Positions 1 through 64,000 of a stretch of 64,000 nucleotides of DNA are shown here, piece after piece. Origin of the DNA: an uncultured Ignavibacteria bacterium (GTDB lineage: Bacteria; Bacteroidota; Ignavibacteria; Ignavibacteriales; Ignavibacteriaceae). The notes under the pieces are model-generated. The model saw only the letters and a program-made list of their open reading frames with translations. It was not told the DNA's origin and made no database searches. A program made the translations under genes and the position numbers. The stretch is taken from contig CAVQEH010000002.1 of assembly GCA_963711455.1 (NCBI GenBank), positions 522,756-586,755 on the forward strand, given 5' to 3'. Within the stretch, counting starts at the first letter, position 1; each line of letters begins with the position of its first letter.

Positions 1-2
1 CT

Positions 3-278
3 GAAAGAACATTAGGGCTTGCTCAAAAAAATAAGTTCACTTTTAATCAGTTAAGAATAAGAAACCAGAAAACAAGATGGGGAAGCTGCTCGACATCAGG
101 GAATATTTCTCTTAATTACAGATTAATGAAATACAGGAAAGAGGTTATTGATTATGTTATCGCTCATGAACTTTGTCATTTAAATGAGATGAACCATTCT
201 AAAAAATTCTGGAAACTTGTTGAAAGGATTATCCCGGATTATAAACTATTAAAAAAGGAATTGAAGTCTGTTCTTTAG
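3..278 (+). CDS. C-terminal fragment of a YgjP/DUF45-type (M48-like) zinc metallohydrolase; 5' end lies outside the window
   Basis: Frame 3 is open from the window edge to TAG at 276-278. The translation ...RNQKTRWGSCSTSGNISLNYRLMKY...VIAHELCHLNEMNHSKKFW carries the HExxH motif and WGSC segment typical of this family. Confidence 0.75.
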   Translation, partial: ERTLGLAQKNKFTFNQLRIRNQKTRWGSCSTSGNISLNYRLMKYRKEVIDYVIAHELCHLNEMNHSKKFWKLVERIIPDYKLLKKELKSVL

Positions 279-1756
279 CTGAAAATTTCAGTGTCAAATA
301 AAGTGCCCATGCCAAGAATAAGATTCAGATCCAGTATTTTTTTTATCTCTGCCATCTTTCTTATATTTTCTTCGCCATACATCATCTTTAAATATTCTGT
401 TTTCAACTTACCAATTCCGTGCTCGGCGGAGATAGTTCCTTTTAAATGAACGGCTTTTTCACAAATCTGCCGGTAGATTTCCTTTCCTTTTTTATATTCT
501 TCTTCATTGTCAGGAAGCATATTTAAATGAAGATGTGAATTTCCGAAATGTCCGTAAGCTATAAATTTTAATCCTGAATCATTGACGATCTTTTTACATT
601 CTTTATAGAAGTCTCTAAAATATTCATCGGGTACAGCCACATCGGTTCCAAGTTTACGGACGTTTTTTTTTGCGATATATTCATTTGCTTTTGCGGAAGC
701 CGAATGACGGAACTCTTCCAGTTTCTTCTTGTCTTTGATTGAAAAGGCAAACCAAGCTGTTTCGGTATTGCCGTTGTGTTTTGCAATTAATGCTGCCCAA
801 TCATTAAATAATTTCTCGTCGGTCTTTTCGGTTGTTTCCTGTTCAAACCAGACTGATGCCCTTGCACCCCCAGGAATTTGCGGGTAATCCTCCCTCAAGA
901 AATTAAGACAGTTTTCATCCATAAATTCCAATGCAAGCGCATCAATGGAATCAGATTTTTGCAGTCTTGTTTTAAATGAAATTTCTCTTGCTTTGTAGAT
1001 GAAAGAGATTGCATCATCTTCCGAATTAAAAAAAATTACTGAAGACAATATATTTTCAGGCATATCTACAAGCTTAAGCTTAATTATTGTAACAAAACCA
1101 AGTGTTCCTTCTGAACCGATGAAAAGATCTACTGCATCCATATCTTTTTTTATATAATAGCCTGATGCATTCTTAACCTGTGGCGTTATTATATCGGGAA
1201 TTTTCAGTTCAAATTTTTTATCTGAGTCCGTTAGTAGTTCAAGATTAAATCCCTTTGCTTTCTGTGCTCCTCTTTTCAATGTGATCTTTTCTCCATCGGC
1301 AAGGACTAATTGCAGCTCTTCCACAAAATTTCTTGTTGGTCCATATTTAAAAGTCTTTTCACCTGAAGCATTAGTTGCAACTGTTCCGCCGATAAAACAA
1401 TTCCATTCCGTAGGATCGGGAGGATAAAGCAAGTTTTGTTCATTTACTTCTTTCTGAAGGTTATCAAGTATTACCCCTGGTTCGACGATTACATATTTTT
1501 CAACTTTATTTATTTCAATTATTCTGTTCAGCTTCTCTGTTGAAATTAATATGCCGCTCATCGGAACGCGCGCACCTGTTAATCCGGTTCCATTTCCTGA
1601 AATTGTTACAGGAGTTTTATCTTTATTAGCCTTTTTTAAAATATCAGGAATTTCATCTATTGATTCAGGAATATACACTGCATCGCACCTGCCTTTGTAG
1701 TTTGAAGCATCACTTAAATAATTTTCTATTTCATCCGGTGAGGTTTTAATTATCAT
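275..1756 (-). CDS. FAD-binding oxidoreductase, GlcD / D-lactate dehydrogenase family
   Basis: 493-aa ORF. It has an N-terminal FAD-binding PCMH-type segment (TPVTISGNGTGLTGARVP, GGTVATNASGEK) and a C-terminal FAD-oxidase segment (HFGNSHLHLN, SAEHGIGKLK). Confidence 0.85.
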   Translation of the reverse strand: MIIKTSPDEIENYLSDASNYKGRCDAVYIPESIDEIPDILKKANKDKTPVTISGNGTGLTGARVPMSGILISTEKLNRIIEINKVEKYVIVEPGVILDNLQKEVNEQNLLYPPDPTEWNCFIGGTVATNASGEKTFKYGPTRNFVEELQLVLADGEKITLKRGAQKAKGFNLELLTDSDKKFELKIPDIITPQVKNASGYYIKKDMDAVDLFIGSEGTLGFVTIIKLKLVDMPENILSSVIFFNSEDDAISFIYKAREISFKTRLQKSDSIDALALEFMDENCLNFLREDYPQIPGGARASVWFEQETTEKTDEKLFNDWAALIAKHNGNTETAWFAFSIKDKKKLEEFRHSASAKANEYIAKKNVRKLGTDVAVPDEYFRDFYKECKKIVNDSGLKFIAYGHFGNSHLHLNMLPDNEEEYKKGKEIYRQICEKAVHLKGTISAEHGIGKLKTEYLKMMYGEENIRKMAEIKKILDLNLILGMGTLFDTEIFS

Positions 1757-1774
1757 TTTATCATTTATATTTGT

Positions 1775-3103
1775 TCAGGAATAAACTCTTAATATTTCAA
1801 GATAATCTTTTCTAACATTTAACGCAGGCAGCTTGCTTTTATCTCTGTCAGGAATCCAGGGAAAATTCATATAACTAAACATTTCATCAAGAGCGTCAAA
1901 CATATTAATTTCGGGAAATCCATTATCTCTTAAATGATGAATGAGCTTTAAAGTTAAGAACCCATCAAACCAGCGATTTTTCTGTACCTTCAATTGTTCA
2001 TCAGTTTTTGAATTCTTTAATATATTTATCATATCATCTTCAAAATTCTGGAAGTAGAGGTAACGTAACAGCTCAGGATGGATATTTTTTGCACCATTCA
2101 AATAAAAATCAATTTCCGTTTTCCCTTGTGAATTTAAAACTTCAAGCCAGTTTTTTAAAATCCGGAAAGATTCAGGGCTATAAAGGGTGTATTCATTTTG
2201 TATCCCCGTAAGAAAACGGGTTACTCTTTGTCCGGTTCCAAAAGGAACCCGCCAGGATCCCCTCTTAGAAGGATAAACAGTAGTTGTTTTAATAGTATCA
2301 ACGCTGGCATTCTTTGCAAGTTTTTCGAGAAAATAAAAATCTTCTGCGGCTTTTCGTTTATTCATGCCTTCGACCTTAATGTAACTTTCATAATCACAAA
2401 CCATTGTCGAACCGATTGTATGAAAGCTGTATGGTGACCGCGCAAATTTTAAACCGAGGACATAATATCTTAAAAATATTTCGTAGCATAACACTGCTTC
2501 CGTAAGGATATCATTCCCTGAGATATCGTGCTTAAAATTAACAACGGCTGCATTAAGGTTGTCTTTATTAAACCGGCTTATTACTTCTGTTAAATAATTT
2601 GGTTCAAAGGTACAGTCAGCATCTGTGGAAAGTATTAATTTTTTTCCCGGCGCGTTGAAATCAAGAATATTCAGAGAGATATCCATTCCTATTTTTCTTG
2701 CTAATCCGACACCTCCATCTTTTTTAGAAACTATTTTTCTTGGAGAGGCAGCATCGACTATACCAATATTAATATCCTTTTCAAGTATTTCTTTACTGAG
2801 AGCATCTTCAGGATTACCACTTACGAGGTTTCTTAAATAAATTAATGTCTGCTGATTATCAAGTTTAATTTCGTCGCTCGATAAATCCATATTATTAATT
2901 ACGAAGATAAGCATAGTCGAATCGAAGTACTTCGGGTCTAAACGAGCAAAGGAATTTAGAAATAATTTTAAGTTATCGAATTCAGCAATAGCAGGAACTA
3001 CAACAGTTGCGGTAATTCCCGAAACAAGAGAAGTTTCAAGATTCCAGTAACTTAATCCGTATTTTTCCAGGTAATCATCGACTATTTTAGGAACATTATA
3101 CAT
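1775..3103 (-). CDS. Glycosyltransferase family 2-like protein
   Basis: 442-aa ORF with an N-terminal Rossmann-like strand (ATVVVPAIAEFDNL) and a DxD-like STDADC motif. Its ATG overlaps the miaA stop by 8 nt (ATGTATAA). The family call is from motif resemblance only. Confidence 0.55.
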   Translation of the reverse strand: MYNVPKIVDDYLEKYGLSYWNLETSLVSGITATVVVPAIAEFDNLKLFLNSFARLDPKYFDSTMLIFVINNMDLSSDEIKLDNQQTLIYLRNLVSGNPEDALSKEILEKDINIGIVDAASPRKIVSKKDGGVGLARKIGMDISLNILDFNAPGKKLILSTDADCTFEPNYLTEVISRFNKDNLNAAVVNFKHDISGNDILTEAVLCYEIFLRYYVLGLKFARSPYSFHTIGSTMVCDYESYIKVEGMNKRKAAEDFYFLEKLAKNASVDTIKTTTVYPSKRGSWRVPFGTGQRVTRFLTGIQNEYTLYSPESFRILKNWLEVLNSQGKTEIDFYLNGAKNIHPELLRYLYFQNFEDDMINILKNSKTDEQLKVQKNRWFDGFLTLKLIHHLRDNGFPEINMFDALDEMFSYMNFPWIPDRDKSKLPALNVRKDYLEILRVYS

Positions 3104-4019
3104 TTATATTTTCCAGCAATAATTGTTTTGCTTTATCAAAGTCAGGTGATTCAATCCAATGGATTTTCATTCCTTCGCGTTCCATTTTCCGAAACCAGGT
3201 CATTTGTCTTTTAGCAAAATCGTGGATAGCACTATTTAGTTTTTGGAACATATCGTTATAATTTAATTCACCTTTTAGATAAAAGCTTATATATCTGTAT
3301 TCCAGCCCAAAGAAATTTAATTTTTCAAATGATAACCCTGAATCAATCAGGTTTTTAACTTCCTCAATCATTCCATTATTTAATCTGTATCTTAATCTTT
3401 CTGTAATTCTTTTTTTTATTATGTCTCTTTCCGGTTTAATTCCGATTATAAAAGAAGTTATATCAGGAGTATATTCAGGTGATCGGGAACCGGATTCAGA
3501 AACAAGTATTGCTTTAATCATTCTATCCCTATCAATGAGATCTGTTGTGTTATGAGTACCGGTTTCTTTTGAGAGTAAAATTCTTTTTAATTCTCCCGAT
3601 TCAAGTTTTTGTAATTCCTTTGCGCGTGCAGAAGAGAAATCAACTTCCTTTAATTTATAATTTTGAAGAATTGCACTCAGGTATAATCCGGTTCCGCCCA
3701 CAAGAAAGGGAAGCTTTTTTTTTTCAAGAATTAAATTAAATGCCGCATAGAATCTTTTTCTGAATTCAAAAAGATTAAATTCTTCCCGGGGATCAACAAT
3801 ATCAATTAAATGGTACTTTATATGAGACTCACCAACAGTATAATCCTGAAGATCTTTACCTGTTCCTATATTCATTCCTTTATAAACCTGGCGGGAATCG
3901 GCAGAAATTATTTCTCCGTTAAATTGATTGGCTAACTCTGCAGCAAGTTTTGTTTTTCCTGTAGCAGTTGCTCCAAGTACAGTAATAAGATTGAATAACA
4001 TCAGGGCAATATTATTCAA
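3096..4019 (-). CDS. miaA: tRNA dimethylallyltransferase
   Basis: P-loop GATATGKT followed by SADSRQVYKGMNIGTGK, the hallmark MiaA N-terminus. The listed start codon is TTG; an in-frame ATG at 4001 is an alternative start. Confidence 0.92.
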   Translation of the reverse strand: MNNIALMLFNLITVLGATATGKTKLAAELANQFNGEIISADSRQVYKGMNIGTGKDLQDYTVGESHIKYHLIDIVDPREEFNLFEFRKRFYAAFNLILEKKKLPFLVGGTGLYLSAILQNYKLKEVDFSSARAKELQKLESGELKRILLSKETGTHNTTDLIDRDRMIKAILVSESGSRSPEYTPDITSFIIGIKPERDIIKKRITERLRYRLNNGMIEEVKNLIDSGLSFEKLNFFGLEYRYISFYLKGELNYNDMFQKLNSAIHDFAKRQMTWFRKMEREGMKIHWIESPDFDKAKQLLLENINV

Positions 4020-6564
4020 ATGATGGAAGAGAAATAATAAATGTAGCTCCCTCCCCGGGTTTGCTTTCTACAGTTAATTCTCCGCCGTGATCTCTTATAA
4101 TTTTTTGAGCTAGCGCTAAGCCTAAACCCGAACTGTTTTCCTTGTTAAAAGATTTGAAAGGCTGAAAGATCTGTGTTTTTATTTCATCTGCAATTCCCGG
4201 ACCGGTGTCACGAAATTCAATATTAATTAAATCGCCGGTTTGCCGGGCTGTTATATAGATGTTACCGCTTTCACCCATTGCATCGCAGGCATTTTTAGCT
4301 ATCTGAAGACAAGCTTGGTAGAAGGCTTTTTTATCAACTTTAATTTTGATTGCTCCTTCTACCTTTTTATACAACGTTACATTTCTTGATTCAACGTATT
4401 CGGCAAGCAGGCCAAGAGTGTTGTCAATTACTTCTTTCAAATCAGTTCCTTCTATCTGTAATGCATTTATGTCCTCAGTAAATGCCAGAGATGAATAAAG
4501 AAAATTCACCACTGAATCTGCCTGGTCCATAAGAACGTTTAATACGGTTTTAACATCGGCAGGAACATTCTTCTTTTTGATTTGTGCCGCATAATATTTC
4601 ATGGTTAAAACCGGTGTTTGAATATTTTCAGTTACAAACTTTGTAAGTGTTGAAAGATGAATATTTTTATTTTCCTCAATCAGCTTCCTGATATTTGCAA
4701 GATTTTGTAAAGTCTGTGAAATATGAGGAACCAGTGAAGCCATAGTTTCTTCATCGGAAATAAGGAACTTTCCCGAGCTGCTGTTTGCCATGCAAATAAC
4801 TGCGATGGCTTCTCTATCATCATTTAATACAGGTACGCAAAGAAGACTTGAACCAACTATTCCACGGATACTATCTACATCTTCGGAGAACCTGAAATCT
4901 TTGATCGGGTCTCTGACATTTATTATTTCACCAGTTTCTGCGGCTAACCCTGTTAATCCATTCCCAAGCGGATAACTGACTTCAATAACACCGTCTTCAG
5001 TCTCCATTTCAGTAATAAGCAGGTTTTTAACATTATCTATAAGGTACAATACACCTGCCTGGGCTTCTGTAAGCATTACAGTTTCACGAATAATATTTGA
5101 ATGAACAATTTGTTCATTTAAGCTGGAATTTATTTTGGAAATTGCCCCAAGAATTTTACTCGTGTTCAGTTCAGTATCATCATATTTTAATTTTTCTTCT
5201 TCAGCTTCAATCTTTTCTTTTTCTTCTTCCGATATTTCCTGTGAAGCTTCTATTTCAGTTTGATTTGTAGTTAAATTTAACCAGGTAGTCTCTTCGTTAT
5301 TTTCTTGTTCTTCAATGGATGTTTCAGCAGATATTTTTGTTGATGGATCGGAAACATCTTTTTTCTCCTCACTGTTCTCTTCAATTTTATCCGGTTCGTT
5401 CCTCACAATATCCGCAGTTTCATTTTCGACAGGTATCGTTGCTTCATCCGCTATCTTTTCATCCGAATGAATTTCTTCTGCCCGACTGATTTCTTCATTT
5501 AAATCATTTACCTGTGTTTCTTCCGTAAGAGTAATTTCTTCTATAGTCTCTTTTTCTTTTTCGTTGGCGAGGATGTTACCCTGCTCTTCCTGTGGTCCAT
5601 CAGGTTCTGTATTAAACCCCGAAATTGTTAAGTTATCTGGTTCACTAACCTGTAAAGGCTCATCCTTTACTTTTGATGTTTCTTCTTCAACATCCTCATT
5701 TACTTTTTTATCCGGTTCAGTTTTTTCTTCTTCAACTATTTCATCAGCAGGTTCCTCTGTTCTGGTCTCCGGATAATTTTCTTCATTTAGATCATTTACC
5801 GGAGTTTCTTCCGGGGGAGTAATTTCTTCTACAGTTTCTTCTTTTGTTTCTTGGACTGCGACCTCAACATGTTCCTGTGGTTCGGCAGGTTCTGTTTTAA
5901 TTTCCGGAGTTATTAAATCATCTGATTTATTTACCTGCAGAGTTTCATCATTTACTACCGATGTTTCTTCTTCGATAACTTCATTTACTTTATGATCCGG
6001 TTCAATTTTTTCTACTTCAAATATTTCATCAGCGGGTTCGTCTGTCTTTTCAGCAGTTTCAGAAGACCCGGTTTCCGGTATATTTTCGGTTTGAGAATCA
6101 ATATAAATTTTATCGGTATCTTTTTTCAGAAGATCGGGATGAATAGTGATATGAAGTTCCGGAATATCAACTTTATTGTATGCAATGATATTATCATTAA
6201 TTATGGGAATTTCAGCAAGAAAAGTTCGCAAATCACTTTTAGATAAAAAATAAAGTATGCAATCGGTATTTGCAACAGCAGCAGAACGGCGGTAAGTATC
6301 TTCCAGTACCTCGATATCACCGAAAAAATCTTTTTCAGTTTTATTCAGTTTTACAGATTTGTTCTCTATATAGACTTTTATTTTAACTTTTCCCGCAAGA
6401 ATAAGATATGCACATTTGCTCTCGTCCCCTCTCTGGAAAATAATTTCCCCTTCCTTCTTTTTTAATATTTGTTCATTGTTGAAGGAAAATTTCAATTCCC
6501 GGGGAGGGATTCCATCGAACAATTTATTATTTTTGATGACTTCTTGAAAATTGTTTTCGGACAT
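4012..6564 (-). CDS. Cytoplasmic multidomain sensor kinase-like protein: cNMP-binding domain, ~320-aa acidic low-complexity linker, GAF domain, DHp-like helix, HATPase_c
   Basis: No TM segments. The N-terminus resembles a cyclic-nucleotide-binding domain (LFDGIPPRELK...FGDIEVL...RSAAVAN). The GAF-like region is around aa 480-625. The ATPase boxes are intact (N box QIAKNACDAM, G1 DTGPGI, F IFQPFKSF, G2 GLGLALAQKII). Confidence 0.85.
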   Translation of the reverse strand: MSENNFQEVIKNNKLFDGIPPRELKFSFNNEQILKKKEGEIIFQRGDESKCAYLILAGKVKIKVYIENKSVKLNKTEKDFFGDIEVLEDTYRRSAAVANTDCILYFLSKSDLRTFLAEIPIINDNIIAYNKVDIPELHITIHPDLLKKDTDKIYIDSQTENIPETGSSETAEKTDEPADEIFEVEKIEPDHKVNEVIEEETSVVNDETLQVNKSDDLITPEIKTEPAEPQEHVEVAVQETKEETVEEITPPEETPVNDLNEENYPETRTEEPADEIVEEEKTEPDKKVNEDVEEETSKVKDEPLQVSEPDNLTISGFNTEPDGPQEEQGNILANEKEKETIEEITLTEETQVNDLNEEISRAEEIHSDEKIADEATIPVENETADIVRNEPDKIEENSEEKKDVSDPSTKISAETSIEEQENNEETTWLNLTTNQTEIEASQEISEEEKEKIEAEEEKLKYDDTELNTSKILGAISKINSSLNEQIVHSNIIRETVMLTEAQAGVLYLIDNVKNLLITEMETEDGVIEVSYPLGNGLTGLAAETGEIINVRDPIKDFRFSEDVDSIRGIVGSSLLCVPVLNDDREAIAVICMANSSSGKFLISDEETMASLVPHISQTLQNLANIRKLIEENKNIHLSTLTKFVTENIQTPVLTMKYYAAQIKKKNVPADVKTVLNVLMDQADSVVNFLYSSLAFTEDINALQIEGTDLKEVIDNTLGLLAEYVESRNVTLYKKVEGAIKIKVDKKAFYQACLQIAKNACDAMGESGNIYITARQTGDLINIEFRDTGPGIADEIKTQIFQPFKSFNKENSSGLGLALAQKIIRDHGGELTVESKPGEGATFIISLPSFE
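5491..6045 (-). repeat. In-frame tandem duplication (two units of about 285 nt / 95 aa) inside the acidic linker of the 4012-6564 kinase
   Basis: Unit 1 (aa 174-262) is TDEPADEIFEVEKIEPDHKVNEVIEEETSVVNDETLQV...ETVEEITPPEETPVNDLNEE. Unit 2 (aa 269-358) is TEEPADEIVEEEKTEPDKKVNEDVEEETSKVKDEPLQV...ETIEEITLTEETQVNDLNEE. Confidence 0.85.
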
Positions 6565-6613
6565 AAATTAATTACTCTTGTTCTATCCCTGGTTTAAAAC
6601 AACTGTAATAATA

Positions 6614-7225
6614 ATGAATTTCAAAGAAATAGAAAACGGAATAACACATATTTATAATAATGATCCTTCACTTGCAAGGATAATTAATATTTCTTCTCCC
6701 TGCAATCTGAAGCCTAAAAGGAAACATTACCTTACATTTCTAAGATCTATTATTAACCAGCAGCTTTCTTCCAAATCGGCTTCGGCTATTTATAAAAGAT
6801 TGCTTGCCTATTACAATAACAATCCTTTACCTGAGAAAATAATCCAAACTCCCGGAAAAGACATTAGAAAATTAGGAATATCTAACCCTAAAATAAAATA
6901 TATACAAGATTTTTCCGAAAAAATTATTAACGGTGAAATCCATTTCAGAGGGTTGAGCAAAAAATCAGATTCTGAAATAATTGAAGAATTCACCAAAGTT
7001 AAAGGAATAGGCGAGTGGACTGTCCAGATGTTTCTGATCTTTAATCTTTGCCGCCTGAATGTTTTGCCCGTCAATGACCAGGGAATAAAACGCGGAGCGA
7101 TGATTACTTATGGTTTAAAAAAGCTGCCGGACGCAAAAAAATTAATGCAGTTGTCTAAAAAATATAATTGGGCACCATATAACAGCATTGCCAGCTGGTA
7201 CTTATGGTCGGCATTGGAACTCTGA
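6614..7225 (+). CDS. DNA-3-methyladenine glycosylase II-like (HhH-GPD superfamily) base-excision repair protein
   Basis: HhH-GPD signature region VKGIGEWTVQMFLIFNLCRLNVLPVNDQGIKRG. I prefer the ATG at 6614 (MNFKEIENG) over the TTG at 6578 in the ORF track. Confidence 0.8.
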   Translation: MNFKEIENGITHIYNNDPSLARIINISSPCNLKPKRKHYLTFLRSIINQQLSSKSASAIYKRLLAYYNNNPLPEKIIQTPGKDIRKLGISNPKIKYIQDFSEKIINGEIHFRGLSKKSDSEIIEEFTKVKGIGEWTVQMFLIFNLCRLNVLPVNDQGIKRGAMITYGLKKLPDAKKLMQLSKKYNWAPYNSIASWYLWSALEL

Positions 7226-7274
7226 TTATTTTTCAACAATATGAAACCACAAATACTGAAATGCATCTTACATT

Positions 7275-7835
7275 ATGGATGAAATAAAATTAATTGAAGA
7301 AGCTAAAAAGGGAAATAGAAAAGCTCTTGCAGAAATAGTTAAAAAATACGAGCAGACTATTTACAATTTTTCTTTTAAAATTTGCCGGGATCCTGAAAAA
7401 GCTGAAAATATAATGCAGGAAACCTTTTACAGCATGGTAAAATCTATCAATCAGTTTGATGGAAATTCAAAACTTTCTACCTGGCTGTACAGAATAGTTG
7501 CCAATCATTGTTTAATGCAGGCAAGAAAACAAAAAGGCAGGAACTATATCTCTCTTGAAAATGATGAAGACCTTTACACTGAAAAAAATATTGCTGACTG
7601 GACTACACTGCCGTATAAAAGCACTGAAAATAAGGAACTGAGAGAAATACTTGATGATGCAATACAAAAGCTTTCACCGGATTACAGGATAATATTTTTA
7701 CTTCGGGATGTTGAAGGCTTATCAACAGAAGAAACAGCCGAAGCCGCAAACATATCTGTTCCGGCGGTAAAATCCAGGCTTCACCGTGCAAGAGCATTTT
7801 TAAGAAAAGAAATTGATGAGGCGTTCAGAAAATGA
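7275..7835 (+). CDS. ECF-type RNA polymerase sigma factor
   Basis: Sigma-70 region 2 (STWLYRIVANHC) and region 4 HTH (LSTEETAEAANISVPAVKSRLHRAR). There is a 4-nt ATGA overlap with the downstream anti-sigma gene. Confidence 0.9.
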   Translation: MDEIKLIEEAKKGNRKALAEIVKKYEQTIYNFSFKICRDPEKAENIMQETFYSMVKSINQFDGNSKLSTWLYRIVANHCLMQARKQKGRNYISLENDEDLYTEKNIADWTTLPYKSTENKELREILDDAIQKLSPDYRIIFLLRDVEGLSTEETAEAANISVPAVKSRLHRARAFLRKEIDEAFRK

Positions 7836-8077
7836 AAAAAGAAATAAAAGTTACCTGTCTTGACGTAATGAGTCACATTTGTGACAGCTTAGGTGAGGAT
7901 CTGAATTCCGACAGATGTAAGGATATTAAATCCCATCTTGAACAATGCCCTGATTGTACCAATTATTATAAATCTGTAAATATGACAATAGATTATTATA
8001 AAAAATATAATGTTGATTTACCGGAAGATGCGCACAACCGCTTAATGTCGTTTCTTGATCTCGATAAAGATGAATAA
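7832..8077 (+). CDS. Soluble zinc-binding (ZAS) anti-sigma factor, RsrA-like
   Basis: 81 aa with no TM segment. It has the HxxxCxxC motif (H35-LEQ-C39-PD-C42) plus an upstream C9. It is translationally coupled to the ECF sigma gene. Confidence 0.8.
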   Translation: MKKEIKVTCLDVMSHICDSLGEDLNSDRCKDIKSHLEQCPDCTNYYKSVNMTIDYYKKYNVDLPEDAHNRLMSFLDLDKDE

Positions 8078-8148
8078 GTATGATGCAGGATACATTTTAA
8101 GTAAAATAACTTTTCAAAATTCAATTCATAAAATTTCAACAAAAAATT

Positions 8149-8586
8149 ATGGAAGATATTCATCACTATAAAATTAATGTTAAATGGGATGAAGGCAGAA
8201 CCGGTACTTTGTCTTCGGATTCTTTCGCTCATATAAAGGTTGCAACACCTCCTGAATTCCCTAAAGGTGTAGCTGGCATTTGGTCGCCGGAACATTTATT
8301 TGTTTCTTCTGTTGCCATTTGTTTAATGACCACTTTTTTAGCAATTGCAGAAAATTCTTCATTGCCTTTTAGCTCCTTCAGTTGTGAAGCAGACGGAAAG
8401 CTGGAAAGAGTAGAAGGTAAATTTATGATATCTGAAATTGAGCTCAGACCCGAAGTTAAGGTTAAGGAAGAAAAATATATTGAAAAGGCCGAACGAATAA
8501 TTGAAAAATCGGAAAACGCCTGTCTTATTTCTAATTCGGTTAAAACAAAAATTATATTAAAGCCGTCTATTTTGGTGAATGCATAA
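8149..8586 (+). CDS. OsmC/Ohr family peroxiredoxin-like protein
   Basis: 145 aa. Size and pattern fit OsmC-like proteins: (W)SPEHLFVSSVAICLMTTF with the first Cys, and C-terminal SENACLISNSV with the second Cys. Confidence 0.78.
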   Translation: MEDIHHYKINVKWDEGRTGTLSSDSFAHIKVATPPEFPKGVAGIWSPEHLFVSSVAICLMTTFLAIAENSSLPFSSFSCEADGKLERVEGKFMISEIELRPEVKVKEEKYIEKAERIIEKSENACLISNSVKTKIILKPSILVNA

Positions 8587-8632
8587 ATAAAAATTATTGA
8601 GTAAACTTATTATATAAAATTCAGGAGCTGGT

Positions 8633-9016
8633 ATGAAAAGACTAATTGGTTTTTTTATTGTTGCATTGTTTTTATCAAATTTTGTGGCTTGTGCACAAAC
8701 AACTGCCCCGGTAAAAAGTATTACAGTGAAGGAGTTGAAACAACAAATTAAAAATGATTCCAGCCTGGTAATCCTTGATGTAAGAACCCCGGCTGAATTA
8801 ACAGGTCCGTTAGGAGAAATTAATGGCGTGATAAATATTCCTGTTCAGGAGCTTGATAAAAGAGTAGATGAATTAAATAAGTACAAGAACCAGGAAATTG
8901 CAGTAATATGCCGTACTGGGCACCGTTCAAGTATCGGCACAAAAATTTTGTTAAAACACGGATTTACAAAAGTTGAAAATGTTGAAGGCGGGATGACCGC
9001 TTATCGTGAGAAGTAA
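8633..9016 (+). CDS. Exported single-domain rhodanese (sulfurtransferase) protein, probable lipoprotein
   Basis: Signal peptide with a lipobox-like FVAC. Rhodanese fold pattern (LVILDVRTPAE) and active-site loop CRTGHRS. Confidence 0.85.
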   Translation: MKRLIGFFIVALFLSNFVACAQTTAPVKSITVKELKQQIKNDSSLVILDVRTPAELTGPLGEINGVINIPVQELDKRVDELNKYKNQEIAVICRTGHRSSIGTKILLKHGFTKVENVEGGMTAYREK

Positions 9017-9031
9017 TATAAAAGATATATG

Positions 9032-9072
9032 AGAGTTGTCATCTTAAAATGAAAAATAAAGATGGCAACTCT
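9032..9072. terminator. Hairpin between convergent genes (possible bidirectional terminator)
   Basis: A 14-bp stem AGAGTTGTCATCTT / AAGATGGCAACTCT (one G-T pair) with a 13-nt loop, lying between the stops at 9016 (+) and 9094 (-). The flanking U-tracts are weak. Confidence 0.45.
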
Positions 9073-9093
9073 TTACAAAAAAACTTCATAAAA

Positions 9094-9858
9094 TTATTCC
9101 AGTTCCTTTAATCTTCTTTCGGCTTTTTTAATGGCAAACTTATCTCTGAAATTTTTCTGGGGATAGGTTAAAAGTTTTTTAAGAAGAATAATCTCATCAT
9201 CTTTATCACCCATAGATTTATAAGTACGCGATAGCTGGAAAGTGGCAACAATAGTATTCGGCTTAACCTGTAAAGCTTTATTTAACATCTCAATTGATTC
9301 GTTAAAAGTACCCTCAGGAACATTCCCGAAGAAAGTATTTGCAAATATCCTTTCAATCCAGCTAAGATCGGCAATCTGCCTGTAATAAATTCCCAGAATA
9401 ATATAAGAAAGATATTGATCAGGATTCATTTGAAGAGATTTTTTTGCATTATCTTCAATTTTATGCGCGAGCTTAATCTTTTCTTTGCCGCCTTCAAACA
9501 ACGCCCGGTTTCCGTAGGATAGTGCGAGATAAGCATAAGATGCGGCACTGTCGGGAAAATCTTTTCCCAGCATTTCAGAATATTCCAAAGCTTTTTTTAT
9601 CATAACTTCAGAACTATCTCTCTCACGGTATTCATAGAATTCTTCACCTAAATCATTATAAGTTCTTGCAAGTCTGAATATTACTTCATAGTTATCGGGA
9701 GAGAGCTTATAAGCCATCAGATAGCTCTTCAGGGCTGAATGGTTATTAAATTCCGAATAATATTGATCGCCTTGTTTAAGATAATCTTTGTATGTCTCCG
9801 AACTGACAGAATAAACCGGGATGAGAAACAAATATAAAAGCACCAGGGAGATTTTCAT
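9094..9858 (-). CDS. Secreted TPR-repeat protein
   Basis: Signal peptide. Repeated roughly 34-aa helical units with A/Y/L spacing typical of TPR (e.g. ALKSYLMAYKLSPDNYEVIFRLARTY). Confidence 0.6.
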   Translation of the reverse strand: MKISLVLLYLFLIPVYSVSSETYKDYLKQGDQYYSEFNNHSALKSYLMAYKLSPDNYEVIFRLARTYNDLGEEFYEYRERDSSEVMIKKALEYSEMLGKDFPDSAASYAYLALSYGNRALFEGGKEKIKLAHKIEDNAKKSLQMNPDQYLSYIILGIYYRQIADLSWIERIFANTFFGNVPEGTFNESIEMLNKALQVKPNTIVATFQLSRTYKSMGDKDDEIILLKKLLTYPQKNFRDKFAIKKAERRLKELE

Positions 9859-9883
9859 TTGCCGTTTCCTCTTAAGTAATCTT

Positions 9884-10711
9884 TTATTTTTTTATCTGCT
9901 TCAAATGGTTATCAAGAAAGACATATATTTCTTTCCAGGCTTTTTCAGTTGTAGATTTATTATAAAGTTTCGAATTGTTAGGATTCATGAAAGCATGTCC
10001 AACGCCGGGGTATATATAGATTTTATTTTTAATCCCAGCTTTGTTCAATGATTCTTCAAATGAATTGACAATTGAGGGAGTTATATTTTGATCATTTTCG
10101 CCAAAGATTCCAAGTACTGACCCTTTTATTTTTTTCAGCGTTTCCACATCATTTATAAGTCTCCCGTAACAAATAACGCAGGCAGACAAATCATTACTCA
10201 ATGCTGCTCTGAGAGAATAGCCTCCTCCCATGCACCAGCCGATAGAACCCATGTTGTTCTTATCAACAGATTTCATATCCTGTAAATAATCAAATGCCGA
10301 GCTTAAATCCATTGCAGACTGTTCAAGGGAAACACTCCCAGAAAGTTTGCGTGCTTCATCCGGTGAAGTCGTTGATTTACCACGGTAAAGATCGATTGCC
10401 AGGGCTACATACCCGCTGTCAGCAAAATCATCAGCATTTTTCTTTACCCAGTCATTTAATCCCCACCACTCATGAATTAAAATAAGAGCGGGGAAAGGAC
10501 CTTTCCCATCAGGGACTGCAAGGTAAGATGATACAGTATCTTTTCCGCTTGTATAATTTACCATTGTTGTTTTTATGCCAGGCATATTAACAGAATTATC
10601 TCCCTTCTCGTTTTTAGTTTGAGCATAAATTTCTTTCCCTCCGGGGTAATGCACGAAAACCGTAGAAATTAATAGAATAGAAAAAAATGTTATTCTATTC
10701 ATAGCATTCAT
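9884..10711 (-). CDS. Dienelactone hydrolase family protein (secreted alpha/beta hydrolase)
   Basis: Signal peptide. PALILIHEWWGLNDW, nucleophile-elbow region GSIGWCMGGGYS and C-terminal GVGHAF are all typical of DLH-family proteins. Confidence 0.85.
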   Translation of the reverse strand: MNAMNRITFFSILLISTVFVHYPGGKEIYAQTKNEKGDNSVNMPGIKTTMVNYTSGKDTVSSYLAVPDGKGPFPALILIHEWWGLNDWVKKNADDFADSGYVALAIDLYRGKSTTSPDEARKLSGSVSLEQSAMDLSSAFDYLQDMKSVDKNNMGSIGWCMGGGYSLRAALSNDLSACVICYGRLINDVETLKKIKGSVLGIFGENDQNITPSIVNSFEESLNKAGIKNKIYIYPGVGHAFMNPNNSKLYNKSTTEKAWKEIYVFLDNHLKQIKK

Positions 10712-10866
10712 TAATTTTTAAAAGATTTTAAACTTAAATATTATTCGTGGTTATATAGTGATACTTAAATCACAAAAGGGATGGAAAGAGAATGACAAAT
10801 AAAAACTAACGGTAATGATTAGTTTAGGAAATGAATTGATTCGTATTTTATTTTTGTCTTTTTACT

Positions 10867-11289
10867 TTAAACGGCAATATTTCTCGGCTTCATTCTTAAG
10901 AGAAGTGAAAGATCCCTGGAAGCTAATATTTTTCTTCCCTGGTATTTATAAACCAGCACGAGAACTTCGTCGAAAGGAGAGCCATCATCTTTGAATATAG
11001 GAAGAATACTATTGAGAGGGACAATTTCTTTGTCAACGCTAATGAAATTTTTGTTCTCAAGATAATCTAAAAGGCTTGTGAATTTTTTAATCTTTTCAAA
11101 GAACCTGTTTTCCTCAACAGGAACTATGATTTCTTCTGTATTAAAGACAACATTAAAGTACCAAAAATGGTTAATCTTGTAACGAACGCGGATGTACGAG
11201 CAGCACTCACTAATAAACGATTCTATATCTTTAACTTTCCCATCAGAAATTTTCTGAATAATTAATTTATCATCTTCATCAAAATACAT
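10867..11289 (-). CDS. Hypothetical protein
   Basis: 140-aa ORF with no motif I recognise. It is called only on ORF length and context. Confidence 0.45.
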   Translation of the reverse strand: MYFDEDDKLIIQKISDGKVKDIESFISECCSYIRVRYKINHFWYFNVVFNTEEIIVPVEENRFFEKIKKFTSLLDYLENKNFISVDKEIVPLNSILPIFKDDGSPFDEVLVLVYKYQGRKILASRDLSLLLRMKPRNIAV

Positions 11290-11499
11290 ACGATCACCTC
11301 AAATGTTTCCGATTTTAGAACAATCAAAATGCCAGAATAAATAATGTTGAATTTGGTAAAAACTACCAGAACCTATGCTTCAATTTTTGGCGTAATTGCC
11401 ATTTGTGGCGGAAAAGAATATCAGAATTTAACTTCTAAAAAGATTTTTTTTACTGGAACGATATATGCGTCTAAAAATAAAGAAAATAAAATTTTATTA

Positions 11500-11928
11500 A
11501 TGAGAAAAGTAAAGATAATATTAAGTGTTGTTATCCCTGATTTCGGAGGGATAGTAATAAATACTATTCCTATGATTCTGTTTTTATCATTAACTAACTT
11601 TTTTGCAGGTGAAACACAAGGGATTCCACTATTGGTAGTAGCAGCCATTCTATTGATGTCCCTCGCTTTATTCCTTATTCCTTCACGACTGATATTAATT
11701 ATTGCCCGGATGTTAAATATGAACCTGGATGAATATGGTACTTTTTCAGTTGCAATAATCGGAGGACTAATAGGGGGCAGCCTTTTCTATTTTTTAATAC
11801 TATCGCACTTCTCTTTAAATTGGCTTAATATACTTGATTATGCTCTACTTGGAGTAATACAAAGTACAATTGTTCAGTTCATTTATCAGTTTATTCCCGA
11901 TAACTGGAAAGTTCAAGCGGCTGAATAA
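11500..11928 (+). CDS. Hypothetical small integral membrane protein (about 4 TM segments)
   Basis: Hydrophobic segments follow MRKVKIILSVV. The ORF-track start at 11344 adds 52 poorly hydrophobic residues, so I prefer the ATG at 11500. Confidence 0.45.
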   Translation: MRKVKIILSVVIPDFGGIVINTIPMILFLSLTNFFAGETQGIPLLVVAAILLMSLALFLIPSRLILIIARMLNMNLDEYGTFSVAIIGGLIGGSLFYFLILSHFSLNWLNILDYALLGVIQSTIVQFIYQFIPDNWKVQAAE

Positions 11929-11960
11929 GTTAATTACTTTTAATTCTGGAAATTCTTCTC

Positions 11961-12725
11961 CTACTCAATCTTAAATTCAAATCTTGATTCTTGCCACGAT
12001 TTAGTCCCTGTATCCAGTGACTTTTCAATAAATAATACTTCATTCATACTATTAATTAAGAGGACGGTTGAGGAGCGGGTACCATAATTTTCACTTTTTA
12101 TAAAAACAGGTGAAACGGCTTTTTCAAGTTCGGAACTTAATCCGGTATCAGGAAGCTGATCATCCGGAGTTTCCGTTTCATCTGATAATATTTTAAATAA
12201 ATCATCTGTTACAATTTCTTCTTCTGAGGTTACTTCAAGAAAAGCTTTTTTGCTTTTTACAACTTTTTGCCAGGGAGTATCAAGCAGGTGATTGCTCAAT
12301 CCATAAACACCTTCGGTTAATTGGGTTAGCTGCTTTGTCTGATTAGAAAAATAGTAAAGTGTTTCAATGTCCGAAAATAAAAGATTGTATCCGTTATAAT
12401 CATCAGCTTTTTCATTTAAACCGTGTCCGTAAATTAAAGGTGAATCTTTTGAAAGAAGGAAATTTGTTACCAATTCGCCTCTGGAAGAAGCATTTTTTTT
12501 CAATGTTCTCATATCGCGGTAATTAGTAACAGCAGCGAATCTTCCGTTTTTTGTAATTCCAAGCCATGTTCCACCTGCTTCAAGATCTTTACCCGCAAGC
12601 AATTTGGGATGATCTTTCCAGAAATGTGCTGTCGCTGTTGGCCGATTATAAAATTCATCCCGGTTTGCTGCAACAATTAAAGGATACTCAGGGTGGTTGT
12701 TGAAAGAAATTAAAAGAAGACACAT
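11961..12725 (-). CDS. NRDE family (DUF833 / TANGO2-like) protein
   Basis: N-terminal MC...VAANRDEFYNRPT motif (Cys2 plus NRDE) is diagnostic of this family. Confidence 0.8.
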   Translation of the reverse strand: MCLLLISFNNHPEYPLIVAANRDEFYNRPTATAHFWKDHPKLLAGKDLEAGGTWLGITKNGRFAAVTNYRDMRTLKKNASSRGELVTNFLLSKDSPLIYGHGLNEKADDYNGYNLLFSDIETLYYFSNQTKQLTQLTEGVYGLSNHLLDTPWQKVVKSKKAFLEVTSEEEIVTDDLFKILSDETETPDDQLPDTGLSSELEKAVSPVFIKSENYGTRSSTVLLINSMNEVLFIEKSLDTGTKSWQESRFEFKIE

Positions 12726-12961
12726 AAATTTTCCGTCTTAAAATTCCGGTTGAATTATTGGTCTAACTATTTTGTCTGATCAAAAATTATTTAGGCCTTT
12801 CAAAATTGTCAATAGCTGGATCAATTTAATTTTGATTTGTGTGTACAAAAAAAAATTATTTATTCATTTTTCATTATGAAAGGGATAGATATACGAAAAG
12901 TTGGAATAAAGGAAATTAACAAAGTTAATACAACCTGCCTGTGGGATAAACAAATTAATCA

Positions 12962-12987
12962 ATAAAAATGCGGGTTGATAAACCCGC
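12962..12987 (-). terminator. Rho-independent terminator of the 13014-13304 gene
   Basis: GCGGGTT / AACCCGC stem (12970-12976 and 12981-12987), followed on the minus strand by ATTTTTATT. Confidence 0.75.
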
Positions 12988-13013
12988 CATAAATTCATAT
13001 AGGGAGAACCTTA

Positions 13014-13304
13014 CTAATAATTATCATCGTCATCTTCATTCATGAAATTGCTTTCATCTTCATTTTCATTTTCATCTTCATCTTCATTCTCTTCCCACAT
13101 TTTATCATTTTCTTCATCAGGATCGGGTTCAAATTCGCTGTCATCAGGATCGTAATTATCTGTATAATAATTTCGGTTATTTAATTTATTTTTTTCAGAG
13201 CGGGAATGTTTAATTTCACTTCTATGTTTTTTATAGTTACGAATCTTTTCTCCTCTTTCACCTCTGGCTTTATTATCTCTTTCATCTCTATCTCTGGAAT
13301 CCAT
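13014..13304 (-). CDS. Small (96 aa) bipolar charged low-complexity protein, function unknown
   Basis: Strong SD (GGAGG) 5 nt upstream of the ATG, and its own terminator downstream. The N-terminal half is basic (R/K/E-rich). The C-terminal half is extremely acidic (D/E/N runs). Confidence 0.6.
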   Translation of the reverse strand: MDSRDRDERDNKARGERGEKIRNYKKHRSEIKHSRSEKNKLNNRNYYTDNYDPDDSEFEPDPDEENDKMWEENEDEDENENEDESNFMNEDDDDNY

Positions 13305-13425
13305 AACAACCTCCCGGCCTATAAAAAAATATTAATTTCAGATAAAAATATTGTCCAATTTTTTAGAATCAAAATAGTACAGCCTGCTTAAAAGCACAAT
13401 GTGATATTTTGCAACAGCATCAAAA

Positions 13426-13707
13426 TTATTGAATTTCTATACCGGGGGAAAAAGCAATGAAACCTTCAATATTTAATTTATTATTCTTAATATCGGGATA
13501 GTACCAGGCTCCATTCCAGTTTATAGCATCACCGACCAGGATATTGTAAAAATTAGCGGTACCGAGATCAGCATCTATATGCCTGGTGTAACTTTTCTTT
13601 AAGAATTCTTTTTTTACCGAACCGGGAGGGAAATAAGTATAACCATTTATGTTCTTTGCTTTTTTACTTTCAGCAATAACCTCACCATTCCAGATAGCTT
13701 TCGCCAT
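13426..13707 (-). CDS. DUF427 domain protein
   Basis: 93 aa. The pattern AIWNGEVIAES...GYTYFPP...ANFYNI...NGAWYYP matches my recollection of the DUF427 consensus. Confidence 0.7.
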   Translation of the reverse strand: MAKAIWNGEVIAESKKAKNINGYTYFPPGSVKKEFLKKSYTRHIDADLGTANFYNILVGDAINWNGAWYYPDIKNNKLNIEGFIAFSPGIEIQ

Positions 13708-14198
13708 ATTTAATCCTCCAATATTACTTGTTGCTTAATATTGCTAATGTTTATTATTTTCTGCGTTTGGTATGCTTTACTATAATATAAAGAATTCAGA
13801 ATGTCAATCCTTCAAAAATTCCCCTCTGGGAGCGTTTTTATTAGTTGATTTTGATTTGAGATTAGGTATTTTAGTACAAATAAAAATTAACAGGTAATAG
13901 AATATAGAAAATTAGTTACCACATATCTTTTAATAATCACAGTTAAAAATTTTCATCACAGAAGAGAGATTAGTGATAATCTAGATTGAGGAATGTTATA
14001 ATTTATTTTTAGAATGATTTGTATTGTTCTTACAAGTGTGTTTCAAAGGTAAGGTTCTGTCATTGATGAAAAATAAAATAAACTCCCAAAGATTTCAGAA
14101 GTAAAAATTGAAGAAGGTAATTATATTCTAATATACCCGGCTATAGTGGACAATGTTTTTAAACTCCTAAAGATGTAATCTAATAAAGGAGAACCTTT

Positions 14199-17033
14199 AT
14201 GAAAAAATTTTTACTGATTTTATGTTCATTTCTTATTGCTGTTTCAATATCATTTGCCGGTTCCACCGGTAAATTATCAGGAAAGATTACAGATAAATCA
14301 ACCGGTGAATCTCTTCCCTTTGTAAATGTGGTTATAATGGGGACAACAACAGGAGCAGCCACTGATGTTGACGGTAATTATAATATTCTCAACATTCAAC
14401 CGGGAACGTATACTGTAAAAGCTTCTGCTATCGGGTACAATAGTATGATTGTTGAGAATGTAAAGATTCAGATTGACCTTACTACCAGGATTGATTTTTC
14501 TCTTTCTCCTACCAGTGTAGAATTGGGACAGGAAGTTGTCGTCATCGCATCCAAGCCTCTTGTTCAAAAAGATTTAACTTCGTCCACTGCGATTATAAAT
14601 GCTCAGGATATTCAGGCTTTACCAATAACAAGTTTTCAGGATGCATTACAACTTCAGGCCGGAATTGTAAAAGATAAAAATGGAGATTTTCATTTTCGTG
14701 GAGGCAGATCCGGTGAAGTTTCATATTGGATTGATGGTGTCCCTGTAACTAATGCTTACGATGGTAGTACAGTAGTTGATATAAATAAAAATTCAATTCA
14801 GGAAATGCAGCTTGTTACGGGTGCTTTCAACGCAGAGTATGGACAAGCTATGAGTGGTATAGTTAATATTGCTACAAAGACAGGTGGTAATGATACCCAC
14901 GGAAATATAACTGCCTATCAGGGAGCGTATTTAACTCAGAATTCGGACGTATTCTATGGCACTCAAAGAGTCAACCCTTTTTTGGGTAGTACAGCAAACA
15001 AAATTAGCTGGCTGGAGGGTTCTTTAAATGGACCAATTTTAAATGATATACTCTTTTATTATGTCGATGCCCGCTACTATTATACCGGCGGGTATTTATT
15101 TGGTCAACGCAGATACAATACTTTTGATATTGCGAACACTGTGGATGTAAGTCCTGCAAACTGGATAATACCGCAAACAGGAGATGGTTCTATTGTTTCA
15201 ATGGCTCCTAACATGGAGGCATATGCTCAGGGGAAACTGACTTTAAAAATTTCTCCGGCATTTACTATTTCGTATGATTACATTCTTGATAATACCCGTG
15301 GAAAAGATTATGACTTTGCTTATAAATATAATCCCGATGGTTTATTAAGCAATTTTAAAAAGGGGTATTTGAATTCGTTGACTATCACTCATGCCGTAAG
15401 CAGTTCAACCTTCTATACTGTAGGATTATCAGATTATTTTACGGATTATAGAGAATATCTTGATGCGAATACTTTTTCACTTTCTGATTTGTTTAATAGA
15501 AAAGATCCTTTCGATCAACAGTATGTGCATACAAAATTGTTATTACCACCAGAGGGTACTTTTCTTACCGGTGGTACAAATATGACTCATAATGTTAGAA
15601 GTACAAATACTTATGTGGCTAAAATTGATTTAACCAGCCAGGTATCTAATAATCATGAAATTAAAACCGGTGCATTATTTAATTATTATACTCTATTTCT
15701 TCATAACATAAATTTACATATGTCCCAGGCAGATAATAATCGTGATCCGGTTGTTGATGGGAAAGCATTTTTACAGGATCCGGTTGTTATCCCTTCGATT
15801 GAAAGTCAGGACAATCAGTTTTATCAGCATAATCCCTGGCAAGCTTCTTTTTATGCACAGGATAAAATGGAGTATCAATCTATTATTGTTAACTTCGGAT
15901 TAAGGTTTGATTATTTTCATCCCAATGGTCAGATCTTAGCAGATCCATCAGACCCCAATATTTATTTACCTTTAAAACCTCAAAATCAGGATAGTGTGGT
16001 TGCACCCGGTGGAACTCATGCAGATGCTGTTGCAAAAAGGATGACATATTGGTATAAAGATGCTACGGATAAATGGCAGGTTAGTCCAAGGCTTGGTGTT
16101 TCTTTTCCGATAACGGATAGAGGTGTTATTCATTTCTCGTACGGTTTGTTTTTCCAGATTCCATCGTTTGAAAGGTTGTTTGAAAATCCAATGTACAAGC
16201 TCCCGGTTACCGGCGGAAGCACAAATCTTGGAATTATCGGAAACCCGGATCTTAAACCGGAACAAACTACCAGCGGTGAATTAGGTGTTCAGCAGCAATT
16301 AACAGATGACATTGCAATAGACATAACCGGGTACTTCCGGGATATTAGAAATTTAGCCGGAACTCTTAATGAAATACAATATGTATTCGGCGGAACAAAA
16401 ATATACAGCCAGTATGTAAATACTGATTTTGGATTTATAAGGGGAATTGTCCTATCCCTAAATAAAAGATTTTCAGATGGAATATCTGCTACTTTAGATT
16501 ATACTTTTCAGATAGCAAAAGGAAACGCATCGGATCCGGCAAGTTCTTTTAATCTTAGAAATACCGGGGTACAGGCAGAGACTCAATTGATTCCTCTCGA
16601 TTGGGATCAGACACATTCTGTTAATGCAACATTTAATTACGTTAACAGAACTGCCGACTGGGGAGGAAGTATTGTTTTAAGATTCAGCACCGGTCAGCCA
16701 TATACTCCGCAGGGAATAACTAATGTTGGCACTCTAGTTTATAACTCGCAGAATATTCCATCAAGTACAGATATTGATTTAAGCCTTTACAAAGATTTTT
16801 CTATTGGTCCTTCAACCATGTCTCTTTTCTTAAGGATTAATAATTTAATAGATACAAAAAACCCGACACAGGTTTATACAGATACCGGTCAGCCTGACTG
16901 GTCGTTGGCTGAACAGCAGCAGCTTAGAATCGGCGGACCACACCCGGTTTCTTCAGTGCAAGACTGGTATACAAAACCAAATTATTATTCAGAACCAAGA
17001 AGAGTTGAGTTAGGTACAACTATTTCATTTTAA
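14199..17033 (+). CDS. SusC/RagA-like TonB-dependent outer-membrane receptor (carboxypeptidase-regulatory-like N-terminal extension + plug + beta-barrel)
   Basis: Signal peptide. CarbopepD_reg-like segment GKITDKSTGESLPFVNVVIMGTTTGAATDVDGNYNILNIQPGTYTVKASAIGY. Plug region (DIQALPITSFQDALQLQAGIV...FRGGRSGEVSYWIDGVPV). Long barrel ending ...ELGTTISF. Confidence 0.85.
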   Translation: MKKFLLILCSFLIAVSISFAGSTGKLSGKITDKSTGESLPFVNVVIMGTTTGAATDVDGNYNILNIQPGTYTVKASAIGYNSMIVENVKIQIDLTTRIDFSLSPTSVELGQEVVVIASKPLVQKDLTSSTAIINAQDIQALPITSFQDALQLQAGIVKDKNGDFHFRGGRSGEVSYWIDGVPVTNAYDGSTVVDINKNSIQEMQLVTGAFNAEYGQAMSGIVNIATKTGGNDTHGNITAYQGAYLTQNSDVFYGTQRVNPFLGSTANKISWLEGSLNGPILNDILFYYVDARYYYTGGYLFGQRRYNTFDIANTVDVSPANWIIPQTGDGSIVSMAPNMEAYAQGKLTLKISPAFTISYDYILDNTRGKDYDFAYKYNPDGLLSNFKKGYLNSLTITHAVSSSTFYTVGLSDYFTDYREYLDANTFSLSDLFNRKDPFDQQYVHTKLLLPPEGTFLTGGTNMTHNVRSTNTYVAKIDLTSQVSNNHEIKTGALFNYYTLFLHNINLHMSQADNNRDPVVDGKAFLQDPVVIPSIESQDNQFYQHNPWQASFYAQDKMEYQSIIVNFGLRFDYFHPNGQILADPSDPNIYLPLKPQNQDSVVAPGGTHADAVAKRMTYWYKDATDKWQVSPRLGVSFPITDRGVIHFSYGLFFQIPSFERLFENPMYKLPVTGGSTNLGIIGNPDLKPEQTTSGELGVQQQLTDDIAIDITGYFRDIRNLAGTLNEIQYVFGGTKIYSQYVNTDFGFIRGIVLSLNKRFSDGISATLDYTFQIAKGNASDPASSFNLRNTGVQAETQLIPLDWDQTHSVNATFNYVNRTADWGGSIVLRFSTGQPYTPQGITNVGTLVYNSQNIPSSTDIDLSLYKDFSIGPSTMSLFLRINNLIDTKNPTQVYTDTGQPDWSLAEQQQLRIGGPHPVSSVQDWYTKPNYYSEPRRVELGTTISF

Positions 17034-17049
17034 GATGCAGGTTTAAAAA

Positions 17050-20000
17050 ATGCGTAAATATTTTATTGTTATTATCCTTTTTGCTTCAACTGTTTTTAGT
17101 TTTGCACAGCAGAATTCCGATTATATTCAATGGGCTAAAACTCATCGCGGCAACAGTTTATATACAAGATTCGGATTGCTTAACGGAAACAGAACTGCAA
17201 TTACCTATAGTAATGATGGCTCTATTGCCGGTACTAATCCTACCGACCTCAGGGGCTATTGGCCATATCCTGCTACACAGGATGGTTACATTGGCGATGT
17301 TACTCCTTTAGTTGGAATAGAACTACCCGCACGGGATTATAATGGTGATGGAATTTTAGACACTCTTCACTCAGTTACTATTACTACAGGTCCGCGTACC
17401 GGACAGGCGGCTAAAACAGATCCTAATGATGGACATTTTCAGGGGTTCGGCCCTGAACCCGGTTATGTTAATACTAATCAGGATACAGTTGCCAAAAACA
17501 CTGTCAGAAATTCCTGGCCGCCTTTTTGGCCTGACAACCCCTCGTGGCTTGATTCAACAGGTAAACCCGTATGGGATGGTTATTTTGGAAAAGGAGTTGA
17601 AAGAGCAGACCAGGAAACTTTTTTTGTTATGGATGATGCCCCGGATAACAATCCTCAGTTCAGAACAAATTTTAAATTCCATCCGGATTCTACCGACACT
17701 ACACGTAACGGAATGGGTCTTCTGGTAAGCGTGAGAGGAATGCAATGGTCTCAGATTCAGGCTCAGGATGTTGTTTTCTGGTTGTATGATATTACGAATA
17801 TCGGAACTACAGATTATACCAAAGTTTGTTTTGGGGAAGTATTAGGAGGCTGTGTTGGCGATGTTGGTCAGGTTTACACTGACTGTAGTGACGACCTGGG
17901 TTATTTCGATCTGAATAATAATCTTACTTATAACTGGGATAGTGATGATCAGACTTCCGATCCGTTATGGATTCCTATTAACCAGGTTCTTACAGGTGTA
18001 AGACGGAATACAGGTTTTGCAGGTTATGCATACCTGGAAAGTCCGGGTAATGGATTTGACGCAATTGATAATGATAATGATGCAGTAGATCCTTCCAGCC
18101 CGGTATTCCAGGAAACTGATTTTCAATTTAATTCAAGCCTTGGTTATATCTCTTCACGTACTCTTCATAAAAGTAATCCCGGTCCGCTTCCAAATTGGCC
18201 TGCAAATAAAATCGTTATTATAGATCCATCAACCTATGAGAGAACAGTAGTTCTCCTTGATACCTTGCTTCATAGTTTAACCGATACTGTTACTATACAT
18301 TCTCAGGGAATAGCTTATAGAATTTATGATGGTGTTACAGTTACCGAGATAGTAAATAACGGAATAGATGATAATCTTAATGGTCTTATTGATGAAAATC
18401 ATGATCTTCACTATAAAAGAATTTTCAAGGATAATAATGGAGTTGTAATAAAGACCGAACTGAGACCTTTGGCATATAGAAATTATTTAACAGGACTTGG
18501 TTCAAATAATACTCTTATAGATGAACGTAGAGATAGTGGTCCGGGTAATATGGTTTCCGGTTATGTTCCTGATTACACACAGCAGCCTGATCCTGTAACG
18601 GGGAAGTATCCTGCTATTGTTAAATCTCACTGGTCAGGTGATGAGAATGGAGACTGGAATCCTTTGAAGGATGATGTTGGCGCCGATGGTTTGGCTGATA
18701 CTCATGATGCGGGTGAAGGCGACGGAATGCCGACATTGGGTGAACCTCACTTTGATAAAACAGATGTAAATGAATCAGACCAGATCGGTTTGACCAGCTT
18801 TAATTTCTTTAACCAGAGTGCTTCCCCGCCAATGAATAATAATGAAATATTATGGAACAGAATGAAACCGGGATATTTTGATGTAATTCCTCTTCTGCCG
18901 CAGGATGGAGACTTTATATATTCATCCGGATATTTTCCGCTTCTTTCCGGACGAACAGAAAGATTTTCTTTAGCACTTGTCTTTGGTGCTGACAGTTCAA
19001 ATATTTTTAAGAATAAAAAAATTGCTCAGAGAATTTATAACTCTAATTATGATTTCCTTAAGCCGCCTCCGAAACCTAAATTAACAATTGTACCCGGTGA
19101 TAAGCAGGCTACATTGATCTGGGATTCAAAAGCGGAAGCTTATGTTTCTTTCCAGGGATATAAAATATACCGTTCAACAGATCCCGGTTTTACTGAAGGA
19201 GGCGGTGAGCCTATTGCTACTTTTGATTTAAAAGATTCGGTAAACGGCTATTTTGTCCCTGCTTCACAGGATCTTGCAGAGCTCCCAAGATTTTACCTGG
19301 GAAGCAACTCCGGGTTGGTTCATACTTTTGTTGATAGAAATCTTCAGAACGGACAGCGTTATTTTTATGCAGTTACTGCCTATACTTCAGGCGATCCTAA
19401 TAGTAATTTTTATCCCGCAGAAGATCCCAAGTATGTTACAATAAATAGTGATGGTTCGGTAAGCACAGATGTAAATACATCAGTTGTTGTTCCCAGATCA
19501 TCTGTAGCAGGGTACCAGGGTCCGAACGCACCGAGTCTTCTTGGTCCTGTTCCGGGAACAGTTCCGTTTGGCTCAGGTAAAGTTTATTTATATGTAGTTA
19601 ACCCGGCTGCGGTTAAAAATAAAACTTACAGGGTTACTTTCTCTGATCAGATAACTAATTATGTTCCTGTTACACAATCATATTACGTTATAGATTATAC
19701 CGGGGGGAGCGCGCAGGATACTTTATTGAAAGTGCCTCTTACTTCAAAGGATACTTTGGTTGGTGATTATGATAAATATGTTTTTGATGGTGTTTACCTT
19801 TCCATTGAAAATGACTGGACTATTAGATACGATACATCAAGGACCAGGTGGAATATTGTTCATCCGATTAAAGATTACAAGATATCTGTTTCACCTTTCA
19901 TATCGGCAAATGTAGAGGAAGTTGGGATTGCTTATCCACATGATATTAATATCGTTTTTGATGATTCGCATACTTCAGCAGATACATCCACGCAACTTGT

Positions 20001-20679
20001 GATTACACGTTATCACGCACCATATACTTTGCCCAAGCTAAATACAAATTTTAGACTAATTGATGCTAAAACAAGTGCACCGGTCAAGTATGCATATCTT
20101 CCCGGATATATAAGTGGTATGTTTTCCTATCAATCACGAATAATCATTTTGCAGGATACTAAAACTGAAAGCGGACAAGATACAACTATCATTACTTGGT
20201 TAGCGCAGGTAGCAGGGGCTGATAGTGTTAGTTATCATCCTACTGCCGGCGATACATTAAAGCTGAGATTTAAAATACCATTTACAAGTCAGGATCAGCT
20301 TCAGATTACAACAACTTCAGCATCGGTAAATAATAAGCTCGCTTCATCACAGTTAGATAAAATAAGGGTTGTCCCGAATCCGTACCTTGCAACAACAAGC
20401 CAGGAAGCACCGTTACCTCCGACTATCACCAGCGGAAGAGGTGAAAGGAAAATATCTTTTATTCATCTTCCGAAGAATTCGAAGATTTATATCTTTACAG
20501 CAAGAGGTGAGCTTGTAAGAACTCTTGATATGCCTGCTAATCAGAGTATTGATGATGGTTCTGTGGATTGGGATTTACGCAGCAGGGAAAATATTGAGGT
20601 TGCTTATGGAGTTTATTTCTATCTGGTAGACGCTCCAAATGTTGGTCAAAAAACCGGTAAACTCGCTATAATTAAGTAA
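17050..20679 (+). CDS. 1209-aa secreted protein of unknown function with Asp-rich Ca-binding-type loops, an FN3-like module and a T9SS/FlgD-Ig-like C-terminal domain
   Basis: Signal peptide (…VFSFAQQ). Asp-rich loops DNDNDAVD, NNGIDDNLNGLIDEN and DDVGADGLADTHDAGEGDG. FN3-like region PPKPKLTIVPGDKQATLIWD...YKIYRS...RYFYAVTAYT. Tail VVPNPY...GVYFYLV...KTGKLAIIK. Confidence 0.8.
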   Translation: MRKYFIVIILFASTVFSFAQQNSDYIQWAKTHRGNSLYTRFGLLNGNRTAITYSNDGSIAGTNPTDLRGYWPYPATQDGYIGDVTPLVGIELPARDYNGDGILDTLHSVTITTGPRTGQAAKTDPNDGHFQGFGPEPGYVNTNQDTVAKNTVRNSWPPFWPDNPSWLDSTGKPVWDGYFGKGVERADQETFFVMDDAPDNNPQFRTNFKFHPDSTDTTRNGMGLLVSVRGMQWSQIQAQDVVFWLYDITNIGTTDYTKVCFGEVLGGCVGDVGQVYTDCSDDLGYFDLNNNLTYNWDSDDQTSDPLWIPINQVLTGVRRNTGFAGYAYLESPGNGFDAIDNDNDAVDPSSPVFQETDFQFNSSLGYISSRTLHKSNPGPLPNWPANKIVIIDPSTYERTVVLLDTLLHSLTDTVTIHSQGIAYRIYDGVTVTEIVNNGIDDNLNGLIDENHDLHYKRIFKDNNGVVIKTELRPLAYRNYLTGLGSNNTLIDERRDSGPGNMVSGYVPDYTQQPDPVTGKYPAIVKSHWSGDENGDWNPLKDDVGADGLADTHDAGEGDGMPTLGEPHFDKTDVNESDQIGLTSFNFFNQSASPPMNNNEILWNRMKPGYFDVIPLLPQDGDFIYSSGYFPLLSGRTERFSLALVFGADSSNIFKNKKIAQRIYNSNYDFLKPPPKPKLTIVPGDKQATLIWDSKAEAYVSFQGYKIYRSTDPGFTEGGGEPIATFDLKDSVNGYFVPASQDLAELPRFYLGSNSGLVHTFVDRNLQNGQRYFYAVTAYTSGDPNSNFYPAEDPKYVTINSDGSVSTDVNTSVVVPRSSVAGYQGPNAPSLLGPVPGTVPFGSGKVYLYVVNPAAVKNKTYRVTFSDQITNYVPVTQSYYVIDYTGGSAQDTLLKVPLTSKDTLVGDYDKYVFDGVYLSIENDWTIRYDTSRTRWNIVHPIKDYKISVSPFISANVEEVGIAYPHDINIVFDDSHTSADTSTQLVITRYHAPYTLPKLNTNFRLIDAKTSAPVKYAYLPGYISGMFSYQSRIIILQDTKTESGQDTTIITWLAQVAGADSVSYHPTAGDTLKLRFKIPFTSQDQLQITTTSASVNNKLASSQLDKIRVVPNPYLATTSQEAPLPPTITSGRGERKISFIHLPKNSKIYIFTARGELVRTLDMPANQSIDDGSVDWDLRSRENIEVAYGVYFYLVDAPNVGQKTGKLAIIK

Positions 20680-20688
20680 GAGGTTTTT

Positions 20689-21693
20689 ATGAAGAAGTTT
20701 TTACTAATGGTAATGATTCTTTTAATCGGAAATATCTATGGGCAGGATAAAGTAGGTACAACTGCAGCACCATTTCTTGGTATTGGCGCCGGTCCTACAG
20801 CTATAGGAATGGGTGGTGCTTTTGTTGCTGTTGCAAACGATCCTTCTGCTTTATACTGGAATCCTGCCGGGATTTCGAGAACAGGTCAAAACCAGTTTCT
20901 TTTCGAGCATACTAACTACCTGATCGGAACAAGCTATAATTATTTTGGAGGTGTTGTAGCTCTGGATGAAGATAATGCAATTGGTTTGAGTATAACCTAC
21001 CTGGATTATGGAAGCGAAAATGTTACAACTATAAATATGCCTGACGGTACAGGTGAAACATGGTCTGCAAAAGATATGTCTTTAGGTCTAACCTATTCGA
21101 GAAATTTAACTGACAGATTTTCAATTGCAGGTACTGCTAAAATGATATTACAGCAAATCTGGCATGAATCGGCAACCGGCTGGGCACTCGATGCAGGACT
21201 TTTGTATATTACGCCGTTCAATGATTTAAAAATAGGTATGGATATTTCTAATTTCGGTACTGATATGAGAATGACGGGTGAAGATCTTTACATAACCCAT
21301 AATCCTGATCAGTCGGTAGCAGGGGATAATAGTAAAATTCCTGCTGAGTATTATACCGATAGTTATCCTTTACCGCTTTTGTTCAGATTAGGAGTATCGA
21401 TGGATGTTATTAAATCTGAAGATAATACGGTTACTCTTGCAGTAGATGCATTGCATCCGAATGATAATGCACAGAGTGTGAATGTCGGCGGACAATATTC
21501 CTGGAATAACACTATTTATGCAAGGGTTGGTTATAAATCGATTGGTATTCCCAGTAGTGAAGAAGGAATAACTTTTGGTTTCGGTCTGGCTTATGAGGTG
21601 ATCGCAAATGTAACTTTTAAATTAGATTATGCTTATGAAAATTACGGCATACTGAGTAATATTCAGAAATTTGCTGTATCGGTTAATTTTTAA
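20689..21693 (+). CDS. PorV/PorQ-family-like outer-membrane beta-barrel protein
   Basis: Signal peptide followed by GTTAAPFLGIGAGPTAIGMGGAFVAVANDPSALYWNPAGI, the N-terminal signature I associate with PorV/PorQ (FadL-like) proteins. Alternating beta-strand pattern, ending in F. Confidence 0.72.
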   Translation: MKKFLLMVMILLIGNIYGQDKVGTTAAPFLGIGAGPTAIGMGGAFVAVANDPSALYWNPAGISRTGQNQFLFEHTNYLIGTSYNYFGGVVALDEDNAIGLSITYLDYGSENVTTINMPDGTGETWSAKDMSLGLTYSRNLTDRFSIAGTAKMILQQIWHESATGWALDAGLLYITPFNDLKIGMDISNFGTDMRMTGEDLYITHNPDQSVAGDNSKIPAEYYTDSYPLPLLFRLGVSMDVIKSEDNTVTLAVDALHPNDNAQSVNVGGQYSWNNTIYARVGYKSIGIPSSEEGITFGFGLAYEVIANVTFKLDYAYENYGILSNIQKFAVSVNF

Positions 21694-21817
21694 ATTAATT
21701 ACGTACATTTTTTTTTATTTATTTTTATTGTTGTTAATTAAAAATAAAATTTTATCCACTATATGAGAAAATCTTAGTATTATCATTAATTGGTTACAAT
21801 TAGAAAGGAGATCTTTT

Positions 21818-23299
21818 ATGATAAGAAGGTTAATAACCATGGCGGCGTTATTGCTTGCTTTTGGTTATACAAATAGTGCACTTGCTACCGTTGATGTTAC
21901 ATTTCAGGTGCATATGGGAATACAGATGCAGTTAGGTAATTTCAACCCCGCAACAGACAGTGTTGTTGTTCAGGGTGATTTCCAGACTATGGTCGGTGAT
22001 ACGGCTAATTGGTATGGAACAATGTTTCTTTTAACAGATACCAATAACGATTCGGTTTACACGATCACTATAACTTTCCCGGATTCATCTGTTACTCACA
22101 GTATTCAATATAAGTTTGGGATTGAACATAATGGTTCATCAACGCTTGAGCAGGGAAGTAATAGGACATATACTATAACTTCGGACCCAACCCAAACTCT
22201 TCCAGTTGTTTATTACAGCAACCTTTCCAATCCTGTGACTGCTAGTATAACTTTTCAGGCGGATATGGCTGAATTATTAAACGAGGGTTTCGTTCCCGGT
22301 TCGGATTCAATGGAAGTAATGGGTGATACCTCACCATTAACCTGGACAACACCGGGAGCTGTCCTGCTTCAGGATCTAATTGATCCAAATTTATTTTCTG
22401 TGACATTGACATTCATTGCGCAGCCTGGTAGTGCTGTTCAATGGAAATTTCATGGTGATCCTGCAAACCATTTCTCAAATGGAGGATGGGAAAGCGGAGA
22501 TAACCATACATTTACATTCCCAAGCCAGGATACAACATTAGCTATGGTTTCTCCAAATGTTCATATTGCTACGCCAACCACATCAGACAATACAGTTTAT
22601 TTCCGGGTTGATATGAACGGTGCGCACGAAAGATACCATAACACCTTAATAACGGGATTAAAAAGTGTTTGGATTGGCGGTGCTGCTTTACCGCTTCAGT
22701 GGCCCTCCAACTGGACTTTCCCTGATACTGCTTCGGGAATTCTCGTAAAAATGTATGATGATGCTAGTCATAGTGATTCAATTGCGGGAGATAATATATA
22801 CTCAAATATGCTCGTTTTTCCGTCAGGAACACCAGGCTTTGTTGAATTTAAATACGGAGCCGTTTTTGATGGTGTTGATACATTAAATGGCGGCGCAAGC
22901 TACCTTGATAATGAAGCAGGTTTTAGTCTTAATCATGGTCTTACACTAAATCTTGCCGGCGGTACGGTTTACAGGATTAATATGTTTGGTGATCAGGCAA
23001 CTGCTATAGAACAGGTGCCGGATAACAATATTCCTAAGACTTACACATTAAGCCAGAATTATCCTAATCCTTTTAACCCCACCACTAATATTGTGTATTC
23101 GGTTCCAAAGAGTGGATTGGTTACCTTGAAAGTGTACAATATTCTTGGACAGCAAGTAACAACATTATTCCGGGGATTCCAGAATACCGGAAAATATATT
23201 GCTACTTTTGATGCATCAAAATTCTCAAGCGGAGTTTATTTCTATCGCCTGCAGGCGGGAAGTACAACTCTTACAAAGAAAATGATGCTGATGAAATAA
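21818..23299 (+). CDS. T9SS cargo protein: three CBM-like beta-sandwich repeats plus a type-A C-terminal sorting domain
   Basis: Signal peptide. Three repeats start at VDVTFQVHMG, ASITFQADMA and TVYFRVDMNG. The CTD is NYPNPFNPTTNI...GVYFYRLQAG...KKMMLMK. Confidence 0.8.
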   Translation: MIRRLITMAALLLAFGYTNSALATVDVTFQVHMGIQMQLGNFNPATDSVVVQGDFQTMVGDTANWYGTMFLLTDTNNDSVYTITITFPDSSVTHSIQYKFGIEHNGSSTLEQGSNRTYTITSDPTQTLPVVYYSNLSNPVTASITFQADMAELLNEGFVPGSDSMEVMGDTSPLTWTTPGAVLLQDLIDPNLFSVTLTFIAQPGSAVQWKFHGDPANHFSNGGWESGDNHTFTFPSQDTTLAMVSPNVHIATPTTSDNTVYFRVDMNGAHERYHNTLITGLKSVWIGGAALPLQWPSNWTFPDTASGILVKMYDDASHSDSIAGDNIYSNMLVFPSGTPGFVEFKYGAVFDGVDTLNGGASYLDNEAGFSLNHGLTLNLAGGTVYRINMFGDQATAIEQVPDNNIPKTYTLSQNYPNPFNPTTNIVYSVPKSGLVTLKVYNILGQQVTTLFRGFQNTGKYIATFDASKFSSGVYFYRLQAGSTTLTKKMMLMK

Positions 23300-23321
23300 T
23301 CCCATCTATAATTGATAATAA

Positions 23322-23347
23322 GGGTCGTTGAAAAACGACCCTTTTTT
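23322..23347 (+). terminator. Rho-independent terminator
   Basis: GGGTCGTT-GAAA-AACGACCC hairpin followed by TTTTTT. Confidence 0.9.
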
Positions 23348-23461
23348 ATATATACACTGAGTTTGTAATTATTAATGCCTGACGGAACAGAAATGAATTT
23401 TATAGTTTATAGAGTGTAATTATTTTTAAGTAGTACAATTTGAAATTTCGGAAAATGACGC

Positions 23462-25252
23462 ATGAGTTTTAAACAGCGCATCTCTATTTCATTCTTTATC
23501 TTTATCACTTTTTTTTCAATTAATAATTTATTTGCACAGCCTGATACTCTGGCAATTGTAAATGGAGAACCGATTACAAGCGATGAGTTTATTGACAGGT
23601 TTGAATTAACTGTTTATCCCGGTAAGGGACTAAATGAAGATCTTCAAAAGGCTAAACAGAATTTTTTATATTCAATGGTTGCCGAAAAACTTCTATCGAA
23701 TGAATCATCTATGTCGTCTTTAGATAAAGACCCGTATGAAGATTATATAAAGAATGAAGTCACTGATATTTTTTTAAGGGATGCACTTTACAGGAAAGAA
23801 GTACTATCTAAAGTAAAAGTCTCCCGGGATGAAATAAAACAGGGTGTAAAATATTCAGGTTATAATTATATAGTTGATGCGTTTTATTTTCCTGATAGTC
23901 TTTGGGCAAATAGTTTTTATCAAAAAATAAATAATAAGCCGGAAAAGTATGTCTATCATATTTCCGATAGTTTAAATCTTTGTCACGACACACTTGAAAT
24001 TGGTTATGGAGAATCGGATGAGACAATTGAAGATGCTTTCTTTAGCAGGGATATAGGCTTTAATTCAAAACCAACAAATACAGTTGATGGCTGGATTGTT
24101 TTCAGAGTTATCAATAAAAATCTTAACAAGAAGTTTTCATCGGTTTCTACTGAAAAAAAATCTAAAATGGTTCATGATATAATTGCATACAGGAAGGGAT
24201 ATAGAATAGCCCGCGACTATATAGATGAAGTGATGAAAGGAATCGAGGTTAACTTAAATTATAGAATATTTAACCCGCTTGTGTATAAGATAAAAAGTAT
24301 CTTATCAACTCATCAGCCTGCAAGCTTTGAAGGAAGATATTATCTAAGCCGTCAAGAGCTTGTTAATTTAAAGGATAATTTTTCATTTGATCCCAGGGCA
24401 CCGATACTGAAATTTAAAGGCGGTGAATTATCTCTTGGATATATTTTCGATAATCTGTCTCTTGCGGGATTTGCCCCAGTCGATACATCGATCCGGCAAA
24501 TTACATTTTCACTTCATAAGGCATTAAAATTTATTGTGCAGAATTATTTTCTTGCCGAAAAGGCTAAAGAGCTTGGTTTGGAATCATCTTCGGAAGTGAA
24601 GTATAATACCCAAACTTTCCTGGATGCATATCGTTCAAACCGTTTTGAAAACGAAATTACAGACACAATAAAAATATCAGCCAAGGAATTAAATAATTTT
24701 TTCGAATCTCATAAGGATGAGGTTTTAAAAGATATTGAGCTGAGGCTGCAAATATTTTCGCCGGACAATATTGATGAAGCAGCCGAAGTCTTAAACAGGT
24801 TAAACATGTCTAAAAATTCACTTGAAGATACAACCGGGGCTGTCTGGTTTCACGCTTATCAGTTAGGAGAAATCGGGGCAGTCATCGCTGAACTGGATAA
24901 CGGAAGTATTTATGGTCCGTTATTTATGAATGGTAAGTATACAATATTCAGGCTTCTTGAAAAAAGATCAAAGATATCACAGAGGGAGATAAGCAAAAGT
25001 ATCCAGGCTGCGCAGGATTTATTGCTTGAGGAAAAAAGAAATGAAGCAATAAATAAATACCTTGCTAAATTAACAACCAGCCAGGCGACTAAAATTTTTG
25101 AATCAAAACTGGATAAAGTTGATGTGACACCTATTCAGATGTTAACATTCAGGTATATTGGATTTGGCGGAAAGATTATTGCGACTCCATCCCTTTATCC
25201 CCGTGAGGACTGGATCAATTATGTAAAAGATAAGAAAAAAATCCTGCCATAA
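23462..25252 (+). CDS. Periplasmic SurA/PpiD-like chaperone with a degenerate parvulin-like domain (putative)
   Basis: Signal peptide followed by LAIVNGEPITSDEFIDRF, typical of SurA-N-like domains. A weak parvulin-like region lies near aa 420-500. The call is tentative. Confidence 0.5.
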   Translation: MSFKQRISISFFIFITFFSINNLFAQPDTLAIVNGEPITSDEFIDRFELTVYPGKGLNEDLQKAKQNFLYSMVAEKLLSNESSMSSLDKDPYEDYIKNEVTDIFLRDALYRKEVLSKVKVSRDEIKQGVKYSGYNYIVDAFYFPDSLWANSFYQKINNKPEKYVYHISDSLNLCHDTLEIGYGESDETIEDAFFSRDIGFNSKPTNTVDGWIVFRVINKNLNKKFSSVSTEKKSKMVHDIIAYRKGYRIARDYIDEVMKGIEVNLNYRIFNPLVYKIKSILSTHQPASFEGRYYLSRQELVNLKDNFSFDPRAPILKFKGGELSLGYIFDNLSLAGFAPVDTSIRQITFSLHKALKFIVQNYFLAEKAKELGLESSSEVKYNTQTFLDAYRSNRFENEITDTIKISAKELNNFFESHKDEVLKDIELRLQIFSPDNIDEAAEVLNRLNMSKNSLEDTTGAVWFHAYQLGEIGAVIAELDNGSIYGPLFMNGKYTIFRLLEKRSKISQREISKSIQAAQDLLLEEKRNEAINKYLAKLTTSQATKIFESKLDKVDVTPIQMLTFRYIGFGGKIIATPSLYPREDWINYVKDKKKILP

Positions 25253-25264
25253 TTTCCCGTTGAT

Positions 25265-26128
25265 TTATTCTTCTTTGAGTAAAGATTTTTTACAGCTTTC
25301 AAGTGCGGCTAATTGTTCTTTTGGCAGAACCGGGTATGACATTTTCAGTTCTTCTAATGTTTCTACAATCACTTCTGATACGGCGTAACGCATATACCAT
25401 TTATGATCCGCAGGTATAATAAACCAGGGAGCGTGCTTTTTGCTTGTAGCTGAAATTGTTTCTTCATAAGCAGCTTGGTATTTATCCCAGAAATTTCTTT
25501 CTTTAATATCCGAAGCAGAAAACTTCCAGTTCTTTTCGGGAGTGTCTATTCTTTCCAGGAATCTTTTTTTCTGTTCTTCTTTGGAAATATGAAGGAAAAA
25601 TTTAATTGTTATTGTCCCGTTTTCATATAAATATTTTTCAAAATCATTTATCTCCCTGTACCTGTTGTTCCATACTTCTTTATTAATTAACTCGGGAGGA
25701 ATGTTCTGGCTTTGTATTAAATCGTGAACACGAACTACCAGGACTTCTTCATAATGTGACCGGTTGAAAATTCCTATCCTTCCTCTTTCAGGAACATTTT
25801 TATGGATTCTCCAAAGGTAATCGTGATCAAGTTCTGCAGTAGAAGGCTGCTTAAAGCTGAATACTTGTGTACCTTGGGGATTCAGCCCGGACATAACATG
25901 CTTGATTGTCCCGTCTTTTCCCGCGGCATCCATTGCCTGGAAGATGATTAATAAAGAATATTTATCGTAAGCATAAAGCATATTCTGAAGGTCTGACATT
26001 TTCTTAATGTTCTTAATCAGAATTTCTTTTGCATCTTCCTTTGATTTGAATGATCCTGTATCTGAAGCACTTGTTTGTGAAAGTAAAACTTTGCTTCCCG
26101 GTTTTATTAGATAGTCTGACTTTTTCAT
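25265..26128 (-). CDS. Polyphosphate kinase 2 (PPK2) family protein
   Basis: LLIIFQAMDAAGKDGTIKHV (Walker A-like), YLWRIHKNVPERGRIGIFNRSHYE and the lid region are characteristic of PPK2. Confidence 0.9.
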   Translation of the reverse strand: MKKSDYLIKPGSKVLLSQTSASDTGSFKSKEDAKEILIKNIKKMSDLQNMLYAYDKYSLLIIFQAMDAAGKDGTIKHVMSGLNPQGTQVFSFKQPSTAELDHDYLWRIHKNVPERGRIGIFNRSHYEEVLVVRVHDLIQSQNIPPELINKEVWNNRYREINDFEKYLYENGTITIKFFLHISKEEQKKRFLERIDTPEKNWKFSASDIKERNFWDKYQAAYEETISATSKKHAPWFIIPADHKWYMRYAVSEVIVETLEELKMSYPVLPKEQLAALESCKKSLLKEE

Positions 26129-26133
26129 TTTAT

Positions 26134-27123
26134 TTAATTCTGTTTCTTAGATGTAAATCTGTCTACTTTGTGATGAATTGGTGGTACAGTCTTTAAGTAA
26201 TCATAGATTGCATTCAGATCTTTATCAGCCATACCTGCATACGAATTCCATGGCATTGGTGTATTGAATTCACCCGGAGTTATAGTAGCATCTTTGTCAG
26301 AATATTGTTCAAACTGGTTTAAAAAATCTTTTCTTGTCCATCTTCCGATCCCGGTTTCAATATCGGGAGTAATATTAACCGACCTGACTATCCCTCCTTT
26401 GATTCTGAATTCTGTTCCTCCGGCAAAGGTCAGCTCATCATCCAGCTTCCCTTCTTTCATAGGAGTATGACAGTTTTTACAGTCTGCAATAGTAACCAGG
26501 TATTTCCCGTATTCAACAGAGTTTGATTCATCTATCGAATTTATCGGATCGTACGATTTTGGTGGAAATGTTTTCACGATCAGGTTCATTGGAAAATTAA
26601 TTGAACTTTGAGGGACTTCGTTTACAATAGGTTGAAGCGTTCTTAAATAAGCGATTATAGAATAAAGATCTTCCAATTTAAGATTGTGGTATTCAAGGTA
26701 AGGCATCAGCGGAAAGAGTACCCTGTTATCCTTTGTAACACCGGTTGTTATCGCCCTTAGCACTTCACCATTTGTCCATTCACCAATTCCCGATGGCGTA
26801 ATGTTGCCGGCATATATAGTTCCAGGCAAACCATCTTCAAATTTTTCTCCGCCCATACCTTCAGTTCCGGGAATAACGGGTCCGGAAAACTTTGTCCAGT
26901 CCCTTGTAGAATGACAGGAAAGGCATACGGTGACGTGATTAACGAGGTAATTTCCCCTTTCAATTCGCTGAACTGTTGGGAAAATTTCAACTTTCGGTGC
27001 CTGAATAGTTTTAGGGTAGTTGTTATTGAAATAAATATATCCACCGATAAGAATTATAATGATAAAGAGAAAAAAATATTTTATAATCCGGTAGATTATT
27101 TTCTTACTCTTTTTTTTGCCCAT
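26134..27123 (-). CDS. Membrane-anchored dihaem cytochrome c
   Basis: N-terminal TM helix. Two CxxCH motifs (CLSCH, CKNCH). Class-I cytochrome c patterns NITPSGIGEWT and NITPDIETGIGRWT. Confidence 0.85.
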   Translation of the reverse strand: MGKKKSKKIIYRIIKYFFLFIIIILIGGYIYFNNNYPKTIQAPKVEIFPTVQRIERGNYLVNHVTVCLSCHSTRDWTKFSGPVIPGTEGMGGEKFEDGLPGTIYAGNITPSGIGEWTNGEVLRAITTGVTKDNRVLFPLMPYLEYHNLKLEDLYSIIAYLRTLQPIVNEVPQSSINFPMNLIVKTFPPKSYDPINSIDESNSVEYGKYLVTIADCKNCHTPMKEGKLDDELTFAGGTEFRIKGGIVRSVNITPDIETGIGRWTRKDFLNQFEQYSDKDATITPGEFNTPMPWNSYAGMADKDLNAIYDYLKTVPPIHHKVDRFTSKKQN

Positions 27124-27360
27124 TTATTTGTTTGACCAAATTTTTAAGATAAAAAGCTCTATAAACCTAATGAAAAATTTGATATGTATAAAGAGAATAA
27201 ACATCGTTTCAAAAAATTAAAAACTATGATTGCGGAAGGACTCTTTTTAATCAGATGAAAATCGTGATAACATTTAAAATGACATTATCTTAATGCTCTT
27301 TATCTCTGATATATTATTCCCTCAATCATCATAACAATTCAGATTCAGCAATTTTCAAAC

Positions 27361-27392
27361 AAAAAAAACCGCCCTTGTTTAATCCGGGCGGT
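27361..27392 (-). terminator. Rho-independent terminator of the 27426-28418 cytochrome gene
   Basis: ACCGCCC / GGGCGGT stem (27368-27374 and 27386-27392), followed on the minus strand by a run of 7 T. Confidence 0.85.
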
Positions 27393-27425
27393 AGAATTAA
27401 TTACATATTATAAAAAAGGACATTT

Positions 27426-28418
27426 CTATTTTTCAGCAGCTTCTTCTGGAGTAAATCGTTTTACAATATGATAAACGGGTTTAACGGTTCTCAGGTAATC
27501 ATAAATTGCACCTAAATCTTCTTTTGACATTCCGGCAAATAATGTCCAGGGCATTACAGTGTTAAAATCATGAGGTCCTACAGCAACATTTTTTGCAGAA
27601 TCGCTGTCGAAAGATTTAAATTGGTTAACGAAATTTTCTTTTGTCCAGTTACCAATACCGGTTTCGGGATCCGGAGTAATATTTGCCGTCCTGATCGTTC
27701 CCCAGGGGAGATGAAATTCCTCTCCGCCGGCAAGGTCCATTCCTGGCAGCGGTTCGCCCTTTTTCGTAGGAGTATGGCAGCCGCTGCAGCTGGCAATAGT
27801 TACGAGATATTTTCCATATTCAACTGAGTTATTTTTATCTTCTGGAGGAGCGGGAGAATATGTTTTTATAGGCATTGTTTTAACAAGCAGATTTAATGGA
27901 AAATCCAATTCACTGTCGGGTACTTTATTTTCTATAGGTTTAAGAGATTTTATGTATGCAACTATCGAATACAGGTCCTCTTGTGTAAGATGATTAAAAC
28001 TATAATATGGCATCAACGGGAACAATGCTTTACCATCCTTATTAACACCCTGCGTTATTGCTCTTATAAGTTCTCCGTCAGTCCAGTTGCCTATTTCAGC
28101 AGGAGTTATATTTTTACTATAAAGATTTCCCGGGAATCCTATTTCCTTTGAATATTTTTCACCGCCCATTCCTCTTGTATCAGCTTTAATCGGACCCGAA
28201 TATTTTGTCCAGTCTCTTCCAGAATGACATTCAATACAACCTGTAACGTGATTTGCAAGATATTCACCTCTTGCAATTCTTTCTGGGGTAATTTCCACTT
28301 TTATGTCCCTGGGTTTACTAACATCGGGATATTTTGAATTGAAGTAAATAAATCCTACTAGAATTACCAGAATTAAAACACCAAGAACAACACCTGAAAT
28401 TTTGAAAATTTTTTTCAT
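27426..28418 (-). CDS. Membrane-anchored dihaem cytochrome c (paralogue of 26134-27123)
   Basis: N-terminal TM helix. CIECH and CSGCH motifs. Long strings shared with the neighbour (NSVEYGKYLVTIA, LFPLMPY, ITPD.ETGIG.WT, AIYDYL). Confidence 0.85.
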   Translation of the reverse strand: MKKIFKISGVVLGVLILVILVGFIYFNSKYPDVSKPRDIKVEITPERIARGEYLANHVTGCIECHSGRDWTKYSGPIKADTRGMGGEKYSKEIGFPGNLYSKNITPAEIGNWTDGELIRAITQGVNKDGKALFPLMPYYSFNHLTQEDLYSIVAYIKSLKPIENKVPDSELDFPLNLLVKTMPIKTYSPAPPEDKNNSVEYGKYLVTIASCSGCHTPTKKGEPLPGMDLAGGEEFHLPWGTIRTANITPDPETGIGNWTKENFVNQFKSFDSDSAKNVAVGPHDFNTVMPWTLFAGMSKEDLGAIYDYLRTVKPVYHIVKRFTPEEAAEK

Positions 28419-28709
28419 AGTACTCCTAAATAAATTTTTATATAAAAATGCCGCCCGGTAAATGAAATAAAGAGGTATTTATTCCATTCAGGTATTATAT
28501 TTTAACTGGTTTTTGGGAATTCAGGTCAAAATCTACAATTGAAAAATGACTGTGTCAATAGTTTTTTTCTAAAAATCAACACCTCCATTTCCCACGGCCA
28601 TAAAACAGGAAAAATTTGCATTCATAATTCAACAATTTGGCAATTTAATTATTATCCATTTGTAGAATTTCAATTTTAGTTTTAATTTAGAAGCAATCAG
28701 GAGATTTAT

Positions 28710-28925
28710 ATGATAAGTAAAGAGCTTCTTGATATATTATGCTGCCCCGAAACAAAAGCCGATCTTGTGCTTGATGGAGAAACACTGGTTTCAACAGATA
28801 AGAATACACGGCGGCGGTACAAAATTGAAGATGACATTCCTATTATGCTTATTGATGAATCGGAACAGTTATCAGTTGAGGAGTGGCAGAAAATAATGAA
28901 GAAACATGGGAAGAAAATTGATTAG
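28710..28925 (+). CDS. Trm112 / UPF0434 (YcaR-like) small zinc-ribbon-like protein
   Basis: 71 aa. LLDILCCPETKADL...YKIEDDIPIMLIDES is the family pattern. Confidence 0.8.
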   Translation: MISKELLDILCCPETKADLVLDGETLVSTDKNTRRRYKIEDDIPIMLIDESEQLSVEEWQKIMKKHGKKID

Positions 28926-28979
28926 CACTTTTTCTTGTTAAAAATATGTCTGATTTTCATTTCACAAAACCTCTCAATT

Positions 28980-29558
28980 ATGGACCCAATTAATATTTTC
29001 GTCGGCTTAAATATAATCGCAACTTTTGGTGCGCACTATTCAGGAGCAAAGAAGGGATTCCGTACTACTGTAGGTGCCTCAAGGGAAAAGCCTAAAAGCT
29101 TTCTGCAGACTGTGCCTGTTTTTTTATCAACCTTATCTCTTGTTGCAATTATTCTCGGTGTATTCAAAATCGGAACGCTTCAGTATTCTTTGTCCTATGA
29201 GACAGTAAGAATAACAGGGATGGTGATTTTTCTTGTTTTCTCCTGGATTCAGATTTTGGCAATTAAAACTCTTGGAGAAAATTATTCGCAGGATATTTTG
29301 ATTCTTAAAGACCATACTCTTGTTACAAAAGGAATTTTTAGGATTGTCAGGCATCCGCAGTATTTATCGCAAATCTTTATGGATCTTGGTGCCGCCCTTG
29401 CATTGCTTAGCTATGTTGTATTACCTCTTGCGGTTATTGAAATTCCTCTCTTAATTATGCGTGGTAAGCTTGAGGAAAAACTGCTTGCAAAATATTTTAA
29501 GAATGAGTTCGCCGGTTATAAAAAGAAAAGTGGTTTTATTCTGCCTTTTATTGGTTAG
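28980..29558 (+). CDS. Isoprenylcysteine carboxyl methyltransferase (ICMT)-family membrane methyltransferase
   Basis: Multi-TM protein with C-terminal LVTKGIFRIVRHPQYLSQIF, typical of the ICMT/PEMT-like family. I prefer the ATG at 28980 over the TTG at 28935. Confidence 0.75.
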   Translation: MDPINIFVGLNIIATFGAHYSGAKKGFRTTVGASREKPKSFLQTVPVFLSTLSLVAIILGVFKIGTLQYSLSYETVRITGMVIFLVFSWIQILAIKTLGENYSQDILILKDHTLVTKGIFRIVRHPQYLSQIFMDLGAALALLSYVVLPLAVIEIPLLIMRGKLEEKLLAKYFKNEFAGYKKKSGFILPFIG

Positions 29559-29571
29559 ATATTTATGGAAT

Positions 29572-31110
29572 ATGTTGAAGAAATTTTTTTTAATAATTAA
29601 TCTGTTTTTATTCCTTCCGCTGCTGCTCCTTGCCCAGACTAATAATGGACTTGCATTGGTTACATCTAACGGGACAAGCTATATTCCGGTATATGAGCGG
29701 CAGGGGATAGCTTATTTTTCAATAAATCATTTTGCTGACGCTGCTTCAACTTCTTACTACATAAATGATGAAACAAAAAAAATTGAGCTGAAATATGCTT
29801 CTCATAATTTAAAAATAACGGGTCAGAATCCATTCATTGTATTAACTTCCAAGGATAATTCAACAGAAGAAATTTACCAGCTTCCGACTTCCACATATAT
29901 AATTAATAATAATATTTTTATTCCTCTCCGCTATTCAATTGATATTTTAAGAAAAGCCTCCGGGCAGGATATCATTGTTGTGAGTGATAAGAAGCTGGTT
30001 ATAAAAGGGAAGCTGGGAAATGAAATTCCTGATGAAACTTCCGAAAAAATTAATATAACAGGTTTGAAAATCGATCAGAAAGCAAATGGTACTTTAATAA
30101 GAGTAAAAACAAATAAAAGAATTCCTTCTTATTACAGCAGCTATAAAAACGGTTTGCTCACAATTATTTTCAGAAAAGTTAATGCCGATGTTAACAGGCT
30201 TTCAAATGTTAATAGCACGGGTTTGGTCCAGAGTATAAAAGTAAAAAATATCGGTCCCGATACTCAGTTTGAATTCAAGGTCAGTAAAGAATATTCAACA
30301 AGTGAAGTTCTTAATGTAGATGGAAGCAAAGACATTCTCATCACTATTCACAACAAGGTTTTTTCTGGTGCGGTAGATAATAATAAAAATAAAGAAAAAT
30401 GGAAGTTTGATGTTATTGTCCTCGATGCCGGGCACGGAGGGAAAGATGCGGGCGCAATAGGCGTTAACGGTGTTAAAGAAAAGGATGTTAATCTTGGAGT
30501 TACACTTGCGCTCGGGAAGCTAATTGAAAAAAATATGAAAGATGTCAAGGTCGTTTATACAAGGAAATCCGATAATTTTGTTGAACTTTATCGCCGAGGT
30601 CAGATCGCAAATGAACAGAACGGCAAATTATTTATTTCCATTCATTGCAACTCTACTCCTGATAAGCCAACAAGTGCAAGCGGATTTGAAGTATATCTTT
30701 TAAGACCCGGAAGAACAAAAGAAGCAATTGCCATAGCTGAAAGAGAAAACAGCGTAATTCAGTATGAGGATAATCCCCAGAGATATAAAAAGCTTACCGA
30801 TGAAAATTTCATTCTTGTAAGCATGGCTCATTCCGCATATATGCGTTACTCGGAAAAGTTTTCCGAGCTTGTGGACAAAGATTATTCATTGGAAACTAAA
30901 ATCCCGTCGCGCGGCGTAAAGCAGGCAGGATTTTATGTCCTGGTAGGGGCTTCAATGCCGAGCGTTTTAATTGAAACAGGATTTATTTCAAACCGTCAGG
31001 ATGCGAAGTATATTTCAAGTTCGAAAGGACAAAAAGAAATTGCAGATGCAATTTTCGATGCAATAAAAAATTATAAGAAATACTACGAATCTACAATTGA
31101 GAATGAATGA
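29572..31110 (+). CDS. N-acetylmuramoyl-L-alanine amidase (Amidase_3, AmiC-like) with an N-terminal AMIN-like region
   Basis: Signal peptide begins at the ATG at 29572 (MLKKFFLIINLFLFLPLLLLAQ). The catalytic domain has VIVLDAGHGGKDAGAIG, ISIHCNS and GFYVL...PSVLIETGFISN. The ORF-track start at 29461 overlaps the previous gene. Confidence 0.9.
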   Translation: MLKKFFLIINLFLFLPLLLLAQTNNGLALVTSNGTSYIPVYERQGIAYFSINHFADAASTSYYINDETKKIELKYASHNLKITGQNPFIVLTSKDNSTEEIYQLPTSTYIINNNIFIPLRYSIDILRKASGQDIIVVSDKKLVIKGKLGNEIPDETSEKINITGLKIDQKANGTLIRVKTNKRIPSYYSSYKNGLLTIIFRKVNADVNRLSNVNSTGLVQSIKVKNIGPDTQFEFKVSKEYSTSEVLNVDGSKDILITIHNKVFSGAVDNNKNKEKWKFDVIVLDAGHGGKDAGAIGVNGVKEKDVNLGVTLALGKLIEKNMKDVKVVYTRKSDNFVELYRRGQIANEQNGKLFISIHCNSTPDKPTSASGFEVYLLRPGRTKEAIAIAERENSVIQYEDNPQRYKKLTDENFILVSMAHSAYMRYSEKFSELVDKDYSLETKIPSRGVKQAGFYVLVGASMPSVLIETGFISNRQDAKYISSSKGQKEIADAIFDAIKNYKKYYESTIENE

Positions 31111-31123
31111 TGAAATTGTTGAA

Positions 31124-31147
31124 CCTGCTCTGCAAAGCAGGCTTTTT
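31124..31147 (+). terminator. Rho-independent terminator
   Basis: CCTGCT-CTGCAA-AGCAGG hairpin followed by CTTTTT. Confidence 0.7.
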
Positions 31148-31325
31148 AATTGTTAAATTGCTGAATAACCTTGGTAATTTATTGTGAACCTTGTAGAAAA
31201 AACTTATTATCTTAACTCTTTTTTCCTGGGATATTGAATGAAGAATAAATATCTGTGGAATTATCTGCAGCTTCTGCAAAGAACTTATTAAAAATTTGAA
31301 AAAGTAAAAAAAAGAGAACTTACAG

Positions 31326-32027
31326 ATGAAAAAACCTATTGGCCAAAAGGACTCCGTCGGAGATGAAATCAGAGCTGATTACCGGCTCTTTATTGATATT
31401 CAAATGGGCAAGTATTTACGCAGTAAAAATAAATCTGAATTCGATAGTGATGATGAGGCAAAATTTATCATGAGTAAAGTAATTGAGGCGTACAATCAAA
31501 AAATTGCTTCAAACTATCTGCGCCTCGATAATCTTAATGAAGCCGCGAAGGTAAGCTGGTTCAATTCAGTTGAGATTGATTTTGAAAATACTCTCAACCA
31601 ATATCTGCCGGTTGAGAATATCCCGTTTATTAATAAAGAAACTCGTGATTTTATTTCATATTATAACAACTTGTTTCCCTTCCTCCCCGAAGGAGCAATA
31701 ATTTATTTAATAAACGCCGGGCCCGCACTGGAAGCTTATGCTTATCCTATGGAGAGGTTCAAAAAGATTATTGAAGGAGAAGAAACTACAGAAATCGAAG
31801 AGGATTTACTTCTTTGGGCTTACAACATTGCATTTGAGGTTTCTCAGTCGTACCTTGAAAAAAATAAAGTTAAGAAAGAAAAGTTGCTTGCAAATTCAAT
31901 AACCATTGCGGAAGAAGAGCTTGATGAAAAAACTGCTCTGAATGTTGTGTCACAGATTTATGCAAATTATAAAGAGAGTTTTACTGAACTGCATAAGAAA
32001 AAGAAGAATAAAAAGAAAAAAAAATAA
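31326..32027 (+). CDS. Hypothetical protein with a C-terminal poly-lysine tail
   Basis: 233-aa ORF with no recognisable motif. It ends in HKKKKNKKKKK, encoded by an A-rich run. Confidence 0.5.
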   Translation: MKKPIGQKDSVGDEIRADYRLFIDIQMGKYLRSKNKSEFDSDDEAKFIMSKVIEAYNQKIASNYLRLDNLNEAAKVSWFNSVEIDFENTLNQYLPVENIPFINKETRDFISYYNNLFPFLPEGAIIYLINAGPALEAYAYPMERFKKIIEGEETTEIEEDLLLWAYNIAFEVSQSYLEKNKVKKEKLLANSITIAEEELDEKTALNVVSQIYANYKESFTELHKKKKNKKKKK

Positions 32028-32222
32028 ACTTGTCTGTCGGTTTAGCCGCCGGATTTATCGTCTATGTCAGATGTCGGCAGACAGGGAAAAATTTTTCCAA
32101 CGGGCCACAGATTTAATATCAAATCAAATCTTCTCTCTGTCAAGTCTGAAAATTTATAATTTTTTTTAATCCGCTGGAAATTGTATACTTAATCAACAGT
32201 AATTCTGCTCTTAAGCTTCTGT

Positions 32223-32277
32223 AAAGCCGTTCCAAAGCCGCTGTCTTGCCGTACAAAAGCCGCTTTAAAGCCGCTTA
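32223..32277. repeat. Five tandem 11-bp units (consensus AAAGCCGCTnn) in a non-coding region
   Basis: The units are AAAGCCGTTCC, AAAGCCGCTGT, CTTGCCGTACA, AAAGCCGCTTT and AAAGCCGCTTA. They start at 32223, 32234, 32245, 32256 and 32267. Confidence 0.8.
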
Positions 32278-32491
32278 TTTGCTTTCAACTTACCTTAACC
32301 ACCCGTAAAAACCAAATTGGTTACTCCAAAGAAATTCTTCCATGGATACTCAAAGACCAAATTAAAAGCTTTTTATTTATGGTTTTTATGAATATAATTT
32401 TCTCTCGTAATCCCGCCTTTTTTAATATTCTTTCAATCGCACGCTTTTTATGTCATTCATCACACAAATTAACCTTTAATCCAAAATTAAT

Positions 32492-32520
32492 TTGACTTGT
32501 ATACCCAATTACCATACATT
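32492..32520 (+). promoter_or_regulatory. Candidate sigma-70-type promoter (TTGACT-17 nt-TACATT)
   Basis: -35 TTGACT at 32492-32497, a 17-nt spacer, and -10 TACATT at 32515-32520. The -10 region also reads TAcaTTTG (32515-32522), matching the Bacteroidota-type -7 element. Confidence 0.45.
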
Positions 32521-32521
32521 T

Positions 32522-32583
32522 GGAAACCGAAAAAACAAATAAAGTTTCCTTTGTGGTTAAAGCAGTAGTTTCTGCTTTTTTTT
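32522..32583 (+). ncRNA. Candidate short structured transcript or 5' leader: hairpin plus intrinsic terminator upstream of the tetR/RND operon
   Basis: Hairpin 1 is GGAAAC (32522-32527) with GTTTCC (32544-32549). Hairpin 2 is AAAGCAG (32559-32565) with CTGCTTT (32572-32578), with the T run continuing to 32583. It sits directly downstream of the candidate promoter and 66 nt upstream of the tetR ATG. Confidence 0.3.
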
Positions 32584-32648
32584 GAAGCTATAAGGAAACT
32601 GAATATACTGATTTAGTATCCTGAAAGGAATTAAAGGAGAAATTAAAA

Positions 32649-33287
32649 ATGCATGAAGAGAAAGAAGTTAAAGAAAGAATATTAAACCATGCTGAACAAT
32701 TATTTCTTCAGTTCGGCTACTCAAAAGTTACTATGGATGAAATAGCTGCCGGCATGGGAATGAGTAAAAAAACATTGTATAAATTTTTTCCCGGAAAAGA
32801 AGCTCTCGTTAAAGAGATTATAACTTCTATGAAATGCGGAATCGATGAGCACATCGATTTAATCTGGGCAAATGAACAAATGGATTTTATGGATAAGCTG
32901 AAATCGGTTATGAATTTTATAGGGAAACAAACTTCAAAGCTGCACGGACCTTTGCTGGAAGATTTACATAAAAATATTCCTGAAGTATGGGAAGAAATTC
33001 ATGATTTCCGTAAAGCAAATGCTGTAAAAAGATTTTCTGTTTTTATAAATGAAGGTGTCGAAAAAGGAGTTTTCAGGAAAGACATAGATAAGCAGTTAAT
33101 CATTCTTTTTTATCTCCATGCAATTCAGGGAATGATAAATCCTGAAACATTAAGCCAGCTTCCATATTCAGCCAACCAGGTTTTTGATTCAATTATCAGG
33201 ATTATCTTTGAGGGAATATTAACTGAAGAGGGGAGAAATGAATATTTATCGTACGATAATGAAGAAATAAGCAAAGGAGAAAATTAA
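32649..33287 (+). CDS. TetR/AcrR family transcriptional regulator
   Basis: N-terminal HTH: ILNHAEQLFLQFGYSKVTMDEIAAGMGMSKKTLYKFF. It is the first gene of the efflux operon. Confidence 0.9.
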   Translation: MHEEKEVKERILNHAEQLFLQFGYSKVTMDEIAAGMGMSKKTLYKFFPGKEALVKEIITSMKCGIDEHIDLIWANEQMDFMDKLKSVMNFIGKQTSKLHGPLLEDLHKNIPEVWEEIHDFRKANAVKRFSVFINEGVEKGVFRKDIDKQLIILFYLHAIQGMINPETLSQLPYSANQVFDSIIRIIFEGILTEEGRNEYLSYDNEEISKGEN

Positions 33288-33288
33288 A

Positions 33289-34611
33289 ATGAAGTCGGGA
33301 TTAATATCGATGCTTATACTCTTGTTTAGCGGGTTTTTAACATTCCCGGGATATTCACAGGAAGTACGCAAACTATCACTTGATGAAAGTATACAATTAG
33401 GATTGCAGAATAGTGAGCTCATTCATTCATCTAAAATGAAAGTTAATTATGCCGAAGCAAAACTTAGTGAAGTGAACACATTCAGACTGCCTTCTTTAAA
33501 ATTAAATGCATCCTATACAAGGTTAAGTGAAGTTGAACCGTTCATTATAAGCATACCGAATTTTGGTTCATTCAATATTTCGCCATCTATTGTAAATAAC
33601 TATAATATAAAGCTTTCACTTCAGCAGCCTTTATTTACAGGTTTTAAGTTATCAAGCAGTTCAAATATTGCTGAATATAATTATGAGTCTCGGAAGCAGG
33701 AATATACCAGGGATGAACAGCAGCTTGTCTTAAATATAAAAAATGCTTACTGGAATTTGTTTAAAGTAATAAAAGTAAAAAGCGCAGTAGATGAAAATGT
33801 TGACTTAATAAAAGCGCATCTTACTGATATTACAAATTTCTTTGACCAGGGACTATCTACTAAAAACGATGTCCTTAAAGTGCAGGTTCAGCTTGCAGAA
33901 GCGCAGTTAAGACAAATAGATGCAAAGAATGGTGTGGAGCTTGCCAAAAGTAATTTGAATAATGTTATAGGACTGCCTCTTTCCACAAACGTTGAAGTTC
34001 AATCCGATGTTTCAATAAATGAAGATACAATTCCCGAGCTTGATCGATTGACAGATGAAGCTATGCAGAACAGACCGGAATTGAAAGCAATGGACTTTCA
34101 GTTAAAAGCCGGCGAAAGCGGTGTTACTCTTGCTGAATCAAATTGGTATCCGCAAATATATCTTACCGGAGACTATTATTACTCAAGACCGAACCAGAGA
34201 ATATTTCCCGCTGAAGATAAATTTAACGGAACATGGGATGTTGGTGTTGGATTATCATGGGATATCTGGAACTGGCTTTCTACAAGTGATCAGACAAAGC
34301 AGGCAGAAGCACAATACGAGCAGGTTAAAGATGGTTACAAAAGTCTGAAAGATGGAATAACCCTCGAAGTAACACAGAACTATTTAAATCTTCTTAAAGC
34401 GAAAGAAAAGATTACTACAGCCAATCAGAGCGTTCACCAGGCTGAAGAAAATTATCGTGTAACAGATGAAACATTTAAAAACGGTTTGAATCTTAATTCA
34501 GATTTGCTGGACGCTGAGTTTTCACTGATGCAGGCAAAAACAAATTACGTTCAGGCGCTGGCAGATTATGAGGTTGCAAAAGCAAGTTTAGAAAAATCAA
34601 TTGGTAAATAA
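33289..34611 (+). CDS. TolC-like outer-membrane efflux protein
   Basis: Signal peptide. Two OEP-type repeats (LSLDESIQLGLQNSELI..., RPELKAMDFQLKAGESGVTLAESNWYPQI...). Confidence 0.9.
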   Translation: MKSGLISMLILLFSGFLTFPGYSQEVRKLSLDESIQLGLQNSELIHSSKMKVNYAEAKLSEVNTFRLPSLKLNASYTRLSEVEPFIISIPNFGSFNISPSIVNNYNIKLSLQQPLFTGFKLSSSSNIAEYNYESRKQEYTRDEQQLVLNIKNAYWNLFKVIKVKSAVDENVDLIKAHLTDITNFFDQGLSTKNDVLKVQVQLAEAQLRQIDAKNGVELAKSNLNNVIGLPLSTNVEVQSDVSINEDTIPELDRLTDEAMQNRPELKAMDFQLKAGESGVTLAESNWYPQIYLTGDYYYSRPNQRIFPAEDKFNGTWDVGVGLSWDIWNWLSTSDQTKQAEAQYEQVKDGYKSLKDGITLEVTQNYLNLLKAKEKITTANQSVHQAEENYRVTDETFKNGLNLNSDLLDAEFSLMQAKTNYVQALADYEVAKASLEKSIGK

Positions 34612-34629
34612 AAATGGAGGGCATATAAA

Positions 34630-35685
34630 ATGAAAAAGTTAAAGTATTATATAATCTCGGTTCTTGTGTTTGTAGTGTTGGTTTTAGTGTTAATAAATAA
34701 CCGTGCGCAGCTTGAAGCCAAAGCAAAGAATGATAAAATAAGTGCTTACCCGGTTACAGTATCAACGGTTGTGCAGAAAGAAGTATCGAATAAGATTGAA
34801 CTTGTTGGAACTATAGTCGGTGATAATGATGTCCAGGTTATTTCTGAAGCCCAGGGAAAAGTAACTGGAATTTATGCGAAGGTCGGTGATTATAAATCAG
34901 CAGGTTCTGTTATCGCTCAGCTTGATGATGAACTGAAAAAAAGCGCCTATGAAACAGCCCAGGTTAATTATGAGAAATCTAAAAAAGATTTTGAGAGATA
35001 TGATGTGTTATATAAGAACAAGTCTGTTTCAGATGTTCAGTATGAACAGGCAAAGCTTGGTTATTACAATGCCCAATCTCAGTACGTTGCTGCAAAAAAA
35101 GATTATGAGGATACGAAAATTACAGCTCCTATATCGGGAATTATAACCTCGCGCAATATAGATATGGGAACTTATGTAAATAAAAATATGCCGGTTGCTA
35201 ATATTGTCGATATATCCAGGCTTAAAGTAAAAGTCGGTGTAGCTGAAAAGGATGTGTTTTCACTTAAGCAGGGCAATAAAGTAACAGTTACGACCAATGT
35301 ATATCCCGGTGTGGAATTTCCCGGAACGATTTCTACGATAAGCGATAAAGGAGATCAAGCTCATAATTATCCCGTAGAAATTTCTTTGATGAATAGTAAA
35401 GAGCATCCTTTAAAATCGGGAATGTTCGGTAAAGTCAGCTTTAAACAAAAATCCAATGAAGCAAAACTCATTGTTTCCCGTGATGCTTTAGTGGGAAGCA
35501 TTAAAAGTCCCCAGGTTTTTGTTGTTGAAAATGGAACAGTCCACTTGAGAGATATCATTATAGGCAATACTTATGATACAAATCTTGAGGTGCTTAACGG
35601 GTTAAAGACAGGGGATAAAGTAGTTGTAAACGGACAAAATAACCTTGAAGAAAATACCGCTGTTTATGTTGTAGACCAGGATTAG
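34630..35685 (+). CDS. RND efflux periplasmic adaptor (membrane fusion protein, HlyD family)
   Basis: TM anchor. Lipoyl/hairpin/beta-barrel pattern (VGDYKSAGSVIAQLDD..., ITAPISGIITSRNIDMGTYV). Confidence 0.9.
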   Translation: MKKLKYYIISVLVFVVLVLVLINNRAQLEAKAKNDKISAYPVTVSTVVQKEVSNKIELVGTIVGDNDVQVISEAQGKVTGIYAKVGDYKSAGSVIAQLDDELKKSAYETAQVNYEKSKKDFERYDVLYKNKSVSDVQYEQAKLGYYNAQSQYVAAKKDYEDTKITAPISGIITSRNIDMGTYVNKNMPVANIVDISRLKVKVGVAEKDVFSLKQGNKVTVTTNVYPGVEFPGTISTISDKGDQAHNYPVEISLMNSKEHPLKSGMFGKVSFKQKSNEAKLIVSRDALVGSIKSPQVFVVENGTVHLRDIIIGNTYDTNLEVLNGLKTGDKVVVNGQNNLEENTAVYVVDQD

Positions 35686-35694
35686 GAGATTAAA

Positions 35695-38600
35695 ATGACA
35701 ATTACAGAACTTGCAATAAAAAGACCATCGTTGATTGTTGTAATATTTGCAGCACTTACAGTTCTTGGAATATATAGTTATACTCAGCTTGATTATGAGC
35801 TTCTTCCTAAAATTACTCCACCTGTTATAACTATTTCAACTGTTTACCCGGGAGCTTCACCAAATGAAGTTGAGACTTCCATAACCAAACCGATAGAAGA
35901 TGCGATATCAACTCTGGATGAAATTGATAATGTTAATTCAACTTCATCTGAAGGTGTATCTTTTGTAATGATTCAGTTCAAGCAGTCTGCCGATGTTGAT
36001 ATTGCTTTACAGAATGCGCAGAGAAAAGTAAATGAAGTTCTGCCGCTGCTGCCTAATGATGCAAAGCCGCCTACAATATCCAAGTTTGCCCTGGATGAAA
36101 TTCCTGTGTTAAGAATGGGTGTTACAAGTAAAATGCCTTCAACTGAATTCTATCAATTTATAAAAGACAGAATTCAACCGAGACTTGCAAAGATTCCGGG
36201 CGTAGGACAAATAACTCTTGTCGGTGGAGATGAAAGAGAAATAAGAGTAAACCTTAACGCTGATAAGCTTAAAGGTTATGGTTTATCAATTTTACAGGTA
36301 ACCCAGGCAATTAAATCTTCAAACCTGGATTTTCCAACGGGAAAAGTTGAAGACAGTAAAGAACAATTGATCGTGAGAATTGCCGGAAAGTTCAGTTCTA
36401 TTGATGCTTTGAAAAATCTTGTGGTTGCCCGTACAAAAGATGGAAGTGATATTCATCTTGACGATGTTGCTGAAGTTTATGATGGGACAAAAGAAATTAC
36501 CATGCTGAACAGGATTAATAATGTTCCTTCTGTGGGCATTCTTGTTCAGAAGCAGACGGATGCAAATGCTGTTGAAGTTAGCAAGCTTGTCCGTGAAGAA
36601 GTTGGTAAAATGGAAACTGATTATAAATCAGAAAATGTCCAATTCAATATTGCCGAGGATGGCTCCCAGTTTACAATTGATGCTGCGAACGGAGTTAAGT
36701 ATGACCTTGCACTTGCCGTAGTGCTGGTAGCGATTGTTATGCTTCTATTCCTTCACAGCTTCCGTGATTCATTCATAGTTATGCTTGCAATACCGGCATC
36801 AATGATTTCAACATTTATAGTAATGTATGCTTTCGGTTTTACTCTTAACCTGATGACTCTCCTCGGTCTTTCATTGATTGTTGGTATACTTGTCGATGAC
36901 TCTATAGTTGTGCTTGAAAATATACATCATCATCTTGAAATGGGTGAGGAGAAAAAAGCAGCGGCTGTTAAAGGACGAAATGAAATTGGGTTTGCCGCAC
37001 TTGCTATTACCATGGTTGATGTAGTTGTTTTCGTTCCGCTTGCATTAACAGGCGGACTGGTTGGAAACATTATTCGTCAATTTGCTGTTGTAGTTGTAAT
37101 TGCAACTCTGCTTTCATTATTCGTTTCTTTTACTGTTACTCCGCTGCTTGCTTCAAGAATAGGAAAGCTTGAAAGGCTTACAAAAGATACAGTCATCGGG
37201 AGATTTGCTATATGGTTTGAAAATATGTTCCATAAGATTGTTGAACATTATTTGAGGGTTTTGAAATGGGCTTTGAACAACAGGTGGAAAGTAATAACTA
37301 TTTCAATTGTATTATTCTTTGCTTCTTTTACTCTTATTCCAATGGGATTTATCGGGAGTGAATTTATAACTCAATCAGACAGAGGTGAGTTTGCAGTTAT
37401 TCTCGAAATGCCCTCAGGCTCTTCAGTGGAGAATACAAATTATGTGACCCAGAGAGTTGAAAAATTTGTAAATAATCTGCCCGAAGTTAAAAACACTTTC
37501 GTTACTGTGGGTGCTTCCAATGAAGGACTTGTTGGTCAATCATCAAACAATGCCTCTGAAATTGATGTAGCGTTGATACCTAAAGAACAAAGAGAAAGAA
37601 GCACAGATGATATAGGTGATTTGATTAAAAAAGAAGCAATGAAAATTCCCGGCGTGAAAGCAAGAGTTAACCCGATAGGAATTTTTGGTACAGCAAATCA
37701 GACTCCTATTCAATTAATCGTCTCGGGTCCGAACAGGGATATTGTTAAAAAAGGTGCTGATATACTTATGTCAACAATGAAAAAGATTCCCGGAACAGCA
37801 GACGTAAGATTATCTTCTGAAGAAGGAAAGCCTGAAACGAGAATTGAAGTTGACCGTGCTAAAATGGCTGAGCTCGGATTAAATGTAGCGGAAGTTGGTT
37901 CAGCTTTAAGAATTGCTCTTACAGGTGATGATGATTCTAAGTTCAGGGACGGCGATGATGATTACGATTTAAGAATTGCTCTCGATAAGTTTGACCGTTC
38001 GCGTATCTCGGATGTAAAGAATCTGACTTTTATGAATAACAAAGGTGAGTTGATTGAACTTCAGCAGTTTGCCGATGTCTATCAGACTACCGGTCCAACA
38101 AAGTTGCAGAGAAGGAACAGGATAAATTCAATAACTGTATATTCCCAGGTTAATGGGAGACCAAGCGGCAGTGTAGGACAGGATATTAAAAATGCGGTAA
38201 GCAAAGGTATTCTTCCAGCCGGTGTATCGGTAGATTATGAAGGCGATTTGAAAAATCAAGCTGATTCTTTCGGAAGTCTCGGACTCGCAATGCTTGCTGC
38301 TATTCTTTTTGTTTATATGGTTATGATTGCTTTGTATGATTCTTATCTCTATCCGTTTGTGGTTTTATTCTCCATTCCGGTTGCAATGGTAGGAGCTTTT
38401 CTTGCACTTGCATTAACAATGAAATCACTTAATATCTTTTCTATACTTGGAATAATCATGCTTGTCGGACTTGTAGGAAAGAATGCCATCCTGCTTGTAG
38501 ACCGTGCTAACCAGAAGAGAAGGGAAGATGGATTAAACACTTTTGATGCACTGATTGAGGCAGGCAAAAGCAGGATAAGACCAATTCTTATGACCACAAC

Positions 38601-38856
38601 CGCAATGGTAATTGGTATGCTACCTCTCGCAATTGCACAGGATTCAGGTTCTGAATGGAAATCTGGACTTGCCTGGGCAATTATAGGGGGTTTAATAAGC
38701 TCTATGTTTCTTACATTAATACTTGTTCCCGTAATTTATATGAGGGCAGAATTGTGGAAGGAAAATATTGCGGCATTCTTCAGGAAGATATTCAGAAAGA
38801 GTAAATCAAAAGAAGAAGTCCTTATTCCTGAAGAGCTGCAGCCTGAAGAAAACTAA
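35695..38856 (+). CDS. RND efflux transporter permease (AcrB/HAE1-like)
   Basis: 1053 aa with 12-TM RND topology. N-terminus is MTITELAIKRPSLIVVIFAAL. Conserved TM4 region GLSLIVGILVDDSIVVLENI. Confidence 0.95.
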   Translation: MTITELAIKRPSLIVVIFAALTVLGIYSYTQLDYELLPKITPPVITISTVYPGASPNEVETSITKPIEDAISTLDEIDNVNSTSSEGVSFVMIQFKQSADVDIALQNAQRKVNEVLPLLPNDAKPPTISKFALDEIPVLRMGVTSKMPSTEFYQFIKDRIQPRLAKIPGVGQITLVGGDEREIRVNLNADKLKGYGLSILQVTQAIKSSNLDFPTGKVEDSKEQLIVRIAGKFSSIDALKNLVVARTKDGSDIHLDDVAEVYDGTKEITMLNRINNVPSVGILVQKQTDANAVEVSKLVREEVGKMETDYKSENVQFNIAEDGSQFTIDAANGVKYDLALAVVLVAIVMLLFLHSFRDSFIVMLAIPASMISTFIVMYAFGFTLNLMTLLGLSLIVGILVDDSIVVLENIHHHLEMGEEKKAAAVKGRNEIGFAALAITMVDVVVFVPLALTGGLVGNIIRQFAVVVVIATLLSLFVSFTVTPLLASRIGKLERLTKDTVIGRFAIWFENMFHKIVEHYLRVLKWALNNRWKVITISIVLFFASFTLIPMGFIGSEFITQSDRGEFAVILEMPSGSSVENTNYVTQRVEKFVNNLPEVKNTFVTVGASNEGLVGQSSNNASEIDVALIPKEQRERSTDDIGDLIKKEAMKIPGVKARVNPIGIFGTANQTPIQLIVSGPNRDIVKKGADILMSTMKKIPGTADVRLSSEEGKPETRIEVDRAKMAELGLNVAEVGSALRIALTGDDDSKFRDGDDDYDLRIALDKFDRSRISDVKNLTFMNNKGELIELQQFADVYQTTGPTKLQRRNRINSITVYSQVNGRPSGSVGQDIKNAVSKGILPAGVSVDYEGDLKNQADSFGSLGLAMLAAILFVYMVMIALYDSYLYPFVVLFSIPVAMVGAFLALALTMKSLNIFSILGIIMLVGLVGKNAILLVDRANQKRREDGLNTFDALIEAGKSRIRPILMTTTAMVIGMLPLAIAQDSGSEWKSGLAWAIIGGLISSMFLTLILVPVIYMRAELWKENIAAFFRKIFRKSKSKEEVLIPEELQPEEN

Positions 38857-38868
38857 AAAATGACTAAC

Positions 38869-38913
38869 GAATTACCGGGTTTGCGGATTGATGAATTCGT
38901 AAATCCGGAATTC
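38869..38913 (+). terminator. Long imperfect hairpin after the RND operon (terminator-like; pairs fully only on the plus strand)
   Basis: GAATTaCCGGgTTTgCGgATT-GATG-AATtCGtAAAtCCGGaATTC. Three positions are G-U wobbles in plus-strand RNA but C-A mismatches on the other strand. There is no clear U-tract. Confidence 0.35.
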
Positions 38914-39062
38914 TTAATATACTTGATCAGATTCGCAATTCAGCAATTAAACATTCAGTCTTTCTCTTGGCTTTCTCCCCCAATAACCGTAATTTTAAAC
39001 TTCTAATTATTGAATTAATGTTTAATCCCCTCCGTTCGGAGTTATTTTCAGGGAGAGATAAA

Positions 39063-40280
39063 ATGAAAAACCATTCAAAACAGGACTTTCAGACCAAATG
39101 CGTTCACGCTGGTATTGATGAATATGAATTTGGTTCGGTTGTTCCGCCAATCTACCAGACATCTACATTTAAATTTGAATCAGCAGAGCATGGTGCTTCT
39201 TTATTTGCAGGAGAACAAAAAGGCTATATCTATACAAGGATGCTTAATCCTACAGTTGAAGCAATGGAAAATGCAATAGCAGAGCTTGAAGGCGGGCATA
39301 AAGCACTCGGCTGCGGCAGTGGTATGGCAGCAGCTCATACTGTTTTTGCAAGCCTGACACAGGCAGGAGATCATGTGGTTTGCTCTTCTTCTGTTTATGG
39401 ACCTACTACTACCTTGTTAAATACTGTAATGAAAAAGTTTGGTGTGGAAACTACTTTTGTTGATACTTCGGATACAGACAATGTTCTTAATGCAATGAAA
39501 AAAAACACAAAAGTTGTTTATGTTGAAACACCCGGTAATCCTACACTTTGTATTTCCGATTTAAAAGCGATTTCAGAAATTGCACATAAGCATAATGCTA
39601 AGGTAGTTGTTGACAATACTTTTATGAGTCCGGCATTACAGAATCCTCTTTCACTTGGAGCAGACGTTGTTTTGCATAGCCTCACAAAGTTCTTAAACGG
39701 GCACGCAGATGTTGTAGGGGGAATAATCGTAGTTAAAAATGAAGAAACTTATGTTTATTTCCGTAAAACATTAAACCAGCTTGGCGGTGTTATAGATCCT
39801 TTCAATTCATTCCTCGTGCACAGAGGATTAAAAACTCTATCATTAAGAATGGAAAGACATTGTACTAATGCACAAAAAATAGCTGAGTGGCTGGAAAAAC
39901 ATCCTTTAATTAAATGGATTAAATTCCCCGGGTTAAAGAGTCATCCTCAATATGAAATAGGACAGAAACAGCACAGAGGTCCGGGAGGAATGATAACATT
40001 TGAACTTGAAGGCGGAATAGAAGCCGGTAGAATGTTGATGAACTCTGTAAAGCTCTGCCAGTTAGCTGTTAGTCTTGGCGGCGTTGAATCCCTGATACAG
40101 CATCCTGCAAGTATGACTCATTTCTCGATGGGTAAAGAAGCGAGGGAAGCTGCAGAAATTTCGGATGGTCTTGTCAGATTATCAGTGGGAATAGAAAATG
40201 TCGACGATCTTATTGCCGATCTTGAGCAGGCGTTAAATAAAGTTAAAAATTCCGAAAAAGTTAAAGCAATGGAAGTTTAA
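39063..40280 (+). CDS. PLP-dependent Cys/Met-metabolism enzyme (methionine gamma-lyase / cystathionine gamma-synthase / O-acetylhomoserine sulfhydrylase family)
   Basis: TKCVHAG...PPIYQTSTF near the N-terminus. PLP-lysine motif HSLTKFLNGHAD. C-terminal GGVESLIQHPASMTH. I prefer the ATG at 39063 (preceded by GGGAGAG) over the TTG at 38967. Confidence 0.88.
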   Translation: MKNHSKQDFQTKCVHAGIDEYEFGSVVPPIYQTSTFKFESAEHGASLFAGEQKGYIYTRMLNPTVEAMENAIAELEGGHKALGCGSGMAAAHTVFASLTQAGDHVVCSSSVYGPTTTLLNTVMKKFGVETTFVDTSDTDNVLNAMKKNTKVVYVETPGNPTLCISDLKAISEIAHKHNAKVVVDNTFMSPALQNPLSLGADVVLHSLTKFLNGHADVVGGIIVVKNEETYVYFRKTLNQLGGVIDPFNSFLVHRGLKTLSLRMERHCTNAQKIAEWLEKHPLIKWIKFPGLKSHPQYEIGQKQHRGPGGMITFELEGGIEAGRMLMNSVKLCQLAVSLGGVESLIQHPASMTHFSMGKEAREAAEISDGLVRLSVGIENVDDLIADLEQALNKVKNSEKVKAMEV

Positions 40281-40284
40281 GGAA

Positions 40285-40307
40285 GGGTGTAACTTTACAC
40301 CCTTTTT
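40285..40307 (+). terminator. Rho-independent terminator
   Basis: GGGTGTA-ACTT-TACACCC hairpin followed by TTTTT. Confidence 0.85.
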
Positions 40308-40416
40308 ATTATTTTATATCTTTGCCTATAACAATTATTTTTATTATTTAATAAAATAGATAAGCAACTTTCTGTGATATCATAAATCTTTTTATTCACT
40401 AATTTCTGGGGAAATT

Positions 40417-43400
40417 ATGAAAAAATTATACGCCCTAATCGTTCTCTTTTCTTTTGTCTCTTTAAATTTAACATTAGCATCTGTGCCCAAAGGAGTTTCG
40501 TTAAACAAAACTTCTGATGGATATTCTATAAATTTTGTGCTTCCTTCATATCAGCTTAATCCGGTTACAGTTGAAAACCAGCAATTTTATACCATTGAAA
40601 TTCCGGATTATGGGACAATTAACGAAGTTGGTCTTCCGGCACTACCGCAGATTTCATTTAATATGTTCATCCCTTACCAGGAAGAAAATCCTTCGGTTAA
40701 TGTTGGCAGAATTAATTCGGAAGTTAAGGAGCTAAAACAAAAAATCTATCCTTTTCAGCAGCCATGGGAAAAAAATAATCCTGTTTCAGAAAGACCATTT
40801 ACAATAAATCAAAGTTATTATAATTCTACCGGAAAAATTTATCCTTCCATTGATATTTCAGAACCATTTATAATTAATGGAGTAAAAGGAATAATTGTAA
40901 CCATTCATCCGTTCAATTATAATCCGATTGAAAATAAACTTACCATAATTAAATCGGGTGAATTCATTTTGAATTTGCATGGTAATGTTTCTCCCGTTTC
41001 GGGTAAATCAGCAATTTTCAACAGCTTCTTTAATAAGATATTTGCCAATTACGAATACACGGGTGAAAGATCCGGTGGTAATTATTTAATTATTACGGCT
41101 CCTGCATATGAATCCGATTTAGCTCCGTTTATAGATCTAAAGAGTGCGTCGGGATTCACGGTAGATGTATTTAATACAAATACAACCGGAACTTCAAACT
41201 CGGCTATTAAAAGTTTTATTCAACTGAGATATGACAACATTGCGACAAGACCCGATTATATTCTTCTCGTAGGTGATGTTGCAAATATTCCTGCCTGGAC
41301 AGGATCGGGAATAGATAATCCTACTACTGACCTGAAGTATGTTCAGCTAGAAGGCGGAGATTATTTTGCTGATGCATTTATTGGAAGATTTTCGGTAACA
41401 AATTCAACTCAGCTTGCAAATGCCATTAATAAATCCATTTTTATGGAATCCTATGTTGGCACTCTGGATTTAAAAAATGTATTTATGGCTTCCAATGATA
41501 ATTATTCAATTACCGAAGGAACTCACAACTATGTTATTAATACTTATTTCGATCCTGCCGGATATACAAATCTGAAGTTGTACTCTCACACTTATAATGC
41601 TACTACAACGCAATTGATTAATGCATTAAATGATAACCAGATATTTGCAATATATTCGGGACATGGTTCTGAAACATCCTGGGCTGATGGACCGCCCCTA
41701 ACTCAATCCCAGGTTAATGCACTAACCAACACCTGGTATCCTTACGTTTATTCTTTTGCGTGTTTAACAGGTTCATTTGCTACCGGTGAATGTTTTGGCG
41801 AGACCTGGCTGCGTACTGCTCACGGTGCCTCTTCGTTTTATGGATCATCGGTTACTTCTTACTGGGATGAAGATGATATACTCGAACGTAATGTAATTAA
41901 ATCAATGTTTGAGGATGAACTTGTAAGAGTTACTCCAATGTTTGTTCAGGGAATGATTTATCTTGTTGATCACTACGGCGGTATAAATGGTACAACCTTA
42001 AGGTATATGGAAATGTATAATCTTATGGGAGATCCTTCATTACCTGTAGTTGAAATGCTTCCGCCATGCCCAGTTGAAACAGCATCCAATCCAAATCCGG
42101 CAGCAGGTGCAACAGATGTTTCTATTAATCTACCTGAAATTACCTGGACGAATGGTGCTGATGCAGTTACAAATGAAACTTATTTTGGAACAAACCCGGC
42201 TTCATTAACCTTAGTTCAATCAGGTACTTTAGCAAATTCATGGACAATTGATCCCGGCTATTTACCTATGGATTATTATACTAATTATTACTGGAAAATT
42301 GTTGAAATAGGTGATACCTGTAGTTCTGCCGCCACATTTAGTTTTAGAACAGTGCAGGATCCAAACCTGGTTACTGTTACTGATACTCTCTACCCACAAA
42401 GTGTTGATTATTGGACAGGAACCTGTAATTCCAGTGCCAAAACCGAGGTAAGTACAATAAAAACAGTTTCTCCTGAACTGGGGTGGATGACTTTTGACAT
42501 AAGTTCAATTCCTGAAGATGCAGAAATATTATCTCTTTCCTTTAACGGTTATGTAAATGCTACTTACTATCCTTATTGGAGTGCTACACCAATGGGAACG
42601 GTTGACCCGGTATCAGGTAATGCCGCTGCTATTTATAACCAGGTAAGCAATAATGCTGATGAGGGAACTGCTTATATTTATTCCGATGAAACATCTTCAT
42701 TCACAACTGGCTGGCATTCATATCCAATGGAAAGTGGTGCCGCACCTGATCTTCAGAATGCATTGGGACAAAGTTGGTTTTCCATTGGTATATTCGATCG
42801 TGATGTCTCTACAACCTACTATATTAATTTTGATGGGTGGAGCGAAGCACATCCACCTTACCTGATCGTTAGCTATCAGTATGTAACTCCTGTAGAACTT
42901 ACCTCATTCGCGGCTACATCAAATGAGGGCAACGTAATATTAAACTGGGCAACTGCGACTGAAACTAATAACAGAGGTTTCGATGTTGAACGCAAATCGA
43001 TGAATAGTGAATACCAGAAAGTTGGTTATGTGGCAGGCTTTGGTACTTCAACAGAACCAAAATCTTACTCTTTTGCGGATAACAATATTAATGCAGGTAA
43101 CTATACTTACAGGTTGAAGCAGATTGATTTCAATGGAAGTTATTCATATTCAAACGAAGTAAATGTAAAAGTAACATCACCATTGCAGTATTCTCTTGAG
43201 CAAAACTATCCTAATCCATTTAATCCGAATACAACTATAAAATATTCAATGCCTGAAGATGGATTTGTAAAGCTTAAAGTATATAATTTGCTCGGTGAAG
43301 AAATAATCTCTCTCGTAAACAATGAACAAAAAGCAGGGAGATACGAAGTTGTATTTGATGCTTCAAGATTTGCAAGCGGTGTTTATTACTATCGCCTGGA

Positions 43401-43446
43401 AACCTCAAAATATACTTCGATAAAGAAAATGATACTGTTGAAGTAA
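40417..43446 (+). CDS. Gingipain-like cysteine peptidase (family C25) with a T9SS type-A C-terminal sorting domain
   Basis: Signal peptide. C25 features include YLIITAPAYESDLAPFIDLK and ILLVGDVANIPAW, a catalytic His region YSGHGSETSW and a catalytic Cys region YSFACLTGSF. The CTD is NYPNPFNPNTTI...GVYYYRLE...KKMILLK. Confidence 0.85.
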   Translation: MKKLYALIVLFSFVSLNLTLASVPKGVSLNKTSDGYSINFVLPSYQLNPVTVENQQFYTIEIPDYGTINEVGLPALPQISFNMFIPYQEENPSVNVGRINSEVKELKQKIYPFQQPWEKNNPVSERPFTINQSYYNSTGKIYPSIDISEPFIINGVKGIIVTIHPFNYNPIENKLTIIKSGEFILNLHGNVSPVSGKSAIFNSFFNKIFANYEYTGERSGGNYLIITAPAYESDLAPFIDLKSASGFTVDVFNTNTTGTSNSAIKSFIQLRYDNIATRPDYILLVGDVANIPAWTGSGIDNPTTDLKYVQLEGGDYFADAFIGRFSVTNSTQLANAINKSIFMESYVGTLDLKNVFMASNDNYSITEGTHNYVINTYFDPAGYTNLKLYSHTYNATTTQLINALNDNQIFAIYSGHGSETSWADGPPLTQSQVNALTNTWYPYVYSFACLTGSFATGECFGETWLRTAHGASSFYGSSVTSYWDEDDILERNVIKSMFEDELVRVTPMFVQGMIYLVDHYGGINGTTLRYMEMYNLMGDPSLPVVEMLPPCPVETASNPNPAAGATDVSINLPEITWTNGADAVTNETYFGTNPASLTLVQSGTLANSWTIDPGYLPMDYYTNYYWKIVEIGDTCSSAATFSFRTVQDPNLVTVTDTLYPQSVDYWTGTCNSSAKTEVSTIKTVSPELGWMTFDISSIPEDAEILSLSFNGYVNATYYPYWSATPMGTVDPVSGNAAAIYNQVSNNADEGTAYIYSDETSSFTTGWHSYPMESGAAPDLQNALGQSWFSIGIFDRDVSTTYYINFDGWSEAHPPYLIVSYQYVTPVELTSFAATSNEGNVILNWATATETNNRGFDVERKSMNSEYQKVGYVAGFGTSTEPKSYSFADNNINAGNYTYRLKQIDFNGSYSYSNEVNVKVTSPLQYSLEQNYPNPFNPNTTIKYSMPEDGFVKLKVYNLLGEEIISLVNNEQKAGRYEVVFDASRFASGVYYYRLETSKYTSIKKMILLK

Positions 43447-43467
43447 TTTCCTGTTAAATTTAAATTT

Positions 43468-43498
43468 ATACCCGGTCAAATTGACCGGGTATTTTTTT
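43468..43498. terminator. Bidirectional rho-independent terminator between convergent genes
   Basis: ACCCGGTC-AAATT-GACCGGGT hairpin followed by ATTTTTTT on the plus strand. The flank is also A/T-rich on the other side. Confidence 0.85.
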
Positions 43499-43994
43499 AT
43501 TTAAAATATCTTTTTGGGTATTCGAAGAATTCTAATTCGCAGGACTGTTCACCGATTTCTTTCCAGTGTTTAACATTAAGTTTTAAAGAGACAACAGCAG
43601 AAGTAGGAATATTCTCAATCCGTTCGTTTGAGATAAAATTAGAAAAATCTGTCAATCCCGGGTTATGTGAAAAAAGCATCAGTGTTTCAATATTACTTTC
43701 AGTCTTTGAAAGAACACTCAGTATATCATTAACACCGGCTTCATATAAATTTTTATCAGTCTTGATTTTCTCTAATGGATATTTCATTTCACCTGCAAAA
43801 TATTTTGCAGTTTCGTAAGCCCTTTTAGCCGTGCTTGAAATAATCAAATCAGGTGTTATCCCTTTTTCATTAATCAGCTTTCCCATAAACGGAGCATCTC
43901 TTTTTCCTCGCTTATTTAAAGGTCTCTCGTAATCATTAAGCTCGGGATTTTTCCAGCTTGATTTGGCATGACGAACCAGGTAAAGCTTTTTCAA
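43497..43994 (-). CDS. Histidine phosphatase superfamily protein (SixA-like phosphohistidine phosphatase)
   Basis: 165 aa with N-terminal LYLVRHAKS (RHG-type motif) and a later SHNPG motif. Confidence 0.8.
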   Translation of the reverse strand: MKKLYLVRHAKSSWKNPELNDYERPLNKRGKRDAPFMGKLINEKGITPDLIISSTAKRAYETAKYFAGEMKYPLEKIKTDKNLYEAGVNDILSVLSKTESNIETLMLFSHNPGLTDFSNFISNERIENIPTSAVVSLKLNVKHWKEIGEQSCELEFFEYPKRYFK

Positions 43995-44000
43995 TTCTTT

Positions 44001-44612
44001 TCACAAAAATTTGTTTTTATCAATTTCCGCAGCTTTTTGTTTAAGCCTGTCTAAGTTGATCTTTCGTGCTGCTCCAAATTTCTTCCTGGCGTACTCAGTG
44101 TGGAAAGAGTTTGCCTCAATAAAATTAATATTTTGTTTTAACCACTCAGAATCAGAATAAGTTCTATTAATTGTACTTTTCCATTCTGTTCTCAGGAGTT
44201 CAATTTTAACCATCAAATTTTCATTTCCAAGATAGACGAGGTCTGCGTCGCACAGGATCTCTTCGGCTATATTTTTGGGACTATGGGGAATCCTGGTAGA
44301 AAGAATCATTCCTTTGATTGAGTTTATTTGATCTAAAGGAAAATTCCTTTCTTTAAGATAAGCTTCAGCAATTTCAGCACTTTTCTCTTCATGGTTTTCA
44401 ACCGATTTAATGTATCCCGTATCGTGAAACCAGGCTGCAATTATTAACAATTCTTTTTCCTCTTCGGATATATCTGAATTTTCTGCTATTTCATTTGAAG
44501 CTGAAACAACATCTCTGGTATGCTGAAAGTTATGGTATACAAAAAAAGAGGGAAGCTGACTTTCAAATAAAACTTTTATGTGATTAGAAATCTCTTCTAT
44601 ATATTTGTTCAT
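44001..44612 (-). CDS. HD-domain metal-dependent phosphohydrolase
   Basis: YHNFQHT...AAWFHDTGY...CDADL is the H..HD..D pattern. Confidence 0.7.
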   Translation of the reverse strand: MNKYIEEISNHIKVLFESQLPSFFVYHNFQHTRDVVSASNEIAENSDISEEEKELLIIAAWFHDTGYIKSVENHEEKSAEIAEAYLKERNFPLDQINSIKGMILSTRIPHSPKNIAEEILCDADLVYLGNENLMVKIELLRTEWKSTINRTYSDSEWLKQNINFIEANSFHTEYARKKFGAARKINLDRLKQKAAEIDKNKFL

Positions 44613-44689
44613 CGTTTCCTGGTATGAGAAGACTTATACCATTTAATTTAAACAAAATGAATTAATTCTGATATGATTTATATGATATT

Positions 44690-45601
44690 TTATGCGGTTA
44701 TTTCAATAGACTGTTTTTGTTTCTTTGCTCCCTTTTTTACGATAATAACCCCAATAATAATTACAGTTGCTGCAAAAATAGTGGTTAGATTAAGTGTTTC
44801 GTTTAGTACAAGCCAGCCAAGAAAAAGAGCAATAACAGGATTTATATATGCGTAAGTAGCCACAAGAGAAAGCGGCAGATGCTCTATCGCATACATATAA
44901 GAACCATACCCGAGAATTGAACCAAATATAACCAGGTAAAAGAATGCACTGATACCTTCCGGATGCAATGAAATTTGAGAAGCTTCTCCTAGTGAAAGGC
45001 CAAGTATTGTTTGCGCAGAACCTGCAATTAACATTTGAATAGCAGCACTCATCAAAGGATGGACACTTACTTTTTTATACTTGGAATAAACTGTTCCGAA
45101 AGACCATGATACAACGGCTCCAAGAATACACAGCACACCAAGCAGGTAAGATGAATTCAGAAGCTGGGCCCAATCGCCGTTAAAAATTAAAGCGACGCCA
45201 AACAAACCCAGGATAAGACCGGAAATTATGAGGTAATTTATTTTTGGGCCAGTTGGAATAACAGATTCCATTCCAACAACCCAGAAAGGAACGGTAGTAA
45301 TCAGCAAAGCAGCAAGACCACTTCCAATAAATTGCTCTCCGGTTACAACTAATCCGTTCCCAATTCCTATCAAAGAAATCCCAACCACTGAAATATGAAT
45401 GATATCTTTTTTCGAAGGTAACTTTTGTCCTTTTAATCTGAGAATAAAAACAAAAATAATTCCGGCAATAATCCATCTTACTCCGGCAAACAACATTGGT
45501 GGAAGATGTTCCACCCCGATCCTGATTGCAAGATAAGTAGTTCCCCAAATTATACATACTGCAATCCATGCCGAATAAGATTTGATATTTTTTGCATCCA
45601 T
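44690..45601 (-). CDS. EamA/DMT-family transporter (10 TM)
   Basis: Two EamA repeats. I prefer the start at ATG 45601 (MDAKNIKSYSAWIAVCIIWGTTYLAI). The 72-aa upstream extension in the ORF track would overlap the divergent MFS gene. Confidence 0.85.
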   Translation of the reverse strand: MDAKNIKSYSAWIAVCIIWGTTYLAIRIGVEHLPPMLFAGVRWIIAGIIFVFILRLKGQKLPSKKDIIHISVVGISLIGIGNGLVVTGEQFIGSGLAALLITTVPFWVVGMESVIPTGPKINYLIISGLILGLFGVALIFNGDWAQLLNSSYLLGVLCILGAVVSWSFGTVYSKYKKVSVHPLMSAAIQMLIAGSAQTILGLSLGEASQISLHPEGISAFFYLVIFGSILGYGSYMYAIEHLPLSLVATYAYINPVIALFLGWLVLNETLNLTTIFAATVIIIGVIIVKKGAKKQKQSIEITA

Positions 45602-45755
45602 AAAATCAACCGGTGGAGTTATTAAACTTTCAAAAATTGAGGTTAAACATACTACTTTTATAGCTAATTCAGGGGAAGAATTAATCACGTCTCGTAATAT
45701 GATTAATAATTCATTATTTTTACAGCCATTGTAAAATTCACCTTTTGAGGAAAAT

Positions 45756-47354
45756 ATGGCGGAAGAAACAGTCCCAACTACAGAGAGTGTATTCAAGCAA
45801 GCTATCAATGAAATCACCCAACCATTTATTGACCTTATAAAAGCACCAAGAGCGTTGTGGGGAGTAATATTAGCTTATGCAATTGAAGGGTTATCCTATT
45901 TTGGTATGCTGACTTATTTAGCAATTTACTTTTCAGACTATGTTTTCCAGGGTGTTGCACATCCCGATATATGGTCTCATGATATGGTAATGGTACTTAC
46001 GGCAGGCATTGCTATATCAATGGTTGTTTTCGGTTTTGTACCCGATAAATTTGGAGTCCGGAAAGCTTTAATTGCATCGTTTGTTTTAATGTTAATCGGC
46101 AGAATAATTTTTTCCGCTGCTCCAACAATTTTGGGACTGACACCCAACGGTCTCTGGTCTGCTTTGCAAATAATTTCTCTACTGGGAATTTTGTTTATAC
46201 TTCTTGGTTATGGAATTTATCAACCTGCAGCCTATACGGCGGTAAGGCAATTCACAACACCCAAAACAGCTTCAATGGGGTATGCAATGTTGTATGCTGT
46301 AATGAATTTGGGTTCTTCACTAGTGATGGGCGCATTTTTATTACGTGACAAAGAATATTTAAACCTTGGGATAACAGGAACATTCTGGATTTTCACAGCT
46401 CTTACCCTGGTTTCGCTGCTGACTACAATTTTTATTCTTTCAAGAAAGACTGTCGAGAAAGCTATCCGGGATGCGAAAGCCGAAACAGCAATACAGGGTA
46501 ATAATGAACAGAAATCAGAAGATGGATCAACTCAGAATGAAGTAATAAAAAAGAATATTACACTGAAAGATGTTCCGATATCTGCCTGGATAATAATGCT
46601 GGGAATATTGATTGCAATTTATTTTCGGGCTTCAGGTCTGGTAAGAATAATTTTAACAATTGTTGTTTTGTTAACTCCTTTTATTATTTCAATACTACCA
46701 ATTGATCGCAGACAAAAAACTCTCAACTGGATTATCAGCCATCCGTTAGCAAACTCAAAATTCTTTTTCTTCATTTTTGCATTAATGCCTGTTCAAACTC
46801 TATTTACTTACAACTGGCTAATACTTCCTCAGTATATATCAAGAGCATATCAAGGTTGGATAGGCAACCAGTTTGAGATAGCTTCAAATTTTAATCCTGT
46901 GCTTATTTTCATACTTGTTCCCGTAATTACAGCAGCAACAAGCAAAAAAAATGTATACAGTATGATGGTTTGGGGAACCCTGGTTATGGGATCTTCAGCA
47001 TTTGTTTTAGCACTTGGACCAACCTTCACAAACTTGTTGATATACCTTGTATTAATGTCTGTTGGTGAAGCGATGTGGTCTGCAAGATTCCTGCAGTATG
47101 CAACTGAAATTGCACCTGAAGGAAAAGCCGGACTATACCAGGGAGTTGCTCAACTACCTTGGTTTTTAACAAAATTTTTAGTGCCTTTACTTTATTCAGG
47201 GCAAATGATGGAATTATATTGTCCTGAGATAGGCAGCAAAGACACATCAATGATGTGGTTAATTTTTGGATTTATTGCAATTTCAACTCCGATAATGTTG
47301 TGGGCTGCAAGAGGATGGATGATGAAAGGATTTAAAACAAGAGCCGAAGCTTAG
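45756..47354 (+). CDS. MFS transporter, POT/PTR2-like
   Basis: 532 aa and polytopic. The N-terminal region LWGVILAYAIEGLSYFGMLTYLAIYF resembles the ExxERFxYY region of peptide transporters. The central hydrophilic loop is typical of 14-TM POT members. The subfamily assignment is tentative. Confidence 0.7.
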   Translation: MAEETVPTTESVFKQAINEITQPFIDLIKAPRALWGVILAYAIEGLSYFGMLTYLAIYFSDYVFQGVAHPDIWSHDMVMVLTAGIAISMVVFGFVPDKFGVRKALIASFVLMLIGRIIFSAAPTILGLTPNGLWSALQIISLLGILFILLGYGIYQPAAYTAVRQFTTPKTASMGYAMLYAVMNLGSSLVMGAFLLRDKEYLNLGITGTFWIFTALTLVSLLTTIFILSRKTVEKAIRDAKAETAIQGNNEQKSEDGSTQNEVIKKNITLKDVPISAWIIMLGILIAIYFRASGLVRIILTIVVLLTPFIISILPIDRRQKTLNWIISHPLANSKFFFFIFALMPVQTLFTYNWLILPQYISRAYQGWIGNQFEIASNFNPVLIFILVPVITAATSKKNVYSMMVWGTLVMGSSAFVLALGPTFTNLLIYLVLMSVGEAMWSARFLQYATEIAPEGKAGLYQGVAQLPWFLTKFLVPLLYSGQMMELYCPEIGSKDTSMMWLIFGFIAISTPIMLWAARGWMMKGFKTRAEA

Positions 47355-47427
47355 TAAGGAAACAATGGAGTAGTGGAATGTTCTCAGAATCCATCATTCC
47401 ATTAATAAAATAATTTAGAGAAAATGA

Positions 47428-48819
<1,392 letters not shown>

Positions 48820-48873
48820 TTTTTTCACAATGAGCTGGTTAAAATACGGCTCAATAAAACTGTTGGGGATTTT

Positions 48874-50256
48874 ATGCCTCTAAATGATCTTCAAAAATGC
48901 AAAGCATTAATTAAAGAACGTAACATTGAAATGATCGATTTGAAAGCAATTGATCTTACGGGAAGACTTCATCACATTTCGCTTCCTGTTTATAATAATA
49001 TACTTGATAAAATGATTAAAGAGGGAGTTGGTTTCGATGGTTCCAGCTATGGCTTTAGAAAAGTTGAGAACAGCGATATGGTGCTCATTCCCGATTTAAA
49101 AACTGCAGTTATCGATCCTTTCAGGGAAGCTCCAACTTTAAGTTTTTATGCACACGTATCTTTAACAGATGAAAAGCGAAGCCCATTTAACCAGGATGGA
49201 AGATATCTTGCAAAGCAGATAAAAGATCTTCTGAAAAAAACTACCGGTGCTGATAGTTCCTGGTGGAGTACAGAATTTGAGTTCTATATTTTTTCTAATG
49301 TAGAGTTTGATACAAGAACTTCTTCATCATATTATAAAGTTGAGCACGCAGAAGAATTTTATAAGAAGGCTTACCACGCTGCCAATCCCCAGGATGAGTA
49401 TGATGATTTCAGGGATGAAGCTAGCAAGCTTCTTCAGAAATTCGGAATAAAAGTTAAATATCATCATCACGAAGTTGGAGAAAGAGGACAGCAGGAAATC
49501 GAAACATATTTTTCCGATTTGCTTACAACTGCCGATAACATAATTACAGCTAAATACATCCTGTTTAACTTTGCGCGACAGAAAAATCTTTTTATTACTT
49601 TTATGCCGAAACCTATGTACCACCAGTCTGGCAACGGAATGCATCTTCATTTTTATCTAACTAAGAATGGCAGGAATGCATTTTATAAAAAAGGTGAATA
49701 TGGAAATATGAATGAACTCGGCAGATTTTTTATCGGAGGTATGTTAAAACACGGTGCAGCTTTATCGGCGTTTACAAATCCAAGTACAAATTCGTATAAA
49801 AGACTGGTGCCTGGTTTTGAAGCTCCTGTTATTTTAACATACGGACAGGGCAACAGGGCTTCGGCAATAAGGATACCAAAATATGTTTCCAATCCTGAAG
49901 AAACACGTTTTGAGTACCGTCCCCCGGATGCAACAGCAAATCCGTATTTATGTTTAATTGCAATGCTGCTTGCGGGTATTGATGGAGTTACAAATAAAAT
50001 TGATCCTTTGAAAGAAGGATTCGGTCCTTACGATAAAAATTTTCTTGAAGATCCTGACAGTAATAAGTTTCAGTTTCTTCCACGGAACCTGGCAGAAGCT
50101 TTAGATGCGCTTGCCGCGGACAACGATTTCCTAAGACACGGTGGAATATTTACAGATGAATTACTTGAGCAATGGAGGAAAATTAAGCTGGATGAAATAA
50201 ACTCAATCGGTACAATGCCTCACCCGTTTGAGTATAAAATGTACTTTAATTTGTAG
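48874..50256 (+). CDS. glnA: Glutamine synthetase (type I-like)
   Basis: Beta-grasp N-domain (DLKAIDLTGRLHHISLP). Catalytic-domain motifs are HHHEVGERGQQEI, KPMYHQSGNGMHLHF, NSYKRLVPGFEAP and RASAIRIP. Confidence 0.9.
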   Translation: MPLNDLQKCKALIKERNIEMIDLKAIDLTGRLHHISLPVYNNILDKMIKEGVGFDGSSYGFRKVENSDMVLIPDLKTAVIDPFREAPTLSFYAHVSLTDEKRSPFNQDGRYLAKQIKDLLKKTTGADSSWWSTEFEFYIFSNVEFDTRTSSSYYKVEHAEEFYKKAYHAANPQDEYDDFRDEASKLLQKFGIKVKYHHHEVGERGQQEIETYFSDLLTTADNIITAKYILFNFARQKNLFITFMPKPMYHQSGNGMHLHFYLTKNGRNAFYKKGEYGNMNELGRFFIGGMLKHGAALSAFTNPSTNSYKRLVPGFEAPVILTYGQGNRASAIRIPKYVSNPEETRFEYRPPDATANPYLCLIAMLLAGIDGVTNKIDPLKEGFGPYDKNFLEDPDSNKFQFLPRNLAEALDALAADNDFLRHGGIFTDELLEQWRKIKLDEINSIGTMPHPFEYKMYFNL

Positions 50257-50267
50257 GTATTAAATTG

Positions 50268-50298
50268 GATTTGCCGGATTTTAAAAATCCGGCAAATC
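50268..50298. terminator. Bidirectional terminator hairpin between convergent genes
   Basis: A 15-bp stem GATTTGCCGGATTTT / AAAATCCGGCAAATC with a one-base tip. Confidence 0.8.
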
Positions 50299-50306
50299 TG
50301 TTGTGG

Positions 50307-51759
50307 TCACTTCAGCAAAATCATCTTTCTTGTTTCCACAAAATAACCTGCACTTAATCTATAAAAATATACGCTGCTTCCAAGCAGACTGTTATCAAAC
50401 GACAAATATAATTTGTATGTTCCTGCCTGTTTAATTCCTTTATCAATGACCTTTATTAATTGACCAAGTGAATTAAATAATTCAACTTTGACATAAGCAG
50501 TGTTCTGTAAATTGTATTCTATCGTAGTAGAAGGATTAAAGGGATTGGGATAATTCTGGTAAAGAATAAATCCTTTATTGTCGGATACAATAGTTGCATT
50601 ACTAAGAAGTTTTATATGCTCTTTGAATAAATCAAACAGATCGGTATTCTGAATTTCATTGAATGCATATTTATCAGCTATGGATGTTAGATCAGGATGA
50701 ACGTAATCCCATATTACTGCTGACCTGGAAGGCGTAGACCTTATTGTCTGAAAATAGATTTTATAATTTTTAATCTTATCATTTATAACACCGAATTCTC
50801 CTAATAGGGCAGGCTTATCATAACTGCCTGAAATTTTAGTATGATTGTTTATCCAGGTATTTCCTGCAAGCACTTCTAATCCCCACCCTTCCGGATATAA
50901 ATGAAATGAAGAGTAATCGATATTTTCGATTGAAGTGTTTTCGACAAAACTTGTCCCCTTGTATCCATCAAATAAAAAATATGAACTGTTGTAAAACAAA
51001 TCCTCATCAGAATAATATTCTTTATGAATATCATAGCCTACTTCCCCTGTAGTAAGAAGATGACTAACATCAATTGATTTAAAATACTCTGCCATTTCTC
51101 TATACCAGGTTTTTAAAATATTTACAGAGAATCCGGTGTTTGATGCTTCATTAATTAATTCGAAACTGAAAATTATTGGTTCATCCTTGTATTGTACGCC
51201 GGTAAAAATATTCCTTCTGTTCAGAATTGAGTTGATATAAAATTTGTACCAGCTTTTTATCGAGTCATCGGTGAAGAAATCACTATGATGATAAATCTTT
51301 CCGGTTTGGGATTTCAATAACAGGTTAGCCCAATAAATATACTGTTCGATTCCCCCAAAATCGCTGAAGTTATTTTCCAGGGTTAAAATAATATTAACAT
51401 TATACTGCTTTGCTTTATAAATTACATAATCGAGTGCTCTTAATCCGGTTTCCTTTAAACCCATAAGGAGAATATCTGATAATCGATTGTTTATTTGAAT
51501 CCGAACCGGAATTAAATCCCCATGTTCTGATTACTTTTATTCCGTTTTGTTGTGCTGTTCTGAATACATCATCTACTATATATTTTTTAGAAGAATCTGA
51601 AGTTATCCATTGTAAGTAATAAGCACTGAATCCTAAAAAATAAAATTCTGAATTTCCCTTATAAAATTTTTTATCCTTACAATAAATAAAATCATTCTGA
51701 GGAAAAGCCGGGTGAATGAATAAAATCATCAGAGATAATATTAACATTAATATTTTCAC
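50307..51759 (-). pseudogene. Glycoside hydrolase family 5 (beta-mannanase/cellulase-like) with a T9SS CTD, split by a 1-nt frameshift near 51450-51465
   Basis: The 51415-51759 ORF carries the signal peptide and first GH5 strands (...VIRTWGFNSG...RYSPYG). The 50307-51464 ORF continues in another frame (LKETGLRALDYVIYKAKQYNVNIILTLENN, acid/base FELINEASN, nucleophile LLGEFG) and ends with the CTD NYPNPFNPSTTI...VYFYRL...RKMILLK. Confidence 0.7.
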
Positions 51760-51995
51760 AACTAAACCAACAACAATCGAAAAAAACTGTTTATTAAAGG
51801 TAGGATTTATTTTTTAGTTGTGCTTTATTTATCTGTTTAACAGAAAATATTTAACATTTTAAATGAATTGCCTTTTCAGGTTTTACATGACAATTCAAAT
51901 ATCAACTTTTATTTTCTTCAAGTCTTCAATAAAATGTTAGCAGCCTGATAGGGGGAGAGACTACCAGGCTGTGCACACAGGGAAAATTGTAATAG

Positions 51996-53636
51996 TTAAG
52001 CGGCTTCTTTTGTTTTTGAACTTGTTGTCCTCATCTTTGTGTACATAACTGAGATTATAAGCAGAATAATACTGACTGCCAAAAATGAAATTACTTTATA
52101 AGTAATGTCGGATGAAGTTATTCCGAAAGCTGCTAAATAAAGGCTCGTTAGTATCAGTGTAGATACTGCCATCATACGGTATTTTTTATTATTAAGGAGT
52201 TTACTCATTAAGTAATAAAGCAGAGCCAGCCCTGCCCACGATAATCCCACAAAGCTTGAAGGCAATACCTGGTAGAGTACATAAGGTAAGATAAAGAAAG
52301 CCATAATCAGGTAAGCAAGCCTGATATAATTAGTTGTCAGTTCTAATCTTGTCTTTTGCCAGTTCAGAATTCTTGCACTTATTAAAGCTGCAAACCCGAA
52401 GCTTATTCCTTCAATGCCAATAACTTTTACGTTGATGAGGTATGAAAGCAGAATACCTCCAAAGATAAAAATGTTTGCCACTATTATAAATTTGGATCTG
52501 AACCATAAAGCAGTAGAGATAACTACTATACTTTGCCAGCATAGAAGTATAAAGAATGCGGGTTCATTATATGAAGCAATAATAGATGCGCTTAGTGCAG
52601 CGTACGCAAACATCGCATAAATAAATGAACCAAACCTGCTTTTTTCTTTTGTCCAGAATAAGATTGCAAGCGTCATTAAAATTGCGAAGGCACCTAAGTG
52701 AACGATTCCAAGATTATTAATTCCGCTCAGGATAGAAATTAAAAGAAACAACCCGTATCCCAATGAGGCATTCATAATTGTAATAAATAATTCATCCAGC
52801 TCCCGTTTTTTATCTTTGATTAGTAATAAACTTCCAATCCCGTAAATCAATAAGTATGCTAATAAAAAAATCAGGTTATACTGAAACCCGGTAGTTATCT
52901 TGAGGTTATATCCAAGTAACGGATTGTTCACGAACCAGAGACAATGAGCAAGGCAAGTGAAAATTATACCAAATACCATAAGGTTGGATGATTTATATTT
53001 TAATGAAAATTGCACGACTGAAAAACTTATTACGGCAAGCATTACGAACATTAACCATGGAACCTCAGTAACAAGTGAGGTCATAATAAAGAACAGTTCT
53101 GCAAGTGCAATTAAATATATCGACTGGCGTTTGAAAGAAATTCCTATGGTTAAAGCACTTACAATCAGCAGCAGGATTACAACAAAAAATCTGCTTGTAA
53201 CTATTGGTTCTGCACTGAAGAAATGAAGACGCAATGTAGTGAGATAAAGCAATGCTGCACCTCCGCCGATTAAAAAACCCGAAATATATTTAAATGATTT
53301 AAGCCAGATTTCGGGAATAACAATCAATGCAATGCTTAGCACAAATCCAATTGCAACAGGAAGCAGCGGGGGATAATTATCTAATGGCTGTGTCATCAGA
53401 AAAAACATACCAAGAAGAAATGCCAGTATTCCGATTTTTGCAAACCAGAATTCCCCGATCGTAAGCTCAAGTGAATCATCTTCTTCCTCCTTCTTTCGTG
53501 CCGGACCTGTTACCTCCTCTGTTTTTGGGTTTTCCCATTTCAGATTCAGTGCATTCTCAACTTCCGTTAATCTCCTTTCAATACGGGTCATCGTATTAAT
53601 GAGGTCTTCAATTAAAGGATTGGATACATCGTTCAT
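51996..53636 (-). CDS. Large polytopic membrane protein, DUF2339-like
   Basis: N-terminal coiled-coil/charged segment (TRIERRLTEVENALN...KKEEEDD) followed by more than 12 hydrophobic helices. The architecture resembles DUF2339. It lies 17 nt downstream of the multihaem cytochrome gene. Confidence 0.55.
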   Translation of the reverse strand: MNDVSNPLIEDLINTMTRIERRLTEVENALNLKWENPKTEEVTGPARKKEEEDDSLELTIGEFWFAKIGILAFLLGMFFLMTQPLDNYPPLLPVAIGFVLSIALIVIPEIWLKSFKYISGFLIGGGAALLYLTTLRLHFFSAEPIVTSRFFVVILLLIVSALTIGISFKRQSIYLIALAELFFIMTSLVTEVPWLMFVMLAVISFSVVQFSLKYKSSNLMVFGIIFTCLAHCLWFVNNPLLGYNLKITTGFQYNLIFLLAYLLIYGIGSLLLIKDKKRELDELFITIMNASLGYGLFLLISILSGINNLGIVHLGAFAILMTLAILFWTKEKSRFGSFIYAMFAYAALSASIIASYNEPAFFILLCWQSIVVISTALWFRSKFIIVANIFIFGGILLSYLINVKVIGIEGISFGFAALISARILNWQKTRLELTTNYIRLAYLIMAFFILPYVLYQVLPSSFVGLSWAGLALLYYLMSKLLNNKKYRMMAVSTLILTSLYLAAFGITSSDITYKVISFLAVSIILLIISVMYTKMRTTSSKTKEAA

Positions 53637-53653
53637 AACTCCTCCGGGTTATT

Positions 53654-55138
53654 TTAATCCTTGGAAGGATTTTGTTTTTCTATTTTCCTGATGTATAAAA
53701 ACAGTACGAGTATCAGAAAACTTATTATTAACACCGATATTCCCAGGCCTACTCTTCTGAAGTAATATTCATGAATTGCCCCTCTTGCTTCTGCTATTAC
53801 ATCTTTTGAAGATGCAAATCCTTTATCGACAACTTCTTTAAATTTTTGTTCATTAAAAGAATGAAGAACTGTTCTTGATTGAAGTTTTGCCTGGTGTATA
53901 TTTCTTAATTCAAATTTTGCTTCTTCAACTTCCATCCCCTTTTGTTCGGCTTCGAAGATAAGGTTGTGAGCCAGTGTGTCCTGTTGCTCAAGGCTGTCAA
54001 GCCAGAATTTCATTTTAGAAGCAACTTTATAACCATTAACATTTTCTGATGATGAATGGCATTTGATACATACTGCACCCGAACTTATCCCAAGAAGACT
54101 ATCCTGGGCAGGAAGAATTTCGTGATGACCATGACACGTTTCACATTCGGGATAATTGTGTTCATCAAATGCTTTCTTGTGCGGACTGCCCGAGAACAAT
54201 TCGGCATTTAAAACATGGCAGGTTCCACAAACTTTTGAAATGGATGTTAACCCGGGTGGCATAGCACCATGATTACCATGACAACTATTGCAGACTGGAG
54301 CGCTTAAATCATTCTTTTCAAATAAAGCTATTCCGTGAGCACTCCTGGAATATTTTTCAAATTGATCTGTCGGTATTCCGTATTGCTTCATATACTCTTT
54401 ATTGCTATGACAGTTGGAACAGGTTTTGGGAATGTTGGTTGGGTATACAGAAGACTGAACATCTTTTGTTGAAAGAATGTTATGGCTTCCATGGCAGCTT
54501 ACACATTGTGCAGGTTTTGGATCTCCTTTTGCATTAAGAATACCATGTTCACTTGTACGGTATTTCTGCAATTGATCAATTGCTATTTCAGGATTGTAGG
54601 AACGCATAAACTTAGCATCACCATGACACTTGTTGCAGGTTTGCGGAATATTTGTAGGATAAACAGGAGACTTGGAATCTTTCACTGAAACAATTCCATG
54701 AGCATTATGACAGGTAATGCATTGAACAATTCTATCAGTTCCGTTTAGACTTAATTTTCCATGCACACTGTTTTTTAATAATTCCAATTGATTCGTTGGA
54801 AGTCTCTTGTTATAGTGTGAAATGAACGAAGAATCGGAATGGCACTTTGCACATATTTCAGAAATTTGGTTTCCCTTCGGAACCCCGATGAAACCTTTGT
54901 TTTTATTCATGGCTTCATCCATATCTTCACTATTATTGTCTCCGCCATGGCAATCAGAACATGATAACCCTGCAAGATGATGAATATCATTTTTAAATAA
55001 TTCCGCAGGTGTGCTTCCTAAATCAGAGTGGCAGGAGAAACATTGGTCCTGTTTTGCAGCATATACTTTTAAGTAACTAAATGTAAGAAAAAATAAAAAT
55101 GTTAAGCAGAATTTCGTTACAGTTTTCACGACAGCCAC
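53654..55138 (-). CDS. Undecahaem c-type cytochrome with a C-terminal membrane anchor
   Basis: Signal peptide. Eleven CxxCH motifs (CFSCH, CSDCH, CAKCH, CITCH, CNKCH, CVSCH, CSNCH, CNSCH, CGTCH, CETCH, CIKCH). C-terminal TM helix [20 protein letters not shown]. The start overlaps the cytochrome b stop by 13 nt. Confidence 0.9.
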
Positions 55139-56226
55139 CCGAGCGTTGTTAAGAGAATGATAAAGATTACGGCAAATAATCCCATATAATTAATCTTCAG
55201 GTTTCGTTCACCTCTTGAGCTTTTGCGATCCCAGAAAGGAACAAGCAGCCAGAGAATACCGGCTATACCGAAAAGAAGAATTCCAACAACTTCTCCTTCG
55301 AAGAAGAAGATATGAGAAGGGAAGTACTTTAAAGTCTGGAACATAAAGAGGAAATACCATTCGGGTTTGATCCCTGCAGGCGCGCTTCCGAAAAGATTTG
55401 CTTTCAACCCGAGTTCAGCAGGAAAGAAGACAGCGAGCACAGCTAAAAGGTTTAATACCAGTAACCATAAAAGAAGATCACGCAGAAAGAAGTTTGGAAA
55501 GAAAGGCATCTTCTTTAATGGTTTTTTTGATTTTTCTGTTTCAAGTGGTTCGCTCATTCCCTGTCTCTGGACAAGAATAAGATGTATTGCAAGGATCATT
55601 GTGAATATTCCTGGCAGAAGTGCTACGTGGAAGCCAAAAAATCTTGAAAGCGTTGCACCTGTTACATCACTGCCGCCTCTGAGGAAAATTTTGATTGGTT
55701 CTCCTACAAAAGGAATTGCACCGGCAATATCGGAACCTACTTTTGTTGCAAAGAAAGCAAGCTGATTCCATGGGAGAAGGTAACCGCTGAATCCGAAAAA
55801 TAATGCGAGGAAAAACATTATTACTCCTGTTAGCCAGGTTAACTCTCTCGGTTTGCGGTATGCTTTTTCAAAATAAACACTAAACATATGAATGAACAAT
55901 GAAAGTATAAAAAGATTTGCCGACCACGCGTGTATTGATCTTACAAGCCAGCCGAACTGTACTTTGGACATTATAAACTGAATGCTCTCGTATGCGAGAT
56001 CCGCACTTCCTTTATAATAAAAAAGGAGAAGTATTCCTGTAACAACCTGTATGATAAAAAAGAAAACAGAAACTCCTCCGAAATAATACCATAATGAATG
56101 TCTGTGAACGGGCACATACTTTTTACTAAAGAATTTAATAAGGTCTTCAAACTGTACCCGTTCGTCTGTCCATTTATAAATTTTTAAAAAGAGATTTTTC
56201 ATTTTTTCACTATGTATTTTTTGCAA
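55126..56226 (-). CDS. Cytochrome b (fused b6 + subunit IV-like) of a Rieske/cyt b complex
   Basis: Helix-B haem ligands are H-x13-H ([15 protein letters not shown]). Helix-D ligands are H-x14-H ([16 protein letters not shown]), which is the b6-type spacing. The Qo-site PEWY motif is present (KPEWYFLF). Confidence 0.92.
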
Positions 56227-56662
56227 TCATTAATTCGTCGCCCTTTATTATGGTTTTATATTTTGTAAGAGGTCTCGGCGGGGGACCGGAAATGTTGCGC
56301 CCCGTTAAATCGTATTTACCGTTATGACAGGCACACCAGATTACATTTTTATCCTTCAAATATTGCACGGTACAATCAAGGTGAGTACACCTTGCTGAAA
56401 GTGCAATAAAGTTATTCTTATCAGGAATAACTATTACCGGTTCATTTCCAAAGCGGATAATCTTAAAGTTCTCTTTTTTCAGATCTTCTATTTTCCCGGC
56501 ACTGACTACAGAGACTTCAACTTCTCTTTGTTTAGGAGGACGCAGAAAAGAAAAAACCGGATATAAAACGGAAGCAGAAAATGCAGTTACTCCGGTTATA
56601 CCAAGAATTTTCAGAAAGCTTCTCCGGTTTGTTTGTTTATTAACTAGATCAGATTTTTCCAT
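56210..56662 (-). CDS. Rieske [2Fe-2S] protein with a twin-arginine signal
   Basis: Tat motif [10 protein letters not shown]. Cluster-binding boxes are CTHLDC and CACHNG. The cytochrome b start overlaps its stop by 17 nt. Confidence 0.9.
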
Positions 56663-56683
56663 AATGAGAATGCTTTTATTACT

Positions 56684-57052
56684 TTATTTATAAAATGAAA
56701 TTGTTGCTGATATTATCTCTTTAATAATTTTGTTGTCGATCGGTTTTTCGGTTAAATTAAATATGCCCTCCTGGTAAAGTATTCCGCCTTCGTTAGGATT
56801 AATTCTTTCATTTAAGATGATCAGCGGGATTCTTGGATTTATTCGCTTAATGATTTTTACCCAGTTATGACATGCAGAAAAACTTTCAGTGCAATCGCAA
56901 ATCACCATGTCGTAATCATTCTCCTGGAGATCAAGAATGAACCCTGCGAATTCTTTTTTCTTAACGAGTGCAATACCAATCTCCGAGCAAATTTCAAAAC
57001 ATTGTGATATTGTATCCTCATCGCTGCTAAGTATTATCCCTCTGAACTTCAT
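56684..57052 (-). CDS. Stand-alone receiver (CheY-like) domain protein with atypical conserved positions
   Basis: 122 aa. Beta1 is GIILSSDED rather than the usual xDD. A phospho-acceptor-like Asp is present in DMVICDC. A KP motif is present in LTEKPID. The position usually held by Thr/Ser reads LIILNE. Confidence 0.5.
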   Translation of the reverse strand: MKFRGIILSSDEDTISQCFEICSEIGIALVKKKEFAGFILDLQENDYDMVICDCTESFSACHNWVKIIKRINPRIPLIILNERINPNEGGILYQEGIFNLTEKPIDNKIIKEIISATISFYK

Positions 57053-57252
57053 AAGCGATACCTTCTATATCTTAAACCTGTGAAGTCATTTATTGTACCA
57101 GAAAAGTATTTATCGGCTTTATTTAGAATTTGAAAGGATTTGGCGGGAATATAATGAGTTGCACCTCCCAAATAAATTGAAGAATGAATGAAAAGTGTAT
57201 CCCTGATGTCACACTAATTGATAATTGTCAATTGTTAATTTATAATTACTAA

Positions 57253-58641
57253 TCACTTCCTGTATTGCTGAGGATCAAGATTATATTTTTTAAGTATGCG
57301 GTGAATATGTCTGCGGGTCATTCCTGCTTCTTCCGAAATTCGGGTAATATTTCCCTTATGCTTATTTAACAAAAAAAGAAAATACTTTTTTTCAACTTCC
57401 TCTACTGCTTTATTCCTTACCTGCGAAAGTGATGTCGTTTTAAAATGAGTTGAGGTCTGTCGTGAAGAAATGAATTGGGAAGGGAGTTCGTTAAGAGTTA
57501 TTTTTTCACCTTTGGAGAGTGCAACTGCACGTTCGACTATATTTTCCATTTCTCTTACATTCCCGGGCCAGTCGTATGCTTCAAATAATTCGATCACAGA
57601 ATCATCAAATCCTTTTATATTCTTTGGAGATGACTTAACCGTCTTAATAAGAAAGTGTTCTGCAAGAAGCCGGATATCTCCTTCACGCTCTCTTAATGGC
57701 GGAACCTGGATGTTAATGACGTTCAGCCTGTAATAGAAATCCTTACGCATTATTTCTCTTTCAAGCGCTTTATTAATATCCTGGTTTGTTGCAGATATTA
57801 ACCTTATATCAGCCTGTAGTAATTCGTTTCCGCCAAGTCGCCTCAACTGCTGGTCCTGCAAGCTTCTTAATAATTTTATCTGGAGATTAACAGGAAGTTC
57901 ACAAACCTCATCAAGAAAAAATGAGCCTCCGTTTGCATATTCAAGCAGTCCTATTTTTCTGTGAGTTGCTCCCGTAAAAGCACCTTTTTCATAACCGAAT
58001 AATTCTGCCTCAAAAAGATTCTCGGGGAAGGCTCCACAATTTACAGGAACAAAAGGCTTAAGCTTTCTTCTGCTGTGAGCATGAATACTGCGTGCTATCA
58101 ATTCTTTTCCTGTACCGCTTTCTCCTGTAATAAGAACATTAGCTTCAGAATCGGCAACGCTTTCAATCATTTCAAAAACTTTTCTTATAGGTTCGCTTTT
58201 ACCAATAATGTTATCAAACCTGTACCTGTCTTCAAGCTGCTTAAGTAAGTTGATTCTTTCTTTATAAAGGTTCCTTTGACGCAAACCTTTTTCTACTAGT
58301 ATTTTCAGGTTCTCGGTTTCAAATGGTTTTTCAATAAAATCAAAAGCTCCCGCTTTCATCGCTGCAACAGCTCTGTCTATTGTGCCGTAAGCTGAAAACA
58401 TAATTACCGGTGTGTTCGGTGCCAGTTTTTGTATTGCATCTAAAACCTGCATTCCATCGAAGTCTGGCATAAGCAGATCACAAAATACTAAATCAAATTC
58501 TTCATCCTGCATCAGACTAATTGCCTGTTTTCCATCAGGAACAGGATAAGGGCTATTACCCAATGCTGAAAGTATTTTCGCACAGCCTTTAAGCATATCA
58601 GGTTCATCATCTATAATCAGGATTTTGTGGTTTGCATTCAT
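57253..58641 (-). CDS. Sigma-54-dependent response regulator (NtrC family: receiver + AAA+ + Fis-type HTH)
   Basis: Receiver domain (ILIIDDEPD, FCDLLMPDFDG). Walker A GESGTGKE. GAFTGA loop. C-terminal HTH GNITRISEEAGMTRRHIHRILKKY. Confidence 0.92.
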   Translation of the reverse strand: MNANHKILIIDDEPDMLKGCAKILSALGNSPYPVPDGKQAISLMQDEEFDLVFCDLLMPDFDGMQVLDAIQKLAPNTPVIMFSAYGTIDRAVAAMKAGAFDFIEKPFETENLKILVEKGLRQRNLYKERINLLKQLEDRYRFDNIIGKSEPIRKVFEMIESVADSEANVLITGESGTGKELIARSIHAHSRRKLKPFVPVNCGAFPENLFEAELFGYEKGAFTGATHRKIGLLEYANGGSFFLDEVCELPVNLQIKLLRSLQDQQLRRLGGNELLQADIRLISATNQDINKALEREIMRKDFYYRLNVINIQVPPLREREGDIRLLAEHFLIKTVKSSPKNIKGFDDSVIELFEAYDWPGNVREMENIVERAVALSKGEKITLNELPSQFISSRQTSTHFKTTSLSQVRNKAVEEVEKKYFLFLLNKHKGNITRISEEAGMTRRHIHRILKKYNLDPQQYRK

Positions 58642-60401
58642 ATTTTAATTCCTTCGCTGCTGTAAGGCAGAGTAATTATAAACCGTGTAAATTTTCCTTC
58701 TTCGCTTTCAACATCAAGTTTACCTCGGTATCTCTGCACTATTGTTCTGGAAATTGATAAGCCCAATCCGGTTCCCTGCGCATCAAGCTTTGTAGAGAAG
58801 AAAGGATTAAAAATTTTGGATAGATTTTCCTTTTTTATTCCCATCCCATCGTCTTCAATTGAAATAAAGATACCATTAATTTTCTTTGATCCGAACGGAT
58901 TTCGATCAATATCATTTTTCCCGGTTTTTATTTTTATTTCTCCGCCATTTGATAATGCATCTATTGCATTGTTAAGTATATTTATAATTACTTGTTCCAT
59001 CTGCCTTTTATCTGCAAGAATCAATGGAAGTGAAGGAGCGTAAAATTTGGTCAAATGTATTTTATTTGCTTTTATACGATGTCCTATAAGATAAACACAT
59101 TCATCTATCAAATCTTCAATGCGAATAGCTTCAGGTTTGAAAGGCATTAAACGGGAATAAGTGAGAAGCGTTCTTGTATAATCGGCTATCCTTCGTGTCT
59201 GGTTCCTTATAATATTCAACTCTTCCCTGATACTATTATATTTCTCGTCTTCAAGCAGAAGCGCATCAGTGTGAGCGGCAATAATTCCTGCAGGCGTATT
59301 CAATTCGTGTGCTACGCTATCAACCAGTTCTCCTATTGAAGCAAGCTTTGAAGCCTGGTTTAACTGTTCCCTGTATTGATGTATTTCTTCGAGATTCCTG
59401 TTAACCTCTTCTGCTCTTATTCTTTTAAGATTAATAAAATATATTAATACGCCAAGAGTAAAAATCACTGCGAGAATAATTAATCCTAAAATAAAAAACA
59501 GTTGAAACCGGCTTCTTAACCCTGTCGTTACTTTAGGAAGCAATGTACTAATTGCAATAATCCATTTTTGGTTTTGAAGCTTCACAGGCACATAAGCCAT
59601 TATTTTATGAGGCTCATTTCCACGCACATAATATTCATCAACAGAAGAATGATTTGATGTAATCATCCTGTTTTGAGTATCGAAATTTACATGGCAGTTG
59701 TTGCATTCATTAGTTGTTCTAAGGATTGATTTAAAAAGCATTTCCTGATGTCTCGGGTGATAAATAAGTCTTCCTTCGCCATCGAGCACCCAGGCGAAAT
59801 CATCACTGCTTAATTTTAATGGCTTAATAAAACGTTTAATGAGAATATCAAAATCAACAAGATAACCAACGAAATAATTATTTTTACTTTTGTCTTTCTC
59901 ATTGAGTCTGATTATCATCAGGAAAGATTCAGGACTGTTCTTAACATTACTATAATCCGGCATTACATCAGAAAAAACATATTCCGAATCGGTTCTGTTT
60001 ATTGATGAAGTTAACCCGGGAATTTTTTTCAGCGACCAGTTTGGAAGGATGTTGCCTATGCTATAAATAACCAGTCCGGAAGAATCAGCCAAAAATATCG
60101 AACGTATAATAGTGCTGTCGTAGTTCTCTTTAAAGAATCTGAAATAAGCATAATTATTTTTTGCAGGGGTAGCAAGTACATCGGGATTATGAGTTAACAA
60201 TTTCATATCTCTAACGAGATGCTCTATAAAGAAATTGATTCCCTGTGCAACAGATTTAGCCATTTCAAGCTGCTGAAGCTGGTGATCATGTTTTGCATCT
60301 TCCAATGTACTGTTATAAATTCTGTTTACCAGAAAAAGGAATATAAAGACGAGCACAATTGTACCGATTGTGACAAAGTATTTTCTTGATTTTCTTTTCA
60401 T
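58638..60401 (-). CDS. Sensor histidine kinase with a periplasmic Cache/PAS-like domain carrying a CxxCH haem-c motif
   Basis: TM1 is about aa 8-29 and TM2 about aa 300-325, enclosing a roughly 270-aa periplasmic domain with C233-NN-C236-H237. Canonical H-box SVAHELNTPAG. HATPase boxes NNAIDA, DDGMGI and GTGLGLSI. There is a 4-nt overlap with the NtrC-type gene. Confidence 0.88.
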   Translation of the reverse strand: MKRKSRKYFVTIGTIVLVFIFLFLVNRIYNSTLEDAKHDHQLQQLEMAKSVAQGINFFIEHLVRDMKLLTHNPDVLATPAKNNYAYFRFFKENYDSTIIRSIFLADSSGLVIYSIGNILPNWSLKKIPGLTSSINRTDSEYVFSDVMPDYSNVKNSPESFLMIIRLNEKDKSKNNYFVGYLVDFDILIKRFIKPLKLSSDDFAWVLDGEGRLIYHPRHQEMLFKSILRTTNECNNCHVNFDTQNRMITSNHSSVDEYYVRGNEPHKIMAYVPVKLQNQKWIIAISTLLPKVTTGLRSRFQLFFILGLIILAVIFTLGVLIYFINLKRIRAEEVNRNLEEIHQYREQLNQASKLASIGELVDSVAHELNTPAGIIAAHTDALLLEDEKYNSIREELNIIRNQTRRIADYTRTLLTYSRLMPFKPEAIRIEDLIDECVYLIGHRIKANKIHLTKFYAPSLPLILADKRQMEQVIINILNNAIDALSNGGEIKIKTGKNDIDRNPFGSKKINGIFISIEDDGMGIKKENLSKIFNPFFSTKLDAQGTGLGLSISRTIVQRYRGKLDVESEEGKFTRFIITLPYSSEGIKI

Positions 60402-60553
60402 TTCTGATTTTATTCACCCCTTAATCAACCATAATAATAGCCGCAGATGAATATACTTAAGAAGAAAGAGTTAAAAAAGGATCATTTTAAGTTTATTTCT
60501 GTAGGGTAATTTTTCTTTGCCGCCTTAAAATAAATGTGAGTGTAGTATTAAAG

Positions 60554-60566
60554 GTCACAGTGTGAC
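60554..60566. promoter_or_regulatory. Perfect 13-bp palindrome GTCACAgTGTGAC (candidate operator) in the divergent intergenic region
   Basis: Located at 60554-60566, with a third GTCACA half-site at 60574-60579. It lies between the kinase operon (minus strand) and the MacAB-like operon (plus strand). Confidence 0.3.
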
Positions 60567-60769
60567 ATAATTAGTCACAACAAAATTAATTGGAATATTT
60601 TTGAATATTAATTCTGATGCACATATATCAAAACCACTAATAATAATTTAAGGTTATTCAATATAATTTTGAAATCACTCACCAGAAATTAACCAAAAGT
60701 TAAAGAGAAATGTCTTTGCTTTATGGATTCAGTTAGTTAATTTTAAAGCTTAAAATTCCCGGGACAGAG

Positions 60770-61957
60770 ATGGAAACAAGTAAAGCCGATTTATCTTCGC
60801 TTAGGATAGATAGGTCTAATAATCATAATCCGAATTCATCGCGAAAAACTGTAATTATTATAGTTGTAATTATTGCTGCGGCGATTTTATTATTTCTTGG
60901 ATATACAATAGGTGGCTCATTATTTAATCCGGCAGAAGAAGTAAAACTTGTCACCGTCACACTTCAATCACCTTCACAGGCAAGTGCAGACCTAGCTGCA
61001 AGCGGCTATGTGGTTGCACAAAGAAAAGCAGCCGTTGCTTCGAAAGGAACAGGACGGTTGGAATACCTTGGAGTTGTTGAGGGAGATAAAGTTAAAAAAG
61101 ATCAGGTCCTTGGGAGATTAGAAGATAATGATATCAGGGCTCAGCTTGAAGAAGCAAACGCTAATCTGAAATTAGCTGAGGCAGATTTAAAAGATTCGGA
61201 AAATAATTACAACAGGCAGAAAGAATTATTAAAATCCGGAGCTACAACCCAAATGGATGTAGATGCTGCCGAAGCGCAATACAAAAGAGTGCTTGCTTCA
61301 ATTGATGTGGCAAAAGCAAATGTAAACTCTGCTCAAGTAGCTTTGGAAAATACTCTTATCCGTGCACCATTTGACGGAACAGTTTTAACTAAAAATGCTG
61401 AAGTAGGTGAAATTGTTGCACCGCTTGGTGCAAGTACGACTTCACGTGGTGCAATCGTCACTATGGCTGATATGAAATCACTTCAGGTGGAAGCAGATGT
61501 TTCGGAATCTTATATTGAACGAATTAAAACGGGACAGAGCTGCGAGATAATTCTTGATGCGTATCCACAAACTTCTTATGAAGGTTTTGTGGATAAAATT
61601 GTTCCGACTGCCGACAGGTCAAAAGCTACAGTACTTGTTAAAGTTGGTTTTAAAAAATATGATAGTAAAGTTCTTCCTGAAATGAGCGCTAAAGTTCTTT
61701 TTCTTTCAGAGCAGTTAACGGCTGAACAGAAAAATGAACCGTCCGTGCTTGTCGTACCTTTTACTTCTGTAGCTAAACGTGATGGACGCGATGTAGCATT
61801 TATGGTTAAAGATGATAAAGCTGTTGAAGTACCTGTTGTGAAAGGGAGAGACCTGGATTCCTTTATTGAAATTAAATCTGGACTTGCTGAAGGCGACAGA
61901 GTTATTGAGAAAGTGAACGATGAAATTAAAGATGGCGTAAAGATAAAAGTTCAGTAG
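60770..61957 (+). CDS. Efflux periplasmic adaptor (HlyD/MacA-like)
   Basis: N-terminal TM anchor. Coiled-coil hairpin (RAQLEEANANLKLAEADLKDSENNYNRQKELL). IRAPFDGTVLTKNAEVGEIV barrel motif. Confidence 0.85.
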   Translation: METSKADLSSLRIDRSNNHNPNSSRKTVIIIVVIIAAAILLFLGYTIGGSLFNPAEEVKLVTVTLQSPSQASADLAASGYVVAQRKAAVASKGTGRLEYLGVVEGDKVKKDQVLGRLEDNDIRAQLEEANANLKLAEADLKDSENNYNRQKELLKSGATTQMDVDAAEAQYKRVLASIDVAKANVNSAQVALENTLIRAPFDGTVLTKNAEVGEIVAPLGASTTSRGAIVTMADMKSLQVEADVSESYIERIKTGQSCEIILDAYPQTSYEGFVDKIVPTADRSKATVLVKVGFKKYDSKVLPEMSAKVLFLSEQLTAEQKNEPSVLVVPFTSVAKRDGRDVAFMVKDDKAVEVPVVKGRDLDSFIEIKSGLAEGDRVIEKVNDEIKDGVKIKVQ

Positions 61958-62017
61958 TGTGTCATCATTCCTTTTAAAAAGAATAATAGATAAATCCCAA
62001 ATTTTACCGGAGTTAAA

Positions 62018-62701
62018 ATGGCAGACATTATAAATGTTTTAAATGTTAACAAATCATACTGGAGGGACAGCCTGGAAATTCCTGTTCTCCATAATATTAC
62101 TTTGAATATTAAGGAAGGTGAATTTATTGCTTTGATGGGACCTTCCGGGTCGGGCAAAACTACTTTGCTTAATTTGTTGTCCGGGATTGACAGGCCTACT
62201 TCAGGCAGCATAACTGTTGCCGGTACTGATATTGCAAAGCTAAGTGAATCATCGCTTGCAAAGTGGCGTTCTGCAAACATTGGGTTTGTATTTCAGTTCT
62301 ATAATTTAATTCCGGTACTTACTGCTTATGAAAATGTCGAACTCCCGTTGTTGCTCACTAATTTGTCTAAGGCTGAAAGAAAAAAACATGTTCAGACTTC
62401 TTTAGAAATAGTTGGACTTGGAGACAGGATATATCACTATCCAAAACAATTATCCGGCGGACAGGAACAGAGAGTTGCAATTGCCCGGGCTATTGTTACC
62501 GATCCGGCGATACTAGTAGCCGATGAGCCGACCGGTGACCTTGACAGAAATTCTGCAGATGATATTTTAACTTTGATGGAAAGACTTAACAAGGAGTTTA
62601 ATAAAACTATTGTTATGGTTACTCACGATCCTCACGCAGCTTCCAAAGCTCACCTTATCCGCAATCTTGAAAAAGGCGATTTAATACCGGAGCTTGTATG
62701 A
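62018..62701 (+). CDS. ABC transporter ATP-binding protein (MacB/LolD-type)
   Basis: Walker [11 protein letters not shown]-loop, signature [14 protein letters not shown], Walker [13 protein letters not shown] and H-loop VTHD. Confidence 0.93.
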
Positions 62702-63858
62702 AAGTATTTAAACTTATTTTCAAAAACGCTCTTCGACACAAATTAAGATCATCTCTTACGATTCTCGGAATCGCTGTTGCAGTAATTGCTTTTGGTCTCC
62801 TTCGTACTGTTGTAACAGCATGGTATGTCGGAGTCGAAGCTTCTTCAGCCGACAGGCTTATAACAAGGCAGGCTGTTTCATTTATATTTCCGTTACCTTA
62901 TGCATACAGAGATAAAATAGCGGCAGTGCCCGGTGTTGATGAGGTTACTTTCGCAAACTGGTTCCAGGGAGTTTATATTGATAAAAATCAGTTCTTTGCA
63001 AGATTAGCTGTTGATGCAAATACTTTTTTAGATGTTTATCCGGAATTTGTTTTATCTCCTATGGAAATAACAAACTTCAAAAAAGAAAAAAACTCATGTG
63101 TAATCGGTGAAAAAATTGCAGAACAATATCACTTAAAGATAGGCGATATGATGGCGATTGAAGGAGATATTTATCCCGGCAGATGGGAATTTGTAATTCG
63201 CGGAATTTATAAACCCAAATATAAAACCACAGATGCAACACAGATGATGTTTCACTGGGATTATGTCGATGACAGGATGAGAGTTGAAATGCCCGGACGT
63301 GAGGGTGATGTTGGCTGGTATGTTATTAAAATTAATGATCCTTCCAGGTCCGCCGAAATATCTGAAAAGATTGATGCATTATTTAAAAATTCTCCTGCTG
63401 AAACTAAGACGGAAACCGAAAGAGCATTCCAGCAGGGTTTCCTGGCATCAACCAGCGCAATAATTACTTCAATGAATTTTCTTTCGTTTGTGATAATAGG
63501 AATTATCATGCTGGTTCTTGCGAACACAATGATAATGGCTGCAAGAGAAAGAACAAGGGAATATGCTGTGTTAAAAACTCTCGGATTTTCCGCTAAACAT
63601 CTGGTTGGTTTAATTATGGGTGAATCTCTTTTTATGGCTTTGCTTGGCGGAGGAATCGGACTGTTAATTACATTCCCTATGGTAAATAGTTTTGCTGCAG
63701 TTATTCCCAAAGGATTTTTCCCGGTATTTGAAGTTGAACCGATAACAATAATTCTTGCAATAAGTGCTGCAGTTATTATCGGGATTGTTTCTGCAATATT
63801 CCCTATACAAAGAGCATTAAGCACACGCATTGTTGATGGATTCAGGTTCGTGGGATAG
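62698..63858 (+). CDS. ABC transporter permease, FtsX/MacB-like
   Basis: N-terminal TM helix, a periplasmic MacB_PCD-like domain and C-terminal FtsX-type helices (REYAVLKTLGFSAKHL). There is a 4-nt overlap with the ATPase gene. Confidence 0.88.
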   Translation: MKVFKLIFKNALRHKLRSSLTILGIAVAVIAFGLLRTVVTAWYVGVEASSADRLITRQAVSFIFPLPYAYRDKIAAVPGVDEVTFANWFQGVYIDKNQFFARLAVDANTFLDVYPEFVLSPMEITNFKKEKNSCVIGEKIAEQYHLKIGDMMAIEGDIYPGRWEFVIRGIYKPKYKTTDATQMMFHWDYVDDRMRVEMPGREGDVGWYVIKINDPSRSAEISEKIDALFKNSPAETKTETERAFQQGFLASTSAIITSMNFLSFVIIGIIMLVLANTMIMAARERTREYAVLKTLGFSAKHLVGLIMGESLFMALLGGGIGLLITFPMVNSFAAVIPKGFFPVFEVEPITIILAISAAVIIGIVSAIFPIQRALSTRIVDGFRFVG

Positions 63859-63885
63859 ATAATTTAATTCTTTAAGGATTTTGAA

Positions 63886-64000
63886 ATGAAAATTCCATTT
63901 AAATACACTCTTAGAAACTTTAAAACAAGAAGACTTACTACAGCCATAACAATCGCCGGTATTGCACTTGTTGTATTTGTTTTTGCTGCTGTTCTTATGA
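63886..64000 (+). CDS. Second FtsX/MacB-like ABC permease; N-terminal fragment that runs off the window
   Basis: MKIPFKYTLRNFKTRRLTTAITIAGIALVVFVFAAVLM matches the typical N-terminus and first TM of FtsX-family permeases. Confidence 0.7.
   Translation, partial: MKIPFKYTLRNFKTRRLTTAITIAGIALVVFVFAAVLM

Follow-up and report, generated by a model that had tools for sequence, protein, structure and literature searches.

A sensor kinase with a c-type haem motif in its double-Cache domain, encoded beside a Rieske/cytochrome b gene cluster

The window, a 64,000-nucleotide stretch of DNA from an uncultured Ignavibacteria bacterium, encodes a sensor histidine kinase of 587 amino acids (58638..60401, reverse strand, as are all features below) whose periplasmic domain adopts a predicted double-Cache (dCache) fold and bears one strictly conserved c-type haem attachment motif. 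The membrane-near half of this outer domain probably carries a covalent haem, and the kinase most likely activates the respiratory complex encoded beside it. The odds appear about even that it represents a second class of haem-c Cache domains with an evolutionary origin of its own, here termed ‘dCache_haem’, which in its Ignavibacteria clade would act as a His/Met-haem redox sensor for an operon encoding a Rieske protein, a cytochrome b and a multihaem cytochrome.

Architecture of the kinase and its haem motif

The first-pass annotation described two transmembrane helices, an outer domain of about 270 residues and a HisKA/HATPase core, and the open reading frame, hydropathy and Pfam matches bear this out. 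TM1 (aa 8-29; 60315..60380), with a cytoplasmic N-terminus, is delimited by Kyte-Doolittle hydropathy, the positively charged start MKRKSRK and a helix in the AlphaFold2 (AF2) model; TM2 (aa 299-325; 59427..59507) is delimited by hydropathy and an AF2 helix spanning residues 288-334. The N-terminal MKRKSRK and the KRIRAEE that follows TM2 are both positive, so that, by the positive-inside rule, residues 30-298, the ~270-aa domain between the helices, are periplasmic. The cytoplasmic part consists of a HisKA dimerisation and phosphoacceptor domain (PF00512, aa 357-418; 59148..59333; 30.7 bits, cut-off 26.9) and a HATPase_c catalytic domain (PF02518, aa 464-580; 58662..59012; E 2.9e-24, 86.1 bits, cut-off 26.4). 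The phosphoacceptor His365 lies in the H-box SVAHELNTPAG, whose SVAHELNTP is accompanied by N, G1, F and G2 boxes reading NNAIDA, DDGMGI, FNPFFSTK and GTGLGLS, and the protein is a class I (HisKA) histidine kinase, annotated through Pfam dCache_1, HisKA and HATPase_c. It has no HAMP domain; in the AF2 model the last strand of the sensor is continuous with the TM2 helix leading into the kinase.

In this model (pLDDT 85.3, pTM 0.78), the sensor is a dCache fold, predicted to comprise a long N-terminal helix followed by two α/β modules between the two membrane helices. The membrane-distal module (about aa 95-195; 59817..60119; strands within 99-183) is weakly conserved, with a mean column information of 1.10 bits versus 1.99 bits in the membrane-proximal module (about aa 196-290; 59532..59816; strands 201-207, 211-214, 253-257, 266-275 and 278-287), which holds the candidate haem site. 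All top 50 Foldseek matches in the PDB are dCache ligand-binding domains (E about 1e-11 to 1e-7). Pfam dCache_1 (PF02743) aligns with residues 43-222 of the kinase at E 1.6e-8, scoring 34.8 bits against a gathering threshold of 45, and matches 64 of 71 family members at E<1e-3 (best 2.5e-25). Searched against PDB chains, the sensor sequence returns only the spurious 3g0k (E 0.04), and a profile of the proximal module returns nothing significant; its best match is the proximal module of the Tlp1 dCache domain (4wy9; E 0.14), in an alignment with a four-residue gap exactly at the CxxCH.

A single CNNCH was initially reported in the membrane-proximal half of the outer domain, and translation and the AF2 model place it there, at residues 233-237 (C233-N-N-C236-H237; 59691..59705). 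It faces the periplasmic side, as does the motif of a c-type cytochrome. It is predicted to lie on a short helix (231-234), in a helical or loop insert between proximal strands 2 and 3, and not to be buried in a β-sheet, the arrangement that the first-pass annotation named as incompatible with haem binding. Around the motif the pLDDT falls to 61-73, a dip that may be expected for a model built without the cofactor. The protein contains three cysteines in total, and a chance origin of the motif is ruled out by composition, from which 3.6e-4 CxxCH would be expected, together with its conservation across the family. Four open reading frames of at least 80 aa, in any frame of the 64-kb window, bear a CxxCH; the three besides the kinase are genuine c-type cytochromes. 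We infer a host cytochrome c maturation system (Ccm/Ccs) solely from these three cytochromes, as a scan of the 64-kb window for Trp-rich motifs found no Ccm/Ccs genes.

The haem proposal was originally made dependent on the conservation of the CxxCH and of a plausible distal Met or His among orthologues, and both recur throughout the family. The CxxCH is kept in all 12 homologues, at identities down to 35%, and M-x11-CxxCH-xx-F in each of the 57 genome loci spanning this part, where the ‘xx’ takes the form of 33 different dipeptides. An exhaustive profile search yielded 1393 hits as 50%-identity representatives, and among the best 150 of these, on which conservation was counted, C233 is present in 155 of 157 rows, C236 in 154 of 157 and H237 in 153 of 156, so that about 154 of 157 distant rows retain the motif. 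In the same rows, M221 is found in 150 of 156 (96%) and H218 in 139 of 157 (89%). These two residues, located in the segment H215-P-R-H218-Q-E-M221 (59739..59759; family motif H-P-E-M), are candidate sixth haem ligands. The M-x11-C spacing is fixed, without indels, and of the ten residues conserved family-wide at ≥85%, nine are in the proximal module.

Relation to known Cache sensors and extent of the family

Among the extracellular sensors of bacteria, Cache domains are the largest family, and they were regarded as cofactor-free until a 2026 preprint on a single-module haem-c family, which it presented as the first case of a covalently bound cofactor in a Cache domain (PMC12889525; 10.64898/2026.05.25.727664). 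This family, sCache_haem or Cache_haem, corresponds to the DUF3365 or Tll0287-like family (PF11845) and includes GSU0582, GSU0935, Tll0287 and the CHH receptor of P. azotoformans (Deshpande et al. 2026, PMC12889525; 10.64898/2026.05.25.727664). Like the sensor of the kinase, it belongs to the periplasmic Cache superfamily, and in both a single, strictly conserved CxxCH sits on a short helical insert; both occur in fusions with histidine kinases as well as with other signalling outputs. The haem c of sCache_haem is covalently bound, as is presumed for the kinase sensor. The near-universal conservation of CxxCH that characterises sCache_haem is likewise found in the kinase family (~98% among 150 representatives; 57/57 loci).

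The two differ in construction. sCache_haem is a single Cache module, whereas AF2 and Foldseek give the kinase sensor two. In sCache_haem the CxxCH is carried by a helix inserted in an expanded loop between β3 and β4, ahead of the final strand (PMC12889525, Fig. 1), while that of the kinase is placed by AF2 between strands 211-214 and 253-257, with three strands following. The partner motif of the kinase family, H-P-E-M-x11-CxxCH-x-S-F, also sets it apart from sCache_haem. PF11845 matches neither the whole kinase at E≤0.01 nor four proximal modules at E≤10, and the 25 families listed, of 35 matched by 71 family members, do not include it; the structures 3B42, 3B47 and 5B82 are absent from the sequence matches and from the 50 Foldseek PDB hits listed. 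Membership in sCache_haem/PF11845 is ruled out by the missing profile match, the two modules and the different insertion point of the CxxCH, and the same three features argue that the kinase sensor, as it looks, acquired haem c independently, as the second such event in a Cache domain. The Geobacter haem-c sensors invoked as a precedent in the first-pass annotation belong to this different, single-module PF11845 family, of which the kinase is no member.

Haem-less dCache_1 domains (vpHK1S-Z8, 3LIE/3LID; PctA/B/C; TlpA/TlpC; Tlp1, 4WY9) share the fold and a transmembrane helix on each side. Unlike the kinase sensor, they lack the CxxCH, and their small ligands are bound without a covalent link, for the most part by the distal module. 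The systems nearest to the kinase core and its regulator in NCBIfam are AtoS/AtoC, ZraS/ZraR and NtrB/NtrC, but every score falls well short of its equivalog cut-off (for AtoS, 195 versus 646 bits) and the sensor domain is unrelated. Functional analogues are RegB/RegA (PrrB/PrrA) and ArcB/ArcA, in which kinases report the state of electron transport and regulate cytochrome complexes; RegB/PrrB and ArcB sense quinones or cytoplasmic or membrane cysteines, not a periplasmic covalent haem, and we know of no sensor homology between them and the kinase.

The proximal module of the proposed class is described by the signature W-x-[LIVM]-D-x2-G-x-L-[LI]-[YF]-[HQ]-x2-H-P-E-M-x11-C-x2-C-H-x-[ST]-F. At 50% identity, it is estimated to fall into no fewer than about 500 and as many as about 1400 clusters. 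Members, all from metagenome-assembled genomes (MAGs), come from Ignavibacteria, Bacteroidota, Acidobacteriota, Nitrospirota, Neomarinimicrobiota, Lentisphaeria and others, a wider range drawn from look-ups of 30 clusters, of which only a part gave an organism name. Pfam and NCBIfam hold no model for a haem-c double-Cache sensor class. The literature searched describes neither a double-Cache domain with haem c nor a linkage of such a kinase to Rieske genes, absence there not being proof. If the assignment is true, cytochrome-motif capture by sensor domains happened more than once, a second and unrelated haem site exists on the far commoner double-Cache scaffold, and a simple sequence signature becomes usable in annotation.

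The respiratory locus and its promoter region

The kinase stop overlaps the regulator start by 4 nt (58638-58641), as originally noted. The regulator (57253..58641) contains a receiver domain (PF00072), an AAA+ domain (PF00158, 226 bits) with GAFTGA, and a Fis-type helix-turn-helix (PF02954, HTH_8), the composition of an NtrC-family, sigma-54-dependent enhancer-binding protein; in NCBIfam it resembles AtoC, NtrC and ZraR, below the equivalog cut-offs. Then follow a small single-domain receiver-like protein of 122 aa with a weak Pfam REC match (56684..57052), conserved in 25 loci, where D52 and K102-P are retained; a Rieske [2Fe-2S] subunit (56210..56662; PF00355); a cytochrome b of the fused b6/subunit IV type (55126..56226; PF00033, PF00032); a membrane-anchored cytochrome c with exactly 11 CxxCH and matches to Pfam multihaem families (53654..55138); and a DUF2339 polytopic membrane protein, assigned by Pfam, that is syntenic with the complex (51996..53636). 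NCBIfam has no model for the small receiver or for DUF2339 either. The order kinase, NtrC-type regulator, (small receiver), Rieske, cytochrome b, multihaem cytochrome, DUF2339 is found in nearly all loci with enough flank, from MAGs of Ignavibacteria, Neomarinimicrobiota, Lentisphaeria and Acidobacteriota. In the exceptions, which include the one Calditrichota locus, other multihaem or molybdopterin respiratory modules take the place of this complex.

Two elements lie between the regulator and the small receiver gene, and the same layout of an upstream palindrome and a −24/−12-like element, along with the REC/AAA+ (GAFTGA)/HTH_8 regulator, is shared by sigma-54 two-component systems. The putative activator-binding palindrome GTGTGACATCAGGGATACAC (57195..57214) is conserved just past the regulator stop in close loci. 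A stricter form, GTGNGA-N6-14-TYNCAC, which the variant copy of the window does not match, occurs in the intergenic region after the regulator in 18 of 53 loci versus 0.8% of background windows (about 40-fold), and the sigma-54-like pattern TGGYAY-N6-TGM occurs there in 23 of 53 loci versus 34 of 5038 background windows (about 64-fold), both patterns having been shaped after the sequences were seen. The sigma-54-like −24/−12 element of the window itself, TGGTACAATAAATGA (57086..57100), precedes the next ATG by about 35 nt and has a degenerate −12 part, TGA instead of TGC. Its −24-like part, TGGTAYAAT in the clade of the window, is equally readable as an extended −10 sigma-70 promoter. A scan of the window for the canonical TGGCAC-N5-TTGCW with up to two mismatches showed no enrichment and no match in the relevant intergenic region.

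The −24/−12-like element becomes visible only through comparison of loci. A further conserved palindrome, GTGAC-N7-GTCAC(+GTGAC), located upstream of the kinase gene (60554..60578) in an alignment of 14 upstream regions, is a possible autoregulation site.

The first-pass annotation also suggested that the kinase controls the adjacent Rieske/cytochrome b/11-haem locus. Synteny across phyla, the conserved palindrome and the −24/−12-like element lend support to this link.

Proposed signalling and competing explanations

The proposal as a whole, in which a haem-c dCache kinase reads redox poise and activates the Rieske operon through an NtrC-type regulator, is reasonably likely to be right. The cytochrome c maturation system would join haem to the two cysteines, Cys233 and Cys236, and His237 would serve as proximal ligand; the sixth ligand would come from the conserved H-P-E-M segment, as Met221 or, less likely, His218. 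A change in how the haem is oxidised or coordinated would alter the proximal module. In the preferred reading, the kinase senses the redox poise of the electron-transfer chain in the periplasm, and the Met ligand comes on and off. Since the last proximal strand runs straight into TM2 and a HAMP domain is lacking, the change could be relayed directly to the HisKA/HATPase core and alter autophosphorylation of His365. The phosphoryl group would then pass to the co-transcribed NtrC-type activator, and possibly also to the small receiver encoded alongside. The activator is envisaged to bind the palindrome at 57195-57214 and to drive a sigma-54-dependent operon of the small receiver, Rieske, cytochrome b, 11-haem cytochrome and DUF2339 genes. 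If true, this assigns a function to the proximal dCache module, whose role is usually unclear, offers a testable function for about a thousand unnamed ‘PAS/Cache/ATP-binding’ proteins of anaerobic and sediment bacteria, and provides a candidate regulator for the poorly understood Rieske/cytochrome b complexes that use multihaem cytochromes.

The same architecture and haem could instead serve to detect a small molecule that binds the haem (NO, CO, O2, sulfide or nitrite) and displaces Met221, a reading that is a minority possibility. Signalling-type sCache_haem proteins bind NO tightly and form no stable oxy-complex (PMC12889525). They come from the one haem-c Cache family characterised so far and bind NO rather than report redox state, so the signal of the kinase could be a ligand as well, and a conserved yet displaceable Met fits such a role. 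Set against this, without being decisive, are the conserved target operon, which encodes a quinol-oxidising Rieske/cytochrome b complex with a multihaem cytochrome; the loci themselves, which show no consistent linkage to an enzyme specific for NO, nitrite or sulfide; and the near-invariant Met, which suggests a six-coordinate haem like those of electron-transfer cytochromes. It is improbable that the CxxCH is haem-free and works as a periplasmic thiol/disulfide switch, or as a sensed or structural Zn, Cu or Fe site of C233, C236, H237, H218 and M221. Two Cys, two His and one Met, all conserved, could ligate a metal, and a profile of the segment gives weak matches to C2H2 zinc fingers, at E values of 0.35-1.4 that are not significant. 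But the His directly after the second Cys is kept in ~98% of rows with a fixed C-x2-C-H spacing, the signature of haem c, which a disulfide switch or a zinc finger would not need. Moreover, the motif is periplasmic, occurs in organisms and at loci with many c-type cytochromes, and is found elsewhere in the window only in cytochromes.

Redox sensing through the proximal haem is also to be weighed against the view that the true signal binds the distal module, leaving the haem a structural or modulatory part, or that the kinase acts on targets elsewhere and its neighbourhood is coincidental; either is very unlikely. The distal module is present and well folded in the AF2 model, and ligands bind this module in most of the characterised dCache receptors (PMC9303924). 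In the kinase family, however, it is conserved less than any other part of the sensor (1.10 versus 1.99 bits per column), with zero residues conserved at ≥85%. Against a coincidental neighbourhood stands the synteny with respiratory modules, which holds across phyla at sensor identities down to 32%.

A conserved CxxCH motif in the periplasmic domain of the kinase

The sensor histidine kinase gene lies at 58638..60401 on the minus strand and encodes 587 aa. Hydropathy places TM1 at about aa 8-29 and TM2 at about aa 299-325, and the positive charge of the N-terminus (MKRKSRK) and of the segment following TM2 (KRIRAEE) assigns aa 30-298 to the periplasm, in agreement with the two helices around an extracytoplasmic domain described in the first-pass annotation. 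Pfam detects dCache_1 at aa 43-222 (E 1.6e-8, under the gathering score), and its HisKA (aa 357-418, H-box SVAHELNTPAG) and HATPase_c (aa 464-580) matches bear out the kinase core reported there. Translation recovers the CNNCH motif at the same coordinates, nt 59691-59705, and two of the only three cysteines in the protein belong to it (C233-N-N-C236-H237). The amino acid composition of the kinase predicts 3.6e-4 CxxCH by chance. Across the six frames of the whole window, just four ORFs of at least 80 aa carry CxxCH. The three besides the kinase, namely the 11-haem protein and two dihaem Cytochrom_C proteins, are genuine cytochromes c. The dihaem pair is encoded by neighbouring minus-strand ORFs (26137-27123 and 27429-28478), each with two CxxCH and a Pfam Cytochrom_C match; one of them also matches Cytochrome_CBB3.

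The motif is retained far beyond close relatives. A word-indexed search with the sensor domain returned 16 relatives, of which many are truncated gene calls. CxxCH is present in each of the 12 that extend over the site, at identities down to 35%, with free variation at the middle two residues. A genome scan with one genome per species yielded 57 loci, mostly from Ignavibacteria MAGs but also from Calditrichota, Neomarinimicrobiota, Lentisphaeria, Acidobacteriota and other MAGs. M-x11-C-x2-C-H-x2-F is kept in 57/57 loci covering the region, although the dipeptide between the cysteines takes 33 different forms. When 1.84 billion representatives clustered at 50% identity were searched exhaustively with a profile, 1393 matched at E≤1e-3 (495 at E≤1e-10). 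Among the best 150 of these 1393, C233 is kept in 155/157 rows, C236 in 154/157, H237 in 153/156, M221 in 150/156, H218 in 139/157 and F240 in 146 rows, about 93% of those with a residue there. Both the CxxCH and a plausible distal Met/His ligand, whose conservation the first-pass annotation had proposed to check, are thus retained. No indels occur between M221 and C233 in the family alignment. Ten positions are at least 85% conserved family-wide, and nine of them lie in the membrane-proximal Cache module (W204, G210, H218, M221, C233, C236, H237, F240 and W280). Conservation within the sensor is lowest in the distal module (1.10 bits per column, against 1.99 bits in the proximal module). The family signature is W-x-[LIVM]-D-x2-G-x-L-[LI]-[YF]-[HQ]-x2-H-P-E-M-x11-C-x2-C-H-x-[ST]-F.

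Predicted fold and relation to known Cache families

The AlphaFold2 model of aa 1-335, built with nine sequences in the alignment (pLDDT 85.3, pTM 0.78), consists of a long N-terminal helix (aa 2-70), a distal α/β module (strands within aa 99-183), a proximal module (strands 201-207, 211-214, 253-257, 266-275 and 278-287, with an insert at 215-252) and a continuous helix forming TM2 (aa 288-334). Within the insert lie the H-P-R-H-Q-E-M segment, a short helix bearing CxxCH (231-234) and a further helix (241-248). In the model the motif is therefore not buried in a β-sheet, which had been named beforehand as an argument against haem binding. Around CxxCH the pLDDT falls to 61-73, as would be expected of a cofactor-free model, and the modelled position would correspond to the usual ligand-pocket site of Cache/PAS modules. 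In a Foldseek search of the PDB, the best 50 matches listed are all dCache ligand-binding domains (E about 1e-11 to 1e-7), including vpHK1S-Z8, TlpA, TlpC, PctA/B/C and Tlp1, with no haem proteins among them.

A haem-c Cache family, sCache_haem (DUF3365/Tll0287-like, PF11845), was defined in a 2026 preprint, whose authors regard it as the first Cache domain known to carry a cofactor in covalent linkage. Members with a signalling role bind NO, and those that stand alone act as redox proteins (PMC12889525). GSU0582 and GSU0935, the Geobacter haem-c sensors to which the precedent in the first-pass annotation refers, belong to this separate family (PMC12889525). The kinase sensor lacks three of the four defining features of sCache_haem, and membership was rejected. 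PF11845 has no match to the whole kinase at E≤0.01 or to four proximal modules at E≤10, and is absent from the 25 families listed for 71 family members at E≤1e-3. Whereas sCache_haem has a single module with CxxCH in an expanded β3-β4 loop, ahead of the last strand (PMC12889525), the kinase sensor has two modules and carries the motif between β2 and β3 of the proximal one, followed by three strands. On the proximal modules Pfam recognises only C-terminal parts of dCache_1, dCache_2 and Cache_3-Cache_2. The best solved relative of the proximal-module profile is the proximal module of Campylobacter Tlp1 (4wy9, E 0.14); aligned to the kinase family profile, Tlp1 has a gap of 4 residues exactly where CxxCH stands. 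Acquisition of the motif on the dCache scaffold appears to have been independent. We conclude that the kinase sensor works like sCache_haem without belonging to it, and is probably a haem-c Cache sensor of independent origin on a double-Cache scaffold. No description of a double-Cache domain with haem c was found in the open-access literature.

Gene neighbourhood and promoter-region elements

The kinase gene overlaps by 4 nt a regulator gene with REC, Sigma54_activat (226 bits) and HTH_8 domains, and downstream on the minus strand follow a small receiver-like ORF, a Rieske protein, cytochrome b, a cytochrome with exactly 11 CxxCH and a DUF2339 membrane protein; ORFs, Pfam and the CxxCH count confirm the overlap with an NtrC-type regulator and the Rieske/cytochrome b/11-haem locus noted at first reading. 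Window proteins were compared by phmmer with six-frame ORFs of 59 loci. The order kinase, NtrC-type regulator and, directly after them, Rieske/cytochrome b recurs in nearly all loci whose downstream DNA is long enough, at sensor identities down to 32% and across phyla, continuing through the multihaem cytochrome to DUF2339, with the small receiver present in some cases and DUF2339 placed first in a variant order. In five exceptions (loci L002, L022, L027, L031 and L034) the kinase/regulator(/small receiver) module precedes other respiratory sets, instead of or besides Rieske/cytochrome b, made up of cytochromes with 5 or 8 haems, a molybdopterin-oxidoreductase-sized ORF (690-780 aa), a 4Fe-4S protein and an NrfD-like membrane protein.

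The small single-domain receiver-like protein (56684-57052, minus strand, 122 aa, weak Pfam REC match) is encoded directly behind the regulator in 25 related loci, with Asp52, a candidate phospho-acceptor, and Lys102-Pro both retained. Because it stays with the kinase-regulator pair where the downstream operon differs, this protein probably forms a third part of the signalling module. The 546-aa polytopic DUF2339 protein (51996-53636, minus strand) keeps synteny with the Rieske/cytochrome b/multihaem genes across phyla, in about 40 loci, preceding them in some and following in others; it may serve the complex as a subunit or assembly factor that has gone unrecognised. Cytochrome b (55126-56226, minus strand) scores 215 bits, under the cut-off of 290, on NCBIfam cytb_ExtP, the b-type cytochrome of a selenite/tellurite reduction operon, which hints at a relation of the complex to Ext-type extracellular electron-transfer clusters. 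Divergent from the kinase, a MacAB-like efflux set (60770-63858, plus strand) encodes an HlyD-type membrane-fusion protein, an ABC ATPase and a MacB/FtsX permease.

With patterns refined after the sequences had been seen, a -24/-12-like element, TGG[CT]A[CT]-N6-TG[CA], follows the regulator gene in 23/53 loci versus 34/5038 background windows, the looser TGGYAY in 47/53 versus 25%, and a palindrome GTGNGA-N6-14-TYNCAC about 100-130 bp upstream of the element in 18/53 versus 0.8%. The window carries the element TGGTACAATAAATGA (57100-57086, minus strand), about 35 nt upstream of the ATG at 57052, and a clade variant of the palindrome, GTGTGACATCAGGGATACAC (57214-57195, minus strand), which does not match the strict pattern. 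The -12 part of the window's element is degenerate, and the TGGTAYAAT of its clade allows a second reading as an extended -10 promoter; a better fit to sigma-54 is seen in the more distant loci (TGGCAC-N5-TTGA, TGGTAC-N5-YTGC). A related palindrome, GTGAC-TAATTAT-GTCAC with a third GTGAC half-site (60578-60554, minus strand), lies about 155 nt ahead of the kinase start; 14 close loci conserve it strongly (TGTGAC-N6-ATGTCACAGTATGAC), and it may be an autoregulatory binding site of the NtrC-type regulator.

Proposed signalling and the wider family

The CNNCH site very probably binds haem c, a reading supported by each in-silico test proposed at the outset, conservation and predicted structure alike. 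A non-haem thiol or metal site is unlikely, since about 98% of rows among the best 150 of the 1393 matches retain the His adjoining the second Cys. In the likeliest scheme, C233 and C236 would anchor haem c, H237 would be its proximal ligand, and the sixth ligand would come from M221 or, alternatively, from H218. A change at this haem, driven by redox state or by a ligand, would alter the proximal module, whose last strand, with the conserved W280, runs into TM2 and on to the HisKA/HATPase core; as the kinase has no HAMP domain, the change would reach this core directly. The kinase would then control the NtrC-type activator, and perhaps the small receiver, and the activator would switch on the Rieske/cytochrome b/11-haem/DUF2339 operon. 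Control of the adjacent operon by this system is likely, and the system is a candidate regulator for Rieske/cytochrome b-multihaem complexes.

As to the signal, analogy with sCache_haem makes NO or another ligand a serious rival. The redox poise of the periplasmic electron-transfer chain is nevertheless favoured, with much lower confidence than haem binding or operon control, because the sixth ligand is near-invariant and the targets are electron-transfer complexes, not NO- or sulfide-specific enzymes. The sensor is not categorically new; it is a testable extension of the very recent haem-c Cache discovery.

The kinase represents a large unnamed family. Its members are mostly kinases, judging from 71 sampled proteins (dCache_1 in 64, HATPase_c in 55 and HisKA in 46 by Pfam); many have extra PAS, GAF or REC domains, and the proteins are about 550 to 1600 aa long. 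Those with an organism name belong to MAGs of Ignavibacteria, Bacteroidota, Acidobacteriota/Terriglobia, Nitrospirota and Schekmanbacteria, and to one MAG labelled archaeal. The haem site is recognised by neither Pfam, NCBIfam nor the source protein names, which read 'ATP-binding protein', 'PAS domain S-box protein' or 'cache domain-containing protein'. In loci L001/L015, L014, L017 and L030 the kinase homologue is split over two frames (for example P0005 and P0013, or P0002 and the next gene), probably through assembly frameshifts in the MAGs, which accounts for many truncated database proteins.
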